NCBI GenBank assembly: GCA_000708835.1
Contig: DF237392.1
Location: forward strand, 1 to 64,000
Direction: 5' to 3'
DNA: 64,000 nucleotides
From: Klebsormidium nitens
Taxonomy: Eukaryota; Plantae; Klebsormidiophyceae
Below the pieces are notes generated by a model that saw nothing but the letters and a program-made list of their open reading frames with translations, was not told the DNA's origin and did no database searches. The translations under genes were made by a program, and so were the position numbers. Positions 1 through 64,000 of this stretch are shown here, in pieces; position 1 is the first letter of the stretch, and each line of letters starts with the position of its first letter.

Positions 1-1435
1 TGTACTAGTCTGACTCAGAGCTCGATGTCGCAGCTGATGAATTCATCTTGGTACCCAGCTACCTAGTACGTACCAAGTACGTAGATTCTAGATGGACATT
101 TCTACATGGCGGTTGTCGGTGCTTATCCGGTGCCGGGTGCATACCGTATTTTGCAGTTTGGATGAACCGGAAAGCGAAGTCGCGGGCAGTGCAGCTGCGG
201 TCGTGGCCGGCCGGGCGGAGCCTGGCTGCAATGTGGTAAGCGCCATGAGGGTGTCTAACAGTAACGGTTGAGTAGGTGCTTTTAATAACCCAAAGCTAAC
301 CTCGCTGGCTCCGTACCGGAATTCCGGAATCCGTAGAACCGGTACGTGCGCACACTGCCGGTGACCTCCTGCATCGTGAATCCCGGTTTCATATATTGGT
401 GCCAACCAAGGGGGATCGTCCGGGCACTAAAAATGGTACGGGGAATTTATGGCGGGCACGGCGGCGGGTTTGCGGACGTTTTCCGGTTCGATTTCCCCCG
501 AGCGCGACTCTGCTTCCGGGACTCGGGACTCGGCCGTCGGCATGCTCTGATAGTCAACGCGAAGTTCCGTACGCTGTTGCATGCGTACCGGTACCCAAGT
601 TCCTACAGCTAGCCTCGTGTCGGGTATATCCGGTCCCACATTGAGTCGGCACTTTGCCTGCCACTGCCGGGACCAGGGGCAAAATGGCTGGGACGACGGC
701 ATCGAATACAGCGCATCGAATTCAGGTTTATATCGTCCGGACCAACGTCCGGACACTTGTGGACCACATGATTAGGGTTTTCTTTGGTTCCTCCCTGGTT
801 CCGCCAAAATGGGACTGCTATCTCGTCCTCCATCCTTCGTCAATTCGCCTGCAGCTGATAGGCACTATGGTGGCCTTCCACGAGGCTTCTACACCTTAGG
901 TGCACCACAAAGGAGGACAAAGTGCGCCATAAAAAGCCTTTAATAGAAAACACTGCGATGCTGAAAACCGGCAACATGTGGCCCGGATCTACTCTGGACC
1001 TACCACGTGGGACCTTGTCGCCGTCGACTTGGATGCCCTGTTCTCGGAATCCGGGGCCGGATATAACCGACATCATACATGAGAGCGGCCTTGAAGGCAT
1101 GCCATGCGGTGGATTGAACCTACCACGCGTTAGTACGGTAAAAAAATTTCATCTGCTCGACGCGCATAAACCAGCGTCAATCCAGCGAATATAAATGCAT
1201 ATCCTACTTTAATGATAACACTCTGGTTTTCCCGGTGGAATACGATCATCTGAGCTACCCGGGACCCGCCCAGATATTGTCAAGGCGTGAGTCGCACGCC
1301 AAGTAATGGCTGTCAAATGAAGGCACGAAGTGTGGAAGTGCATCCTTGCAGATGTCTTGCCTTTTGATAATCTTCGACTTCAAGAACGGGGTGTCGTTTC
1401 TCAGGTAAATCAAACTGCGGGATACGATCTCGAGC

Positions 1436-4400
1436 TCAGAATCTGCCTGCAAAGAGGTCGATCGGCTCTGGCACAGGCAGCTCGTCCTCCAGGTGCTTGT
1501 ATTCGAACAGGAACCGCTCCTTGATGCGCTGACACCTGGCACGGAGAGACGATCAAACGGCTCAGAATCGCAAGGCTCGCTTTTGTACTCTCTCAAACGG
1601 ACCTTTCAGAAATCGGCGATAGAGCCAGAGCTTTATCGGAGAAAAATATTACTTTCTGAACGACTTCTGGGTTCACTTGAAAACCGGGCTGTTTGCCTCG
1701 ACAAGGTCAGCCAATATGATACAGAAGGCGGACCGTCCTATCTCCCTACGTGACGCTGTGCCTGGATAAAGCCTTATGCACTCAAACCTTTTTCTTTGGT
1801 TAAAGTTGACCTTTCACAAGGAGGCTTGGATTGAACGGTATTAATATACATGCCTGTTGCCTTGTCTCCGGATCGGATGATGTCCCTGAACATCAAACGA
1901 CTTTTCGTCTCAACGAGACTCTCTGAACGACAGGCTTTCAGGAGCGAGACGTTAAGGCTGACGCATCTGGATGCGGGACATTTGTGCACTGTCTGACTAC
2001 AGGAAGGGAATCGTGCACCATGTAAAGGAGGCTGCGCCCCCTTGGAATTGACCCAGTTTTCGGTTCGTCATCCGGTAGATGAAGGCTGATCGCCGGTGCT
2101 CAGAACCGAGACGAACAGTTTGTTTGGACGTACAGAATGGTTGTGCAACTTTCAGAAGGACAGTAGTGGTACTCGGATGAGAGGTTGCGGTGCAAACGAT
2201 CGGGGTGAAATTTGTGTTTTTGGTTGGTCGAGAAATTTGCCCATAAATCTGTCGTGTCTCCAATGACGACTATTTCTCGTCGCAACGGTCGGTGACAGCT
2301 CCGTAGCTGGCCAAAACTTTCGGCCAACGGGAAAAAAAAAAGCAGATCAAAACTTGGTCGGCGTAGTTTCGTGTCACGCAGATCCTTACCATCCCTCAGG
2401 GGGCCCGGACGCCACTCCCGGGTCCTGCGCGTGCAGGTTGAAGTCAAAGTAACGGTACGCACCGGTCTCGCCGTCGTCCGTCACAAACTGCGCGGTGAGT
2501 ACTTTCCTTAAATCTAATTAAAAATACTATCTTGACCTTTCTTTCTCTATATATAGATTCAGTGTAGGATATGTAGGATATTTTAAGTTTCTTCATATGA
2601 TCGAGTTAGCGTGCTGGAGGGGCTGATGAAGTTGTATCAAGTTTTAGAACGCGACTGTAATTGAACGCAGGGCGTCGCTGCTGAGAATTTTCAAACTTTC
2701 CGACTTCTCTTGCCGGGCCCGGTTTTCGAATCTTCTGGCCGAAGTGCGATCTGCCGAACGTAGATCATATTATCCAGCTAGACAGAAAAATAACCATTTG
2801 CGCCAGGACTTGGGTTCGCATCAGCAATTCATATCGCTTTTAGATATCGAGCGGCTGCACGAGTGGATATACACCGCCTTATAAGATTCATATAGCCCCG
2901 CGACCCCGTCTTACTCACAGAAGCAGAGTGAGATTCCGATTCGAACATGCGCTGAAAGGTCCCTCCGCGACGACAGTATTGGAAAAAAAGGAGCGCGAGC
3001 GTGACGTCACCTCGGGCTCGCAGTGGCGCTGGAACCAGGTGCAGTGCTTCTTGTGGTACCGCCACGAGTTGCGCTTCAGCTCGCGCGCGGCCAGGTACTG
3101 GGACACCGTGTTCTGCGCGCGCAGCTTGAGGATGTGGGAATGAATCTTGGGTCAGGAGTAAGCACGATTTTGCGAGGCGGTTCTCACCCCGCACGATATG
3201 CCAAGTGCTGGGACACTAGGTTTTGCGGGCGGCTTAAGGATGTGGCGATAGACCTTGGGTCAGGAGTTGGCACGCTTTTGCGGGGTGGGTCACTCTCAGG
3301 TCGCGTGATATAAGTGCTGGGACACCGCGTTCTGCGGCCGCGGCTTGGGGATGCAGGTATAGATCTTGGGTTAGGAGTTGGCACAGTTTTGCGAGGTGGG
3401 TTGCAGCTCGCGCTAAAATCAAGTGCAGCGACAAACCGGCGTTCTGTGAGCGCGGCTTGGGACGTGAAACAACCGCAGCCAGAGAGCACAGCAGAAACAC
3501 ACGACACTTCTGCACGTGAACTGATTCAAGCGGACCTTCATCAATCTTCCTCAAAAAACGAAGAAAATAAAACCTACCTTTTGGAAGTAGAAGGCGAAGA
3601 AGTGCGTCTCGAGGTCCAGTTTGCGGAAGAGCGCGGCCTCGTGGTCCTTGGCGATGGACGTCGTCGGGTAGCTGGCGGGGAACTCCGGCGGGCGGAGCAG
3701 CCTGCGGGGAAACGGAACGGAACGAAGTTTGTCGGGCGAAAATATGAAAGCTCTCCATCACAGCCTGTTCGTGATGGCCTAACACTCACCGGCAAAGAAC
3801 GGAAACGCTTTAGCAGCCCCCTGCAGCGGAAGGAAATTGAATACAAGTCGAAATGTAGAGACGATGGCAAAGATCACCGAGCGCCTGCGAGAAAGATTAT
3901 CACAGATCCTGAACTAGGAAAACGTACGAGAAAAAGCTCAAGGGCTTGCAAGGGAGAAAATTTTCAGAAGCATCATGCAGCGAGAGGAAAGGAGCGTCAA
4001 TGAACCGATTGACACCTGAGGCTGTAACAATCGATGTTATATGACGCGTTCGTCAAGTGGGAGGGGAACTTGGATTAGTGCAGCGGATCCTAGATTTGAG
4101 TGGCCGTGCAAATCAACTGTGTCATGGTGAGCAAAGGCAACGTCAGAAAACAGCCTGACATACATTCTTGTTCTGCATAGAGCAATCCTTCAAGAAAGTA
4201 GCATGTCTTCAGAGGGCCTCTGTCCTGCAAAGACAGACGATTCATTCTCTCCACCAAACGAAACATGTACCGCTCATTCGAGGGACAGAATTTCTGAGAG
4301 TCGCCCCACACGTTTACATAAGAAAGAGGTTGGCCGGGCGCCTCACCTGGGCGTCTCGTCTCCGAAGTACTGCCCCATTCCGTTCTCGAGCGCCTCGAGC

Positions 4401-7400
4401 CGTTCCCTGTCTTCCGCCGCCTTGCGACTCTCCTCCGGTCCCGTTCCGGCGGAACGCTTCTTCTCGGGAGAAAGCGGACCTCCCGGGGCAGATCCGGGCC
4501 TCTTGCTGCCAGACCCTGGGCGTTCGCCGCCGGAACCGGGTCTTCCGCCAGCGGAACTGGGCGCGCTACCTCCGGAACCGGGCCTTCCGCTGGCGGAACC
4601 CGACACTCGACCACCAGAGCGGGGCCTTAATTGACCTGTCGGTGGACTAAAGCTGCCGGAACCGTGTCGATTTCCGCCCGAGCCTGGTCTCGTTCCGCCA
4701 GAGCCGGGTCTCGCTCCGCCGGAACCGGGTCTGCCGCCTTCAGAAGCGGGTCGCGGGCCAGCGGAAGCTGGGCGGGGGCCGCCGGAGCCCGGCTGAACGT
4801 CCGCGGGTTCCGGTCTGGTCCTGCCCGGAAACGGAAAGCCAGTGGCGGCGGGGGTCGGACGCCGTTCCTGCGGGTTCTGAAAATGGGGACCTGCACGTGG
4901 AGGTCCCATTCGTCAGTCAAGACCCAAAGAAAAGTCAGCAGATTTGGTTCTCATACAGATGAGCGGGGACGCTTGGTTGTTCTCAATCACTTGGCCTCCG
5001 AAAGCGCCTAGCAAACTTTCAAAACAAGCAGTAATCTAGTATATGCTTGAAAGCTTATTTCCCCTCTCATAAGCTCGCTTCGAAGACATCGAATCGGGTA
5101 AAAGTGGACTCAGTTTCCGTTTTTGAAAAGCCAAAATCCGGCCGCACGAGCTGATCCTGGCCTCGACAAATGCTCAATTGTCATTGCTATTACGGGCGAT
5201 TAGAAAGCAGATTTTGAAGACGTTCTTTATCTTGAGAAAGGCTGCCTGTATGCTTGCGGGGAGTCACGCACAAAAGTTGAAAGGAAGAAGCTACGCACCT
5301 TGCTCCCGCCACTCAGGCGGCTGCATCATTCCGAGGGGCTGGCCCTGCGGGTAAAAGTAGCCCCCCGCGGCGTGGAATTGCTGCATCCGCATATGCTCCA
5401 GCTGTGCCAGCTGTTCCTGGTGGACGCGCATGCGCTCGCGCAGCAAAAGGTGGTGCTCGAGCTCGGTGAGAGCTACCGGGGGAACGGGAGGAGACTGCTG
5501 AGCAAATGGGGCCTGTAACGGGAGCGTGAAGGGTCTACACCGACTCACAAACACACTTGAAAGGGGTTTGAGGAATGTTCACACTTTAAGACTGCGTTCG
5601 AGCTCGATGAGACCTACCGGGCGAACGGACGGAGACTCCCGAGCGAACGGGGGCCTGTGACAGACACTATAAGATTGCCAAGTGGAAACAATTTGAAGAA
5701 GCCTAGAGAGAATGACAAGCCAGGACACAGGAGGAAGTATGCTCTCAAAAGTGATTCGAGATCGGTGAAGATTTCAGGATATGAGAAGAAAGTATTATCT
5801 CAAAAGGAGATCGAGCTCGGTAAGAGCTACCGGGGCAACGGGCGAAGACTGCACGAGGGTGTCTGCGCAAGTCTCACCAGGCCTGCCCGCGGCGGTCTGG
5901 GTGGCAGCAGTCTCGATCCCGGCGCTGGTAGGAACGCACCTCCCGCGCCCGCGCCCCCGGTCGCGGCCGCGGCCGCGAAAAGCTCGTTCTTGGGCGCCGG
6001 CGACATTGGGAGGCCTTCCGGTACGCCCATACCCGAGAAGAGCCGCTCTGCAAATGGTCAGGAAAAGGATCGAGACTGTCACAGGACACCTTTTTTGAGT
6101 CAGTAGGGAGGTAGGTTTGTTTCGTCCGTTGGTCAGACATGGTACTTGAATCGTCAAGAGACAAACGTCCTTGAATATCTGGGGAAACTAGGACACAAGT
6201 ATGGTGAAAGAAGAGATTCAGAACGGCGGAATTTGTCATCTGCCGAAGCACCTCACAAAAATTCTAGCTGCAAGGTCTCAGGCTGTCTCAAAGAGACTCC
6301 AGATTCAGTGTAACACGAAACAGATTACACAGCGCGTAGATTCTATACAAACTTGTCAAGGTACGTTACACATGAGGCTACCCTGACATAGCGAAGTCCA
6401 GATGGATGTAAAAGCTCGATCCAAACAGACCTGGATAGTTGGGGATGTATGGGTAGGTCCTTTCAGCTGACGCATTCAGGTTCCAAGTTTCCACGCCACT
6501 GGCTCACCCAGATTGAATGGCCGCCCAAGCTGCTCCGGAGTAGAGCCTCCCGCGAGCGCCGCCATGCCCACCGCTTCCGGGGTTTCCGCCAGGCTTCCCA
6601 CCCCCCCGGCCGTTTCGCGGAACATGTTCTCTTCCATCTGTAGCTCGCTGGGCGGTCTTCCGGAACCGAACTGGGAAACCAACCGGTTATTGGGCCCGGG
6701 AGAGGCACCAAATCTAATTCCCGGAGTGCTTTCGGGGGTGAGAATGGGCGACGGTGTCGGGGCGGGAGTCGGGTGGACTTGGGTGGAAGACTCTCCGCTG
6801 GAAGGGCGGGTTTCCGGTCCTCGTGCCTGGTGAAGAAAGGAATTTGTTATATCCCCATCTCTGGACTTTCACAACGTCCGGGGCGAAACATTAACCTGCA
6901 CAAATCTTAGACAACAGGCATCCTTAGAAACCTAATTTGCAAGTATGCCATCAGCAGCAGACTTGCATACGACCTGAGTAGATATTCTGGCTGCCTCCGC
7001 CTTTTCAAGAGCATCAAGGCGGTAATGACGGTCAATAGAAAGGAAGAACGGACTTCGGAGAGCTCAACAGTTCTGGGAAGCCGATACGCACAAACGATCA
7101 AACGGAAATCTTTGCTTGTGTCCATCGGAACGCGAAAGCAGACTGGACAAGCAAGCTGTCACCTCATCTTTGCACGAGCATCGAGGCGAGAGATGCTTAT
7201 TCCCAGCCCGCTGCAGCGCTCTGGAATTTTCAACAAGTACAGAGTTAACTCCGTCTCTGTGGGAGGAATCGCTTACCTCTTCTGCCTTCTTGAGATGCGA
7301 CTCGATCGCGTTGCGCAGGGCCTCTTCGTTTTGGGTTTGATGCTGGTCTAGTAATGCTTCGGGGGGTTCCGCTCTTTCCGCCTGGGGTGATTTTCGTTCG

Positions 7401-10400
7401 GTTGGCTCCTTCACTTGCCAGATCTGCGTAGGAAGAGGTGATTACTCAAAAATCAGGTAGACGATAGGAAATCAGACACTAGGGCACGTCTGGACTTCCG
7501 ATCCAAGCGAGACGTCCCTCAATCCAATTGAACCTTAAAATCCTGTTCGAAGCCTAGCAGTCAACCCAGCCACCACTCAAAATTGGATTTTATAGAAAAA
7601 GGTTTGGAGAGTTTGCAATCGCCGCACGTCTGAGCTTTCATCGTCGAGAATCCTCGTGAACGTGAAAAGTGCCACGTGTTCACCTGCGTGACGGCCGGTT
7701 GGCGCGGCGACCCGGTCGGCGTCCCCTTCGGACTCCTCGCTCCGCCGCCCATGTTCAGCTTCCGGACGTCCGTCACTTCCGTCGGCATTCCGCCCCACTT
7801 CCGCGGTGACAAACCCGCGGGCCCCGCTGCCGCGGCACCAAAACCCTGCCTAAACCCCGCGCCGGCCCTCGGCGACCGCGCCTCCGGCGGCTCAATGAGA
7901 AACTTCGAACCGAACGGCTCAGGCGCGGCACGAACCGGCGGCGCGGCCGGGCTGAAGCCCACCTGGCGGCGCGGGGTTTTGGGGCTTTGCGGCTCTGGCG
8001 GCTCCAGGAGCAGCGACGCGCTCATGCGCGCGGCCGCGCTTGCGGCCTCAGCCTCCGCGGTCGCGAGCCGCTCCTCGACGACGCTCGCGCTCAGCTCGGG
8101 GTTTAGCGGCGCTTTGAGGGCGGCCTGCGCGCTCGCAATGGCGCGCGCGAGCGGAGACTCAGACGCCGCCGCGGCCGCGGCCGCGGCCGCTGCCGCGGGA
8201 TCGACAGCTTGGTCGGCCGCGGCTTTGGCGAGGACCGCCGGGGAAGCGAGTTGCGGGCGGGGAGAAGTGGGAGCGGAAAGAGGCCCTGTTCCGGGAGGAG
8301 ATGCGGACGTCCTGACTGCCGGAGGGGCCTTGGGCGAAGGGAGTGGCTTGAGCGGGGCCTTGTTGGAAGCTGGGGACGGCGGGGAAGCCTGTCGAGAAGC
8401 AGAGAAACAATCGCGGTTCAATAAGTGAAAATAAGGTTCGCAATGGATGCCGAAGAGTTCATTATGTGTCGTGAAGTCACGCCGGCACGTCTGTTGTGGT
8501 TCATTATTTCGGGTCCGTTTACGAATCTTTCGGATATATGGAGCGCTTAGGGCTCGGTTGGAGTATTCGCGACTGTTTCCGGGTTTCAGGTTTGATGCAA
8601 CTGATCTTTCGAACATCTCCCGTTGCAAACCGAAAGAGCGAGTGAACAAGGAGAACCGTCGAAGCTCGAAGGCCAATCAGATTGATATGTACCAAACCCC
8701 TCAGTATCTTTTGGTGCTACAGATCGTGCCTTCAGTCCCAGAAACGGCGCAGTCAGGTTACTTTCAAGTAGATGGTGACATAACAAGAAAAAGACAGAAC
8801 GGCCTCACCCCATTTCGCGATGCAGAACTTGGGGGTAGAGTACAAAAGGATATGCCACATGTCTGAACCAGTCTGATAGTTAGCGTCTATGAAGGTCAGC
8901 CTGCCCACCTGAGGCTCCGTAGCGGGCTTTTTCGTTGCTTCTTTTGGCAGCGGAAGTACCTTCGATACTGCAACGACGAGACAAACGCGGCCGAAAGAGT
9001 GAGCACGTCTGTTCTCATGCTTTCGTACGCGCTTTGAGGAGGTTTTGGCGTTAATGCGTCTTTCCCATCTCATCGATTGATATTGATCAGTTCACATGAA
9101 TCACAAGTGTTCTGAGACTTACAATCTAGCAGACAAATTCGCAATCTGGCGCAAAGACCCCAAGCCAGAAAACACTGAACAGCTATCTATGCGACGAGAC
9201 TCCATCTCGGTAAGAAGCTCTTCCTTCGGGACCTCAAATGAATATCTCAGGAACTCGGGTGAGCCGAAAGGGAGAAACTTGAAGAAGGGCGAAACTCACG
9301 GCTCGTCAGCTCTTCGCCCACTTTCGCGTCCAGCTTGTCCATCGGCAGCTCTTCGTACATGGTGTCATCGAAGAAGAAGTCCGGGCTCTGGTTCTGCTCC
9401 AGGTAGTACTCCAGCGAGTCCCGCAGGCCCAGCACGTCTTCCGGCGTGATCTCCTGGTTCTCCAGCAGCCGGTGCACCTGCGCAGGGTTTGGGCGCGGCC
9501 GCGTGAGCACCCGCCGCGCCTTCTGGATCGAGTCAGAGATTGAGGTGCATCAGAACCTGTAAGGAATGCTACTGAGAATAGGGCGTGATCGCCTTGAGCC
9601 AGGCGGGGCGCTTGCGAGCAGGGTCTAGGCGCGCGGCGCCGCATGAGCACCGGGGTGCGATCACTAGTACGAGTTTCTCAGAAGGCGTGAAGAGCAACTC
9701 TAGACGATTTGAGAATAAGAGACCTCCTGGATCTTCTAGGCAGTGCTCCTGATCCGGATGCTTCAGGCGCGAACGCCAGAGAAGGAGGCAAACCAGGATC
9801 AGGCTTTTGGGCGCTCGAAAACTCTACTTGGCTGGAGCCACATCTGAAAGAAACAAGGCGCTCAGCAAGCTAGGCAGGAGAATATGTATGCAATTTCGGA
9901 AAGTTCAACTCAGGAGCGGAGTGGGAAGGACTTCTGCGAGAAGATGGAGCGGTCAAAGCCCAAGAGAATGTTCGGCCCTCTGCCCATCAGTGAGGTAGGG
10001 GAAGTGCGTTCCGAGTTCTTACCTGCTCGAGCTTTGCCTTGTGCCATTTGTGCTGCAATCGGACACGAATGCTTATGAGTATACGGTCAAGTTTGACGAC
10101 CGTATTACTTATAGCGCGGGAAGAAGACACGTCTTCTCTTCTCCGATCTCTATATCATATCGAATCCTGGTAGAATGCCTCCATAATCTTTGAAGCACTT
10201 GCTATCATGCACGATTATGACCAAGAGTGAAGAATACGCAGAGGTTCGCTTGATATCCAACAAGGCCAAGAAGAACATCTCCGAAAGCTTGAATTGGACC
10301 GTACCTGGCCATCCACCTTCTCCAATTCCTGCAGACGTCCAATGTCTTTCTTCTGCGCCTTTGCTGAGGCTCAAAAGAACGAGACAAATATTAGTAGGTC

Positions 10401-12961
10401 TCAAGCAATATGTAACAAGTAGCGGTGATTGCGTGTGTCTTACCCGATGCATAACGCCGAGTAGTAGAAGCTACGTATGGAGGAACGAATCAACTCACAT
10501 GTCAGAAAAATAGAGCATGGAGTTGAAGATACTCGATACGAAGACTCAGAGTGATTTCCCGCATAGGAGATCTCCGTTTAAGCAGCCCTCTGAAACTTTG
10601 GGCGAAGATAGTGTGAAGCTCACCGCCGCTGATGGTTTCCATCTCGGACTCGAACTCGTCCACTTGAAGCTGCAAATCGTCCAGCGACTGCAAGGGATGC
10701 TTGCAGATCAGCAGATCGACTCACTTGAAGCAGTTTATGGCAGTGATCGATATCGAAACGAAGAGTACGAAAAGCAGCAGGGACCTGCCTGTTCAGATCT
10801 TTACGTAAGTTGCATCATCTTTAAAGGTGAACAGGCTGGAGCCTAGCCTAAAAGAGGGACGTTCCTACTGAGTTCGAGCTCTGATGGGGAATAAAGATGA
10901 TCCTTGCAGCCAAATTCACGAGACAGTGTCACATTCCACTTCCGAGAATGTTGACAGTTCCTTTCTAGATTCTTACCGTCCTGCCTAAAGAGCTTTCATG
11001 GTTGAAAAAGGTGAGCTCTGGACCCCTAAAACGTTCAGATTCTGTTCCGTACCTTGTTGATGAAGTCTTTAGCCTCCTCTTTTGCCGCTTCTTCTGGATC
11101 GATCTTCGGCTGCGTGCACAAATTCAGGTCAATTTCAAAAGTTCTTGTTGTTTGACAAGTGTCACCCTTCTCAGCCAAACCGGAGGTACAGAAAGGCAGT
11201 ATGCTGCTTTGTAATCTTACGAACCGACCCATGTAAGTCAAGTCCTTCTAACTTTCGAAAATTAACGCGGCTTTACGCTTTCTCAGGACGGCAAGCCCGG
11301 AGTGCGCCGAATGAATCGGTTCGGACTCACTTGCAGCTCCAGCCCTTCCTTCGAGAAGGCCTTGATCTTAGCAGCACGCTCGCAGATCTGCAGGTAAGAC
11401 CGAGACGACGCACTTCTTCGGATGCGATTCTCCCCACAGCTTTAGCTTCAGGCTTCAGAGAGCCTCACTATGACCAAGAGCAGCAGGCAGATCTCCGCAG
11501 AGCTATAACGAGTCCATGCTCTGCACTCTAAGGCGCCTTACTTTGAACCGCTCCATGTCGGACTCGATCTGTCGCCGCGCGCCCTCGAGGCTCTTCTTGT
11601 CGATCGCCTTGATATCGGAGGATGCAAGCCACAGCCGTATCTGCTCGCGGGACCTGCAAAACTTTTAAGGGTTTGTAGCAGAGCAAAGCCAACGTCAAGT
11701 CCAACTTTTCATGTGTAACGGTTCTCATTTGAGAAGGAATTAGGGCTGAGGGAAGTGAAGGATGTCTCGGGCAGTAGCGAGCACGCACGCGCAGGATCTT
11801 AGGGTGGACCGGTTATCATCCCTATATGCTTCATGAGGGGTTCGAAACACTTCTGAGCAGCATTCTTCCCCTTCAGATTCAAAGTGGAAACGCAGATATG
11901 GATTGGTGTCAAAGACTCCCCAACAAAGTTTCTACTTGGACTTCCTTCCGAGTCTTTCGACGACATAGATCTGCAGAGTTTATGTCGCAGCGACATGGCA
12001 TTCAGGCATATGCACAAGGCACACAAGTTTGCCCTTCCTCCGCATGGTCTGCTCCAAAGCGCAGAAAATTGGCCCAAGAGTTTCATTGCATCTGTCCTGT
12101 ACCTTTGCAGGCGCTTCAGCTGGTGCTTCAGTTCTGCCTCAGATTTCTCCTTCTTGGTCGACTCTGTCGCGTCCTCCATCTTTTTCCAGATCTCCTCAAA
12201 GAGATCCGTTCCCTCTTGCACCTGCGGTCAAAGCGGATTTCAATCGTGAGACAGTGCAGATCTTGGTGAGATTCAACATGCTCAAAGTTTTGCATATTGT
12301 GTTATACCTGTGATCAAAGTTTCTTACCCTCTCCAATTCAAAGCAAAACCAACTCGCTGCAGTTGCTCTGCACCTCATATTCTCAAATAGGCATTTAATG
12401 GTTCTAGTGGGCCTAAGAATCCACTTTAAAGAGAAGGCTATTGCAATCAGCCTACATTTCAACCAGAAAACATAAATCAGAGCGTTTGTGGAAGATCGAG
12501 CTGAGTTTACTCCGAGGAGGATAAGGCTGCTTGGAATCATCAGGACATTCAGATGAAAGTGTAAGCTAGGGTTCCGTGCAATTGCAGCGTGGATACGCTG
12601 ACCGTTCAAATCCAGTATCTGAAAAAAGGCTAGTAATGGCGAACAGCGATGCTACTTGCAATTGGGTCCATGGTTTGTAGAGCTTAATTGCTGCTGAAAC
12701 GTTAATTGCTGCTGAAACGTTTTTTGCAGCTCCATGCACGAGTTCCAGACCTGCACTTCTTCCTGTCTTGATTCATCATCAGAGCATGCAAAATTTTGCA
12801 GAGATTTGGAAGACATCTCGACCTCCCATCGGTTTTATAGATGCTTACTTTTATACCTGGCTTCGAGAACCCTCAACTTCGTAGGCTGCAGCCTATCGCT
12901 TATGTCTCACCTTTTTCAGCGTCTTCTCCATCTCTGCTTGCATCTTCCTTGCTGCTCCCAT
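1436..12961 (-). CDS. NOT3: CCR4-NOT complex subunit NOT3/NOT5-like (divergent), multi-exon
   Basis: Exons joined at GT-AG sites with consistent phase where checked: 12961-12911 [17 protein letters not shown]; 12221-12103 [20 protein letters not shown]; 11653-11542 [20 protein letters not shown]; 11387-11331 [19 protein letters not shown]; 11109-11053; 10687-10624; 10363-10305; 10052-10023 [10 protein letters not shown]; 9477-9300 [22 protein letters not shown]; 8967-8909; 8388-7684; several low-complexity linker exons (~7420-4347); NOT-box exons 3701-3578 ([11 protein letters not shown]), 3112-3011 ([27 protein letters not shown]), 2487-2390 (GAYRYFDF), 1535-1436 ([19 protein letters not shown]..stop). 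These match the known Not3 N-terminal coiled-coil and NOT2/3/5 box motifs. Confidence 0.93.
3075..3470 (-). repeat. Degenerate ~110-bp tandem duplications of the NOT3 intron/exon acceptor region
   Basis: The unit ggacacc..ttctgc..gcttg(a/g)ggatg..gatcttggg(t/c)aggagt..ttttgcg recurs at ~3100, 3210, 3320 and 3430. The first copy is the real acceptor of exon 3112-3011. Confidence 0.8.
4347..4889 (-). repeat. Coding tandem repeat of an R-P-G-S-G-G-like ~7-aa unit in a NOT3 linker exon
   Basis: ORF 4343..4909 reads RPASAG, RPASEG, RPGSGG (x5), RHGSGS, RPRSGG, RPGSGS, RPGSAP. The flanking splice phases (1 in, 2 out) fit the neighbouring exons. Confidence 0.8.
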
Positions 12962-14748
12962 CTTTCTCGCCTGCCTTGCTTGATTGGACGAAGAAAAGTG
13001 CTTCGAGCGTCTGACAATCTTGCTGTTGGCTTTGCTATTCAAACAATGCAAACGTTGAGTCACTACAAAGCTAGCTTCAGCAAAAAGGCCTCCTTTTCGG
13101 GCATGAGGTTGCTGACCCGACAAAAAAGGTTTGGCTCATCCTACACAACCTCAGGAGTTTTCGCGAAGGTCTTCTTGATCAGCTGCTCTCACTCCGCGTG
13201 CATATTCTAGATCGACGCCTTTGCCTCGTCTCCTGCTCAGCCAGATATGCTGTCGAAACCAGCACAGAATTGCTTTCATCGCAGGCGTATGACACTTCGT
13301 GATTCGGGCGCAATGTTTCTGAGAGCAATTCTTCTTCTGCTCCTCTTGTAGTCGGTCAGCAAGCGAAACAATAGTTGCGTGAAATCGTTCGATCTGCATG
13401 AGCACCTGCTTGGGGTGCGAGTTGGTAGGACTTCGGCCTGACATTCTTCGTGGTCAGTCCTCGACAAAGCTTCTTGAAGTCAGGAAGCTTGAAATCGATC
13501 GAGTAATATTCTGACCATCGGGGGCCCCTTCGTTGAAACCGTTTGACAGAACTCAAAATATTGTCACGCCGAGTCCGAACTCGGTGCACTGCCAATTTTC
13601 ATGCCCCTTGAGCTGCTTGAGTGCACGAACTTGCTCTAAACATCGCGAAAGCCAGGTTCCAACTCAACAAATATCTCCATCAAGGAGCATACAAGCAGAG
13701 TGAACAAAGCTGCAGTCAGGTCCTACGATGTTGTCAAGCAGCTCGATCACAAGAGACAGAACGTTGCCACACACAAAGAACGAGTAAAGAGATCTCAAAT
13801 TACACTTTCCTAAAGTGGACGAGTCAGTACTGGAGGAAGTGTGGATTGATTGCACTCGGTTTCCAGTGAGTGGTCCACTACGCATCACTGCAGGACCTTG
13901 AACCCACAGGCGCAGCTAAAACCTTCTGGCAGTTAGTTCTTTCATAATCTGGAAAGCAACAGCTGTGACAAGAGACAACATGCTTTCCTTTTTGTGCTTC
14001 TCTGCTCGACAGGATGCTTAGCCTTCGTCTCCGGACAGCGCCAGCTTTTGAGGAATCAGGATGCGCGCGCGAAGCCAGGCGCCGATTAGTTGCTCGAACC
14101 GCCTTCAGGGTTTGACGAAATGGTCAACGTCGTCTTCCAGCCGTGGGATGAGATTATCCCCGTTATCTTACGGCCAGATGTCCCTGATCAAAACCCTTCG
14201 ATGTTGCCGACTTCTCGCGCCGTACTGCCTTTCATTTGGCTCCCATGACGTGTCATCGATATCTCGGTTCAAGCCGTCCGATTTGCAGGAAGATAACAAT
14301 CGAGGGCACACAGAACCCCTTTCTTGACGAGGCACGCCAGTCATCAGAATTCACCGTACACCCACGTACAACGTAGGGGATGAAGATGAAGCAGCGCCCC
14401 GCGCGGGCGACTCATGCCATGATGGCGCCAATGGTGGTGTAGCTAGCTACACTTAGCAGCTGAGCTGGGTTCCTAGCCAAGCTTGCTGCAAAATGTCATT
14501 GTTAGTAAAGCATGCAGTGCACCACATTGCAATTTGCAAGCAGAACGATCAGCGCCAGCAGAAACAGCCATAGCTGAAGAAGAAGTCCGGAGTTGGTCCT
14601 GAAACACACTTCTCCTTGGGACTTTTCTCTCGCCCATTGCAGCTTTATTTGCAAAGCCGACTTCAATCCCTTTCAGCGTTTTCCTCGCATTGCTGGATTC
14701 TGAACTATAAGCTGAATCGGAATTCAAAACACCTCAGAAGGGGCCAAC

Positions 14749-17700
14749 ATGTTTGCAGTCATCGACAGGGCTACGGCCCGCCCACCACCGCCCATGGACG
14801 TGTCTGATTCCTGTGCCCCTGAGATGAGGCACAAAGGTGAAGACATGCCAGAGGAGGCAAGCGGGCACCCTGGGTGAGTACTTTCTCTTGAAGACCAACC
14901 GTCCCATTTATTGCAGAGATTGCATGCCCCATTTGGTTGAGAGAGGGGATTCGAATCCTCCCCGGTGACGAATGAAGGAGCAGAGTGGAAGTGCTTACGA
15001 CCATAATGATTTGTTTGGTTGACCTTAACTTCTGCACACGGTGAACAGCTTCCTTTCTGGAGGGGCAAATTGTAGGAACCTCCCAGAGCAGTGTTTTAAT
15101 TCACAGCAGTTGCTTCAATGGAAAGCTGCCAAGAAACCTCAGTCAATGTTTCATTCCAAAGGAATCACCCTGACAAATCTGAGTGTGTCCAGAGTCACAC
15201 AATTGCAGTGTGTGCAATCAGGTTGTTGTTGCCTGCGTGCAATCCCTTAGTTGAGACTCTTGACATCATCCTGGAAACTTTGGCCTTCATAGGTTTGAGC
15301 CAGGGCTGCACGTTGACAGTGAAGCTCCATGAGTGCTGCCTGCTTTCTCTTTGCAGTCAACAGCCCTTGCAATTAAAAGTAGCGTCACCATGTCAGCAGG
15401 ATATATTCTCACGAATTTGTCCCCCAGCTACTAGATACGAAAGAGCATGAATCGAAGAAGCTCGTTGCATCCCTCAAGCTTAGACTGGTTATTGTCCAGT
15501 TTGATAAGGGCATTGCTGTGTTAGTAGGGGAAAACATTAAGCTCAAAAGTTTATCGGTTTGCTGAGCGACTCCGCGTGACACTTTCCCTGCTTTGGGAGG
15601 TACGCTGTTGGTTCTAGCTTCTATATATCTTGCATAATTGGGGGTGTCTCCGATTCTCCCTGGATTTCCTGCATCTATCTGGTGGAGGGTATTGTGCGGA
15701 TGAACTTGCCAGTGATTGAAGGGTCGCACATAGCACTACTTGCCAATTTCGTTGAAGATTCATGCCAGACCTTCACCTAGAAGCTTGACTCAAATGCTGA
15801 CATTAAGTGACGCACTTCTATAGTTAGCAGTTTGTCAGCAAGAAGGCTTTACTCTTGTCCTTAAGGAAAGCCTTGCTGAACCTTGACTGATGAGACAACT
15901 TGTGCTGCGCCCAGAGTGCCCAACTCTCAACAGCAAAGCTTTGTGTCTTGTGTGGTTGTGACGTCACAATGTATTGATACCTGTTGCTTAACCACCTACT
16001 TCGTGCAGGCTTGCGACTGTGAGCTCTCAATTCAGTGGCTCATAATAACACAAGAGAGTCAGCATTGTACATGTCTCAATCATGTCGCGAGGTTGTGTTC
16101 TCCCTGTTTCAATGTAGCTTTCTTCTGGATTCTGCAGGCTTGGATACGCACGCGAGCTCTTGACTCAGCGGCACATGAAGAACATGAGGCACGAGCTCCC
16201 CCCCCACATGAAGAGCAATGTCCTCGAGCTTTTTGTGGTGGGAGCAGCCATGGCGATGGACAAGAAGAACCCGCTGGTGTCGTATGCTGAGGCAACTAGC
16301 ATGGAGTGAGGAATTTGACTTGGAGTTAATCTATTTTCTTCCTCTATTGGATAATGCAATTGTCATGTCAAGAAAGAAGCAACTTGGGCTACGTTGAATA
16401 TCTGGGATTGAAAGCATGGCTGTCATGGACTATCGGTTTCGGCATTAGAAATTAACCTTCAGTGATCACTGACCATAAAATCGATCCCCTCAACAGGAAG
16501 AGAAGCAGGTATACTTGCTGGTGTCCTGTGTCCAACTTAAGGTCTTCAATGGCTCGAAAACATCATCTAGCTAGCCCTTAGTATCTGAATGTGGGCTGGT
16601 CTGCCTGGCTTTTTAACCAGAGTTTGTCATGAGAATCTGCTTTTTCAGTCCAACGTGCGACTTAAACCACACTCTGAGCTGGGGTCTTGATGCATTTGGA
16701 GTTCCTAGCTTCGTTTGGTAAGATAAGTTCCTTTCAGACGACCACTAGCTGTCAGCCTGCACTTGTATGCAAAATGGGAGCTGTTCAGGTGCTGTTCAGC
16801 AAGCTGAAGAATCTAGCAGAGCTTGGGTCTGCATATCGTAGCTACAGACGAGTACTTGAGTCCACTCAACCTGTAGCGAGAATTTCTGAAGACCTTGTCG
16901 CAAACAGAGTCTGTACATTTACGCAGTGACGCCCAGAAGGTGCTACTGGCGGTATGCGGCAAAGCTAGGTTACCTGCGCAAGATGGGCTGATATATGACT
17001 TTTGGTGCTGTCTTTCAGTCTTCTGTAATTATGCTACTAATCTAGGTTTCGTTTTTTGTCTTCGTAGTGACGACCACAAGGTGCTTGTGGTGCTGTACAG
17101 TAAACTAAAGACCTACGCGAGACGCCCGTGGTACAATGTTGCTCTCTTCGCCTTGAACTTGTCCCTAACCAACGTTTCCCTCTTCTTCCCAAGAGTGATG
17201 ACCCGAAAATGCTGCTGGTCCTGTACGGCAAGTTCGAGAACCTGGGCGAAGTGCGCTGACTATAAGTACCTTTAAGAGGAGCTCTTTGACCCTGGGGCTA
17301 ACGCAGAATCTCCTGTTCCGTCTGTGCACTGACGACAAGAAGTACTCTCCTTTCACCCGCCTAACCTTGTCATTGACCAAGCGTTCCTTGTTCTTCCTCC
17401 ACCAGTGACGACCAGAAGGTGCTACTGGTTCTGTACGGCAAGCTTGAGAACCTGGGCGAAATCCGCGAGCTGTACGACCTGCTGCCCCCAGGGGAGGACC
17501 CCCTCGACTTCAGTGCCACCTCAGAGAGCGCCGAGCTGCTCATGGCAATGTACCTCAGGGTGAGGCGCTTTAGTTTGTGCAGTTCTACTCCTTTACTGTT
17601 TACAAGGAACGCTTTTTTGCAGATTCCCGGTTCATTCCGTATGATCTGCTGCCCCCTGGAGAGGACCCCCTCGTATTCCTCAGAGAGCGCCAAGCTGCTT

Positions 17701-20700
17701 ATGGCAATGTAACTTAGGACGAGGCACTCCTGGCAAAACTTGGTTGGTTGCTGTGTCGCTTTCTTGAAGAGGACGCGTGTACTGGTGCTTTCAAGAGCTC
17801 ATATACTGAGGACTTCGTTTGAGCTCCCGGGAACTGAGAACGTCGTTTGCCCCAGTCTGAATGTCCTCAACTACCTCGTACTTGAGGCTTCGATTAGTGG
17901 CCGTTCATGTGAATCGCAGTTCTTCGTTGAAAGGTGCTGCTAATTCGACTCTGGCGATGGACTTCGTTTTCATGCACGTTTTGATTGACCTCTTCCTGCA
18001 GAAGTTTGCACATGCGGTGCGTACCACTGGTTGAGTTGTGTCTGCAAGGCCTTCTTATCTACAGTTTCTCTTCCTTTTGAGGCATTAAACTTTGTGCACG
18101 TTTTGACATTGTCATGTACGACCAAGAACTTCGTGGACATCCATGATCCCCATGTTTGGTTGCTCTCTGCAAGACCTGGGAAATCGCTCCGCATCTGTGG
18201 CTCTCAGTCGGATATCGTACTGCCATTCGGTTTAGCAGAATAAGTACTAACTCCGACGAAAAAATGCAGAATGATTTTGTGACTTGTGTGAAAGTTCATA
18301 GATTCCTTTGGGCGTTTGGCCGTCTGGTATTCGTCTGGCCGGTGCGAAAATGCAAAAACTTTGAAAGTAATTGGTAACGGACGTGGGGTGCGAACAGCTT
18401 TATCAGTACGTCTTCTCTCTAACACAGAGTGCTGTCTGTCTGTCTGTGAGCGGAGCTGACATAAGCTTCGGCTGATTGCAGGGATTCGTGGACGCTTACG
18501 GGGACTGCTCTGCGCAGCCTGCCACCTGCCTCGACGCACTCCAGGTACAGAGTCTCTCTTAAAAACCGTGGTTTGAAATTGCCTTCTTTGCGAGATTTTT
18601 CCTTTGTCTCGCGTTGACTTTTCTGAAACGAGCATCGTTGGGACGCTTTAGGGGTTCCACATTGAATGGTTTTGTAGCCAGCTGCTTCGAAATCCTCCTG
18701 CAAGAAGCCCTGAGCGGTTCAATCATCTTTCGGGTATCTTTCCTTGGTCCGACTACAACAGCAGCTGTTGTAACCAGGGGCGCCCAAAGTACCTCTACAG
18801 CTTTCATTTGTTCCCGCTTGTGGCTTCCCATGTCCTCATTTGCGCTTCTCTGTTGAGTGAAAGCATTGAAGGCTAAAGTCGTTGCTACTTCAACTTGGTT
18901 CCAACCTGTCTGCGTGCAAAAACGATTTACAAAGCAATCGTCAGCCTTCATCCCCCATTCAGAAGTCCCTTGAGCTTGCTATTGCTCGGAGTAGGAGTTC
19001 TGAGACTATAGTCCAGATGGCACGGGCGTACTGTGCTCTAAGCGGGCTGCGATCGGACGTGGCACACTTCGCTCCTAATGTTTGCTATCCTGGCCGCTGC
19101 GACCTTTCAAAGAGTGGTACTTTTTCGTAACACTGCGCCAGCATTCCAAGCCTTCTTGGTCGCCAGATTGTCTTATTGTTCCAGCAACCCCTTTCGAAAT
19201 TTAACTCCACCTCCATACGAGACCATTTCAAGAGGGGTTTATTCAAAGAGTCGTCTTCCACTCGATAAGTGCAACGGTTTGAGCGGAGATACGGCTCACG
19301 CTCGGGCTGATGGTCCCAACCCTTTTCCTTTCTGTCCCAGTGCTGGCAAAACCACTGGGCCACGATTCCCTCTAGTGCCTCAATTTGCTCATTCTTTTGT
19401 GCTTCTGCATAGTCTCTTCCACTCCCTGTCCCCCCCCGGTCAGGCCATTGAACTCTACCTGGGCTCGACTCTTCTTCCCCCTCTTCTTTTCCCCCTGGCA
19501 GGTAGAACAGACATATAATAGACATATGATTCTTTACGAAGTCTCGATGCCTCCCCTTTTCAACGACCTTTATTTCCTGCTCCCCCCAGAACTCTTTGAT
19601 ATTATGCGGGCCTCACTCTTCTTCCCCCTCTCCTTTTCCCCCTGGCAGGGAGACTGGGCCATGGTTCTCTACGATGCCTCAATGGAATACCTGTTGGTGG
19701 CTAGGGACCCTGGCGCCCGGGCTCCCCTCTGCTGGGGCACCGCGTCCGAGACGGGTGCGCCCCCTGCGCGCGCCCCGCTTCTCTCGGTCCTGGAAGGCCC
19801 TTTTTATGATCAACGGTTTTCTCGGTCTTGTCCTTAGCGGTTGGCTGTTTAGAGTCGAAGTCAGAAGGACATTGGAAGGTCGTGTGCCAACGGGTTTTGA
19901 GGGGAGGTATGGAACCCTCTTGGCATGAGCGCAGTGAGTGTGCATCCAGCGTCAGCTGCGCAACCGAAAGACCCGGGGTTCCAGTGTAGAGTCTAGTTCC
20001 TCCAAAGCTGGAACGTTTCCCGCTTCAACGGGTGGCCGGATCCTTCTGTTGCCAGGGTCTCCTTGACACATGTCCAGCCCCTTCTTTCTCGTCATCTTGG
20101 ACGGAAGCTCGCATGCTTCTTGTTGAAGACTTTCAGTAAGAAAAACGGCCACTTTTTGGCACGTTTTTAGTCATGACCCTTTGTCTTTGATCTAGCCACA
20201 AGCACTGCTCGTTCCAACACCTTTTGAGTCTTTGGATCGACACAAGGTATCGTTTTGCAGGCGCCCTGCTGTTTGCGTCCGACATCCGCCTGCTGAAGAA
20301 CGAGTGCGGGCCCGGGGCTGCCGCGGCGTCGGAGTTTCCGGCGGGCTGCTTCTTCGAGAGCATGGAGACGGACGAGTATGGACACGTGCGCAGGTGAGTT
20401 GTTTCTCCTTATACCTGAGAACCTCTCTCTTATCTTGTCTGTGTGGCCGGCTTTAATTGGCACTTGGGGGCCTTGTACATCGGACTTCGGATAGTGGAGT
20501 CGAGAAGGGAGGCAGCTTGGCCAGACTGAGAAAACATTCAAACGCCTCACACGGTCAGGATATGAGACGTGGAAGACAGAGCTCCGCATGCCGTGCTGCC
20601 TTTCCCACTTTGCAGACTCGGAAGGCATGAACATTGCGGTTTGGGGCGAAAGTAATCTTGCTTGACACACTCATGGTGCTTTTCAATAAGTCCACCTACG

Positions 20701-21760
20701 TCACTCGCGCCTTCAGTATCCCAAAATATTTTCCTGAGCCTCTTGCTAGGACCCCAAAGTTTCCAGAATTTGTCGACAATTTTGTAGCTGAAAGTCGCGC
20801 TTTTGTGCAGTTACGTGAGGCGCGGGAAGCCGATGCGCGCCATTGGCCGCGTGGACAGTCACGGGCAGCTCTGCGGGACCATGTTCAGGGTTGCCAGGTG
20901 AGTGCCTTGGCAAGATTTTCGGTTATTGTTGGGTTTGTTTTATCCAAGGGCCCGCATTTTACTTCATGTGGGTGGTCTAGAGACTCGATCAAACCAGCGT
21001 GGCGCTGTATACCCCCGTACTTGATTTCCAAAAGTCGGCAAATTTGGTTCATAAACCACGGTTCACATCGCCCGCTGGCGTTGATTGGCGGCTTCCCAGC
21101 CTTTGTGATCAACGTGGAGCCCAAGTGCTATTTAGACTGGCGATGGTGCATGGAAAACGGGTAGACATTTTTTGAGGGTTTAGGTTAGCGAGGTGCGTAG
21201 GATGTTAAATATGTGTTTAAGTTGTTAATTCATGCTTTCTCCCCCGGGCATGAGTCCGCGTTCGAATATGCTCTTGGTCAACCTTGAAATTGAAGAGCAT
21301 TCCGCTGCCCCGCTGACAGAGCAGCAGAACCAACTTCGATAATTCCCGAAAGACTTGACTTCTTCGGAGGAGTAGACCAATTAGAATCCAATGCGCAGAT
21401 AAGACATCTCTTTGTGTCAGCTTCGGCTTTTCGACCTCTCGTTGCTTTGCGAAGCAGCCCATTCAGGGCCGGTTGCGTAGGAGCTCCGACGAGCTCGGGA
21501 AAACTTGAGGCCGCTTCTCGGGTTGTTCCAAGCATTTGACGCATGCAAAATTCGTCACCCAGGATCGATTTAACCGACCGCACGGCACCAGAACCTCCTA
21601 AACTGGTCATCACCGCGGTTTTCTTGCTTTCAAATACTGTTTTCAACATTTTCGTTTATTTATCAGCTCGACTTTGGTTGATCTTTGCAGCGGCGACGGC
21701 ATTGCCGGGATGTCGCGCAACGGCAGCTTTGGCGAACTTGCCGCTCAGGTGGCAATGTAA
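14749..21760 (+). CDS. TSJT1: TSJT1/Wali7/aluminium-induced protein family (DUF3700, Ntn-hydrolase/GATase-II-like fold), 301 aa
   Basis: Exons 14749-14873 (MFAVIDRATARPPPP..), 16138-16305 (..AMAMDKKNPLVSYAE..), 17406-17559 (DDQKVLLVLYGKLENL..LLMAMYLR), 18482-18544 (GFVDAYGDCSAQPATCLDALQ), 19649-19754 (GDWAMVLYDASMEYLLVARDPGARAPLCWG), 20261-20393 (ALLFASD..EFPAGCFF), 20811-20897 (IGRVDSHGQLCGTMFRV) and 21691-21760 sum to 906 nt in frame. The motifs match the family pattern (FVLYD..ARD..PLFWG..LLFSD..FP.GCFF..RVDS.G..CG). Confidence 0.88.
16770..17270 (+). repeat. Four degenerate copies of the acceptor and start of TSJT1-like exon 3 in intron 2
   Basis: agtgacg(a/c)cc(a)gaaggtgct(a/t)..gtac(g/a)g..aag recurs at ~16780, 16925, 17067 and 17193, ahead of the functional copy at 17403. 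Each copy runs into stops or frameshifts. Confidence 0.8.
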
Positions 21761-22818
21761 GATATGTGGAGAGCGAGGTGTAGAAAGGGCGGTTCTGTGT
21801 ATATTGCCAGGGAAGTGAAAGCGTCGGCGTGTTGAATGTACATTCCAGGTGCTTGGTAGGGAGATTCACTGTTTTCCTCTCGAGAAATGTAAATTGAAGT
21901 GAAAAGCTCTTGCGCGAGGGAGAACGAAGCTTCGCTTCCAAACAGTTCTGCTAGTGCTGTATTGTAACGGATCGGGCTAGGGACGTCGGTTAGCAGAAGC
22001 AAACAGCTAAGGTCGAAAACTCGGAAGCCTTTCCAGCTTGGTTGTTAGTAAGTCTAGTCTAAGCCCGGTAGGTTAGTGTAGTGTCCATGTGAGGTAGATT
22101 TAGGGGCCGGTCAGGTGTTTGAGGTTCCGTATTCTCGGGGCAGTTGTATTAATGTTGCGGCCATGAACCGGCTTGAGGTTGTGCTTATGTACGTCTCTCA
22201 TGGTCTCGGGCCTCGGCTCACGTTTTCATTGAGAATTTCGAGTCGGGCGTGAGCCTTGCAGGGCGTGCTAGTCTGACAGTGGGGTCATGAATCCTTAAAA
22301 GGAATGGTGGTCGATCCGTCGGACAGGTCGCTTTCATGATCGAGAACCTTCTGTTCTCCGCATGTATTGTAATTGTCCAGAAATACACCGCGTACGCGCG
22401 CTTCGATCACTTTACAATTTGAAACATGAATGATGCGCACTGCAGCCTGGGTCGGCCCATCCGAAATCACTGGTATGTGACGGTGCATGCATGACTCGCG
22501 GCCCGGCCAGGCAGCGATATCAAATCATCTGTCGGATTCGATCAAGCTAGAGAGAAGTTATTCGAATCATTCATTTACAAAATTCATGGACATGGACTAG
22601 ATATACTGCAATTTGTGCCAAGTTATCGCTGGGCAAAAGGGGTAAGTTGAACCGTGTTGTTTGCATGCGACATGGTTCATCCATGCATGATCCTGGTCAA
22701 TACTAGGCGGCCTCTTCGACAGTGCTCTCAGGGCCTGGGATCACTCTTAACCTTGCATGAACATTTCAAGTTTTGTACCGATACAAACTGCCTACATGCA
22801 CGGGCCGGAGCTTGAAAC

Positions 22819-24037
22819 TTAGCTTTCGAGAAACAAGCCTTGCTGCGAGACGCTCTTCTTTTGAACCACCAAGCGGTGCGACTTAGGCACGTGAATCCAC
22901 CTCCTCTTCTGTTTTGGACTGTCAATCAGCTCGACTCCGGGGGACGACGCCTCTCGCTCTAGCACCGAGCCCACGTGGCGGCTCAACTGGCAGATGAGGT
23001 CCGTCGGATCCGTCGTTGGTTCCGCCACCGGAACGGCCTCAACCGGACTCATGCCGTCAGCGGCGGCCTCAAAATTTGCCAGTGTCAACGTCAGCAACGC
23101 GGCCAGGTCCGCGCACTGAACGTCCAGGCGCTCGTCCAGGGCGGTCGCGCGCTTCCTGCAGCAGCGTCATCGCCAGGCCGCCGTTCTGGTGCCGCCGCTC
23201 CGCCACCGGAATCCGCTCGTCGATCAGCCGCTCCAGGTCTGCGCGCGTGCACTCCGGCGCGAGCGGAATTGAGCATGGAGCGGGCGGCCTCCGGCCCCGC
23301 CATCTTGATCAGCATGATGTCAGCAATCTGGGCGGACGTGTAGTCCTTGAAGACGAACTGCTTCCCGACCCGCCAATGAGGAAGCCCTCGTTGCAGTCCA
23401 GCACTTTCTTCATCGGCGTTTCGTAACCTGGAACGAGAATGGACGAAAGACTGCGTAAGAAGTCTTCAATTGTTGACTTCAATCGCTGTGTACGGACGCT
23501 TTCCGACTCCGTTTCGGTCACTGGAAGAGATACGAAGTGTTTGTGCTTTCATATCGTCCAATCGAAGGAAAGCGCTCTACCCGGCCTCTTTACCTCAAGA
23601 AGCTCTGGCGTGAGAGGGGCCGGTAACGATGACATCTGCAATCTTGAAGTAATCTTGAGAATGTCGGGCCTTAGGAACAAACAAGAGCACGGTCCACACT
23701 CTCAAGTTGAAAGAAGTCTGCCAGGACGTCGAAGACCGCCTCTTGCCCCCTTCCAAAACCAGTGCTTTATGCATCTTTGGAAGTCAAAGTGATTTGCCAG
23801 AATTTTTATGATTTAAAGCAAGAAGCGAATACGGGACAGACCACAAAATCGTCCCAAACGGTCTGTTCCGAGAACAAGACAAAGATGCTGACCTGCGAAG
23901 ATGCACATGAGCTTGCCGCTGTCCATCTGGCTCATGATTTGTTCCAGCGCTTCATTTCCAAAGTCGATTGTCGAACCGGGGACGATAAGACGGTACGCTT
24001 CGTCCAAGAAATGGACGCCGCCTTCCGCTCTTTTGAG
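22819..24037 (-). pseudogene. CbbX/SpoVK-type AAA+ ATPase pseudogene (C-terminal half; similar to plant ankyrin-AAA proteins)
   Basis: Exon 24037-23893 reads LKRAEGGVHFLDEAYRLIVPGSTIDFGNEALEQIMSQMDSGKLMCIFAG (Walker B, D-F-G-x-E-A). The exon from 23427 reads GYETPMKKVLDCNEGF / RVGKQFVFKDYTSAQIADIMLIKM / ..RHQNGGLAMTLLQEAR / ALDERLD..LLTLTLANFEAA; these segments lie in different frames (at least 3 frameshifts near 23370, 23270 and 23140). No Walker A exon was found upstream. Confidence 0.82.
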
Positions 24038-24619
24038 CTGCAAGCGTCAGTGAACAATGACGTCAAGACAAAGACGTCAAAGTTTGGGTTTCTTTACAGC
24101 TTTGAAGTCAATGCTGTCAAGACCCTTGTATCGTCTCACCGCCGAACGCCTAGAGTTGTATATGCTGTCGAGACCCTTGCAGATTTGCTGACATAAACGC
24201 GTACATCCTGAGCTATACAGACAACAAGGACGTCAGTATTCTGCTTTGTTTACACTCAGAAGTCTATTTCTTCAACAGATCCTCGCACACTCAAACGCCT
24301 ACCTAAAAAATTGCACCAAAGAGATTTGCCGTTTCTTCGACCCTCGACTTTGGTCCGCATTCCTCTGTTCTCAGCCGCTCGCTCGGTAGAAGACGTCAAA
24401 GGAACGCTTTGAACCTTCAAACATACGACGCAGTCACGGACGACCACAACGCCTTACGCGCTCCGTATCAAACCATCTGATAACTGACTTAACCCAGCAA
24501 TAGACAACAGCCGTGCCAGCATTACGTCGCGACACTCAAACAAGATCCTCTCAAAAAAGATATTACAGACGCTAACTTTTCACTGTAGATCTAGAACCTC
24601 TCTGTGTTTAGTCGGACAG

Positions 24620-25790
24620 GCTCAGGCTTCCCCGCCATCCCCGGTTTGCACCAAGGCCCCGCCCAAGCCGCTCCCGTCGCCCCGGGCCCCTCCGCCGGTC
24701 AGAACCCTCGCATCCCCTCCCGCAACAGGGCCTCTTTCCGCTCCCCCTTCTCCCCGCCCGCCCCGCTTCCCTAGCGGCCCGCGCCAAAGCCGCGGCCGCC
24801 CAACGCCGTCCTCTGAGCCGCGGCCGCAATCGCCTCTTTCAAGTTGCGATCAATGCAAGCGCGCACAAGCTCAGTGTGCTCAAGGCGCCGTTAAACCCCG
24901 AGCTGAGCGCGAGCGTCGACGAGGAGCGGCTCCGACGCGACCGTGGAGGCTGAGGCCGCGAGCGCGGCCGCGCGGATGAGCGCGTCGGACGCTGCTCCTG
25001 CACCCGCCGGAGCCGCAAAGCCCCAAAATGCTGGGCCGCCAGGTGGCTTTCGGCATGCCCGTGCTGTCGCCCCGAACTTTCCTGAGCCGTTCGGTTCGAA
25101 GTCCTTGATTGAAGCACAGCAGGGGCCGGCGCGGGGTTCAGGCAGAGGTTTGGTTCCGCGCTAGCGGGGGCCGCGGCATCATCGCCGTGGCCGCCAAAAC
25201 GGGGCGAATTTGATGTCCTCTTAAAACGTAAGTTTCAGGCAGTTTCAGGCCAGATGCGCAGCTTCAAAGCGGTCGGGTCTTCTTAAGCTCCAAATGGATC
25301 CGGCTCTCCCACTAGTGTGTTTCGCTGCAATTCGGTGTTGCTTCGACCAAATTGAGCGGCGACACGGGCGAGCTAGTTCTAGATTGCGGAGCAATTACTG
25401 TGAGAGCCGGCTCGCAATCTAAAATCAGCTCGCCCGTGTCGCCGCTCGATTCAATGGTCGAAGCAACACCGAATTGCAACAAAACAAACAAGAGCCGATC
25501 AGTGCACCTCGTAACCGCTTTTGTTTTAGCCGGTCAAGGCACGGAGACATCCTTATAATATCAGAAACTCGAAACCGTTGTGTGCCGGCGCCAGAAGCTT
25601 TTCTTCATGCAAAAAATCTCCTCAAAACCGATGTTTGGCGTCTATCTAGCTAGACTGATGTACCCGAGATGAATCTTGCTAGCCCTTAACAGTGCCGATT
25701 ATGCATAAAAGGTCCTCGCCGCAGTTTGTGACGGACGAAGGCCGGAGACTTGTGCGTACCGCTACTTCGACTTCAACCGGGCCCGCACCT
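24620..25790 (+). pseudogene. Decayed, inverted partial duplicate of the NOT3 gene
   Basis: 24620-~25210 is collinear with NOT3 exon 8388-7684 (gcttccccgcc(a/g)tcccc..acagggcctctttccgctcc..ccgttaaaccccgagctgagcgcgagcgtcg..ttcggttcgaagt) but has frameshifts. 25725-25778 (tttgtgacggacga..gcgtaccgctacttcgacttcaacc) copies NOT-box exon 2487-2390. AG acceptors are retained. Confidence 0.88.
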
Positions 25791-27079
25791 GCAAGTTGAA
25801 CCCGGCGCCGCACCTTCAGAAGGGTGGTAAATAATTTTGTCGACCAGATTTCGTTTTGCTTTCCAGACTTCGACCCTGGTTCATGTAGAAGGCCCGGTGA
25901 TTCTATAACGATCTCGAAATTGGGTGACTGAAACCGTTTTCATCGAATTGAGGACTAACACTAAGACAAATGGTCGCCAACGACATACAAGTTCACGTGG
26001 GGTTGCACGCGGACGATCCCCTGATTACATTCCGACCATTCGTTGTTGATTTATATGACTGAATCAGCGCACAAGGCTGATCTTACGAACAAGAAAGTGA
26101 CCGCATGGTCGATCGACCATTTCATGCAGCTCCAGAATGCCTTGAAGACGGGAGGTTTCCGCATATTTGTGTATAGCGGCGATGTGATTTCATTGAAGAT
26201 GCACCGAATCAGATGGGAGTTACAAAGCTACGTAAAGGTACGACATTGATCCCGAGCATAGAGTCCGTGTAATGATTGGTAGTATCATGTTGATGCTGAT
26301 CAGCTCCGCGATGCACAACCCCAAAACACCCAGGTTTTGACTCATGGCTGTTCTTCAGACAGCTAAACTTAGGACCAAGACCTCAATTTTTCTACACACA
26401 ACCGCTTCAGACGTGGATACCGCCCGGAATCAAGCTTATCTAACGTGAAAACTTGCTTAGTCAGCGGGTGTCAGCTCGTGTTCGATCATAACTCGCACCA
26501 ATGATAGACTGATGAAGGCAACTCCGTCCGCTGACCGGACAACCTCGGCTCTGTCCAAGCGAAGTCGGCAAATGACTTAACATTAAGTACAGAGCAGTTG
26601 GAGCTTGGAACTCTTCCAGTCGCTTCATGTCCCTCAAAGTCGAGCTTCATTCTTGCCGTCTCTGTTCTTCTGACGTCAACCCCGGTCTGTGATCAATGCC
26701 AATACCCTTTGCAAGCATTACAAGACACCGCCCGACCATTCTGGTAACTCTCATATCACTTTAGAGGCGATTATCTCAAACTTTACACGCTCCGCACCCG
26801 AACCCACCTAACCACCATGCTGAACCCCCCATCTCCCCAACGCCTGTAGTAAGTCAAATGCCTCTTAAGTGAAACGGGACTTACTAGACTGCCACACTCA
26901 CTTTCATGTCGCGACACGTAATAGAAATAAAACCTAATTAGAAGGTCAAACCAGACACTGAATCCTAACCTATAAAAACATCTTGCTCCGCACCCGTACC
27001 CACGCCGCACCCCCAAAGTAACCCTACCCGCCCAAGGCTGGTGAGCTGAAGCTTCAAATAGTTGAAGTGTTATTGCTTC

Positions 27080-30000
27080 TCACTGCCGCCGGTCCACCAC
27101 AATCTCAATCTCCTGCCCCCTCGTCCCCGCGGGCGCCCCCCGCCCGCCCACCAACACGGTTGGCGCGGACGCCTTCCGCGAGAGCGTTCTCTGCATCGAT
27201 CTAGTTGGCAACACGCTGGCTGCGGACATCTTCCTCATGAGGCCGCCCCCTGCGGACGCATTTCTGGGCGACGACGCTGCGGACTGCACCGCTTCGACCA
27301 GCGACATGGGCGGCGGATTTGCTCTGGGGGGGTCCAGGGGCAGATTTGGCCCAAGGGCCCCGGTCGAAGTGGACCCCGGCGCGCGCGGGCGCCTGAGGAG
27401 CTTCCGGAGCGCGCTGCTCTTCTGAAGCGCCTTGGAGCCCGTCACGCGCGCGTCCTGCGGGGTTTGGAGGGTTTTGGATTGAGAGCTGTTCCGTCGGCAT
27501 GCAATTTTGAGACAGTCAAAGCGCTGGCCGCATCTACACGCGTGGGCAATTTCCGGCTGCGTTGCTGGTAGCGCTGTGCTGCGTCGTGCTTACGTCTTCG
27601 AGTTTTGTGGTGATCGATTCATGTATGAAAGTTCAAGGTTTTGCTGCAGCTTGCCCATCGATGAAACGTTCGAGAGGCTGGATGCGTTTCTTTCCGTTCC
27701 TGTAGCTTTGGATCTTGCCCTGGTCCGATGAGCAATCTCCAAAAAGATTCTTGGTCGCACGAAGCAACAGTGCGAAGTTTCAGAGCTGCGTCTACTACTT
27801 CGGCCTCACGGATAACTGTAGCGCTGATTCTGCAGAAGCCTTTCTTTACGAGTTCCCAGAAGGGCTATGTTTCACAACAACCATGCTCGACTTGCGAACA
27901 CAGAGCAAAGCGGAGCGTACGAGAGCGACCAGGTCAAAGCAACCGCGGGCTTACACTGCAGCGTACGCGCCATCCCCAGCAAGGGCGCGGTAGGCGCTGC
28001 CCGACACGGCCTTTCAAGAATGACAGGTCTTCCAAAAACTTGTGCGATGCGAAAACATCCATGTGCCGAATGCAAATAACAAAGTTCAGTGCAAAGCGAA
28101 GCCCTCGAAGGCAACCGGGGGCTCACCGTCTTGCGCGCAAATGCCAGCGAGGGGCTGGGTAGGCAATCCCCGAACCCCCTTTTCAAGAAAAACAATCTTC
28201 CAGTATATTCATGTCTCTTTGTCCAAGGTGCGGACGAGAAAAGTCAGTGCAAGCGGAGGGCGCAAATGCGACCGGGTCAAAGCAAACCGGGGGCTTACCA
28301 GCGTGCGCGCAAATGCAAGCGAGGGGCTCGGTAGGCACTCCCCGACCCGGTTGACCCACTCCGCGGGCGCGTCCAGCGCGCGCACCCACCCGGGGTGCGG
28401 TTCCCCTGTCTCCTTGCACTGCGCGACGATGACGTCATAGCGCGTGAAGAGGCGCTGGATGGCGACCTTGACGAGGTCGGCGAGGAGCCACCACGCGATG
28501 ACGTACGCCCACGTGATCAGGATGGGCACCCAGCCTGCGGCCACATGGAGCACGCGGTGTGAGCGTATGTTGAAAGGAATCCATGATCACAGTGGAAAGA
28601 TTCAATATCGTTCGGAGGAAAGAACATGGTCACGCAGCCCTGTTGCGCACAGTTCAACGAAGCACAGTTTTTGACACACCACACCTTTGATTGAAATCGA
28701 AGCCTAGCAGGCAGTCTGGGCGTACGTGTTCGCTTCGAAACGGCGGTACTGAGCACGGCCCTTTTGCAGACTCCGTCCGAGAAGAAAAGAAGCGTGCTTC
28801 GTTCAAGGCGTTACAAGAAAGGCAATGCGTTATGTTTCAAACGTGCTTCTCGCTTCGAGCAACAGAGTAAAAAGGGATGGACCTGTGTCGAAAACGAAGG
28901 GCTTCGCACGATATCGAATCTCGAGAAGCAAGATAGCATTTGATATGTCCGAAGAGAACTGGACATCACAGGAAGCATCAAAAGCATCCTAGCGTGCGTC
29001 TTCAAATCAGGAAGAAAACGCTCTAAGCAGCGCACAGGAGCAAAGAACGAGAGTGATCCCTCACCTGCGCCCTCCATGTTCCCGACGCCCCCGTCAGGTG
29101 ACACGTCAGACGGCCAGTACACCGCAATGAATGTGGCCGCGAGCAGGAACGCGCACATGGGCAGCAACAGGATGATGGACGGGCGCGGCGCGGACTTCTG
29201 GCCGAAGCGCCAGAAGAACGTGGGGTTGCGGGTCAGCAGAATGTTGAGCTGGATCAGGGCGACCAGCGCCAGGAACATGACGGCAACGACCTGCGGGAAA
29301 TGAGGGGGAGCGTTACGTCAGGTGCGCGTTGCTGTCGCCCTTAGCCGGCCAAGAGAGGGTTTCGTTTGAAGCAAGGGGAGGTTGATAAGCCAGATCGAAC
29401 GTATTCGTTTGGAACGACCCAGAAAATGGGTGATGGGGTACGTTCCGCCGAAGCGTGACGTCGCGCGTGATCGCCGTTGGCAAGCCAGCGAGCAGTCAAT
29501 CGAAGTCTACCGATTTCCGTTGCTTTCGGTTTTCTGGTCGATTGCAAAGCTGCGCAGGGTTCAGGTAGCTGGAGACTACATCAAGCCTTGCCCGCTCCTG
29601 GAACTTGACACACCGAGGTTTACAATTTCAATAGCCGTCACTTGTGCTTTGCTCTGCACGACTTGCAGACGAAGCACCATCTTCACAAAAACGCTAGATT
29701 GAGCGACAGGGCGGCTTTAACCCGCCCAGGCTAGCATTCATGGTTTATTGCAACTACATTTTTCAGTCGCAGAGGCTAGAGAAGACGGAGCTAGGGAGGG
29801 ACAAGCTGGGGAAGAAGCCACTGCGTTCCCTAAGGGCGAATGTCGGAAAGCCTTTCGTGCTTCCCATTTTTCCCTTCTTAATCTTCCGAAATCCTTTTTT
29901 AATTGCGGAATTTGCGATTTCGAGTTTCCTAAGGGCAATTGTCGGAAACGCCTTTCATTCTTTTCCATTTACCCCCTTTTCTTCCTTCTCAATTCCCAGT

Positions 30001-33000
30001 TTCACACGTAAGAAAAACGAGACTGCAAATGTCGAGAAAAGCTTTTCAATCTTTTACATTTCCCCCTTCATTTTCTATCTAGACCCCTTTTCCGATTCGT
30101 TCTCACCTGCCCAGGGGTGATCCGCGGGTCTCCCGTCCTCTCCAGCTGATAGCCCGACGGCCACCAGTTGAGTTCGTCGAGGGACGCGAAGTAGAGGAGC
30201 AGAACGGAACCCAGTATTCCGACGGAAGCAATGCCGAGGGCAACCAGCAAGTCCTTGATCATGTTCCACACCATCGGCCTGTCGGAGCTGTGCACCTGGG
30301 TCAAGGCAAAAAACAGTTTGGGTTAAGGCAGGAAGCACTGCGGGTTAACGAAGAGAACAGTGTGGGTTAAGGCGTAAACCGTGCGGGTCAAGGGAGTGGA
30401 GCAAGAAAGGTGAGTTTTGACCCTTGAATAATGGGGTGTGAGAAAAACCACGACAGCGGACTCTTAGAAGATTCCTTCGCAACTTTCTGCATTTGAAATC
30501 ATCGGAGGTGCGCAACTGGATTATGCCAAAACAAGAGCTGGAAGGGGGAGGAAGGCTGTGCATCTTGGCATAGCAATGAATGGCAGAGCAGAATGAGGTT
30601 CAATTACGGCCCGCTAATGCTGATGCCAGTCAGTGCTATGCACGAACTCAGTTACAAAACGCCTGGAGTTAACTGCTAATTTGTGCTACTGAAAATGTTT
30701 TGCCCCGTGGCAGGTTGTAGAGGAAATGGGCCACTTTGAACAGTCCCCCCGGATGCAGTCTTGAGTCACCGACACTCACTATTCCTGTTCGAATAATTGG
30801 AAATAAAAACTCCTCACAAGCTTGGCGTGCGTACTCTTATGCGGCACGCGCAACCACAAGAGATGAACAAGCATCCGAGGGAGTCGTCAGATTCGTAATG
30901 ACATCATGCAACCGTCAGAAGGACCAATCTGGTTTAGCAGCGGCTGACGTACCATGTCGAAGGACGTGGCCATGACGGAGAGGTCGTTGAAGAGGCTGAT
31001 GAGGACCAGCGCCCACGTGGGCATCTCAAACGTCAGCACAATGATGGCGAAGAAGAAGAAGCCCAGGATCAGGATGCTGCTCGCCATGCGGTAGATGATG
31101 TACGTCTCGAGCCGGCGGAAGATCATGCGGCTCCGCCGGATCGCGGTAATGATGGTGGAAATACCCTCCTGCAATTGAGGAGGTGCGTTTGTGTCAGACA
31201 TTTCACTTGGCCTTGGTCCAAACATCAGTAATACTTAGGTGCAGTTTTCTTCTCAAAGCTCCGGGGGTTGTTTGAGACTAACAATCGATTTGAACTTGTC
31301 TAAACGGATGATCACTTGGGTTAAAAGAATCCAACGCTCCGACTCGAAGGGAAGCCTGCTTGCGGTGTTGACGGTGGAAATGGCCTCCTGTGCTCAGCAC
31401 ATGCGTTTGTGTCAAACGGACTACTTGTTCGCATTTTGACATCAACAGACTCAGGTGCTACTTTCCTCTCAACGCTTTCCGGGTCGCGAAAAGAAGCCTG
31501 ATTATGTGATGGCGCTAGAGGTACCCTCCTGCGACTAAGAACTGCGTTCCCGTCAGTTGGCTCGTTTACCTTTTGCGTCAACGATATGGTACTGAAACTC
31601 TTATAACAATAGACTCCTCGACAAGTCTGTCATCTCCGCACCCTTTTCTTCAGACAAGCGCTGAAGAACAATCCGTGCCAAACAATCTTCTCAGCCGCTT
31701 TCATAACATTAGGACAGCGCGCGCAAGTGCGCGTGTATGTCGATTGATCGATGCAGCAACACAACCCTGCAGCCTCTAATAGACACCGAACTTTTTGAAA
31801 CCGCAGCATAAGGAACTAAAACAAATCACCCATGCAGATAGCCTTCCATGAACGAACTCTTCCGCCCATTGAGTGTTCCACCTCTTGCACCTCTGTCCAG
31901 TCCTTCTCAAAGCAGAGTCGCTCGACCATGCCAGATTAAAGCAGTTTGAACACGTCACCTCCGTCAGGATGATGTCAGCCGCTCCCTTGGCCGCGGCAGT
32001 GGCACCCGCAACGGCGATCCCGACGTTAGCCTTCTTGAGCGCCGGGGCGTCGTTCACGCCATCCCCGGTCATGCCCACCAAGCGGCCCTTGCGCTGGAGC
32101 GACTCCACGATGCGGTGCTTGTGCTCGGGGTAAACACCGGCAAAACCGTCGACGTCATCCACCTGTATTCAGGTTTTAGGGTCAAAGTTTAGGGGTTTGG
32201 GGTTTCGTTTTCAGATTTTGAAGTTGAGATTATTGCCTGCCAGACGACCCTTGCGCTGAAGACGATGCGGTGCTTGTGCTCGGGGTAAACGCCCGCAAAA
32301 CCTTCGACGTCATCAACCTGAGAACAGATCCTTGGGTTCGGGTTTGGGTTTGGGTATGGGTTTGGGTTTGGGTCTGGGTTCGAGGTTTTGATCCTAAAAT
32401 TACTGCCCACCAGGCAGCCCTTGCACCGAAGTGCCTCTATAATGCGGTGCTTCAAGTTTTGCTCCGGGTAAACACCCGCGATATCTCGACGTTGTCAACC
32501 TGGGTTGGAGAAGTGGGTTAGGATGTGAGGCCCGTGGAGTCTGCGGTTAGATAAGCTGGTGAAGGAATCTGTCGCGCTTGAGCTTCGCAGGCCATGCACA
32601 CTAAGACGGAACGTTGGTCACAGCTCCCCCACACAACGGTCCTTGTGAGGTACCCCAGACCATCAACAGTATGTACCCAAGGGTTTCAAGGAACAAGCAT
32701 CCTTGTTTCAAGTTTTCGGGATCAAATCCTTCAGATCAGGAGGCTTCTGGGTTGGGCTTCCAGCTTGGTCAACGCAGCCGCGCTTCTTTCGCAAGCGTGC
32801 CCCTTTGAACCAGGCGTCGCGAGATTGAGATCGGCTTCTTAGACTCTGTAGACTGATCATACAGCGGGTGTGTCGAACGGAACCCGGAAAGCTGACTGCG
32901 CCTCTTACCCGCTCAACAAGGCTCCGCCCGATCTCATTCTCGCCCATGAGCTCCTTTCCTTCCATGATATTGATGCCCAGGCCAAGCCGGCGGCTGGTTT

Positions 33001-36000
33001 CGATGGCGATTGCGAGCTGATCCCCAGTCACCATTTTCACCTGGAGAAGAAGATAATGAACTGGCTTAGACATGTAAGCAATGACATCATAGCGACGTCA
33101 CCAGCAGAACCGCCATAATGTTTGGGCCCAGGCCAAGCCGGCGGCTGGTCTCAAATGGTAATCGCGAGCTGGTCCCGGGTCACCATTTTCACCTGGGGAA
33201 GAGAACGGTAATTTGATTTGGTTAGAAAGGCAATGACGTCATACTAGGACTGCCAAACGAGACTGGTGTCATGGCACCGCGAGTTGATCTTCGGTCACCA
33301 TTTTCACCTGAGAAAGCGGTTGGGGAAACGGCTGACAGCAATGACATCATGACGACGTCAGGAGCAGGGTCGCCAGGGGGCAGCATGAGAGACCCGACTG
33401 CGCTGTCCAAGATTCGCACGCGGCTTTCGGGTTGGTTCCACTTCCCTAAACAGATGCTCCGTCGTGTTGATTATTCAAGGAAGTCTGATCGCACAGACGT
33501 CCACGTCTGCATGATGCCGACTCCCTGCGTTCTCAACTGACATGGTAAGGGAGTCTGTATCCTCGCAGTTTAGAATTGCGGATTAAGACCCACTGCCTAT
33601 GAAGGATCAACAACACAGGAGAATGTGCTCTAGCCTTATACCCTGTCATCAGGAAATGGAGAAACATGCGGATCCTCTGGCCGCTTTGAAGAAGGTCCAA
33701 ACCAACGAACGGCCTGAACAGCGACATTTTCAAACGTTTCATAGTCAGAGGAGGCTCTGAATCAGGCCAGTGCATTCACGCCACATCTTCATGTCGTTTT
33801 CGTGCCTCTCATACTGATCAGAAAAACTCAAATTCGAGGCATGTGACATACGGAAACCATCGCAAAAAAACGCAACTTTGGCGGAGTCGAAATCGCGTCC
33901 GTCTGACACAGTCAGCGAGGTTTGCAGACTCATTCCTTCTGACAAATCAGGAGTCATGATCTGGACATCTCCTCTCTGGCCAGCTGTGATTACGACCACG
34001 TTGTCTTGAAATCCGCTCCAAACGTCTAGGATAGGGCAGCGTCCGTGATGACGTTTGTGGGACTACATTCGACTTGCCGGCAGAAATTGAGCAGAAAACG
34101 CAAAGCGGCTCTAAAGAATATGCTTCGTTTGAAAGATCCGGCAGATCGCACAGCAAGCGCGATCGCAGTAGTCACTACATCTTTTCCCCCTTACCTCGAC
34201 CCCCATCTCCTGCGCTGTCTTGATGGTCGCCGCAGAGTCCGTCCTAGGGGGGTCCAGCAGACTGATAAGCCCAGTCAGCGTCCACCCCCCCGTGCCGTCG
34301 GCGGATTTCGCCACCCCCAGGGACCGGAGTCCGCGGCTCCCCCGCTCGGCGATGTAATTGTCGCACGCCTCGCGCGCCGCGGGGTCGCTCAAAAGGTCGC
34401 GGATGATCTGCGATGACGTCATGAAAGGGCGTGAGATACTTCAAACGTTTCCTAGGTATTGTCCCTCGGCCGCACTTGCGCTACTGCTTGCTGAGCACCG
34501 TGGTTGAATCGGTGCGACAAGCAGGAAATTGTCAATCAAGACTTACACACTGATACAATCACAAATATGTCAAATGTTCCCTAATTCTTGCCCATCGGCC
34601 GGTCTTGTGCTACCGCTTGCTCAGCACGCTTGTCGAGTCGTTGCAAGAACACAACACTCTGGAAAGGCATTGTCAAAGAACTCAGTAACGGAATTCTCCG
34701 ACCGTGCCTTCCCGCTCGCGCGCCTCACAGTCAGCTTAAAAAGCAGTCTCAACGAACACGCGATTCTTGTCAGGTTAACTCATTGATTTAGTCAAGGAGA
34801 AGGTTAGTGACTAACCTGTGGGGCGCCTTTGGTGGTCACCATCTTGGTTCCGTCCGGAAGGGTGACGTGGGCGACCGTCTTCTTGTCGACCGGATTGAAC
34901 GGAACGAACTTCGTCACTTTGTAGCTGGAGACGATCTACGCCTAACCAAGGAAGCGCGATGAGTGCACTGCCTTTCTATCACGGCAATCCTGTTTATTTT
35001 TCAAAAGTCAGTGGGTTTCGGGCGAGAGAGAGGATTTGCAGCCATGCCCAATGGTCATGTTGTGACGGCGATACAGAAACCACGCTGAAGAAGAATCCTT
35101 TGCTGACATCACTTCCGACCAGAAAGTGCTCCGGAAACCCCCGAAGTGCTTCTGGTAGGAACATTGAATACACCGTACACTCATTTTCAGTTCGAGGACT
35201 AAAGAATCTATGAACGCCTTAGGAATCAACGCAATTCTGGATGACTGTGGCAGTCACGTGACGGTCGAACCCAGGAACATACGCTCTAGACTTGACAAGC
35301 TCCCACCCGAACCTTAAGCAGAAACTCAGAAGTGCCTAATCCGCACCTGTACCTACCCTGCACGCGAGAAGGTTAGCTTATTGCTCCTGCCGCTTAACAT
35401 CCTTGAATTCGACACTCAAGTAGCTGCGAACGCCTTAAGACTCCACGAAATCCTGGATGAAAGAAAGTCCCACCTGTTTGTCTCCACCCATCGCTTCAGT
35501 CACAGCCTTGTCAATGGCGTCGTTGTGGTCCCACTTCGCCGACAGGGATGCCGTCAGCAGGACGTCATCTTTGGAGCTGTCCCCCCACGCCAGGATGTCC
35601 TCCTTGTCGAGCGTCAGCCGGTTTAGAGTCAATGTTCCGGTCTTGTCGCTGGCCAGAACCTCCATGCCGGAAAGTTCTTCCAGAGCGGAAAGCCTGCAAC
35701 GAGCGGAATTGGGGCGCGATCAGTGTCGACGTTCCGGTCCTGTCGCTGGTCAGCTTTTTCATGCCGGAAAGCTCCTTCAGAGCGGAAAGCCTGCCGCGAG
35801 CGGAATGGGAGTGGTGCCGCCACTTCGCAAGGGGTTTCCATAAAAAATCAGAGGCACGCAGTGGATGAATCAGTGGACTGGGTCAGTAGTAGATAACCGG
35901 CCAGATGCTTAGTTGCAATCAGCAGGTGTCGGCTTGGCATGGGAACGAGCAGAAACAGAGGACAATTAGGAGGAAGGATAAAATGTTGAAGACCCTCGAG

Positions 36001-39000
36001 CCTGAAGGAATCCAAAACTCCAATGCTGTGGAAAAATTCCGTGATTTCTACCTCTTGAAATACGATACAAGTCTGACAGGCAGAAAAGAAAGCTAGAAAC
36101 CCTAGCCCTTTAGTTGCTCACCTGGTGACGATGGCGTGCTCTCCCGCCATCTCTAACCCCACGACCACCATTAACCCCCTAAAGGAGCGGTATAATCCCA
36201 ATACTTACTTTAAAACATCCGACACGCTGATCTCTTTAGGGGTCTTGTAACCCAAATCCGAAAACTCAAAACCCAAACCCAACAACCAAATCCCAAAACC
36301 CTGAGGTTAAGTTGCTCACCTGGTGACGATAGCGCGTTCTCCCGCCATCTCGCGCGCGCCGACTGCGAGCACTGTTGTGGTGACAACTGGCATGCCGATC
36401 GGGACCACCGAGACGAAGATGACGAAAGCGGTGACGACAGCATAGCCGGGGGACGCGTCCTGGGCGACCATGAGGACGACAGCAATTGCGACGACCGCGA
36501 AAAAGGAGACCACTGCCAGGGCGATGGAGACCTGGTTCAGGACCTGCGAAGAAGACAAAGTATTCACTTGTGTCCCTAATTGATAGCTTACACTTTATAT
36601 GCTCGGCGTCGGATTGCCCCATAATAGAGGAGATCGTACACCGAGAGAGATGCAGTTTACTTTTGGTTTATGTCTCCGTTCGACCGCATACTCTTTACGT
36701 AGTTGCTCGGCGCTGGAATACCCCCCAGGAGAAAAGATTCTACACACAGAAAGACTTAACTTATTGCTTTACGCTGGAGTGCCCAAAAGGAGAGAAGAAT
36801 AACGCCAAGAGATAGGACCCACGGGACTGCATCACTTGAGAATATTGGGCGCTGGAAGAACACTCGAGAAGCAAGCGACTTTAAAAGGCGGAATTCCTGC
36901 AGTGCCAAACTACTTACTGTTTGCAGATGTCCCCTTTCCTCCGGCGCTCCCAAGAGGGCGATCGTCTTTCCGAAGAACGAGTCGGCGCCCGTAGCGGTGA
37001 CTCGAGCGTCCAGCTCGCCTTGCGTCACAGTCGCACCCGCCAAAATCTGCGAGGTCAACAAACTTTTCTTTTCCAGATCCTATTTTGATAAACTCTAACT
37101 TCTTGATGAGGTTTCTGAGCAACTTTACGGCTTGAACGTGTTGTCCTAGCTGAACAACAATCGTTCTGAAACATTTTCGATACTAAACACGAGCTGTTTC
37201 ATATGAAGGAAGGAGAATCAAGAGAACTTGTACCAGGCTTCACGAGGCTGAGAACAAACCGAGATTCATTGGGAGCACAGCGAGAAAGTTAATTGCTCAA
37301 ACGACTCGAGCAGGGAGTGCTTGGACCCCAGTTACTCGGCTGAGAACGTCCAGTGAATATGGCCAGTTTACAAGGTCCAAAATCGAAGTGGAAGGCCTGA
37401 GAAGTGCCACCGAGCAATGGTGATCCCGGTCCTGGTCGCTAACTGAGATTCTCGCTTGTTTTCGTTTCATCAGAGCTTGCACGTTGTGAAGTCGGTTCAA
37501 CTAGCTGCAGCTTTCGACCTTTCCATTCGGCAGGAGCCCAAGAGCCTAGGGAAAGAGCTTGTGCAAAGATCAGAGACGCTAGCCGTGTCAATGCGAGGGC
37601 CCTTGAGAAGAGAATTTGCACACGTCTGCACGAGGTCACAGTCACTGCAGGGACCTCACGACTCATACGCCTAGTCCGCAGGCCGTACTGATGTCCCAGA
37701 TTGTGCTATGAGGAAGCACAAATCCTCGTTCGAGCCTCTCTGGGCCGTTGCATCGTCAAACCTGGTTGTTTTCAATGCTAAGTGATGGGTTCAGCATTGC
37801 AGACGCAAAGGCATCGCGTATGTGAGGCATAATTGCACATCTTGAGCGACTGGTCTGGTCTGGCAAGACTTCGGTCAGGATTGAAGCGCCTCTTTCCCAT
37901 GGAAGAGCCGAGACGAAGTCGAGCAGATGTGCGGGTGACGCTCACCTGATGTCCAGGTTTTCGTGAGGCTGGGAGGGACTCCCCAGTGAGACTGGACTCG
38001 TCGACCAGCAACGGCTCTCCTTCGCCCACCAACTGCAGTCCACGGAAGTGCGGGATTGGAAGGAAAATGCAGAAAACGAACAGGGTATGTTGGTTAGATT
38101 GTCTGCGATTATTGCGGTTAATTACTGTCTTGACAGTCTTGAAAGCTTCGTGACAGGCAATGTGGCGATTGTTTGGAAACGAAGGAATGTTGTAAGAAGC
38201 CGAAAAGCGATTGTCATCGAAAATCATTCGATCTATGTTTGGTTCAGAGACGTTATGATCCTCGTTCGCTGGGAATCCTAGAGGTTGATTGATTATTGCA
38301 CGGTTGTTTCTGACCGGTATGTTTTTTCTGTAAGTTGTGAAGGACGGCCCAATGACTACTAGAGTCTATTGTCACGAATTTCTCCAGCTTTCGAATTTAG
38401 AAAATGGTCTCTAATCATGCACGCACCTGTGCATCAGCAGGAATGACATCACCCCCTTTGAGCGCAATGATGTCGCCGGGGAGGAGCTCCCGAGCAGGCA
38501 CCTGCTGCCACTTGCCGTCTCGCTTCGCTTGGGCCATTGGCACAGTGAGGGCCTGCAAATGATTTCCGGGGGGGTGTGAGAGCCATCTTTGAAAGAATTT
38601 ATCGCACAACATTTTAGGGGCGGTGGCAGCCACCTTTTGAGTGAATGAATTCGGAAAACTTTGGGGGCTGCGAGATTCATCTTTGGGGCAGTGAAGTCGT
38701 AACCTTATGGTGGCAATGTGGAGCATCTTGGAGAGCAACAACTCAAGACTTTTTCAGGTGGTGTGTGAGAGCCACCCTTGAGAGAACGATCCAGAAAGAT
38801 TCAAGGAGGGTGAGAGCCACCTTGAGAAAATGGACTCACAACATCTTGGGGAAAATGAGAGTCATCCTTGAGCAAAGCGATTCAGCGTGCTTCATGCACT
38901 ACATGCATCTCTAAAAGCTTGCATACCAAAGGTCGTGAAATCTAGGTTAGCGATGGAGCAGGAAAGGTGTGTTGTGGCCCCAGAAGCAGGCAAAAGGAGG

Positions 39001-40841
39001 CCTGACTGGCTATGAATGCTGTGACTCTCTGAATCAAAGATGAGCTAGGCTGAGGAAGGTGCGCATGCAAGACTCATGACACCCTACAAGAAAAGTCAAT
39101 GCGCTGCAGAAATAGATCGAAGGACAGGAAAAAAAGTCGATGTATGTGCGCTGACCGGCAAATCTGACCTGGTCACAACAAGCAAACGCTTCTTTTTGAG
39201 ATGATGCGATCCCTCTCTCTAATATTTGAAATCTAGGTTCCCTGCATTCCCTTCTGAACCCTTCTCCTTCACCAAGTATGCATTCCCTGTTGTCTCTGAT
39301 ACCTTTTCTGTATTTTCTCGTGTGTATTAATTTCTCACCTCTAGTTCCTTGACTGCATTTCCTGCATTCCTCTCCGAGTAATACCCCACCCACACGATCA
39401 GGTTGAGCTCCACGATGAGAAGCGCAAAGCTGGTCCATCCTCTGCCCCCTTGAACTTCCACAGTCGCACTGATGATAGCCGCAATCAGAATGATGATCGA
39501 CACCCAGTCCAGGTAGCGCCACAGGATCTTCTTCCACTCCGGGGTCTGGTTTGTCTTAACCTCGTTGAAACCATGCTGGGCTCGGAGGGATTCGACCTCG
39601 TGGCTGCTCAGCCCGTTCAACGCCTGGGAAAACAGGATGGAACTGGTTTGGTTACATTGACCTTGTTCAAACCGTACTCCGTTCAAAAGACCCTGACCTT
39701 GTGCTGAGCAAGCTCAGCTTGGAAAAGAAGTAAGGTTAGAGCTCATTCTCTTGTGAGCGATGAAAGTTGGGGATGTGGGTTGCAATAGATCCATCTGTAC
39801 CTAAGGGGACAGAGAAGCAGGACCACAACGGAGCCCCCCTGATCGGTGCCATTCCACCTCAATGCATCTTTATTAGGAGCTCAAAAAACCCTGTCATGAT
39901 TGAGCGGCTCTGGTTTACCGGCAAACTATTTTAGATGAGAATCACAGAGCCTGTAAGCAGCAAGAAGTGCATGCATAGATTATCAAAAAGAGAGCACTCC
40001 GGTGAAAGGCTGCCATCAGGAAACTGTTTCCAAACTTTGCAAGCTTCTCAACAGAGTTGATCCTCAGGACTTCAATCCAATCAGAGCTGCCGCTTCAATG
40101 CCAAACTGTCAATGTGGCTGCCTTTAGGCTATGGAGCGCGGTTTAGAAGCCACTCAGCTCATTAGCTAGTAAGTGTCTTCTCAGAACAAGGATGTGGACA
40201 CTTTTTCACATGCGAATGCTGGCGATGGAGTTTTTCTGCTCTCTCTGATTGTTTGAAATGCAGCCAGTGCCTGCTTTTTGACAGTCCTGAACTCACTCTA
40301 CCAGACGCGTGGATGAGCTTCAGTCCATAATGACGTCACGGTCTGACGAAACGCGGTTGGTAGGTGTGCAGCCAAGAAGATCTCTTCAAGATTTCAGATC
40401 ACAGCTAGTCGACTTACATTATCAAAGAGGGCACATCTACCTCTTGAAGGATCATCAGGGACTGACATCACGCCCTCTCAACCCAACAAAAAAGCTCAGC
40501 AAAAGGCTGGGAATGGTGCAAGGGCGTCGCTTTCTGAGCATAGCATTGTGCAGGCCACACAAATGCGGTGGCCTTTGAGACAGACAGAAAGCAGAGGAAA
40601 AGCTCATTCAGTGTATCGGACCCCTTTGATTGCAGAGACAAAGCTTAGCTCAGCTACTCGGTAATTGGGGCTGCAGCATTTGATCTGATGGCAGTGTCGA
40701 CATACACGAGCAGCATGTGCAATTGTATAACCTTTTACCTATCAAATTTCAGATACCACACAAAGATCATAGTGGTCATGCACAACGCAAACATGAGGAG
40801 ACACCGGTCGCACTTACCTCATCAGGGTTTTGGTCAGCCAT
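27080..40841 (-). CDS. PMA: P3A-type plasma-membrane H+-ATPase (algal/non-pT type), ~16 exons
   Basis: Exons 39623-39339, 38552-38427, 38032-37946 ([12 protein letters not shown]), 37046-36918, 36543-36320 (VVPIGMP), 35693-35474 (SDKTGTLT, phosphorylation site), 34935-34816 (KGAPQ), 34407-34195 (LLDPPRTDS), 33040-32909 (KMVTGDQ), 32162-31959 ([13 protein letters not shown]), 31168-30953, 30295-30107, 29290-29065, 28534-28299 and 27454-27080 are all GT-AG and in phase. The first exon 40841-40818 (MADQNPDE|gtaagt) is tentative. Confidence 0.95.
32170..32400 (+). repeat. Telomere-like G-rich tracts (TTTTAGGG, TTTGGG-type) in an H+-ATPase intron
   Basis: ttttagggtcaaagtttaggggtttggggttt at ~32174 and gggttcgggtttgggtttgggtatgggtttgggtttgggtctgggttc at ~32333. 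A C-rich equivalent lies at 36250-36303. Confidence 0.6.
38571..38878 (+). repeat. Degenerate intronic repeat (gagagccac(c)ttgag, ~5 copies)
   Basis: The motif recurs at ~38576, 38626, 38766, 38811 and 38855 inside the H+-ATPase intron between exons 39339 and 38552. Confidence 0.65.
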
Positions 40842-43131
40842 GTCGCATCACCATGTACATCAATCTAGGATGCTTCTGAGGAGCTGCAGCGGATCAAAGT
40901 CGCCGCAGAATGGTGAGATCAACCTTCCCCTTTCCTAAAGCGGCCTTTGATCTCAAAGACGCTCGCGCAGATCGTGCATCTGGTTCTTACAGAGCACAAC
41001 AGAAGACAAGCAAGCTTTGAGTTTTGGGAAAGGCACATTGCAGACATGATCAAACCTCTGCTTCTGTGGCGGACGTGAGCGTGTTTTCTGTTGTCACAGA
41101 CTGCTGTCCACGTGTCTCAGAAGGAGCGAACAATTTTACCAAGATTCCTGCCATGAGGACATCGCGGCCATTGTAGGGCGGCGTCTCGGCTCTCGGCAAA
41201 CATCACTGTCAGAACAGCCATGCACAGCACTGTGCGGCACACCTAACATCATACCAACAGACTGACTCTGAGTGCTACCTTCCCTAGCTGCTGAAGGTAC
41301 GTACGCAGGCGTCGCTTCTCATCATGGATGTGGTCTTAACGAAGCTAGAGGACTCCCGTGTCGCCATGGAAAGGATACCTAGGTGTACCGCAGTGGATTC
41401 TGACAGCCTGGGTTTGATTCACCAGCGGGAACTCCCCCAAATCTGTTGATTGCCTTGCTGGCAAGCGGTGATTTGACGCGCTGGGTGCATTCATACCCCG
41501 GTGACGGTTTCAAGCAACCTATTCGTCAACCTAGACGTCAATTTTACAATATGACGAGCTTCGACCGTACGATAAAAACTATGGACGGACGATAGAGCGC
41601 GCTGAAGGTTTCCGCGTTCCGTCGGAAATGCCGGTTCGCCTTTGCGTCAGATGGCCGAACGCTTTAACCGTAACGGCCCCGCCGGCTTCTCGGCGAGCTT
41701 TGTTGAAAGTGTGTCGCTTTGAGTGCAGGTACACAAAGTGGACCGTTTCAAGCAACAGGGCAACCTCGGAGAGAAAGCGTTGTTGGGTCAAGTTTAAAGA
41801 CATCGATCGATATAAACTCAGCCACCTCGGTTTGCAGGGAGGAGGCAGGGAGCTGACCTGAGAGCTGACCACAACGGCATTGGCGTCTGGAGTCCCTCTG
41901 CAATATGAGTCAGCAAGCAGATGGACAATCATGAATACTAACAACACTCGGTTCATTTGGTAGTCCGCCAGCATGGACTGAGGGGCAAATATTATTAAAT
42001 GTGGGCTTGACCAATGATCGCGACTGCCTCATGTTGTCATGTGGAGTTATTTTCCAGTAAACCTTTGCAATGCCGACCAGCTAGAGGCTCTGGTGAAAGC
42101 TAGTACATGTTAGAGCTGACAAGTAGGGTCTGAGCACCTGATGAGCCGAACTCGCGGCTTGAGCAAAACATGTGAAGGGCATGTGAAATGACCACTGTTG
42201 GAGGCAGCCGCCCGACGTCACAACACTAAATGAATATAATCACAAAAGTAGTTTGTTGGCCGGGCTCATGGCCTCCCGCAATCTGAGTACAACAGAGATT
42301 ATATCAGGCACCATTTGCTGGCAGGCGCTGCGCACGCCACCGCCTAGGTCATTACATATGCAGCCATGAAAAGCAGCTCGTTGACATGACCAGTCCATTG
42401 TTTGGCTTCACCCAAGTACAGAAGAGGCAACTGATCAATGCTCAGCTGACGGGCTGGTCAGCTAGTGCTAAGCTGACCAGGCTTTTGATATTGATACAGC
42501 CAGCACGACTAGCTAGAGCAGCATCTAAAGGAATACATCAAGCTGCTGATCAAGCGGTCGCTTCCCAGGCCGGGTCGCAAAACTTGAAGCGAGACTTGAA
42601 CATGTACGAGGTGGCCTTGACGTTGAGCGAGGAAGGGATGCAAACAAATGCCAGATACGACACTGCTGTCTCACAGAAGCCTGGAGCTATCAGCAGACGG
42701 CGCAGCCATCCAACATGTCGAAGAGGCCACCTGCAAGTTCCTCTTCCCGAGAGTATATAACGTAGCCTCTCACAAGCCGTTCCTCTTTAGTGTCAGCCCA
42801 CGTGAAAATGAACGCACCCCTAACGCACCCAGCTTCTACGATACGAATCTACTTGCCAACTGTACATTCAATACAGACCTGGTTCGAATGTTTTCTATTT
42901 TTTGGTGTCTGCTTGACCAAGTGACCTCCAGCTGTCACACGAGCTGACAGGTCTGATGGACCGGTCCAAAGCACAATAGGAAGTTGACAAGTCCCTTCCG
43001 CCATGCCAGTTTCCTGCCCACCCATTCCGTCAACGTTCACCAAAACACACGCTAATCTTAGCACACTCCGTACACTCAAATCTCACGAACGACTGCCCAA
43101 CGACGTCGCAGCTCACGTTTCCTTTGCGCGG

Positions 43132-46100
43132 TCACTCCGATGCGGACCCTGCTTTTTTGTTCTGCTCGCTCGAAGTCGAAGCCGACGTTTTGAACGATGA
43201 TGACGACTCTTCCTGTTCCGAGGTTTGGTACTTCTCCTGAATGTCCTTCAAGGCCGCTTTACAAGCGCCCGCAGTGTCGTTCCTCTGCAAAAACGTTCGA
43301 CGAAATCAGGACCAACCGAGCTTTCCCGACCTAGACTATTAAGGGCTTGTTCGTGAACTGACCCTCGTAGCTTAAATACCTGTGCATGCTGCATGGTCTG
43401 CTGCAGCGTCTTTGTGCTCCTGTGAAAGGCTGTCACCATTTACAGACGAAGGATGTCGACCCCAGACCCACAGATCTACGGTCCAGATCCGAAGATCCAA
43501 GAAGCTGAAGCACAGAGCATGTTTTGTATCCCATGCTGTCTTTCTCCATGATATCGACAGGCTTGAGATTCTTGCCAGCTGTGCCAGCTTATGTCCTGTG
43601 GCCAGAACCAAGGTCTGAATCCGTACCTTGATCTTCTCCCTTGCCACGACCAGACCCGTCAAAAGTTCGAGTCGCGCGCTGGGGTCCCTGACAGTCCGCG
43701 TGACCGCTGCCTCGGCCTGGCTGATGAGCTCCTTCATTCGTTTCCCCCTGCACAGAATTGACGGCTTGTGTTTCCAGCCATGCGTGTCATGGAAGATTCA
43801 ACCGGTAAAGGAGAGACCGGGCCAAGAAAAGCAATCTTCGAACGGAGTCGGATTCTGTACTGACAATTGCACGTCCGCACCGCCCCTTCCGTTTTTGACG
43901 CCCCTTCCTCTTGCCTGAGCCTCTGAGCGGTTTGTCTAAATGGGTGTACAAGAAAGCGGATGGGAGAACGGCTTCCCCTTCCGGACTGCATTGGAAGTTC
44001 AAACTGAGCAGAAAAGTTGGCTGGATGTTCAACAAAATCTCGCGCGACGAGCAATTTATCTTGCAAGGCTCTTTCCTTTTGGCCACTCACTGCTTGTATG
44101 TCAGGTCGATGGCCTCTTCGACTATATCCATCCAGCACTCGTCGCTCTCGCCGTCGGACGGGGCGACTTTTCGCATCTTGGCTTTCCCCGCATCAGAGTC
44201 GGGGTTTGCATCAGGGGAGGAGCGCACTGCCCGCTTTCCGGGACGGCAGACTCCCAGATTGTACGAAGGGCCGGCTGAGGTTCGCTGAGTCGAAGGGCCC
44301 GCTTCAGTCGGCTTTGGCGGCATCTGTGGGGAACGATCGAGGACGTTTGCAAAGGTTTGTAACGGCTTAAAAGTAGCTTCGATGATCACTCCTTCCAACG
44401 GCACTAGCTTCCGGGCTTACTCCTTCTAGCGGAACAAAAATGGAACTTGCATACTGGATGAACCTCCCTAATCTGGCAAACAACCCTTCTTGAGACCGCA
44501 GCTCTTCTTGGGTGAAGAGCTAGCTCAGAATTTCGCTTGCAGGGCTGACAACGAGAGGCGTATTTGTCAGGGAATTTAGGCGGATTCAGTCTAGGAAAGC
44601 TATTCGAGGACCGCTTCCTTTCCCAAGCAGCTTGCACAACAGCTGCGGTGAAGAAAAACGCCCTTCTGCAATTGAAGCAATGATCCGACTGCTCCCCAGT
44701 GGCAAGCAACGTATGACATTTCAACCCGACGCTAGAGCTGCAATCAGACGGTCTCACCTCGTCGCCCTTGTCCGATTCCGTCTCCGAATCCATTGGGAAA
44801 TTTGTTGCTGGGCGACGGCCAGGTGACTTGGAAGGCTCAGCCGAGCCATTGGCTTTGTTCGCCTTGGTCGCCGTGACGCGCTCGTCTGCTGCTGCCGCTC
44901 TTTGCCCGTCCATTGCTGGAGACACCTCTCGCTTTTCCGACGGGCCTTCCTCAGACCTAGGTGGCGGGGCATTCCTCTTCGGCTGACCTTCCTTGTCAAT
45001 CTTGAGCTGCAAAAGGTTTAAAACGGCTTGCTCCGTAAGTTCAGTAGAGTATTAGCGCGTCTGTCACTCTCTCAAGGGGGTCTCTCCCTTCGTTTGTCTT
45101 CTGTTTACTGTACTGCACCATGAGAAATTTGGTCAAAGACATGGCGCAAACGGTCGTGGGAATCTGCTTCTTCCTTTAGAGCCTGTCGAGCAAGCCAACG
45201 AAAATACGAAGGAAACGCACTGACCAGACGCAGATAGTATCACGCAAACGCTGGCGAGTACTTCTCAGGAGCTTCCAAGAGCATCACCAGCTAACGCACC
45301 TTGACAAACGTTTTTAGGAAGCGATCAGGAGAAGTTACACAAGCCGATCATGCGACGGTCTGCAACGCGCGAATCAACCAGTATCGCGGCAAGCAACTTC
45401 AAGATCTGCCGCTAAAGAATAGCACGGCTCTATCATGCACCTCGATCTGCTCGTCCGTCTGCTGACCCTGGCGGAACCCCCTTTGGAGGCGCATAACCAG
45501 ACGCTGCATGCAATCAGAGAAACGTGAGTTATTCTATGAAAAATTGACTTTGGACGGAACCCACTGAGTCGGCAAGACATCCAGAAAGAGATACCTCTTG
45601 AATCCAGTGCAAGTGGGAAGATCTTAGGGAATAATGCGGAGCTGCTGAACTTCAGGTTGAATCCGCTGCTGGAATCTTGTGAACTCTAGATTGAAACATT
45701 ATAGAAAACGACATAGTTTCGAAGGCCCCGGATGAAAGAGACTCGGCGTCAGACCCTTTGAACATTTCCGGGAGAGGAGCTTAATGAGCTAGCACGCACC
45801 ATCGGGCCTGCATAGTCCCTTGCGGCCGCCGGCCCCTTCTCCATCTCGGCCGGCAGCCGCAGGATAAACCGCGCCGTGATCAGGTCCCCGTAGATCAGTT
45901 CCTGCAACTCGCTCGCCGGCTTGCGACCCGAGCAGTGCGGATACTCCGGGTTGGGAACAATCGCCATCACCGTCTTGCCGTCCAAAATCCTCGCCACGAC
46001 CCTCACGTGGCCCCTCTGGCTGTGGACCTCCCCGACGAACGGGCAGAGGTTCGCTTCGATCAGAAGCTTTGGGCCCGCCCCTAGTTGCACGAGCTCCTTC

Positions 46101-49100
46101 CGGCCGAGGTACGAGCGCTCTTCCGGCGTCAGGGCGCGCTTCCGCAGGCTCTCGGTGATCGCGCTGCGGATCTCGTCCACGTATTTGTCCTTCGGCTGGC
46201 CCTTCTTCGACGGCGCTATGCGGTTCTCGTGGTCGAGCATGTAGCTAAGAAACAAAAGGTTAAAAGGTCAGTGCGGACTGAATGTATTACTGGCGCAAGC
46301 AAAACCTTTGCTTCGTTGCAGACTGGTTTGAACGGTTGTAAAAATATAGGACCACCTCCCGTGGTCGCTGGGAAGAGGGGCGACAAAGGGTTCAAGTTGA
46401 TGCGGTCTTGCCTCACAGCGATGATGTCAGCGCAAGATGAAGCTTAACGTCATCGCAGAGACGACTGAACGATCCCGGGAAGATCCGGAGTAGAGCGCCA
46501 TGGAAGCTGAACGGTCCTGATTCCAAAATCGAAAATGGTTATACGGGCCTGGGCAGAGCGACATGAACGGACAAAACAGCAGATGAAGTCGTAAGGTTCA
46601 GAAGGGCTTGATGCCCATTGTATGTCAATTTTAGCTTTGCAATCTCTTTATCGAAAGCATCTACGAGTTGGTCGAAACACCCGCCCCTGCGCAGCCATTA
46701 TAAGTGACTCACTACTTCCGTCAGAGGATGACTTTTTATGCACTTTGAAGGCGGGGTAAGGAAGGTTTAAAGGAATTTTCAAGCTTCAAGGAACGACTGT
46801 CACTCTCGCCGTTTTGAGGAGTCCAAAAACCGGATTGAAAGCAGATTTGAGCAGTCACGTTTTTGTGGTACGTCCAGGCTGCTAACTGGTATACAGTCAA
46901 CCTGAGCGAGTCAGGAAAATGTTCCCCCTTACAGAGGGATTAATTGTGCGGCGAAGGTTACCGAAGTAGGCGCAAAACGAGGTTTCTGCCCTGAACCGGC
47001 AGCTCACCTCTCAAACTCGTCGAGGTTGAGTGGGTTCCGCGTGTTGGCGAATAGCACTTTGACGGGAAGGAAGACGACCCGATTCGCCACCCTGATGAGC
47101 TTCATCACGTCCTCGAGGCTCTGGCCCTTGGGCACGTACTCTTTGGCGATGCTCGCGAGGAGCTCCCTCCGCGCCGTTTCGACCGCCTCGGGGTCCAGCA
47201 AGTCCACCTCGCCCAGTGGAAAATCTCGGTCGACCGCGCTGAACCCCCCAAGCCTGGCACAAGAATTCAGGAGGAATTTTGTTAGCTTGGGCAGTAAGCT
47301 TAGCACACGTGTGCGTCTGCTGATGTCTGCAAACACGCAGTAGTCCGGCAGCCTTGTAAGGTCTGAAATACCGTGGAGCACTGCGTGGGACCTCTCAAAA
47401 CTCGAATTCATTCGACTGAGCTCCGCACCTCGCTTGTACTTTTGAGAGAAAGCGCAGCCATTCTTGAAGGGCGCAAGAATGACCGACAATCTGGTATCCT
47501 TGGTCACATTTGGAATGCCCCATGAATGCTGCTTTAAGCTCACATGAGTACTAGTCTTGGGCCTGACTCTAATCCAAAAATGGCCCTCAGACATTGGATT
47601 GCGGAAACGTGGCGATACAACAGCCGGAGCAATGATTACGTAGCCGGCTCAAAATGGAAATTGATCACCAATTCAAGAGAATTTCGCAAGCTCACTTGCC
47701 GACCATCTCCGATCGGAACTGACGGACGAGGATCCCGTCCTTGCAGACGGCCGTGTGGCCGGCGAACACGCCCTCGTTGATGTCCCGCCGGGAGACCTTC
47801 AGCTTCTGGCTGTGCTTCATCACCAGCGCGGCGAGCTCGTGCTTGAACTGCTCGTTGTGGATGATGTCCTGGTCCACCGGCGCGCCGCGCGCGGCCGCGA
47901 TGCGCTGCCAAACCCGCCTGTGAAAGATCTTATTAGTTTTTGAACTTCAAACCGTTGGTTCTCAGCCGGCACGGAGCGCGCGGCCACAAAGCACTAGCTT
48001 TATTGCTTTAGACGAGATTCCAGATTAAATCTTAGAGAAAATGAACCCCGAATCGAGTCTGCGGCAATGGGCTTGCGCTTGAAATGATCCACCGGCGCCC
48101 ATAAGCGGCCGCGATAAGCTGCCATAACCGCTTGTAAGAAACGGAAACTTAGCAGAACAGAAAGAGCCAGCTGTTCGAGTCGCATGCGCTGCCGCGCGCC
48201 GCGCACGCCCTCCTGTACGACAAGCGTTAGCTCTCTCGAGCATTTTCGCCTCGAAAACGGATATTTACTGCTCAAGATCGGGCAAGTGTCGCGTTTGCGC
48301 GTGCTGTTGACAGGCCCGAGAAACGGAATTTTGGAAGTATAACTCAGTCTTCCAGGATTGAACACGATAGGAAACTGCCGACCTGCTACAACAGATCCTG
48401 CTTTCTGAGCTCCCCAGCTCAGACGGTTCAGAGATTAAGCAGCTAGCATGACAGCGTGATCCTCCTTTGCAGTCGCTATGGGATTCAAATCCTACATCAT
48501 CCTTGACAAGCTCGGACGCCTTGGAGACCACGAGTGCCTTGGACACTTTCCCGGTTGGAATACACAGTCCATTTATCATTCTGAAGACATGAATATCACC
48601 AAGAAAAAGAAAAGAAAAAAGTGGAAACCTGGACTCTCAGCAATGCCTAGGAGCACTCTTCGTAGTACGAATGTATCTTACTTGTAAAGCGTTTGACACG
48701 CCTGGAGAAGGACATGTACCGACTCGGGCAGGTACAGCTTCGGCAGGCGCTTGATCCCGGGCCCGTACTGGGTCGTGCAGATGCGCCCCAGCCTCTGCAG
48801 CAGCATCTCCGCGTTGGAAGCCTCGTGCTTCATGCTGATGTAGAAGTACGCGTGCGTCAGGTGAGCGCAGTGGTAGATCGTCTTGTAGGCGTTTGCGCGG
48901 TTTGCTTTCGTGCCAGCAACGGTCCTGCGGAGCAGAAACCAGGTTGTAAGGATTCCTGGAACAGACATGATGAATCGAAAAGGAAGAATATAAAGATTGG
49001 GTGCGGCGGCTCCAGACATACATAAGGAGACCTACAAATGCGGAACTGGGTTACGGTATTGAGAATTATAAGGGTCATAGAAAGATTGTCAGAGCTTGAA

Positions 49101-52100
49101 GAAATTCATTATTCAGAAGGAACCGCCTTTAAAGAAACAATCCATCTGGTGAAGTAGCTTCGACACAGCTCTGAAAAGGCCTTGGAGATCTTGTGAGCAC
49201 TTACATCATAATCAGACCTTTGACACCTCTCTTCCAGAGAGTCGGGCTCCACATAAGTTCCCACTCCAGTTGCAGAGCGTAGCAGCGGAGATCAGCTTGA
49301 AGATGACCCTGCATAGGCGACAGTAGCTTTGTAGAGAACTCTTGCACTGTCTTAATCACGGGGAGAATCTGTGTCAGCTCTGCGGACTTCGCCAAAATTG
49401 ACTTAAGCAAGAGCATCGATATCTCATAGTTCTAGATGTACCCTCCCGCTTGATGATTTCGAAGGCTGCTGAATCGGGCCACCGATGAGAGCTTTGAAAT
49501 TCCTCCCCAAAACCTCCGCAATGAGCTCTTCATTGTTTCGACCTGCAAGCTGTCGACTCACCGGAAAAAGTAGCTCGTTCGGGTGGATGGCGAGGTGCTC
49601 TAGCTGCTTCCCTCTGATGGCGCCATTGTTCGTGAGAAGCCAGCGCTGAAGCTGTTCGGGCAACGTGCGGAACAGAGCGTCCGTCCAGACCGTCTCCTGC
49701 GAGGTCAGGTCTAGTTGCCCCTGTTCGTTTAGCCCGGGTAGCACGAAGAGGCTGGGGATGCCGGCCTTTACCAGAGTTTCCGGAAAGACGTACGTCATGG
49801 CCGTCTTGCCCGCTTCTCGCTTCCCGTTGTTGTCGATCAGGGCAATCGCGGGGACTCCCTCGCGCTCGAAGTGGTCGAGACACTCGTAAGCCACCTGGAG
49901 AGGGTAAGGAGGGCTGCATCAAAGCTTCGGCCCACGTTCCAGGCGCAAGCATGAGAAGATACGTCAATTTTCCAAGGCAAACAGACTTAAAATGTCCTTT
50001 TTCCGAAAGCAGAAGTAGCTTTTGTGTGGCCTACTGAATGAAGGACTACACTTCCAGAACCCCGTATCCGGCGCACACACACGCGCGCGAATAGTAGGAC
50101 TTTACAGCAAGACGCTTGAATGTAGAATTTTCTTTTTCGACCAACTAATGTAACAGTCACACAGTGCTGACTCTTTGAAACAAAGGTGACCAGAGAATGA
50201 AAGCGGATCCTGTATACACTCACATATTACGTACTTTTGAAACATCTACCAGATTGTCAGTGAGTATCTTCCAGTGATCTGGATACGAATCGATACGAAC
50301 GCTGATCGCCGAGCCCCACAGAGGTTAGATCTCATTTCAGCGAGACGATCCAACGGAAATAAGCGCACCTGCATATGATCGCCGTGGCGCACGCTATTCA
50401 CCACCAAACCGTGCACGTGGGAGTTAGGCGGCTGCTCCTGCGCCGCCTGGATCGCCCTGTAGTCCGTCACCATGTCTGCGATCATGCGCTTTACCGCAGG
50501 GTGTTTCTCCAGCTGAAATTTCGGTTTCGTGTTTTCGGTGACGGCAAATCTGGCGTCCACGACGAGTTCGACTTCGTGGTACTGGACCGTGGCGGGATCC
50601 GCCAGGTAGGGGAGGCCGTAGTACGTGCCGGTCTCGGGGGCCAGGAGGACCACTCGGAGAGGGCGTTCGAGGGCTGTCTGCAATGGACTGCGCATGAATG
50701 AGCTCCGATCCGATTCCGTGACGCAGGCAGGGGTCAAGAAAGTGCTACTGAAACTCTCCCTTGACTGAAAGGAGGACGTAGCGCCACATTTTGGGGAGCT
50801 ATTCTTAAGCGAGGATTTTTTGCTGCTACCATGCCGCGGCTCTTGCTCAATCTCTAGATCTATGAAGGCTTTTAACCAGTCCAGGTGAGGAACCACATGA
50901 CAGTCGTCAGCATACCGAGATTAATGTACTCAACGATGCCCCAAGGGGCTTTCTGACCCTCCGTCAGAAAAGAGTACAAACTAAATGCAGCTAAGTGGTC
51001 AAAGCCTGAAGGCATTCTTACGGTACGGAGCGTTGGAAGAATTCGAACCGATAGAAATTGGAGAAGGCTAAGCATGTTGGGACCATTCAAGCTTGAACGA
51101 TCCGTTCCGGACGAAGATTCTTTGAGGTTGCGGCTCAAAATATCACCTGGAGCCCGAGCAGGGCGAACGGAGTCGCGGTGATCCCGGCGACCGCCGCCAC
51201 GCTCTCCACCAGGGGCCGCGCGCCGTCCCGGGTCCCGCGGAAGACGCCCCGGTCGAGCGCCCCGATCATCACGCGGCCGCCTTTCTGCAGGCAGAACGAC
51301 TGCCGGCAGAGGTCCCACTCGTCGAACGTGACGGAGATGGGGTACAGAAGCTTCCCCGTTTCCTGGCTGGTTGCGCGCATCAGCTGGCGGCTCTCCAGCA
51401 GGGGGGCCATCATGGCCTCAACCAAGCCCCCCTCGAAGTCGACGGTTTTTGCGACCATGTCAGCCCGGGCGCTTCGCACGACGACTTGCTGCAGGCACAG
51501 CGGGTCGTACTCGCGGTCCTCTGGAAGGTCGCGGAGCTGCAAAAGAATCGTGTACGAGTCCAATTGGTAGTTTTGAACGATAATTGGGGCTGATAAGTTT
51601 GCACGTTCTCGCCATATTGATAGATTCGAAGACACAGCAAGCAGAATAAAATGTACAGGGGCCTTGCCTTATATCTCTCCAGGGAGGACTCGACATGCTT
51701 CCTCTCTCTTATGTGGCTGTCTGAAGGCTGTCTGAGGGCTACTCCAAATTGGACAGGCAAAAAAGCTTCCCTTTCTCAGATCTCTCAGAAAGCCTTATAA
51801 AGAAAGAGATGGCAAGATTGCATCGACAAGCGAGTATCGTCAGAAGCATGTAACAGCGCATCGATTCCCTAGCTCAAACAGTCTGAAAGAACGCTGATCG
51901 AGATCCTAAGGTTTCACTTACCATCGGTATCACGTGCAGATTCCTGACGGGTATTGCCTCAAATATCGAGGTCGATGCGGGAGTCAAGGTGAGACCCAGG
52001 CCAGGTGCGGTCAAGAGCGCTCTGACGTCTTTGTTGACGTCCTCGAGCGCCGTCCAGATATTGTACCGGCTCTGAATGATGTTCCTGGCCATCGTGTAGT

Positions 52101-53443
52101 AGACGGGCAGCTGGCCGAAGATGAACCGGAGTGCCCAAACAGACTGGGCAGCAATGCGGGTCTTCCGGACTTGCATCAGTCCAAACGTCAGGCTCGAAGA
52201 ACCAGCCGCAATGTGTGACAGCTGCAAGGTCGAACAAATCCCGTCAGAATTTATATAATGACATCTCAGGCAAGTCATGAATGCAAGCTTTCTGCCAATC
52301 TGTTCCGAAACTCCCGAGTCCTGTGATCTTTCTCCCGCAAAAGCAGAGGAGAACCAGCTGATGTAAACAGCGTCGAGTTTGAATTGAAGCCATCCTTGCA
52401 AGTAAGCTCGTTTTTGTGCAGATACGGGGTAATCGTTGTTAGACCGGGGTCAATGCGGTTCATACAAAACGAACTTTGGTCGTCTGCAAGCGACTAGACG
52501 AAAGAAGTCAAAAGACCTAAAGTTCTGGTGAAGAAAGATGAGAGCGTGCGGACTGAGTGCTCACCTGCTCTGCCAGAGGCACGTTCGTGTTCACATACTT
52601 GTGAGTCACGATCCGGAGGCAGCAGCGCAGCAGGAATGGCCAGTAAGCGGGGACGTATCTGCAGATGCAGCGGTCCCCCTTGCAGTCCTCCTCAGCAACT
52701 TTCATGATCACGGCAGGGTTTCCCGAGACTTCAGGAACCACGCCTCGCTGAGGCAGGGCACAGAGGGGCATGACCGAGACCCTGTTGGTTTTCAGAGCCG
52801 GAACGAGGCTTCTCGTTACCGCACGCGCCACAAGAAATTTGCTGCCAGCTTCTGCGTGCCGGCTCTCCGTCGTCCATCCGCAGACCTTCGCTTGGTCGGA
52901 GCTGTCAAAGGCCGCGGGCGCTTTCTCGGCAGCGAGGCGGTTGCGGAGCTCGACGAACTGCTGGTGAACGGAGCTCGGGGGAGTCATGAGCTTATCATAC
53001 CCGCGCCTGAGCTTCTCAAGGACGCTCTGCAGCTTGATGAAGTCCATCGCTCCTCCGCTGTTCATGCACCCTTGCGCCTCGGCAGTCGACTCACTCGCGA
53101 TGGCGTTGGCCTGAGCTCTTATGTTTATCAGCCAGCGCTCAGCCAACATAACTTTCGGCTCTTCGATTGCGACACGAAAGGAAGTGGAGCGGGGAGCGCG
53201 CACCGTTTCCTCTTCGACAGGGTGGTCTGCCGGGCCATGTTCCTCATCTAACGGCGCTTCTCCACCTTGAGCCTTACTCTGAGGGAGAATGACCGTTGGT
53301 TCGATGAGCCGCCTCACGAGTTCAGCCCCATTTGCCAGCGAGCCCTCTGTAGACCCTGACTCCTTGGCGACTTTGGTCCCAAAGACGTGCTCCATGCTTG
53401 CGCGCGGTGCCCCTGCACGTGCAGAAATTGACTGATTAATCAT
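43132..53443 (-). CDS. Z1-domain-like superfamily-2 helicase/ATPase with N- and C-terminal extensions (roughly 1,400 aa, ~13-15 exons)
   Basis: Exons 53443(or 53395)-52565, 52221-51922 (TFGLMQVRKT, Walker A position), 51536-51147 (ISVTFDEWD, Walker B; AGITATPFA, motif III), 50677-50369 (VVLLAPETGTYYG; HGLVVNSVRH), 49894-~49543 (PAIALIDNNG), 48924-48682 (VAGTKANRA..LTHAYF..AEMLLQRLGR..YGPGIKRLPKLYLPE), then ~47913, ~47255, ~46245, ~45007, ~44323, ~43748 and ~43287 to TGA at 43132. Junction phases were consistent except around 49543-48924 and 48682-47913, which are unresolved. Start codon uncertain. Confidence 0.75.
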
Positions 53444-56400
53444 GACTCGACCTCGCTTGCGTTCTATTGACTATTACATCGTCCCGGTAGCCCTGTACAA
53501 CAGGGTTTGAACGTTCCTCTATGAGGCACTTCAGTAGCTTTCGGTGCACAATCTGTCGGAAGGTCTGACAATGCGAAACATCAGAACAGGTCTCATCTCC
53601 TTTGCTTTCTCACTGCATTCGTAGATGGATGCTGGGGGCCTTTTGAAAGTCAATCTATGATCTGATCTGCCTGATAAAACAAAGAGGTGCAGTATGTCTT
53701 TGATCTGATCAATTCTTCCTGAGTCAAGAATCAATAAAAATCACCAAGAATGAAAGCTCTGCTAGCATTTGGAAAGCTCAAAGAGAGAACGCATGTAAAG
53801 CTGGAGATTATACAGTCTACTATCGTGTATGTTTCTCTTGACCTGATTTTGTTAAGATTGAAGAGTGACATGTATAGGTGTATTTTATGTTGCTTGCCTT
53901 GACGATTCAACCTAGTTTTAACATTCTAATTTTGGCCAGTATGGACTCATTCCAAAGCGAAGCCTGTCAAAGGACCTCTAAGGAAAAGCAGGCTCCTTAT
54001 CATCAATCAAAAGTTAAAGGGCACCGGAATGTTCCAGACTCACTCGTCACCTTAGCTCTATCAAAGTCAATGCAATTGTCTAAAAGTTCAGTGCATTTAA
54101 ACACGCTTTAAACCCAACCGTGTTCTGCTTAAAGGCTTCTCATCAGACATGTCCTTATCATGCAAAAGTATGATCTCACTGATGAATTGATAGGATCTTT
54201 TCAAACAAGTTGTGATCAAAAAATTAATCTTAAGAATGAGATACTGACCGTGTCACTTAAGTTGAAGCAAACCAGAAGACCTTCAATTTGTGCTGGATCA
54301 TTGCAGGTCAATTTCAAGGTGCCAATCCTCCATTCTCTCGTCAAAACCTCCTGATAGTCCCAGAGAACTTTCGGGCAAATCGTCTCTCGTTCAAACCTCC
54401 GATCACGCTGAGGAGTTTGATGGGAGCTGATAGACCATATGTAAACCTGCAATAAACAAACTGGAATGCTGTGTCCTTTTTGTGACAGCCTTGCAACGTG
54501 ATTGTTGCGTGTCCACGTGTATTCTTGTGAAGGCTTGTCTGGAAGAGACTTGTGAGGAAAGAGATGCGATCTGAGGATTGAGAAGGCTCTGAATCATTTT
54601 GAGAAGCGAGTCAAAGGAGTTGTTCGCTTTTCTTGCTCTGCTCAAGCCGACGCGCGAGCTTGAGACGATTGTCAATCTTCTGCACCGCAGGAAAGGACGT
54701 GACAAATCAGTCAGCCAATCATTTGGCAGCGATAATACTCACCTAGGGTAGTTTCATGACATGATGGTGCAAAGTCATGACGAAGGAAGAGCTAGCCTGG
54801 CCAAGAGAATAGCTTGACAGCTAGAGTAGAACTGGCCGCAGCTTTGAGGGCTATTTTGGGAAGCCTCCTAGACAAATGTTGAACCTGAGCATGCCTGGAC
54901 GAAGCGCGAAGAACCGGCCACTTTAGGAACGGTCAGCCCTACTGATCAATAGCTTTCGTGATCAACGATGAATTGTGACCAGGACGATCAGTGGTCGACG
55001 TCGCCGGACAATATTCAATTTATACAGAACCACAAATTAGGTTGTAAACGTCTTCTCCAGCTTGCCTCTAACTTTCGACCTGCATGCAGCCTTTGATTCT
55101 GCTCGGAGGCTTCTGCCGAAGCACTAGGTTGTTTGCTTCTCGGAGGCTGGGATTTCATCCACACCCTGGAATATCACAATCTACAAAATGGCTTATCGAA
55201 CCCGGGTTGTCCCATGCAAGTAGAGTCCAACTGAAACGCGAGCCGGCACTAAGGCCGAAGATAGGCATCATCTGGCTTGCTTCTTGCGCTTACCTGATCT
55301 TTGTTTACTCAATCTTTCCTCGGCTTTCTTGAACCCGCGTGCCAAACGTAGACTTCCGGCCTAGCTTATTAGGGCGCTAAGCGGTTCCCTAGCTCTTTCA
55401 TTTTCGCCCCATGTGCATATTAACACCGCCTTCGGCTACCGCTTCAAGTTTCTGTTATCTTTTGCCGCCAGTCGCCCTCAAGGACGTCAGCAACCGCGCG
55501 CTCTCGCATTCACCATAACAACGTCGAAGGAGATGGATCCTTGCTCTCGCTTACCAACACGGGGCCCTTCTTAGAAGGACCCGCAACTGTTTCCTGCGGG
55601 TGATACCAGCAGATTGAGGGCCTACTGTAGCTTCCAGTTCTGCACCATACCTTTAGGCTAATAGGCCCTAATCCGGCATCTTCCTTTGCACAGCCGCCGA
55701 CTCGTGCTTCAAAAGGCGACCAATATCTGCTGTAAACGGGGTCCCAACCAGAGACTTGCCTGTTGACCCGCCGAAGCTGGTCGCCTCCACCGGTTAAAAT
55801 CATAAGTCGCGAAGACGGGCCAAGCGCCCGCGGGCGGCCCCGCGCAGGCGCGCGCGGGCGCCTCGAAGTCGAAGTGCTCGTCATAGCGTTCAAGTGTGGC
55901 CCTGCCTCTCCGCGCTGCGCGGGCTTGTTGCGCTCGGCACGTGGCTCACGAAGTGGGCGACTCCAACAGTCGAGGTTCGTGTGAGGGGGGCGGGCGGCGA
56001 ATAGTGAGAGTCGATGACACTGTGAGAAGATACATTGTCTGATTCCCGTCTGATGAAAAGACCAAACAGGATGTAACCTACTGTAGCAAGGAACCAAACA
56101 AGGTTCCTGATAAGAACACATTGGTCACGAGCTCAGCGACTCTCGAGCCACCTGGGGGGGCTGCCAAGTCGTCCGCCAGAGCGGCGGATACTCATATGCG
56201 TGTTCGCGCTTCGTTAAAGGGTACCATCAAGAGCCGAAAAGATGCTGCAAAGCTGAGGCAAGGCGCTCGTAACGAGCATGGGCAAGTGAAAGAGGAGCTT
56301 TGCAGCATTTAGAGGCTACCTCCGATGTCATGAAGCTTTCGACCAGTGACGCGGCTCAGAAGGTCAGACCTTGAACGGAGCACCGAGCGCTTCTGTCGCA

Positions 56401-56477
56401 GGCCTTATAAACCGGCCCGAGTTAGTAAAGGCCGCACCAATTTGACGAGGGTTTTGATTGCAAGCGCGCGTACCGCC

Positions 56478-56754
56478 NNNNNNNNNNNNNNNNNNNNNNN
56501 NNNNNNNNNNNNNNNNNNNNNNNNNNNNNNNNNNNNNNNNNNNNNNNNNNNNNNNNNNNNNNNNNNNNNNNNNNNNNNNNNNNNNNNNNNNNNNNNNNNN
56601 NNNNNNNNNNNNNNNNNNNNNNNNNNNNNNNNNNNNNNNNNNNNNNNNNNNNNNNNNNNNNNNNNNNNNNNNNNNNNNNNNNNNNNNNNNNNNNNNNNNN
56701 NNNNNNNNNNNNNNNNNNNNNNNNNNNNNNNNNNNNNNNNNNNNNNNNNNNNNN
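56478..56754. other. Assembly gap (277 N)
   Basis: Run of N directly in the sequence. Confidence 1.
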
Positions 56755-58740
56755 GGCCCGAGTGGCAGTGCGCAAATACTTCTAACACCGCCCACGTGCA
56801 GGCCCAAGGCGTGCAGCACGACTGTACGCGATCCAGCACACCGCGCGCGCACAACCATATGCTGCGCCCGTCGGCGTGACTTCTTCGGGCCCCTTGACTC
56901 CCGCGCCCAGCCCGGCCCGCGCCGCGGCTGCCCTAGCAGCCCCGACACCGGCCGTGACCGCTCCATCTATTTTCCCGGAGGTTTTTCCCTTTTTCTAACC
57001 TTCCTTCTAAAGAGGGCGTCTAACCACGTGGATCCGCGACGGCCCTTTCGCAGGATATCCTGCGCTCAGGTCGCCAAGAAATCGGTCACGTGATCCCGAA
57101 TCTAGCGACGGAGTGCGGGCGCACGAGCTACTTCGTCGCCGGGGCATTACGGATCACAGTACGACGCCCCCTTAAAAGGTATTGTGCGCAAAAGGCCACA
57201 GATTGGGTGGCGTTTGAGGCTGATCCGTCTTTGCAGGTCATTTTGCGAGTTCGCTTTCCTTATCAAGACCTTCGTCTTTTTCTGCACGTAGCCGGTGGAA
57301 TTCCGGCGGCTCTTCTCCCCGGCCGCTAAATTTCGTGAGGATGGCGTGGCGCGTTCCTCCTGATTCGGACTCGCCTGCTGTTCCCGTCGTGATTAAGTAC
57401 AAGGAATCGTCACCCGGCCACTCGGTGTTCCACCTTGGTACGAATTTGATGACCCCGGACCGTTGAAACATTAGCTGGCCAGGAGCAAGTCGCAAACGTA
57501 CTGAAGCGCTATAAAACTAGGACAGAATACAAAGTATATTGAGGATACTGAGGATAACAAACATCTCGCCTTGCGTGCTCATCTTGCGGCAAAGCTTGAC
57601 AGCTTTGGTCACTATCTGGTAACTGGTTTCGAAGTGGGAAACAGACGTCTTCGTCCTCCAACTCTTGCACTCAAGCTCAGCTCAAAACGAGTGGCCCACC
57701 GTAAATAGAAAAATATAATCGAGTCTGAACTCGAAGTGGCCAGGTGTGAGCATTTTGTCAAGCTCTAGGGCGACTGAGTTACTTAGGACGCTGTCAACAG
57801 CCTGTTCCTTTATCACGTCAGCGGCGTATCGCGTTACTTAAATGTCCTAGCAGCAATGAACATGCTCGGTGGATTCCGTATCATGACTCGCACACGAACA
57901 CATGACCCACGCGCAAGCACACAACGAGTACCAATCAGTATAGAACATGACCTTTTCGTGCCCGGCAATTCCGCCATCAAGTCCTGTCTAACTCAAGCAG
58001 TGCAGGCTTGTTGATTAGCTTCACCCCTTTAGTGCATGATACTGATAGATTGCCGAACGAAGGTACCGTAGTAACAACAATAATTCCTATCCATAAGGTT
58101 CAAGCCTATTCATTGCTGCTCATGCTGACTGAGTAAAGACCGGCGATCAATAAATTGCAATTGCGACCATGTAGCAACCGGGCCGGCGCCATACCGTATG
58201 GAAGTATAGCAACTGCGGCAGTGCCAAGGAAAGCACTTATGCGCGTACGTGCGGCGGCGGGCGCGCCGCGCGTCACGGTGCGCACAAGAGTGCATGCATG
58301 CCATAACGATATAGTCACGTTGAGCCACCCACTGAAGCCGCCCCATTCGGACGCGGCGGCGTGCGGCCCCGGCTGCTTGGGCTGGCCCGCAATCGCAGGG
58401 GGCCTAGGCTAGCAGACTGGCCCGGGCCTGCATAACGGGGGCGCGCAGCGGCAGCACCCAGTGCCAGCAGAATCTGGCCTCAGTAGTACGGTCACACGGT
58501 AGCTCATGCATAAGTACGGTAGATTGCAATACAATGAGGAGGGATCTAGTGAACCAGAGGTTATTGGGCCGGCCATGCAGGACGTCATAATCGGATATCC
58601 ACCAAGAACTTGAAGCGTGGCCTGTCACATGTCCTATTTGATTCAATGTGATAATCTTGGGACGGAATTCTGATAGGGATCCGAACTATATATTGATGTT
58701 GTCGAAGTTGAATATCCGCGTGTCCATTTACATTGACCTA

Positions 58741-61700
58741 TTATATCAGCGGTTCCATCAGATGACCATGCTCCCCTTCCCCTAGCCCCTCCTCGTCACC
58801 TCCCCGCCGTCGACTTCGACGTGACGCCCAAGGCATACAGTCATCCCACCGCCACTGACCGAACCCTAAACCCAGCCCTTGCGATCGTAACCTCCTCTCT
58901 AACCCGCTCTCAATATCGTCAAGTTGCTGCGCCATTTCCTCCGCCCGTTGCCGCAGCTCGGCCGCCCGCTCGTCCGCCATTTTGAGGGAGCTCTCGGCGG
59001 CCGCGCGCGCCGCAATGGCGGCTTGAGCAATCTCTTCCTTCGACGAGATCTTGGCGTTAGCTTCTTCGGCCGCTCGTTTCCATTGGGACACCAACATGTT
59101 AAGGCGGGCGACCTGCAGCGGACCGGAGGCAAATTAAACCTTCCTGATGGGCGTCACAAATCGTTAAAGTTGTAGGGTTTCCGTGTTTTGGGATCCCGCC
59201 CAAAACGAATTCTCGCAAATCGTTGTCAACTCCCTGATTGCGAGCAGTAAAGTACTGCCGGGATGACAGTGGTTGTTTTACGGAGCATGTCACGACAAGG
59301 AGATGCGCTCTGAGGCACACGCAATATTTCTCGCAAACAGCTTGGCGAAACAAGGCGCTGAGCAGGTGAGAGCCTTCAAAGCCGTGACGAAATGTCTTTG
59401 CAGTTTGAAGGGTGTACTGAAAAGCGCTCCTTCCAGGATTTTCCGTTTGGTAAAATGTTTGCCTCGCGACTCTGCTCCTTCAAAAGCAGCTTGGCAGAAA
59501 CTAGAGTCTGGAGGACGGGCTGCTCGCCACGCACGAGCTTTCGTAGTCACCCTTTCATGGAGTCGACGTCAATACCGAGCAGAAGTGGTTGCAACGTGTT
59601 GTTGTTCCGCTTAACCGCACAACTCAGAAAACGTCACCGCCGTTCTTGCTAAAGCTGAAAGGGCTTCCAGATTTTCGGCCAAAAATGACAGCTCACCTCC
59701 CGCGAGTTCTTGTCGAGCTCCTCCATCAGCTCCCCGTTCTCTGACGTCACCCCCTCGTGCCGGCCCTTCCAGTCCGTCACCTCCTGCTTCGCCGCGCGCA
59801 CCTCTGACGTCAGCCCCTGTATCTCGTCCCGTAGTTCCGCCTCCCGTTGCCGCGCCTCGGCCAGCTTACCCTCCAAAGCGTCGCAGTCCGCTTGCTTGGA
59901 GGCGGTCGCGGACTGGGCCGCTTCAAGCGCTTCTCGTAAGGACGCGACTTCGGCCTCCGTGGACTCGAGCTTCGTCCTGCAGAAAGATTTCCGGTTTCAG
60001 GATCCGTGTCTAACTGTTCTCCTACAAGAAGTCACTGATTCCGGAAGCTAAGTCGAGCTTTTAACTTTTTGACAAAAACCTGTTCCTAGGAACTATCCTG
60101 ACTGTCTCCTACGTCAAATATGTTCGCATTGAGATCGTGAGAACAACGTCGGCGTGCTGGGTTTCCAATCAGGCTTTCAGAATCGATCTGAGAGAATGTT
60201 TCCGGCCCCGAATCCCTTCGCTTGTCCGCACGTGAACCCTCAGAAGAATGCAGAGAGGAGACTGCAAGGTGCGGCAGAACTGGACTCGTAACCTCGCACA
60301 GAGACCGGTTTGACAATTGCCAAACAAAACGGCCGCAAACTTGGTCTCGCTCGTATTTCGTCGACTCTTCAAAAGGGTGGTTACTGCGGAGTCCAAACCC
60401 AAGGACGCTCGACATGTTCACTTTCAGGGGGATCCCTCCGTCTGCCAATTCTCGACCGGAGCCCTTCAATGACGTGACGCTCACTGAAGTTGGCAACAAG
60501 TCTTCTCCAACGCCATGCTTTAGACTTGATTGCAGCTGCATACCTCTTTCCTTGGCACACAATCTACCGGAAAATGCATAGACGACAATAGGCAATCTTC
60601 CCCTCCGCTTTTCCCTTTTCTAGGCCGCTTCTCCCGCCTGTGTTTCTCTCCTTCTTCTGCTAACATCAACCTTGCAAACTGCAGTACCCTGAACTGAAGT
60701 ACCCCTCCTGACCAACCGCCTCTTACAGATGCCACGTTACACAGCCGAAAGTCCCTTCATACAGATCTGCAGAACTCACGGACGGCCTCACCTGAGCCTT
60801 GCGCTCTCTTCCCCGCGCGGCTGCACAACTTCTCTGAAGCCGCACCCACAATCCGGTTAATCAATTCACCAAAAACACAAATCTCTTATGCCAAAAGTCC
60901 AGCAATCCCAAATCCCAAGCCCGCCACACCTAAGCCCCGCGCTCTTCTCCTCCCACGCGGCTGCAAATGTTTCCTGAAGCGGCCACCACAGCTCTAAAAT
61001 CAGAGGGTTAAGGCGTACCCTCAGACGCCAAGATACGAAACCTCAAATCAACTCAGTCCCGCGCTCTCCTTTTGCAAGGCTGCACAGAGATTTTTAGGCC
61101 GCATTCACAACTCTCAACGTAGGTACACACTTTGCACGTCAAAAGTCTCAGAACCCCAAACCCGAAGCTTGCCTCACCTGAGCCCCGCGCTCTCCTCCCT
61201 CGCGGCCGCCAGCCCCGCCTGCGCCTCCTCCCTCCCTCTCTCCGCTTCTGCCAGCTGTCCTCTTTCAAGCGCAACGATCCCCTCCGCCTCGCGCTGCCCC
61301 TTCTCCGCGGCCGCCCGCGCGACCCGCTCCTCGTCGAGCAAAGCCTGCAAACCCCCGCCCTTGGTCGCCTCCCGGAGCGCGCCCTCGAGCCGCGCCAGCT
61401 CCGCGTCCTTGGCCGTGAGTTCCTTGCCCAGCGACTCGATCTCCTCGGTGCTTTCCACCTGGGGGGCAGTGGAAGAGTTGGAGAAATGAGTAACAATAAT
61501 ATCTTCGGGGCTTTCCATCTGAACGATGAAGGAGACGGAAACTCACACCAGTCTCAAGTCAAAGAGGTTTCCTTGCATTATCTCGGTGCATTTAAGGGTG
61601 CTCTGCGTTCGTTGCCGCGTCTTGAGCTCTTTGCCCCGACTAGAGTCCCTCGGTTCTTTCAACAAAGGTCAAATGGAGAAGCTGGAACTACAGTAACTTG

Positions 61701-63548
61701 TTCAATTCGTAGACGTAACGTTCCGCGGCTCATCTCCTCGGTGTTCCATCTGAAGAAAGAGAAAAGGATGGAAACATGACAAGATACATAATCATGGACG
61801 TCCATTTCCTCAATTCCTTGCACAAAGAGGTCGTCCGCGACCTTTCCAGGCTGCCAAAGGGTCAACCTGTTGAAACAGGCTGATCCATGTCCACCCCTGT
61901 GCTTAGTGCTGCCATTCTGCTGGGTTTCCCTGGCTTTTTGTCATTGCCAAAAACCGGGACCCGGCCCGGCCAAACGAGCGCACGAACCAGCTTACAAGAT
62001 CTATAAATCCAATGATGCGAAAGGCGAGAGGCAGTGAGAATTTTGGAAAATACAAAAATTGTTCGCAAAAGAAAGAACAGGCGTGGCACAACTTTGTATG
62101 AGAAACGGCATAACTCTTTCCCAAGAATACCTCTCTCTGGATCCCAAGGCCCCAAAGAATTCGCTTGCCCTCATTCAGAATCCAACACTTTCTGCTTGCC
62201 TCCCCTTCCACTGCCTCCGGTGCTTCCCTCTCCACCGATCAGATTATCGTACCACAAACAACACTAGCCATCTGAAAGCACTCAACTGGATGTCACCTTG
62301 GCCTTCCAAATCTCGCGCTCGTCGTTTTACCAGACAGGGAAGATCTACCACAGACAACAGCCAGACAATTGCAAAGAAGCATTTGACACTCACTTTGGCC
62401 TTCCGGATCTCCTGCTCTAGTCCGCTCATCTCCGCCCCCATCTTGGCCGCCTTCTCCCGCTCCTCCTCAAGCGCCGCTTTCAGCGTCCCCTTGTCCTTGA
62501 TCAGCTCCTCGAACTTGCTCCGCAACTTCACGTTCCGCGCATCCACCTCCGCCTTCTCCCGCGCCCGCAACTCTTTTTCCGTTTTCAGCTCCGACTCGAC
62601 GCGCATCTTCGCTTGCTCCTCTTCCTTCAGCTTCTGCTCCGAATCGTACAGCTTCTCCTTCAGCTCGTCCAGCTGACGCTCTGCTGACGTCACCCTCTCC
62701 CGGAGCGACTTGGCCTCGTCGGCGTTGCGGTGGAGTGACGTCATCTCGGCCTCGGCGACCGCGAGCTTGCCCTCGGCGTCCTCGCGGCGGCCCTTCTCGG
62801 CGGCCAGCTCGTCGGAGAGCCGTTTCACACTGCCCTCGAACTCCAACAGCCTGTCACAGAACGGGTTGTGTCAAAAATACGGGATTGGAGGCTTGTTCCG
62901 ACAATCTCCCTTGGACCTCTTAGCGGCCATTCTTCAAAGGGCTCCGCCGACCGAACAGGCTGCACGGGATGTGTTACTGCAGAATCGCACTTTCGAGATC
63001 AGGAATTAGCTCCTGGATGCACCCGCGGAATGATACAAACACCGGAGCAGAAGAAACTGCCATCATGTTGCGCACGAAGGGGACGATGCTCTCGAGGCCC
63101 CTATCTTGGGTGCTTAATACGTGCTGCGCTTGGGCGCTTACTTCAGATCTTGCTGCTTGAACGTTTCCCTCAGCTTCTCCGCCTCCCCCCGCGCCTCCGC
63201 CACCTTAGCCTCCATCTCCGACAGCTCCATCGCCGCGCGGACGTTCCGCCGCTCTAGTTCGTCCCTCGCCTTCTCCCCCAACCCCTGCGCAGCCTCCCGC
63301 TGCCTCTTCTCCTCCGCAAAATTTCGTCTCGCCTCGTCTCGCTGCCTCACCGCTTCTTGCACGGTCGCTTTCATTCTCGCAAACGCGGTGTCGGACTCAA
63401 GCTTTGCTGTCTCTGCTTCGGCTTTCACTTTGAGAGCAGCTTCCTTTTCGGACTGGAGCGTAGCCTGGGCGGCTTCGGCGGCTTGACGAGCCTCTTTCTC
63501 TGCGGCGATCTGGCTGCCGGCACGCTTCAAAGCGTTTTCGAGGTCGTT
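58741..63548 (-). CDS. Long coiled-coil (myosin-tail-like) protein, 3' exons; 5' part not resolved and probably extends beyond the window
   Basis: In-phase exons 63548-63142, 62850-62394, 61458-61178, 59976-59697 and 59112-58741 (TAA) encode E/A/K/R-rich heptads. The C-terminus ERAAELRQRAEEMAQQL..WDDCMPW resembles plant coiled-coil proteins ending in a C-x-P-W motif. Confidence 0.85.
60780..61100 (-). repeat. Three degenerate copies of the exon end/donor of exon 61458-61178 in the following intron
   Basis: cctcacctgagcc..gcgctctc..cgcggctgc at ~60787, cacctaagccccgcgctc at ~60927 and ctcagtcccgcgctctcc at ~61053, versus the real site at 61172. Confidence 0.75.
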
Positions 63549-64000
63549 CTGCAGGAGAAAAAACAAAAGAATCTTGAACAACAAATGAACCGGAGATATT
63601 CAAGGCCGTTCGTTTGCTCGGAACGTCCTTAGGGGGGCTTGCAAAACGTCGAGCGTCACTTGGTGTGGAAGAGATGTTGAAGAGTAGTCTGCTGAATGAT
63701 ATCAAAGCATGTAAGATAGACAGTACCAATTCGGTGCAACTTGAGCAGGGATGATCAACTTGGGGTACCAGAGGGACAGGTGTAATTTCTGCCGAAGCTG
63801 CCCTGTAGTGGAGCAATCCAGCTGCGGTCCACCATAGACCAAGTAGGTTAGAGTTCTTCCTTGCGATGATGAAACAACTCAACTGTTTCGGACTGGTAGG
63901 AATGCTTGTAGTTCAATCTATGATAATTTTATTTAATCCGCAACCAGAATTTCTTACAGCCTGCGGCCTTGCAGCCAAACCTGGTACTTGGAGAAAGGAA

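Follow-up and report, generated by a model that had tools for sequence, protein, structure and literature searches.

A locus in Klebsormidium nitens was found to be a real, spliced, weakly expressed, coding nuclear gene on the minus strand of the window (the whole 64-kb stretch of DNA analysed). We suggest, with a probability of about 0.68 based on sequence comparison, that its product is a very divergent SF2 helicase-like ATPase of the DEAD-Z1 superfamily, encoded by an expressed, intron-containing nuclear gene. The protein would belong to the family of H.CglI and MzaC, from bacterial restriction and anti-phage systems, and of an unannotated group of helicases in giant viruses of algae. The first-pass annotation had called it a Z1 homologue. 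Motif order and an ordered-block score support that identity in part; Pfam, PADLOC and NCBIfam gave no match, the P-loop Ser and Gly are lost, and motif VI reads QxxxR, not QxxR. DEAD-Z1 motors are known so far only from restriction and Mza-type anti-phage systems of bacteria. If it is a true homologue, the gene would add to the cases in which immune hardware of prokaryotes or viruses has entered the eukaryotic nucleus.

In the architecture that we propose, an N-terminal region of about 290 aa without recognisable domain would precede a RecA domain, the N-core, made up of exons A-B and carrying GLMQVRKT as a Q-type Walker A, DEWD as Walker B and TATPFA as motif III. The C-core that follows (exons C-F) would be of Z1 type and carry a Y motif, the strand of motif IV, an NG hairpin, AGTKANR as motif V, the HLT..YF strand, QRLGR as motif VI and the tail PG...L-K-L-Y-L; more exons may lie downstream.

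Gene structure and expression

In three RNA runs of this organism, contigs connect position 51922 to 51536 and 50369 to 49894. The skipped stretches, 51537-51921 (385 nt, run X3) and 49895-50368 (474 nt, run X2, in a contig that continues unspliced to 49729), are both GT..AG on the minus strand, with phase-0 junctions across which the motif-bearing frames stay open. Because RNA contigs cross both junctions, exons A-B and C-D are present in spliced, in-frame transcripts, and the GT-AG intron-split ORF described earlier has two RNA-supported in-frame introns. The RNA check of exon joining proposed with it succeeded for these two pairs; the junctions 5' of exon A, between B and C, between D and F, and beyond F are predicted from splice-site context. 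Expression is very low, with an RNA contig depth of 2-5. The reading frame stays open through five consecutive exons, for 636 codons or more in total.

All motifs quoted in the first-pass annotation lie on the minus strand in open frames, and their recomputed coordinates agree within 0-3 nt. A putative first coding exon (52565-53443, ATG at 53443, ~293 aa, within an open frame at 53470-52520) ends at a strong phase-0 candidate donor, GTGAGC, after 52565, which is without RNA support; a Pfam search of this exon gave no match and no recognisable domain. Exon A (51922-52221) has a motif-Ia-like stretch besides GLMQVRKT (52182-52159), which resembles a Walker A. The 3' end of this exon is RNA-verified, its acceptor at 52221 is predicted, and its frame stays open as far as 52449. 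Exon B (51147-51536), with an RNA-verified start and a predicted donor (CAG/GTGATA after 51147), contains DEWD (51323-51312) and GITATPFA (51185-51162). In exon C (50369-50764, 3' end RNA-verified, candidate acceptors at 50764 and 50677) are LLAPETGTYYG (about 50647-50615), with the Y-motif-like PETGTYYGL at 50638-50612, and the motif-IV-like HVHGLVVNS (50419-50393). Exon D (49562-49894) has an RNA-verified start, a predicted donor (CCG/GTGAGT after 49562) and the 'NG' block, IALIDNN (49846-49826) or, in its longer form, IALIDNNGK (49846-49820). For exon F (48682-49031), both splice ends are predicted, an acceptor TAG/G at 49031 and a donor AA/GTAAGA after 48682; between them lie VAGTKANRA (motif V, 48920-48894), LTHAYF (48860-48843; HLTHAYF, 48863-48843), MLLQRLGR (motif VI, 48806-48783; LLQRLGR, 48803-48783) and PGIKRLPKLYL (48761-48729).

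A 214-aa open frame ending in a stop (47004-47648, minus strand) is a candidate further or last coding exon of the same gene. It had no match in Pfam, PADLOC or NCBIfam, and a single-sequence AlphaFold2 model was uninformative (pLDDT 36). Terminal repeats of transposon type were looked for around the gene and none were found.

Exon D also contains a canonical-looking P-loop string, GKREAGKT (49825-49802), which overlaps the 'NG' block. We rejected it as the true Walker A or a second ATPase because the RNA-verified exon order puts it after motifs II-IV, where it coincides with the N-G hairpin. A ricin-B-like QxW string in the same exon (E about 1) was treated as chance.

Bacterial and giant-virus Z1 families

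Genuine bacterial Z1 helicases were collected by scanning for Q-M-G-R-W-F-G-Y, which yielded 26 loci encoding proteins of roughly 900 aa. The five loci tested match Pfam Z1 at E 1e-74 to 1e-86, and genuine members score 250-287 bits. Their consensus runs GxVQSGKT, LLIDDEADNAS and YVGYTATPFAN in the N-core and LxAPSNYxG, SMLVH, IAVGGxKLSRG, VSYF and LLQMGRWFGYRPGYxDLCRxY in the C-core, and the Z1 consensus given in the first-pass annotation was accurate. The Z1 helicase of the Mza anti-phage system, also mentioned there, is MzaC. Characterised DEAD-Z1 motors couple ATP to translocation along double-stranded DNA and license a partner nuclease; the family has an H/H motif and a helical insertion in the C-core, and an extended loop after motif II.

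The algal protein shares with the DEAD-Z1 helicases (H of CglI and NgoAVII; MzaC) the motif order I, Ia, II, III, Y, IV, NG, V, VI, the TATPFA motif III, a similar N-core spacing, a YF strand past motif V and a PG-x3-L-x-[KR]-h-Y-L tail past motif VI. The family has an unusual Walker A, G-x-V-Q-S-G-K-T, with a Gln in place of a Gly (PMC5861437), and this family-specific Gln is present inside the algal Walker-A-like string. Unlike the bacterial proteins, the algal one lacks HMM-level similarity, has Val and Arg for the P-loop Ser and Gly, reads QxxxR in motif VI, has ~50 additional residues between motifs IV and V and unrelated N- and C-terminal regions, and is encoded by a nuclear gene with spliceosomal introns. 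A search for partner genes had been proposed earlier; among the long ORFs of the 64-kb window, no MutL/MORC, DUF4420, AIPR, methylase or R-subunit gene was found. The operon logic of such partners, of CglI or Mza type, is inapplicable to a eukaryotic nucleus.

We also found a branch of Z1-like helicases in giant viruses (NCLDV) that Pfam and PADLOC miss. Family X (about 450 aa; L033, L060 and GVMAG contigs) comprises 163 database clusters, and family Y (about 450-770 aa) is represented by L169. Compared with Z1 by hhalign, the NCLDV family reached 80% probability, and its AlphaFold2 model (pLDDT 90.6) has a clear SF2 double-RecA fold, whose nearest named folds are Pfam-Z1 clusters (TM 0.72-0.75, versus 0.63 for ResIII). 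The family-Y HMM matched every full-length bacterial Z1 protein (20/24) at 9-17 bits. The hhalign and fold results mark the NCLDV family as truly related to Z1.

The family-Y HMM gave no match to the algal protein; the family-X HMM gave E 2e-5 to 2e-4 (Z=1) over two short collinear domains. On the NCLDV-family HMM, exon F was the top of 2033 six-frame segments of the window (E 0.51), at a collinear profile position, and hhalign returned P 0.019 for exon F and P 1e-4 (57% probability) for exon B. The NCLDV block G-x-L-A-[SG]-R-G-I-S-F-V-S-x-D-Y-x-x-H-L-T-D-Q aligns ungapped to algal A-G-T-K-A-N-R-A-N-A-Y-K-T-I-Y-H-C-A-H-L-T-H-A, in a 27-residue ungapped match from motif V to the HLT..Y strand. 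The NCLDV proteins also have in common with it a TATP[FV]AL motif III, a G-T-Y-x-G Y motif (as in L169) and an N-G hairpin. Unlike it, they have intact GHVQSGKT and QxxR motifs and no introns, and they are shorter at the N-terminus by at least 200 residues.

Motif order and competing readings

Single exons gave no match in Pfam (including Z1, PF10593), PADLOC (MzaC/Helicase_II), NCBIfam, PDB sequences or the ESM Atlas, and Pfam Z1 matched no exon at E up to 1 (gathering score 25 bits). Our own Z1 HMM gave the spliced model -1.2 bits, aligning only the TATPFA block (E 0.017 with Z=1, a single target), and hhalign with our Z1 profile gave 5.7% probability for the same block only. Compared by phmmer with 1.84 billion representatives, exon C gave five matches, all repeat or Ig artefacts, and no true relative; searches of viral contigs with exons B and D found no related loci. 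The sole match of a metagenome scan (L027) was dismissed as chance, an FGE-sulfatase-type protein that shares the octapeptide TFDEWDLC. Global hhalign scores and hmmalign conserved-residue counts were uninformative. On these searches, the homology appears too faint for HMMER or HH-suite to pick up from one sequence.

We therefore turn to motif order, using a chain statistic devised here: 11 ungapped PSSM blocks per family are joined by dynamic programming under gap limits, with profiles for bacterial Z1, NCLDV X and NCLDV Y. The blocks are the families' conserved motifs and were picked with the first-pass motif list known. The algal protein scored 72.9 (X, its best), 59.3 (Y) and 57.4 bits (bacterial Z1), and 53.1, 48.2 and 39.6 without motif III; true cross-family members score about 55-67. 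None of 150-200 shuffles reached the algal score (z 5.2-5.9, or 3.3-3.9 without III), nor did any of 228 real decoy ORFs. Among 6000 composition-matched pseudo-proteins from the same window, none reached it on any of the three profiles, and 1, 0 and 0 (X, Y, bacterial Z1) did so without motif III; the summed score was 189.6 against a null maximum of 110.9. We quote empirical counts because a Gumbel fit to the null was too heavy-tailed, predicting 6-12 exceedances in 6000 where 0-1 were seen. Permuting the block order lowered the family-X score in 400/400 trials (398/400 without III); on bacterial Z1 blocks without III the permutation was not significant (54 of 400). When TATPFA was left out, the N-terminal half did not rise above shuffles (z 0.4-0.7), and the C-terminal half did so only weakly (z 1.6-2.6). 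Overall, the motif order noted earlier for the algal protein is statistically supported at the sequence level, the statistic grouping the protein with DEAD-Z1 above generic SF2 helicases and decoys.

All three profiles choose the same sites for motifs I, II and III, and on V, HLT..YF and VI the two NCLDV profiles agree as well; the chosen sites are those named in the first-pass annotation and rank 1st-7th of ~620 positions. In every profile blocks II and III take 1st place, block III with 18-20 bits. The Walker A block, which keeps G, Q, K and T, carries only 2.7-3.5 bits but ranks 2nd throughout. DEWD lies 157 aa beyond the P-loop-like site and TATPFA another 48 aa on (as against ~150 aa and ~40 aa in the Z1 family), and the spacings I-II, II-III, III-Y and Y-IV are within about 7 aa of those in Z1. 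The exon C blocks (Y, IV) rank 2-7, and SHVHGLVVNSVRH matches only the first His of the H-x-S-M-L-V-H strand (3.6-5 bits). The HLT..YF block gives 14.1 and 8.7 bits on the NCLDV profiles, where it ranks 1st and 2nd, and 6.1 bits on the third profile; the PG...L-K-L-Y-L tail gives 9 bits. Motif VI, Q-R-L-G-R, has the canonical SF2 spacing QxxxR as against the Z1-specific QxxR (QMGRW), and its block yields -4.2 bits with the Z1 profile and 0.2-4.1 bits with those of the NCLDV families. At such low similarity some motif equivalences are ambiguous.

We consider improbable the reading of a lineage-specific orphan gene with no helicase fold, in which one strong TATPFA string is accompanied by weak look-alikes. 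Standard tools do detect TATPFA alone, an 18-bit block is expected many times in a six-frame translation of a large genome, exon C has no relative among the 1.84 billion representatives, and reversing the sequence still gives fairly high family-X block scores (52.7/47.2). Weak motifs are also easily matched: exon A aligns to Z1 motifs V-VI about as well as exon F does, and hhalign places a stretch of exon D on the Z1 Walker A/Ia region (P 0.026). Against chance stand a collinear chain that beats the nulls, decoys and shuffles on three independent profiles, one of which, family Y, has a different motif III, together with the permutation result for family X and the Z1-like spacings. Also unlikely, in our judgement, is a lineage-specific offshoot of another DExD/TATP family (ResIII-, UvsW- or SNF2-like) that looks like Z1 through shared motifs. 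No exon matches Pfam ResIII, DEAD, Helicase_C or SNF2 even at E 1, and the Walker A Gln, HLT..YF and the tail are lineage-specific blocks, whereas the QxxxR spacing of motif VI favours such an offshoot. G-x-TATPFA is not Z1-specific: phage helicases of the ResIII + Helicase_C type (L041, L042, L094) and the UvsW-like L088 carry G-[LMF]-TATPFA, DExD and a QxxGR motif VI as the algal protein does. Unlike the algal exons, they match Pfam ResIII, DEAD and Helicase_C strongly, and they fall below the algal protein on all NCLDV-type blocks. Generic SF2 helicases with G-x-TATPFA score 29-43 in the chain test (maxima 53, 45 and 55), and the algal protein is above all 12 such controls, on X and Y blocks whether motif III is included or not; on Z1 blocks without III, L088 reaches 40.9 against 39.6. 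A superfamily HMM places the algal protein among generic helicases, at 8.7 bits, which does not improve on the 8.0 of a chance decoy bearing TATPFA.

A more serious contender, though still a doubtful one, is a true homologue within the Z1 superfamily whose catalysis is dead or in decay, either a domesticated scaffold or a young pseudogene of an old viral or bacterial insertion. The replaced P-loop residues, the very low RNA abundance, and the extreme divergence from every known relative, with no orthologues in the exon C search, fit decay; the run of open exons with good splice sites and two in-frame junctions, and the retained Walker B D-E-x-D, motif III and motif V/VI arginines, do not. This reading overlaps the DEAD-Z1 helicase-like ATPase that we prefer, and differs from it solely in the survival of activity.

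Activity, origin and eukaryotic relatives

Because Val and Arg replace the invariant P-loop Ser and Gly, while Walker B and the motif-VI Arg are kept, we infer that the ATPase of the DEAD-Z1-like protein may be weakened, altered or lost, and that the product may be a DNA-binding or translocase-derived protein and not a textbook motor. The double-RecA fold and DNA translocation are likewise predicted, and both the acquisition of the gene from a giant virus or a bacterium and a part in defence are proposals.

An origin from a virus or bacterium is plausible because the giant-virus branch occurs in viruses of algae; the closest viral matches of the NCLDV model are in Heterosigma akashiwo virus 01 and Chrysochromulina ericina virus (CeV). 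The branch is widespread in NCLDV metagenomes, is present in viruses of Heterosigma and Chrysochromulina, and offers a concrete transfer route: since these viruses infect algae, a route into an algal genome exists. A fuller account, which we consider improbable as a whole, would have a DEAD-Z1 motor from a giant virus or bacterium domesticated in the alga, gaining introns and new terminal domains and serving either to defend the nucleus against DNA of viruses or transposons or to survey chromatin. Its remodelled P-loop would act as a switch and not as a processive motor, and it might belong to a small gene family.

The first-pass annotation knew of no characterised eukaryotic member. Full-text searches for 'Z1 domain', 'DEAD-Z1' and 'PF10593' agree, returning bacterial work only and no description of a eukaryotic member; uncharacterised eukaryotic fold relatives do exist. 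AlphaFold DB already holds eukaryote-encoded proteins predicted to have the NCLDV family-X fold: L1ILU5 (768 aa), which we take from its accession style to be from Guillardia theta, and A0A7S4HJ72 (726 aa), with TM 0.64 and 0.56, respectively, to the family-X model, the likeness being to that model and not to the algal protein itself.

A transcribed and spliced minus-strand gene

The minus strand from about 53.4 to 48.7 kb carries a run of open frames that contains all the motif peptides on which a first-pass annotation had based its claim of a spliced Z1-domain SF2 helicase homolog, with positions agreeing to within 0-3 nt. At low depth, the locus is touched by three sets of RNA-derived contigs from this organism, and two spliced RNA contigs define junctions at 51922|51536, between exons A (51922..52221) and B (51147..51536), and at 50369|49894, between exons C (50369..50764) and D (49562..49894). 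Both stretches skipped in the RNA are GT..AG on the minus strand, and both junctions are in phase 0, each joining the sole frames open on its two sides. These transcripts show that the gene is real and transcribed and that its reading frames are the proposed ones, and the claim of a spliced ORF is borne out.

The other junctions were placed from splice-site context, all on the minus strand. Exon B probably ends in a CAG|GTGATA donor after 51147, the acceptor of exon C would lie at 50764 or 50677, and exon D has a putative CCG|GTGAGT donor after 49562, with an RNA contig running unspliced through an alternative donor at 49772. Exon F (48682..49031) would be bounded by an acceptor at 49031 and an AA|GTAAGA donor after 48682, and a likely 5´ exon, 53443-52565, would be spliced to 52221. 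A second RNA-read placement across 43.0-48.9 kb gave a single contig only, 44760-44978, unspliced and at depth 5. It partly covers an open frame of 215 aa with many charged and low-complexity residues, possibly a gene of its own or a 3´ exon.

Standard searches gave little purchase on the protein. Exon by exon, there was no match in Pfam (including Z1, ResIII, DEAD and Helicase_C), PADLOC, NCBIfam or PDB sequences, and a language-model look-up returned nothing informative. An exhaustive phmmer search with exon C against 1.84 billion cluster representatives yielded five matches, all repeat or Ig artefacts, and the gene and its close orthologues are thus absent from that library. A soil-metagenome ORF of the FGE-sulfatase/SUMF1 type (L027:8-793, plus strand) that has the exact octapeptide TFDEWDLC in common with exon B is a chance seed match and was rejected as a relative. 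Within exon D, at about 49600-49650 (minus strand), QRWLLTNNGAIRGKQ resembles a ricin-B lectin QxW repeat (mistletoe lectin B chain, E about 1), a likeness at chance level.

Bacterial Z1 helicases and two giant-virus families

Genuine Z1 helicases were gathered from viral contigs with the motif QMGRWFGY as probe; the scan gave 26 loci encoding proteins of about 900 aa (Pfam Z1, E 1e-74 to 1e-86 for the five tested; PADLOC MzaC, E about 1e-190). Against these proteins, the Z1 consensus given in the first-pass annotation proved correct. With a profile built from them and 20 database relatives, the alignment to the spliced model was confined to AVAGITATPFA (E 0.017 for one target), and hhalign gave a probability of 5.7%. 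In single-exon comparisons, the collinear region was chosen by exon B (TATPFA, P 8.5e-4), weakly by exon F (P 0.23) and by no other. Exon A aligned best with motifs V-VI; in exon D, a string of canonical P-loop appearance, GKREAGKT, drew the alignment to the Walker A/Ia region, so motif-spotting is ambiguous at this depth of similarity. This P-loop-like stretch (49802-49825, minus strand) has a hydrophobic strand before it and a motif-Ia-like segment after it; it is probably coincidental, because the RNA-verified order of exons puts it behind motifs II-IV, where the N-G hairpin of the family lies. TATPFA is itself an unsafe guide: in the viral-contig scan, GxTATPFA or G[LMF]TATPFA was also motif III of ResIII+Helicase_C and UvsW-like phage helicases (L041, L042, L046, L047, L088, L094, L099, L104, L106, L128 and L129), and it therefore cannot serve alone as a Z1 marker.

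The GxTATPFA scan also uncovered a widespread family of compact NCLDV helicases of about 450 aa, here family X, with 163 database clusters and no match in Pfam or PADLOC. Its motifs run GHVQSGKT, DEVD, GATATP[FV]AL, NYxG, LHTV and YNGDG, followed by GHLASRGISF...HLTDQY and then LLQSLR (QxxR). Its members (L033:2691-4034 on the plus strand, L040, L060, L063, L110, L116, L124 and L141-L173; alignment A1, model m99044ae46d55) lie on contigs of giant-virus MAGs, with neighbors that include a Pox_A22 resolvase and PCNA, and among named viruses the closest matches come from Heterosigma akashiwo virus 01 and Chrysochromulina ericina virus (CeV-01B). As judged by hhalign (probability 80.5%) and an AlphaFold2 model, family X is related to Z1. 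The model (pLDDT 90.6) has a double-RecA SF2 fold whose nearest named relatives are Pfam-Z1 clusters (TM 0.72-0.75, versus 0.63 for ResIII) and a Z1-domain endonuclease; its structural neighbors also include two uncharacterized eukaryotic AlphaFold DB entries, L1ILU5 and A0A7S4HJ72. A longer and more diverse NCLDV sister family, family Y (about 450-770 aa; L169:2794-4761 on the plus strand and proteins P0246-P0365), is L169-like, with a motif III of the SAT type; L169 itself has a low-complexity VPK-repeat insert.

Ordered motifs in the window protein

The family-X HMM matched the window protein, the predicted spliced product of exons A, B, C, D and F, at E 2e-5 to 2e-4 for one target, through two short collinear domains, one at TATPFAL and the other at motifs V-VI in exon F. 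Among all 2033 six-frame segments of the window, it ranked exon F first (E 0.51) and exon B third; in per-exon hhalign against the NCLDV family, exons B and F had P values of 1e-4 and 0.019, respectively. Once TATPFA was removed, the N-terminal half gave no signal and the C-terminal half little. The family-Y HMM missed the window protein entirely and detected every full-length bacterial Z1 protein in the test set (20/24) at 9-17 bits, and a superfamily HMM scored the window protein no higher than a TATPFA-bearing decoy. On superfamily membership, the HMMER and HH-suite signals stay weak.

A further test took up the question implicit in the first-pass annotation, whether the conserved blocks of the family occur in the right order. 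We cut 11 ungapped blocks (I, Ia, II, III, Y, IV, NG, V, Va, VI and VIa) from each of the X, Y and Z1 profiles and found the best collinear chain by dynamic programming under loose gap limits. The window protein scored 72.9, 59.3 and 57.4 on X, Y and Z1, respectively (53.1, 48.2 and 39.6 without block III), on a statistic that we discount somewhat, since it is home-made and its blocks, the conserved motifs of the families, were picked with the earlier motif list in hand. Residue shuffles gave z of 5.2-5.9 (3.3-3.9 without III), with 0 of 150-200 equaling the window score. That score was also beyond all of 228 unrelated long ORFs, many of which contain TATPFA by chance, and, on every profile, beyond all of 6000 pseudo-proteins made from the window's other open frames (without III, 1, 0 and 0 of 6000 reached it); summed over the three profiles, the window protein reached 189.6 against a null maximum of 110.9. 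Permuting the block order on the real sequence attained the real score in 0/400 trials for family X (2/400 without III) and in 7/400 for bacterial Z1 (54/400 without III).

Twelve generic SF2 helicases with GxTATPFA scored 43, 29 and 35 (maxima 53, 45 and 55), the margin of the window protein over the best of them being narrow on Z1 blocks. Bona fide Z1 proteins reached 67 and 59 on the NCLDV blocks, and family X 65.5 on the Z1 blocks. By these controls, the window protein behaves as a cross-family member, unlike a generic SF2 helicase. All three profiles chose identical sites for I, II and III, and both NCLDV profiles also agreed on V, the HLT..YF strand and VI. At these sites, which are those of the first-pass annotation, every block is placed between 1st and 7th, out of about 620 positions, by two or more of the profiles.

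Class assignment and predicted activity

Toliusis et al. (2018; PMC5861437) define DEAD-Z1 motors by the Gln in their Walker A, the QxxR form of motif VI, a post-motif-II loop, and an H/H motif together with a helical insertion. In the Walker A of the window protein, GLMQVRKT, Gln and Lys-Thr are kept, but other residues stand in for the invariant Ser and Gly. Walker B (DEWD) and motif III are both preserved, and motif VI has the canonical QxxxR spacing. Given the altered P-loop and motif VI, the gene is not to be filed under Pfam Z1. The Z1 interpretation is supported in part: the ordered motif blocks favor the superfamily, but no exon matches Pfam Z1, and the profile built here from Z1 proteins aligns with the TATPFA region alone. 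On sequence grounds, we favor, at a probability of about 0.68, a true homologue that belongs, though very divergent, to the wider DEAD-Z1 superfamily. It appears somewhat nearer to the giant-virus branch from motif V to the HLT block, and resembles bacterial Z1 in its PG...LKLYL tail and NG block.

By analogy with H.CglI, the predicted SF2 double-RecA core would bind double-stranded DNA and travel along it. The damage to the P-loop speaks for a reduced or altered ATPase activity, as might be expected of a switch, a scaffold or a decaying gene. Outright decay is disfavored by at least 636 open codons, five exons, good splice sites and two introns removed in frame. A role in defense or chromatin is speculation. 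No partner genes for a Z1-type system were seen within the 64-kb window, and a full-text literature search on the Z1 domain, DEAD-Z1 and PF10593 returned bacterial work only.

No terminal repeats suggestive of a mobile element were found around the gene, and base composition is even throughout the window. About 4 kb downstream of the originally annotated span, at 38563-38876 (plus strand), a 35-nt unit occurs in three diverged direct copies spaced by 189 and 90 nt. Elsewhere, a 200-aa open frame at 62244-62846 (minus strand) weakly matches a tropomyosin-like, coiled-coil family in Pfam, at E 1e-4 and with a score short of the gathering level.
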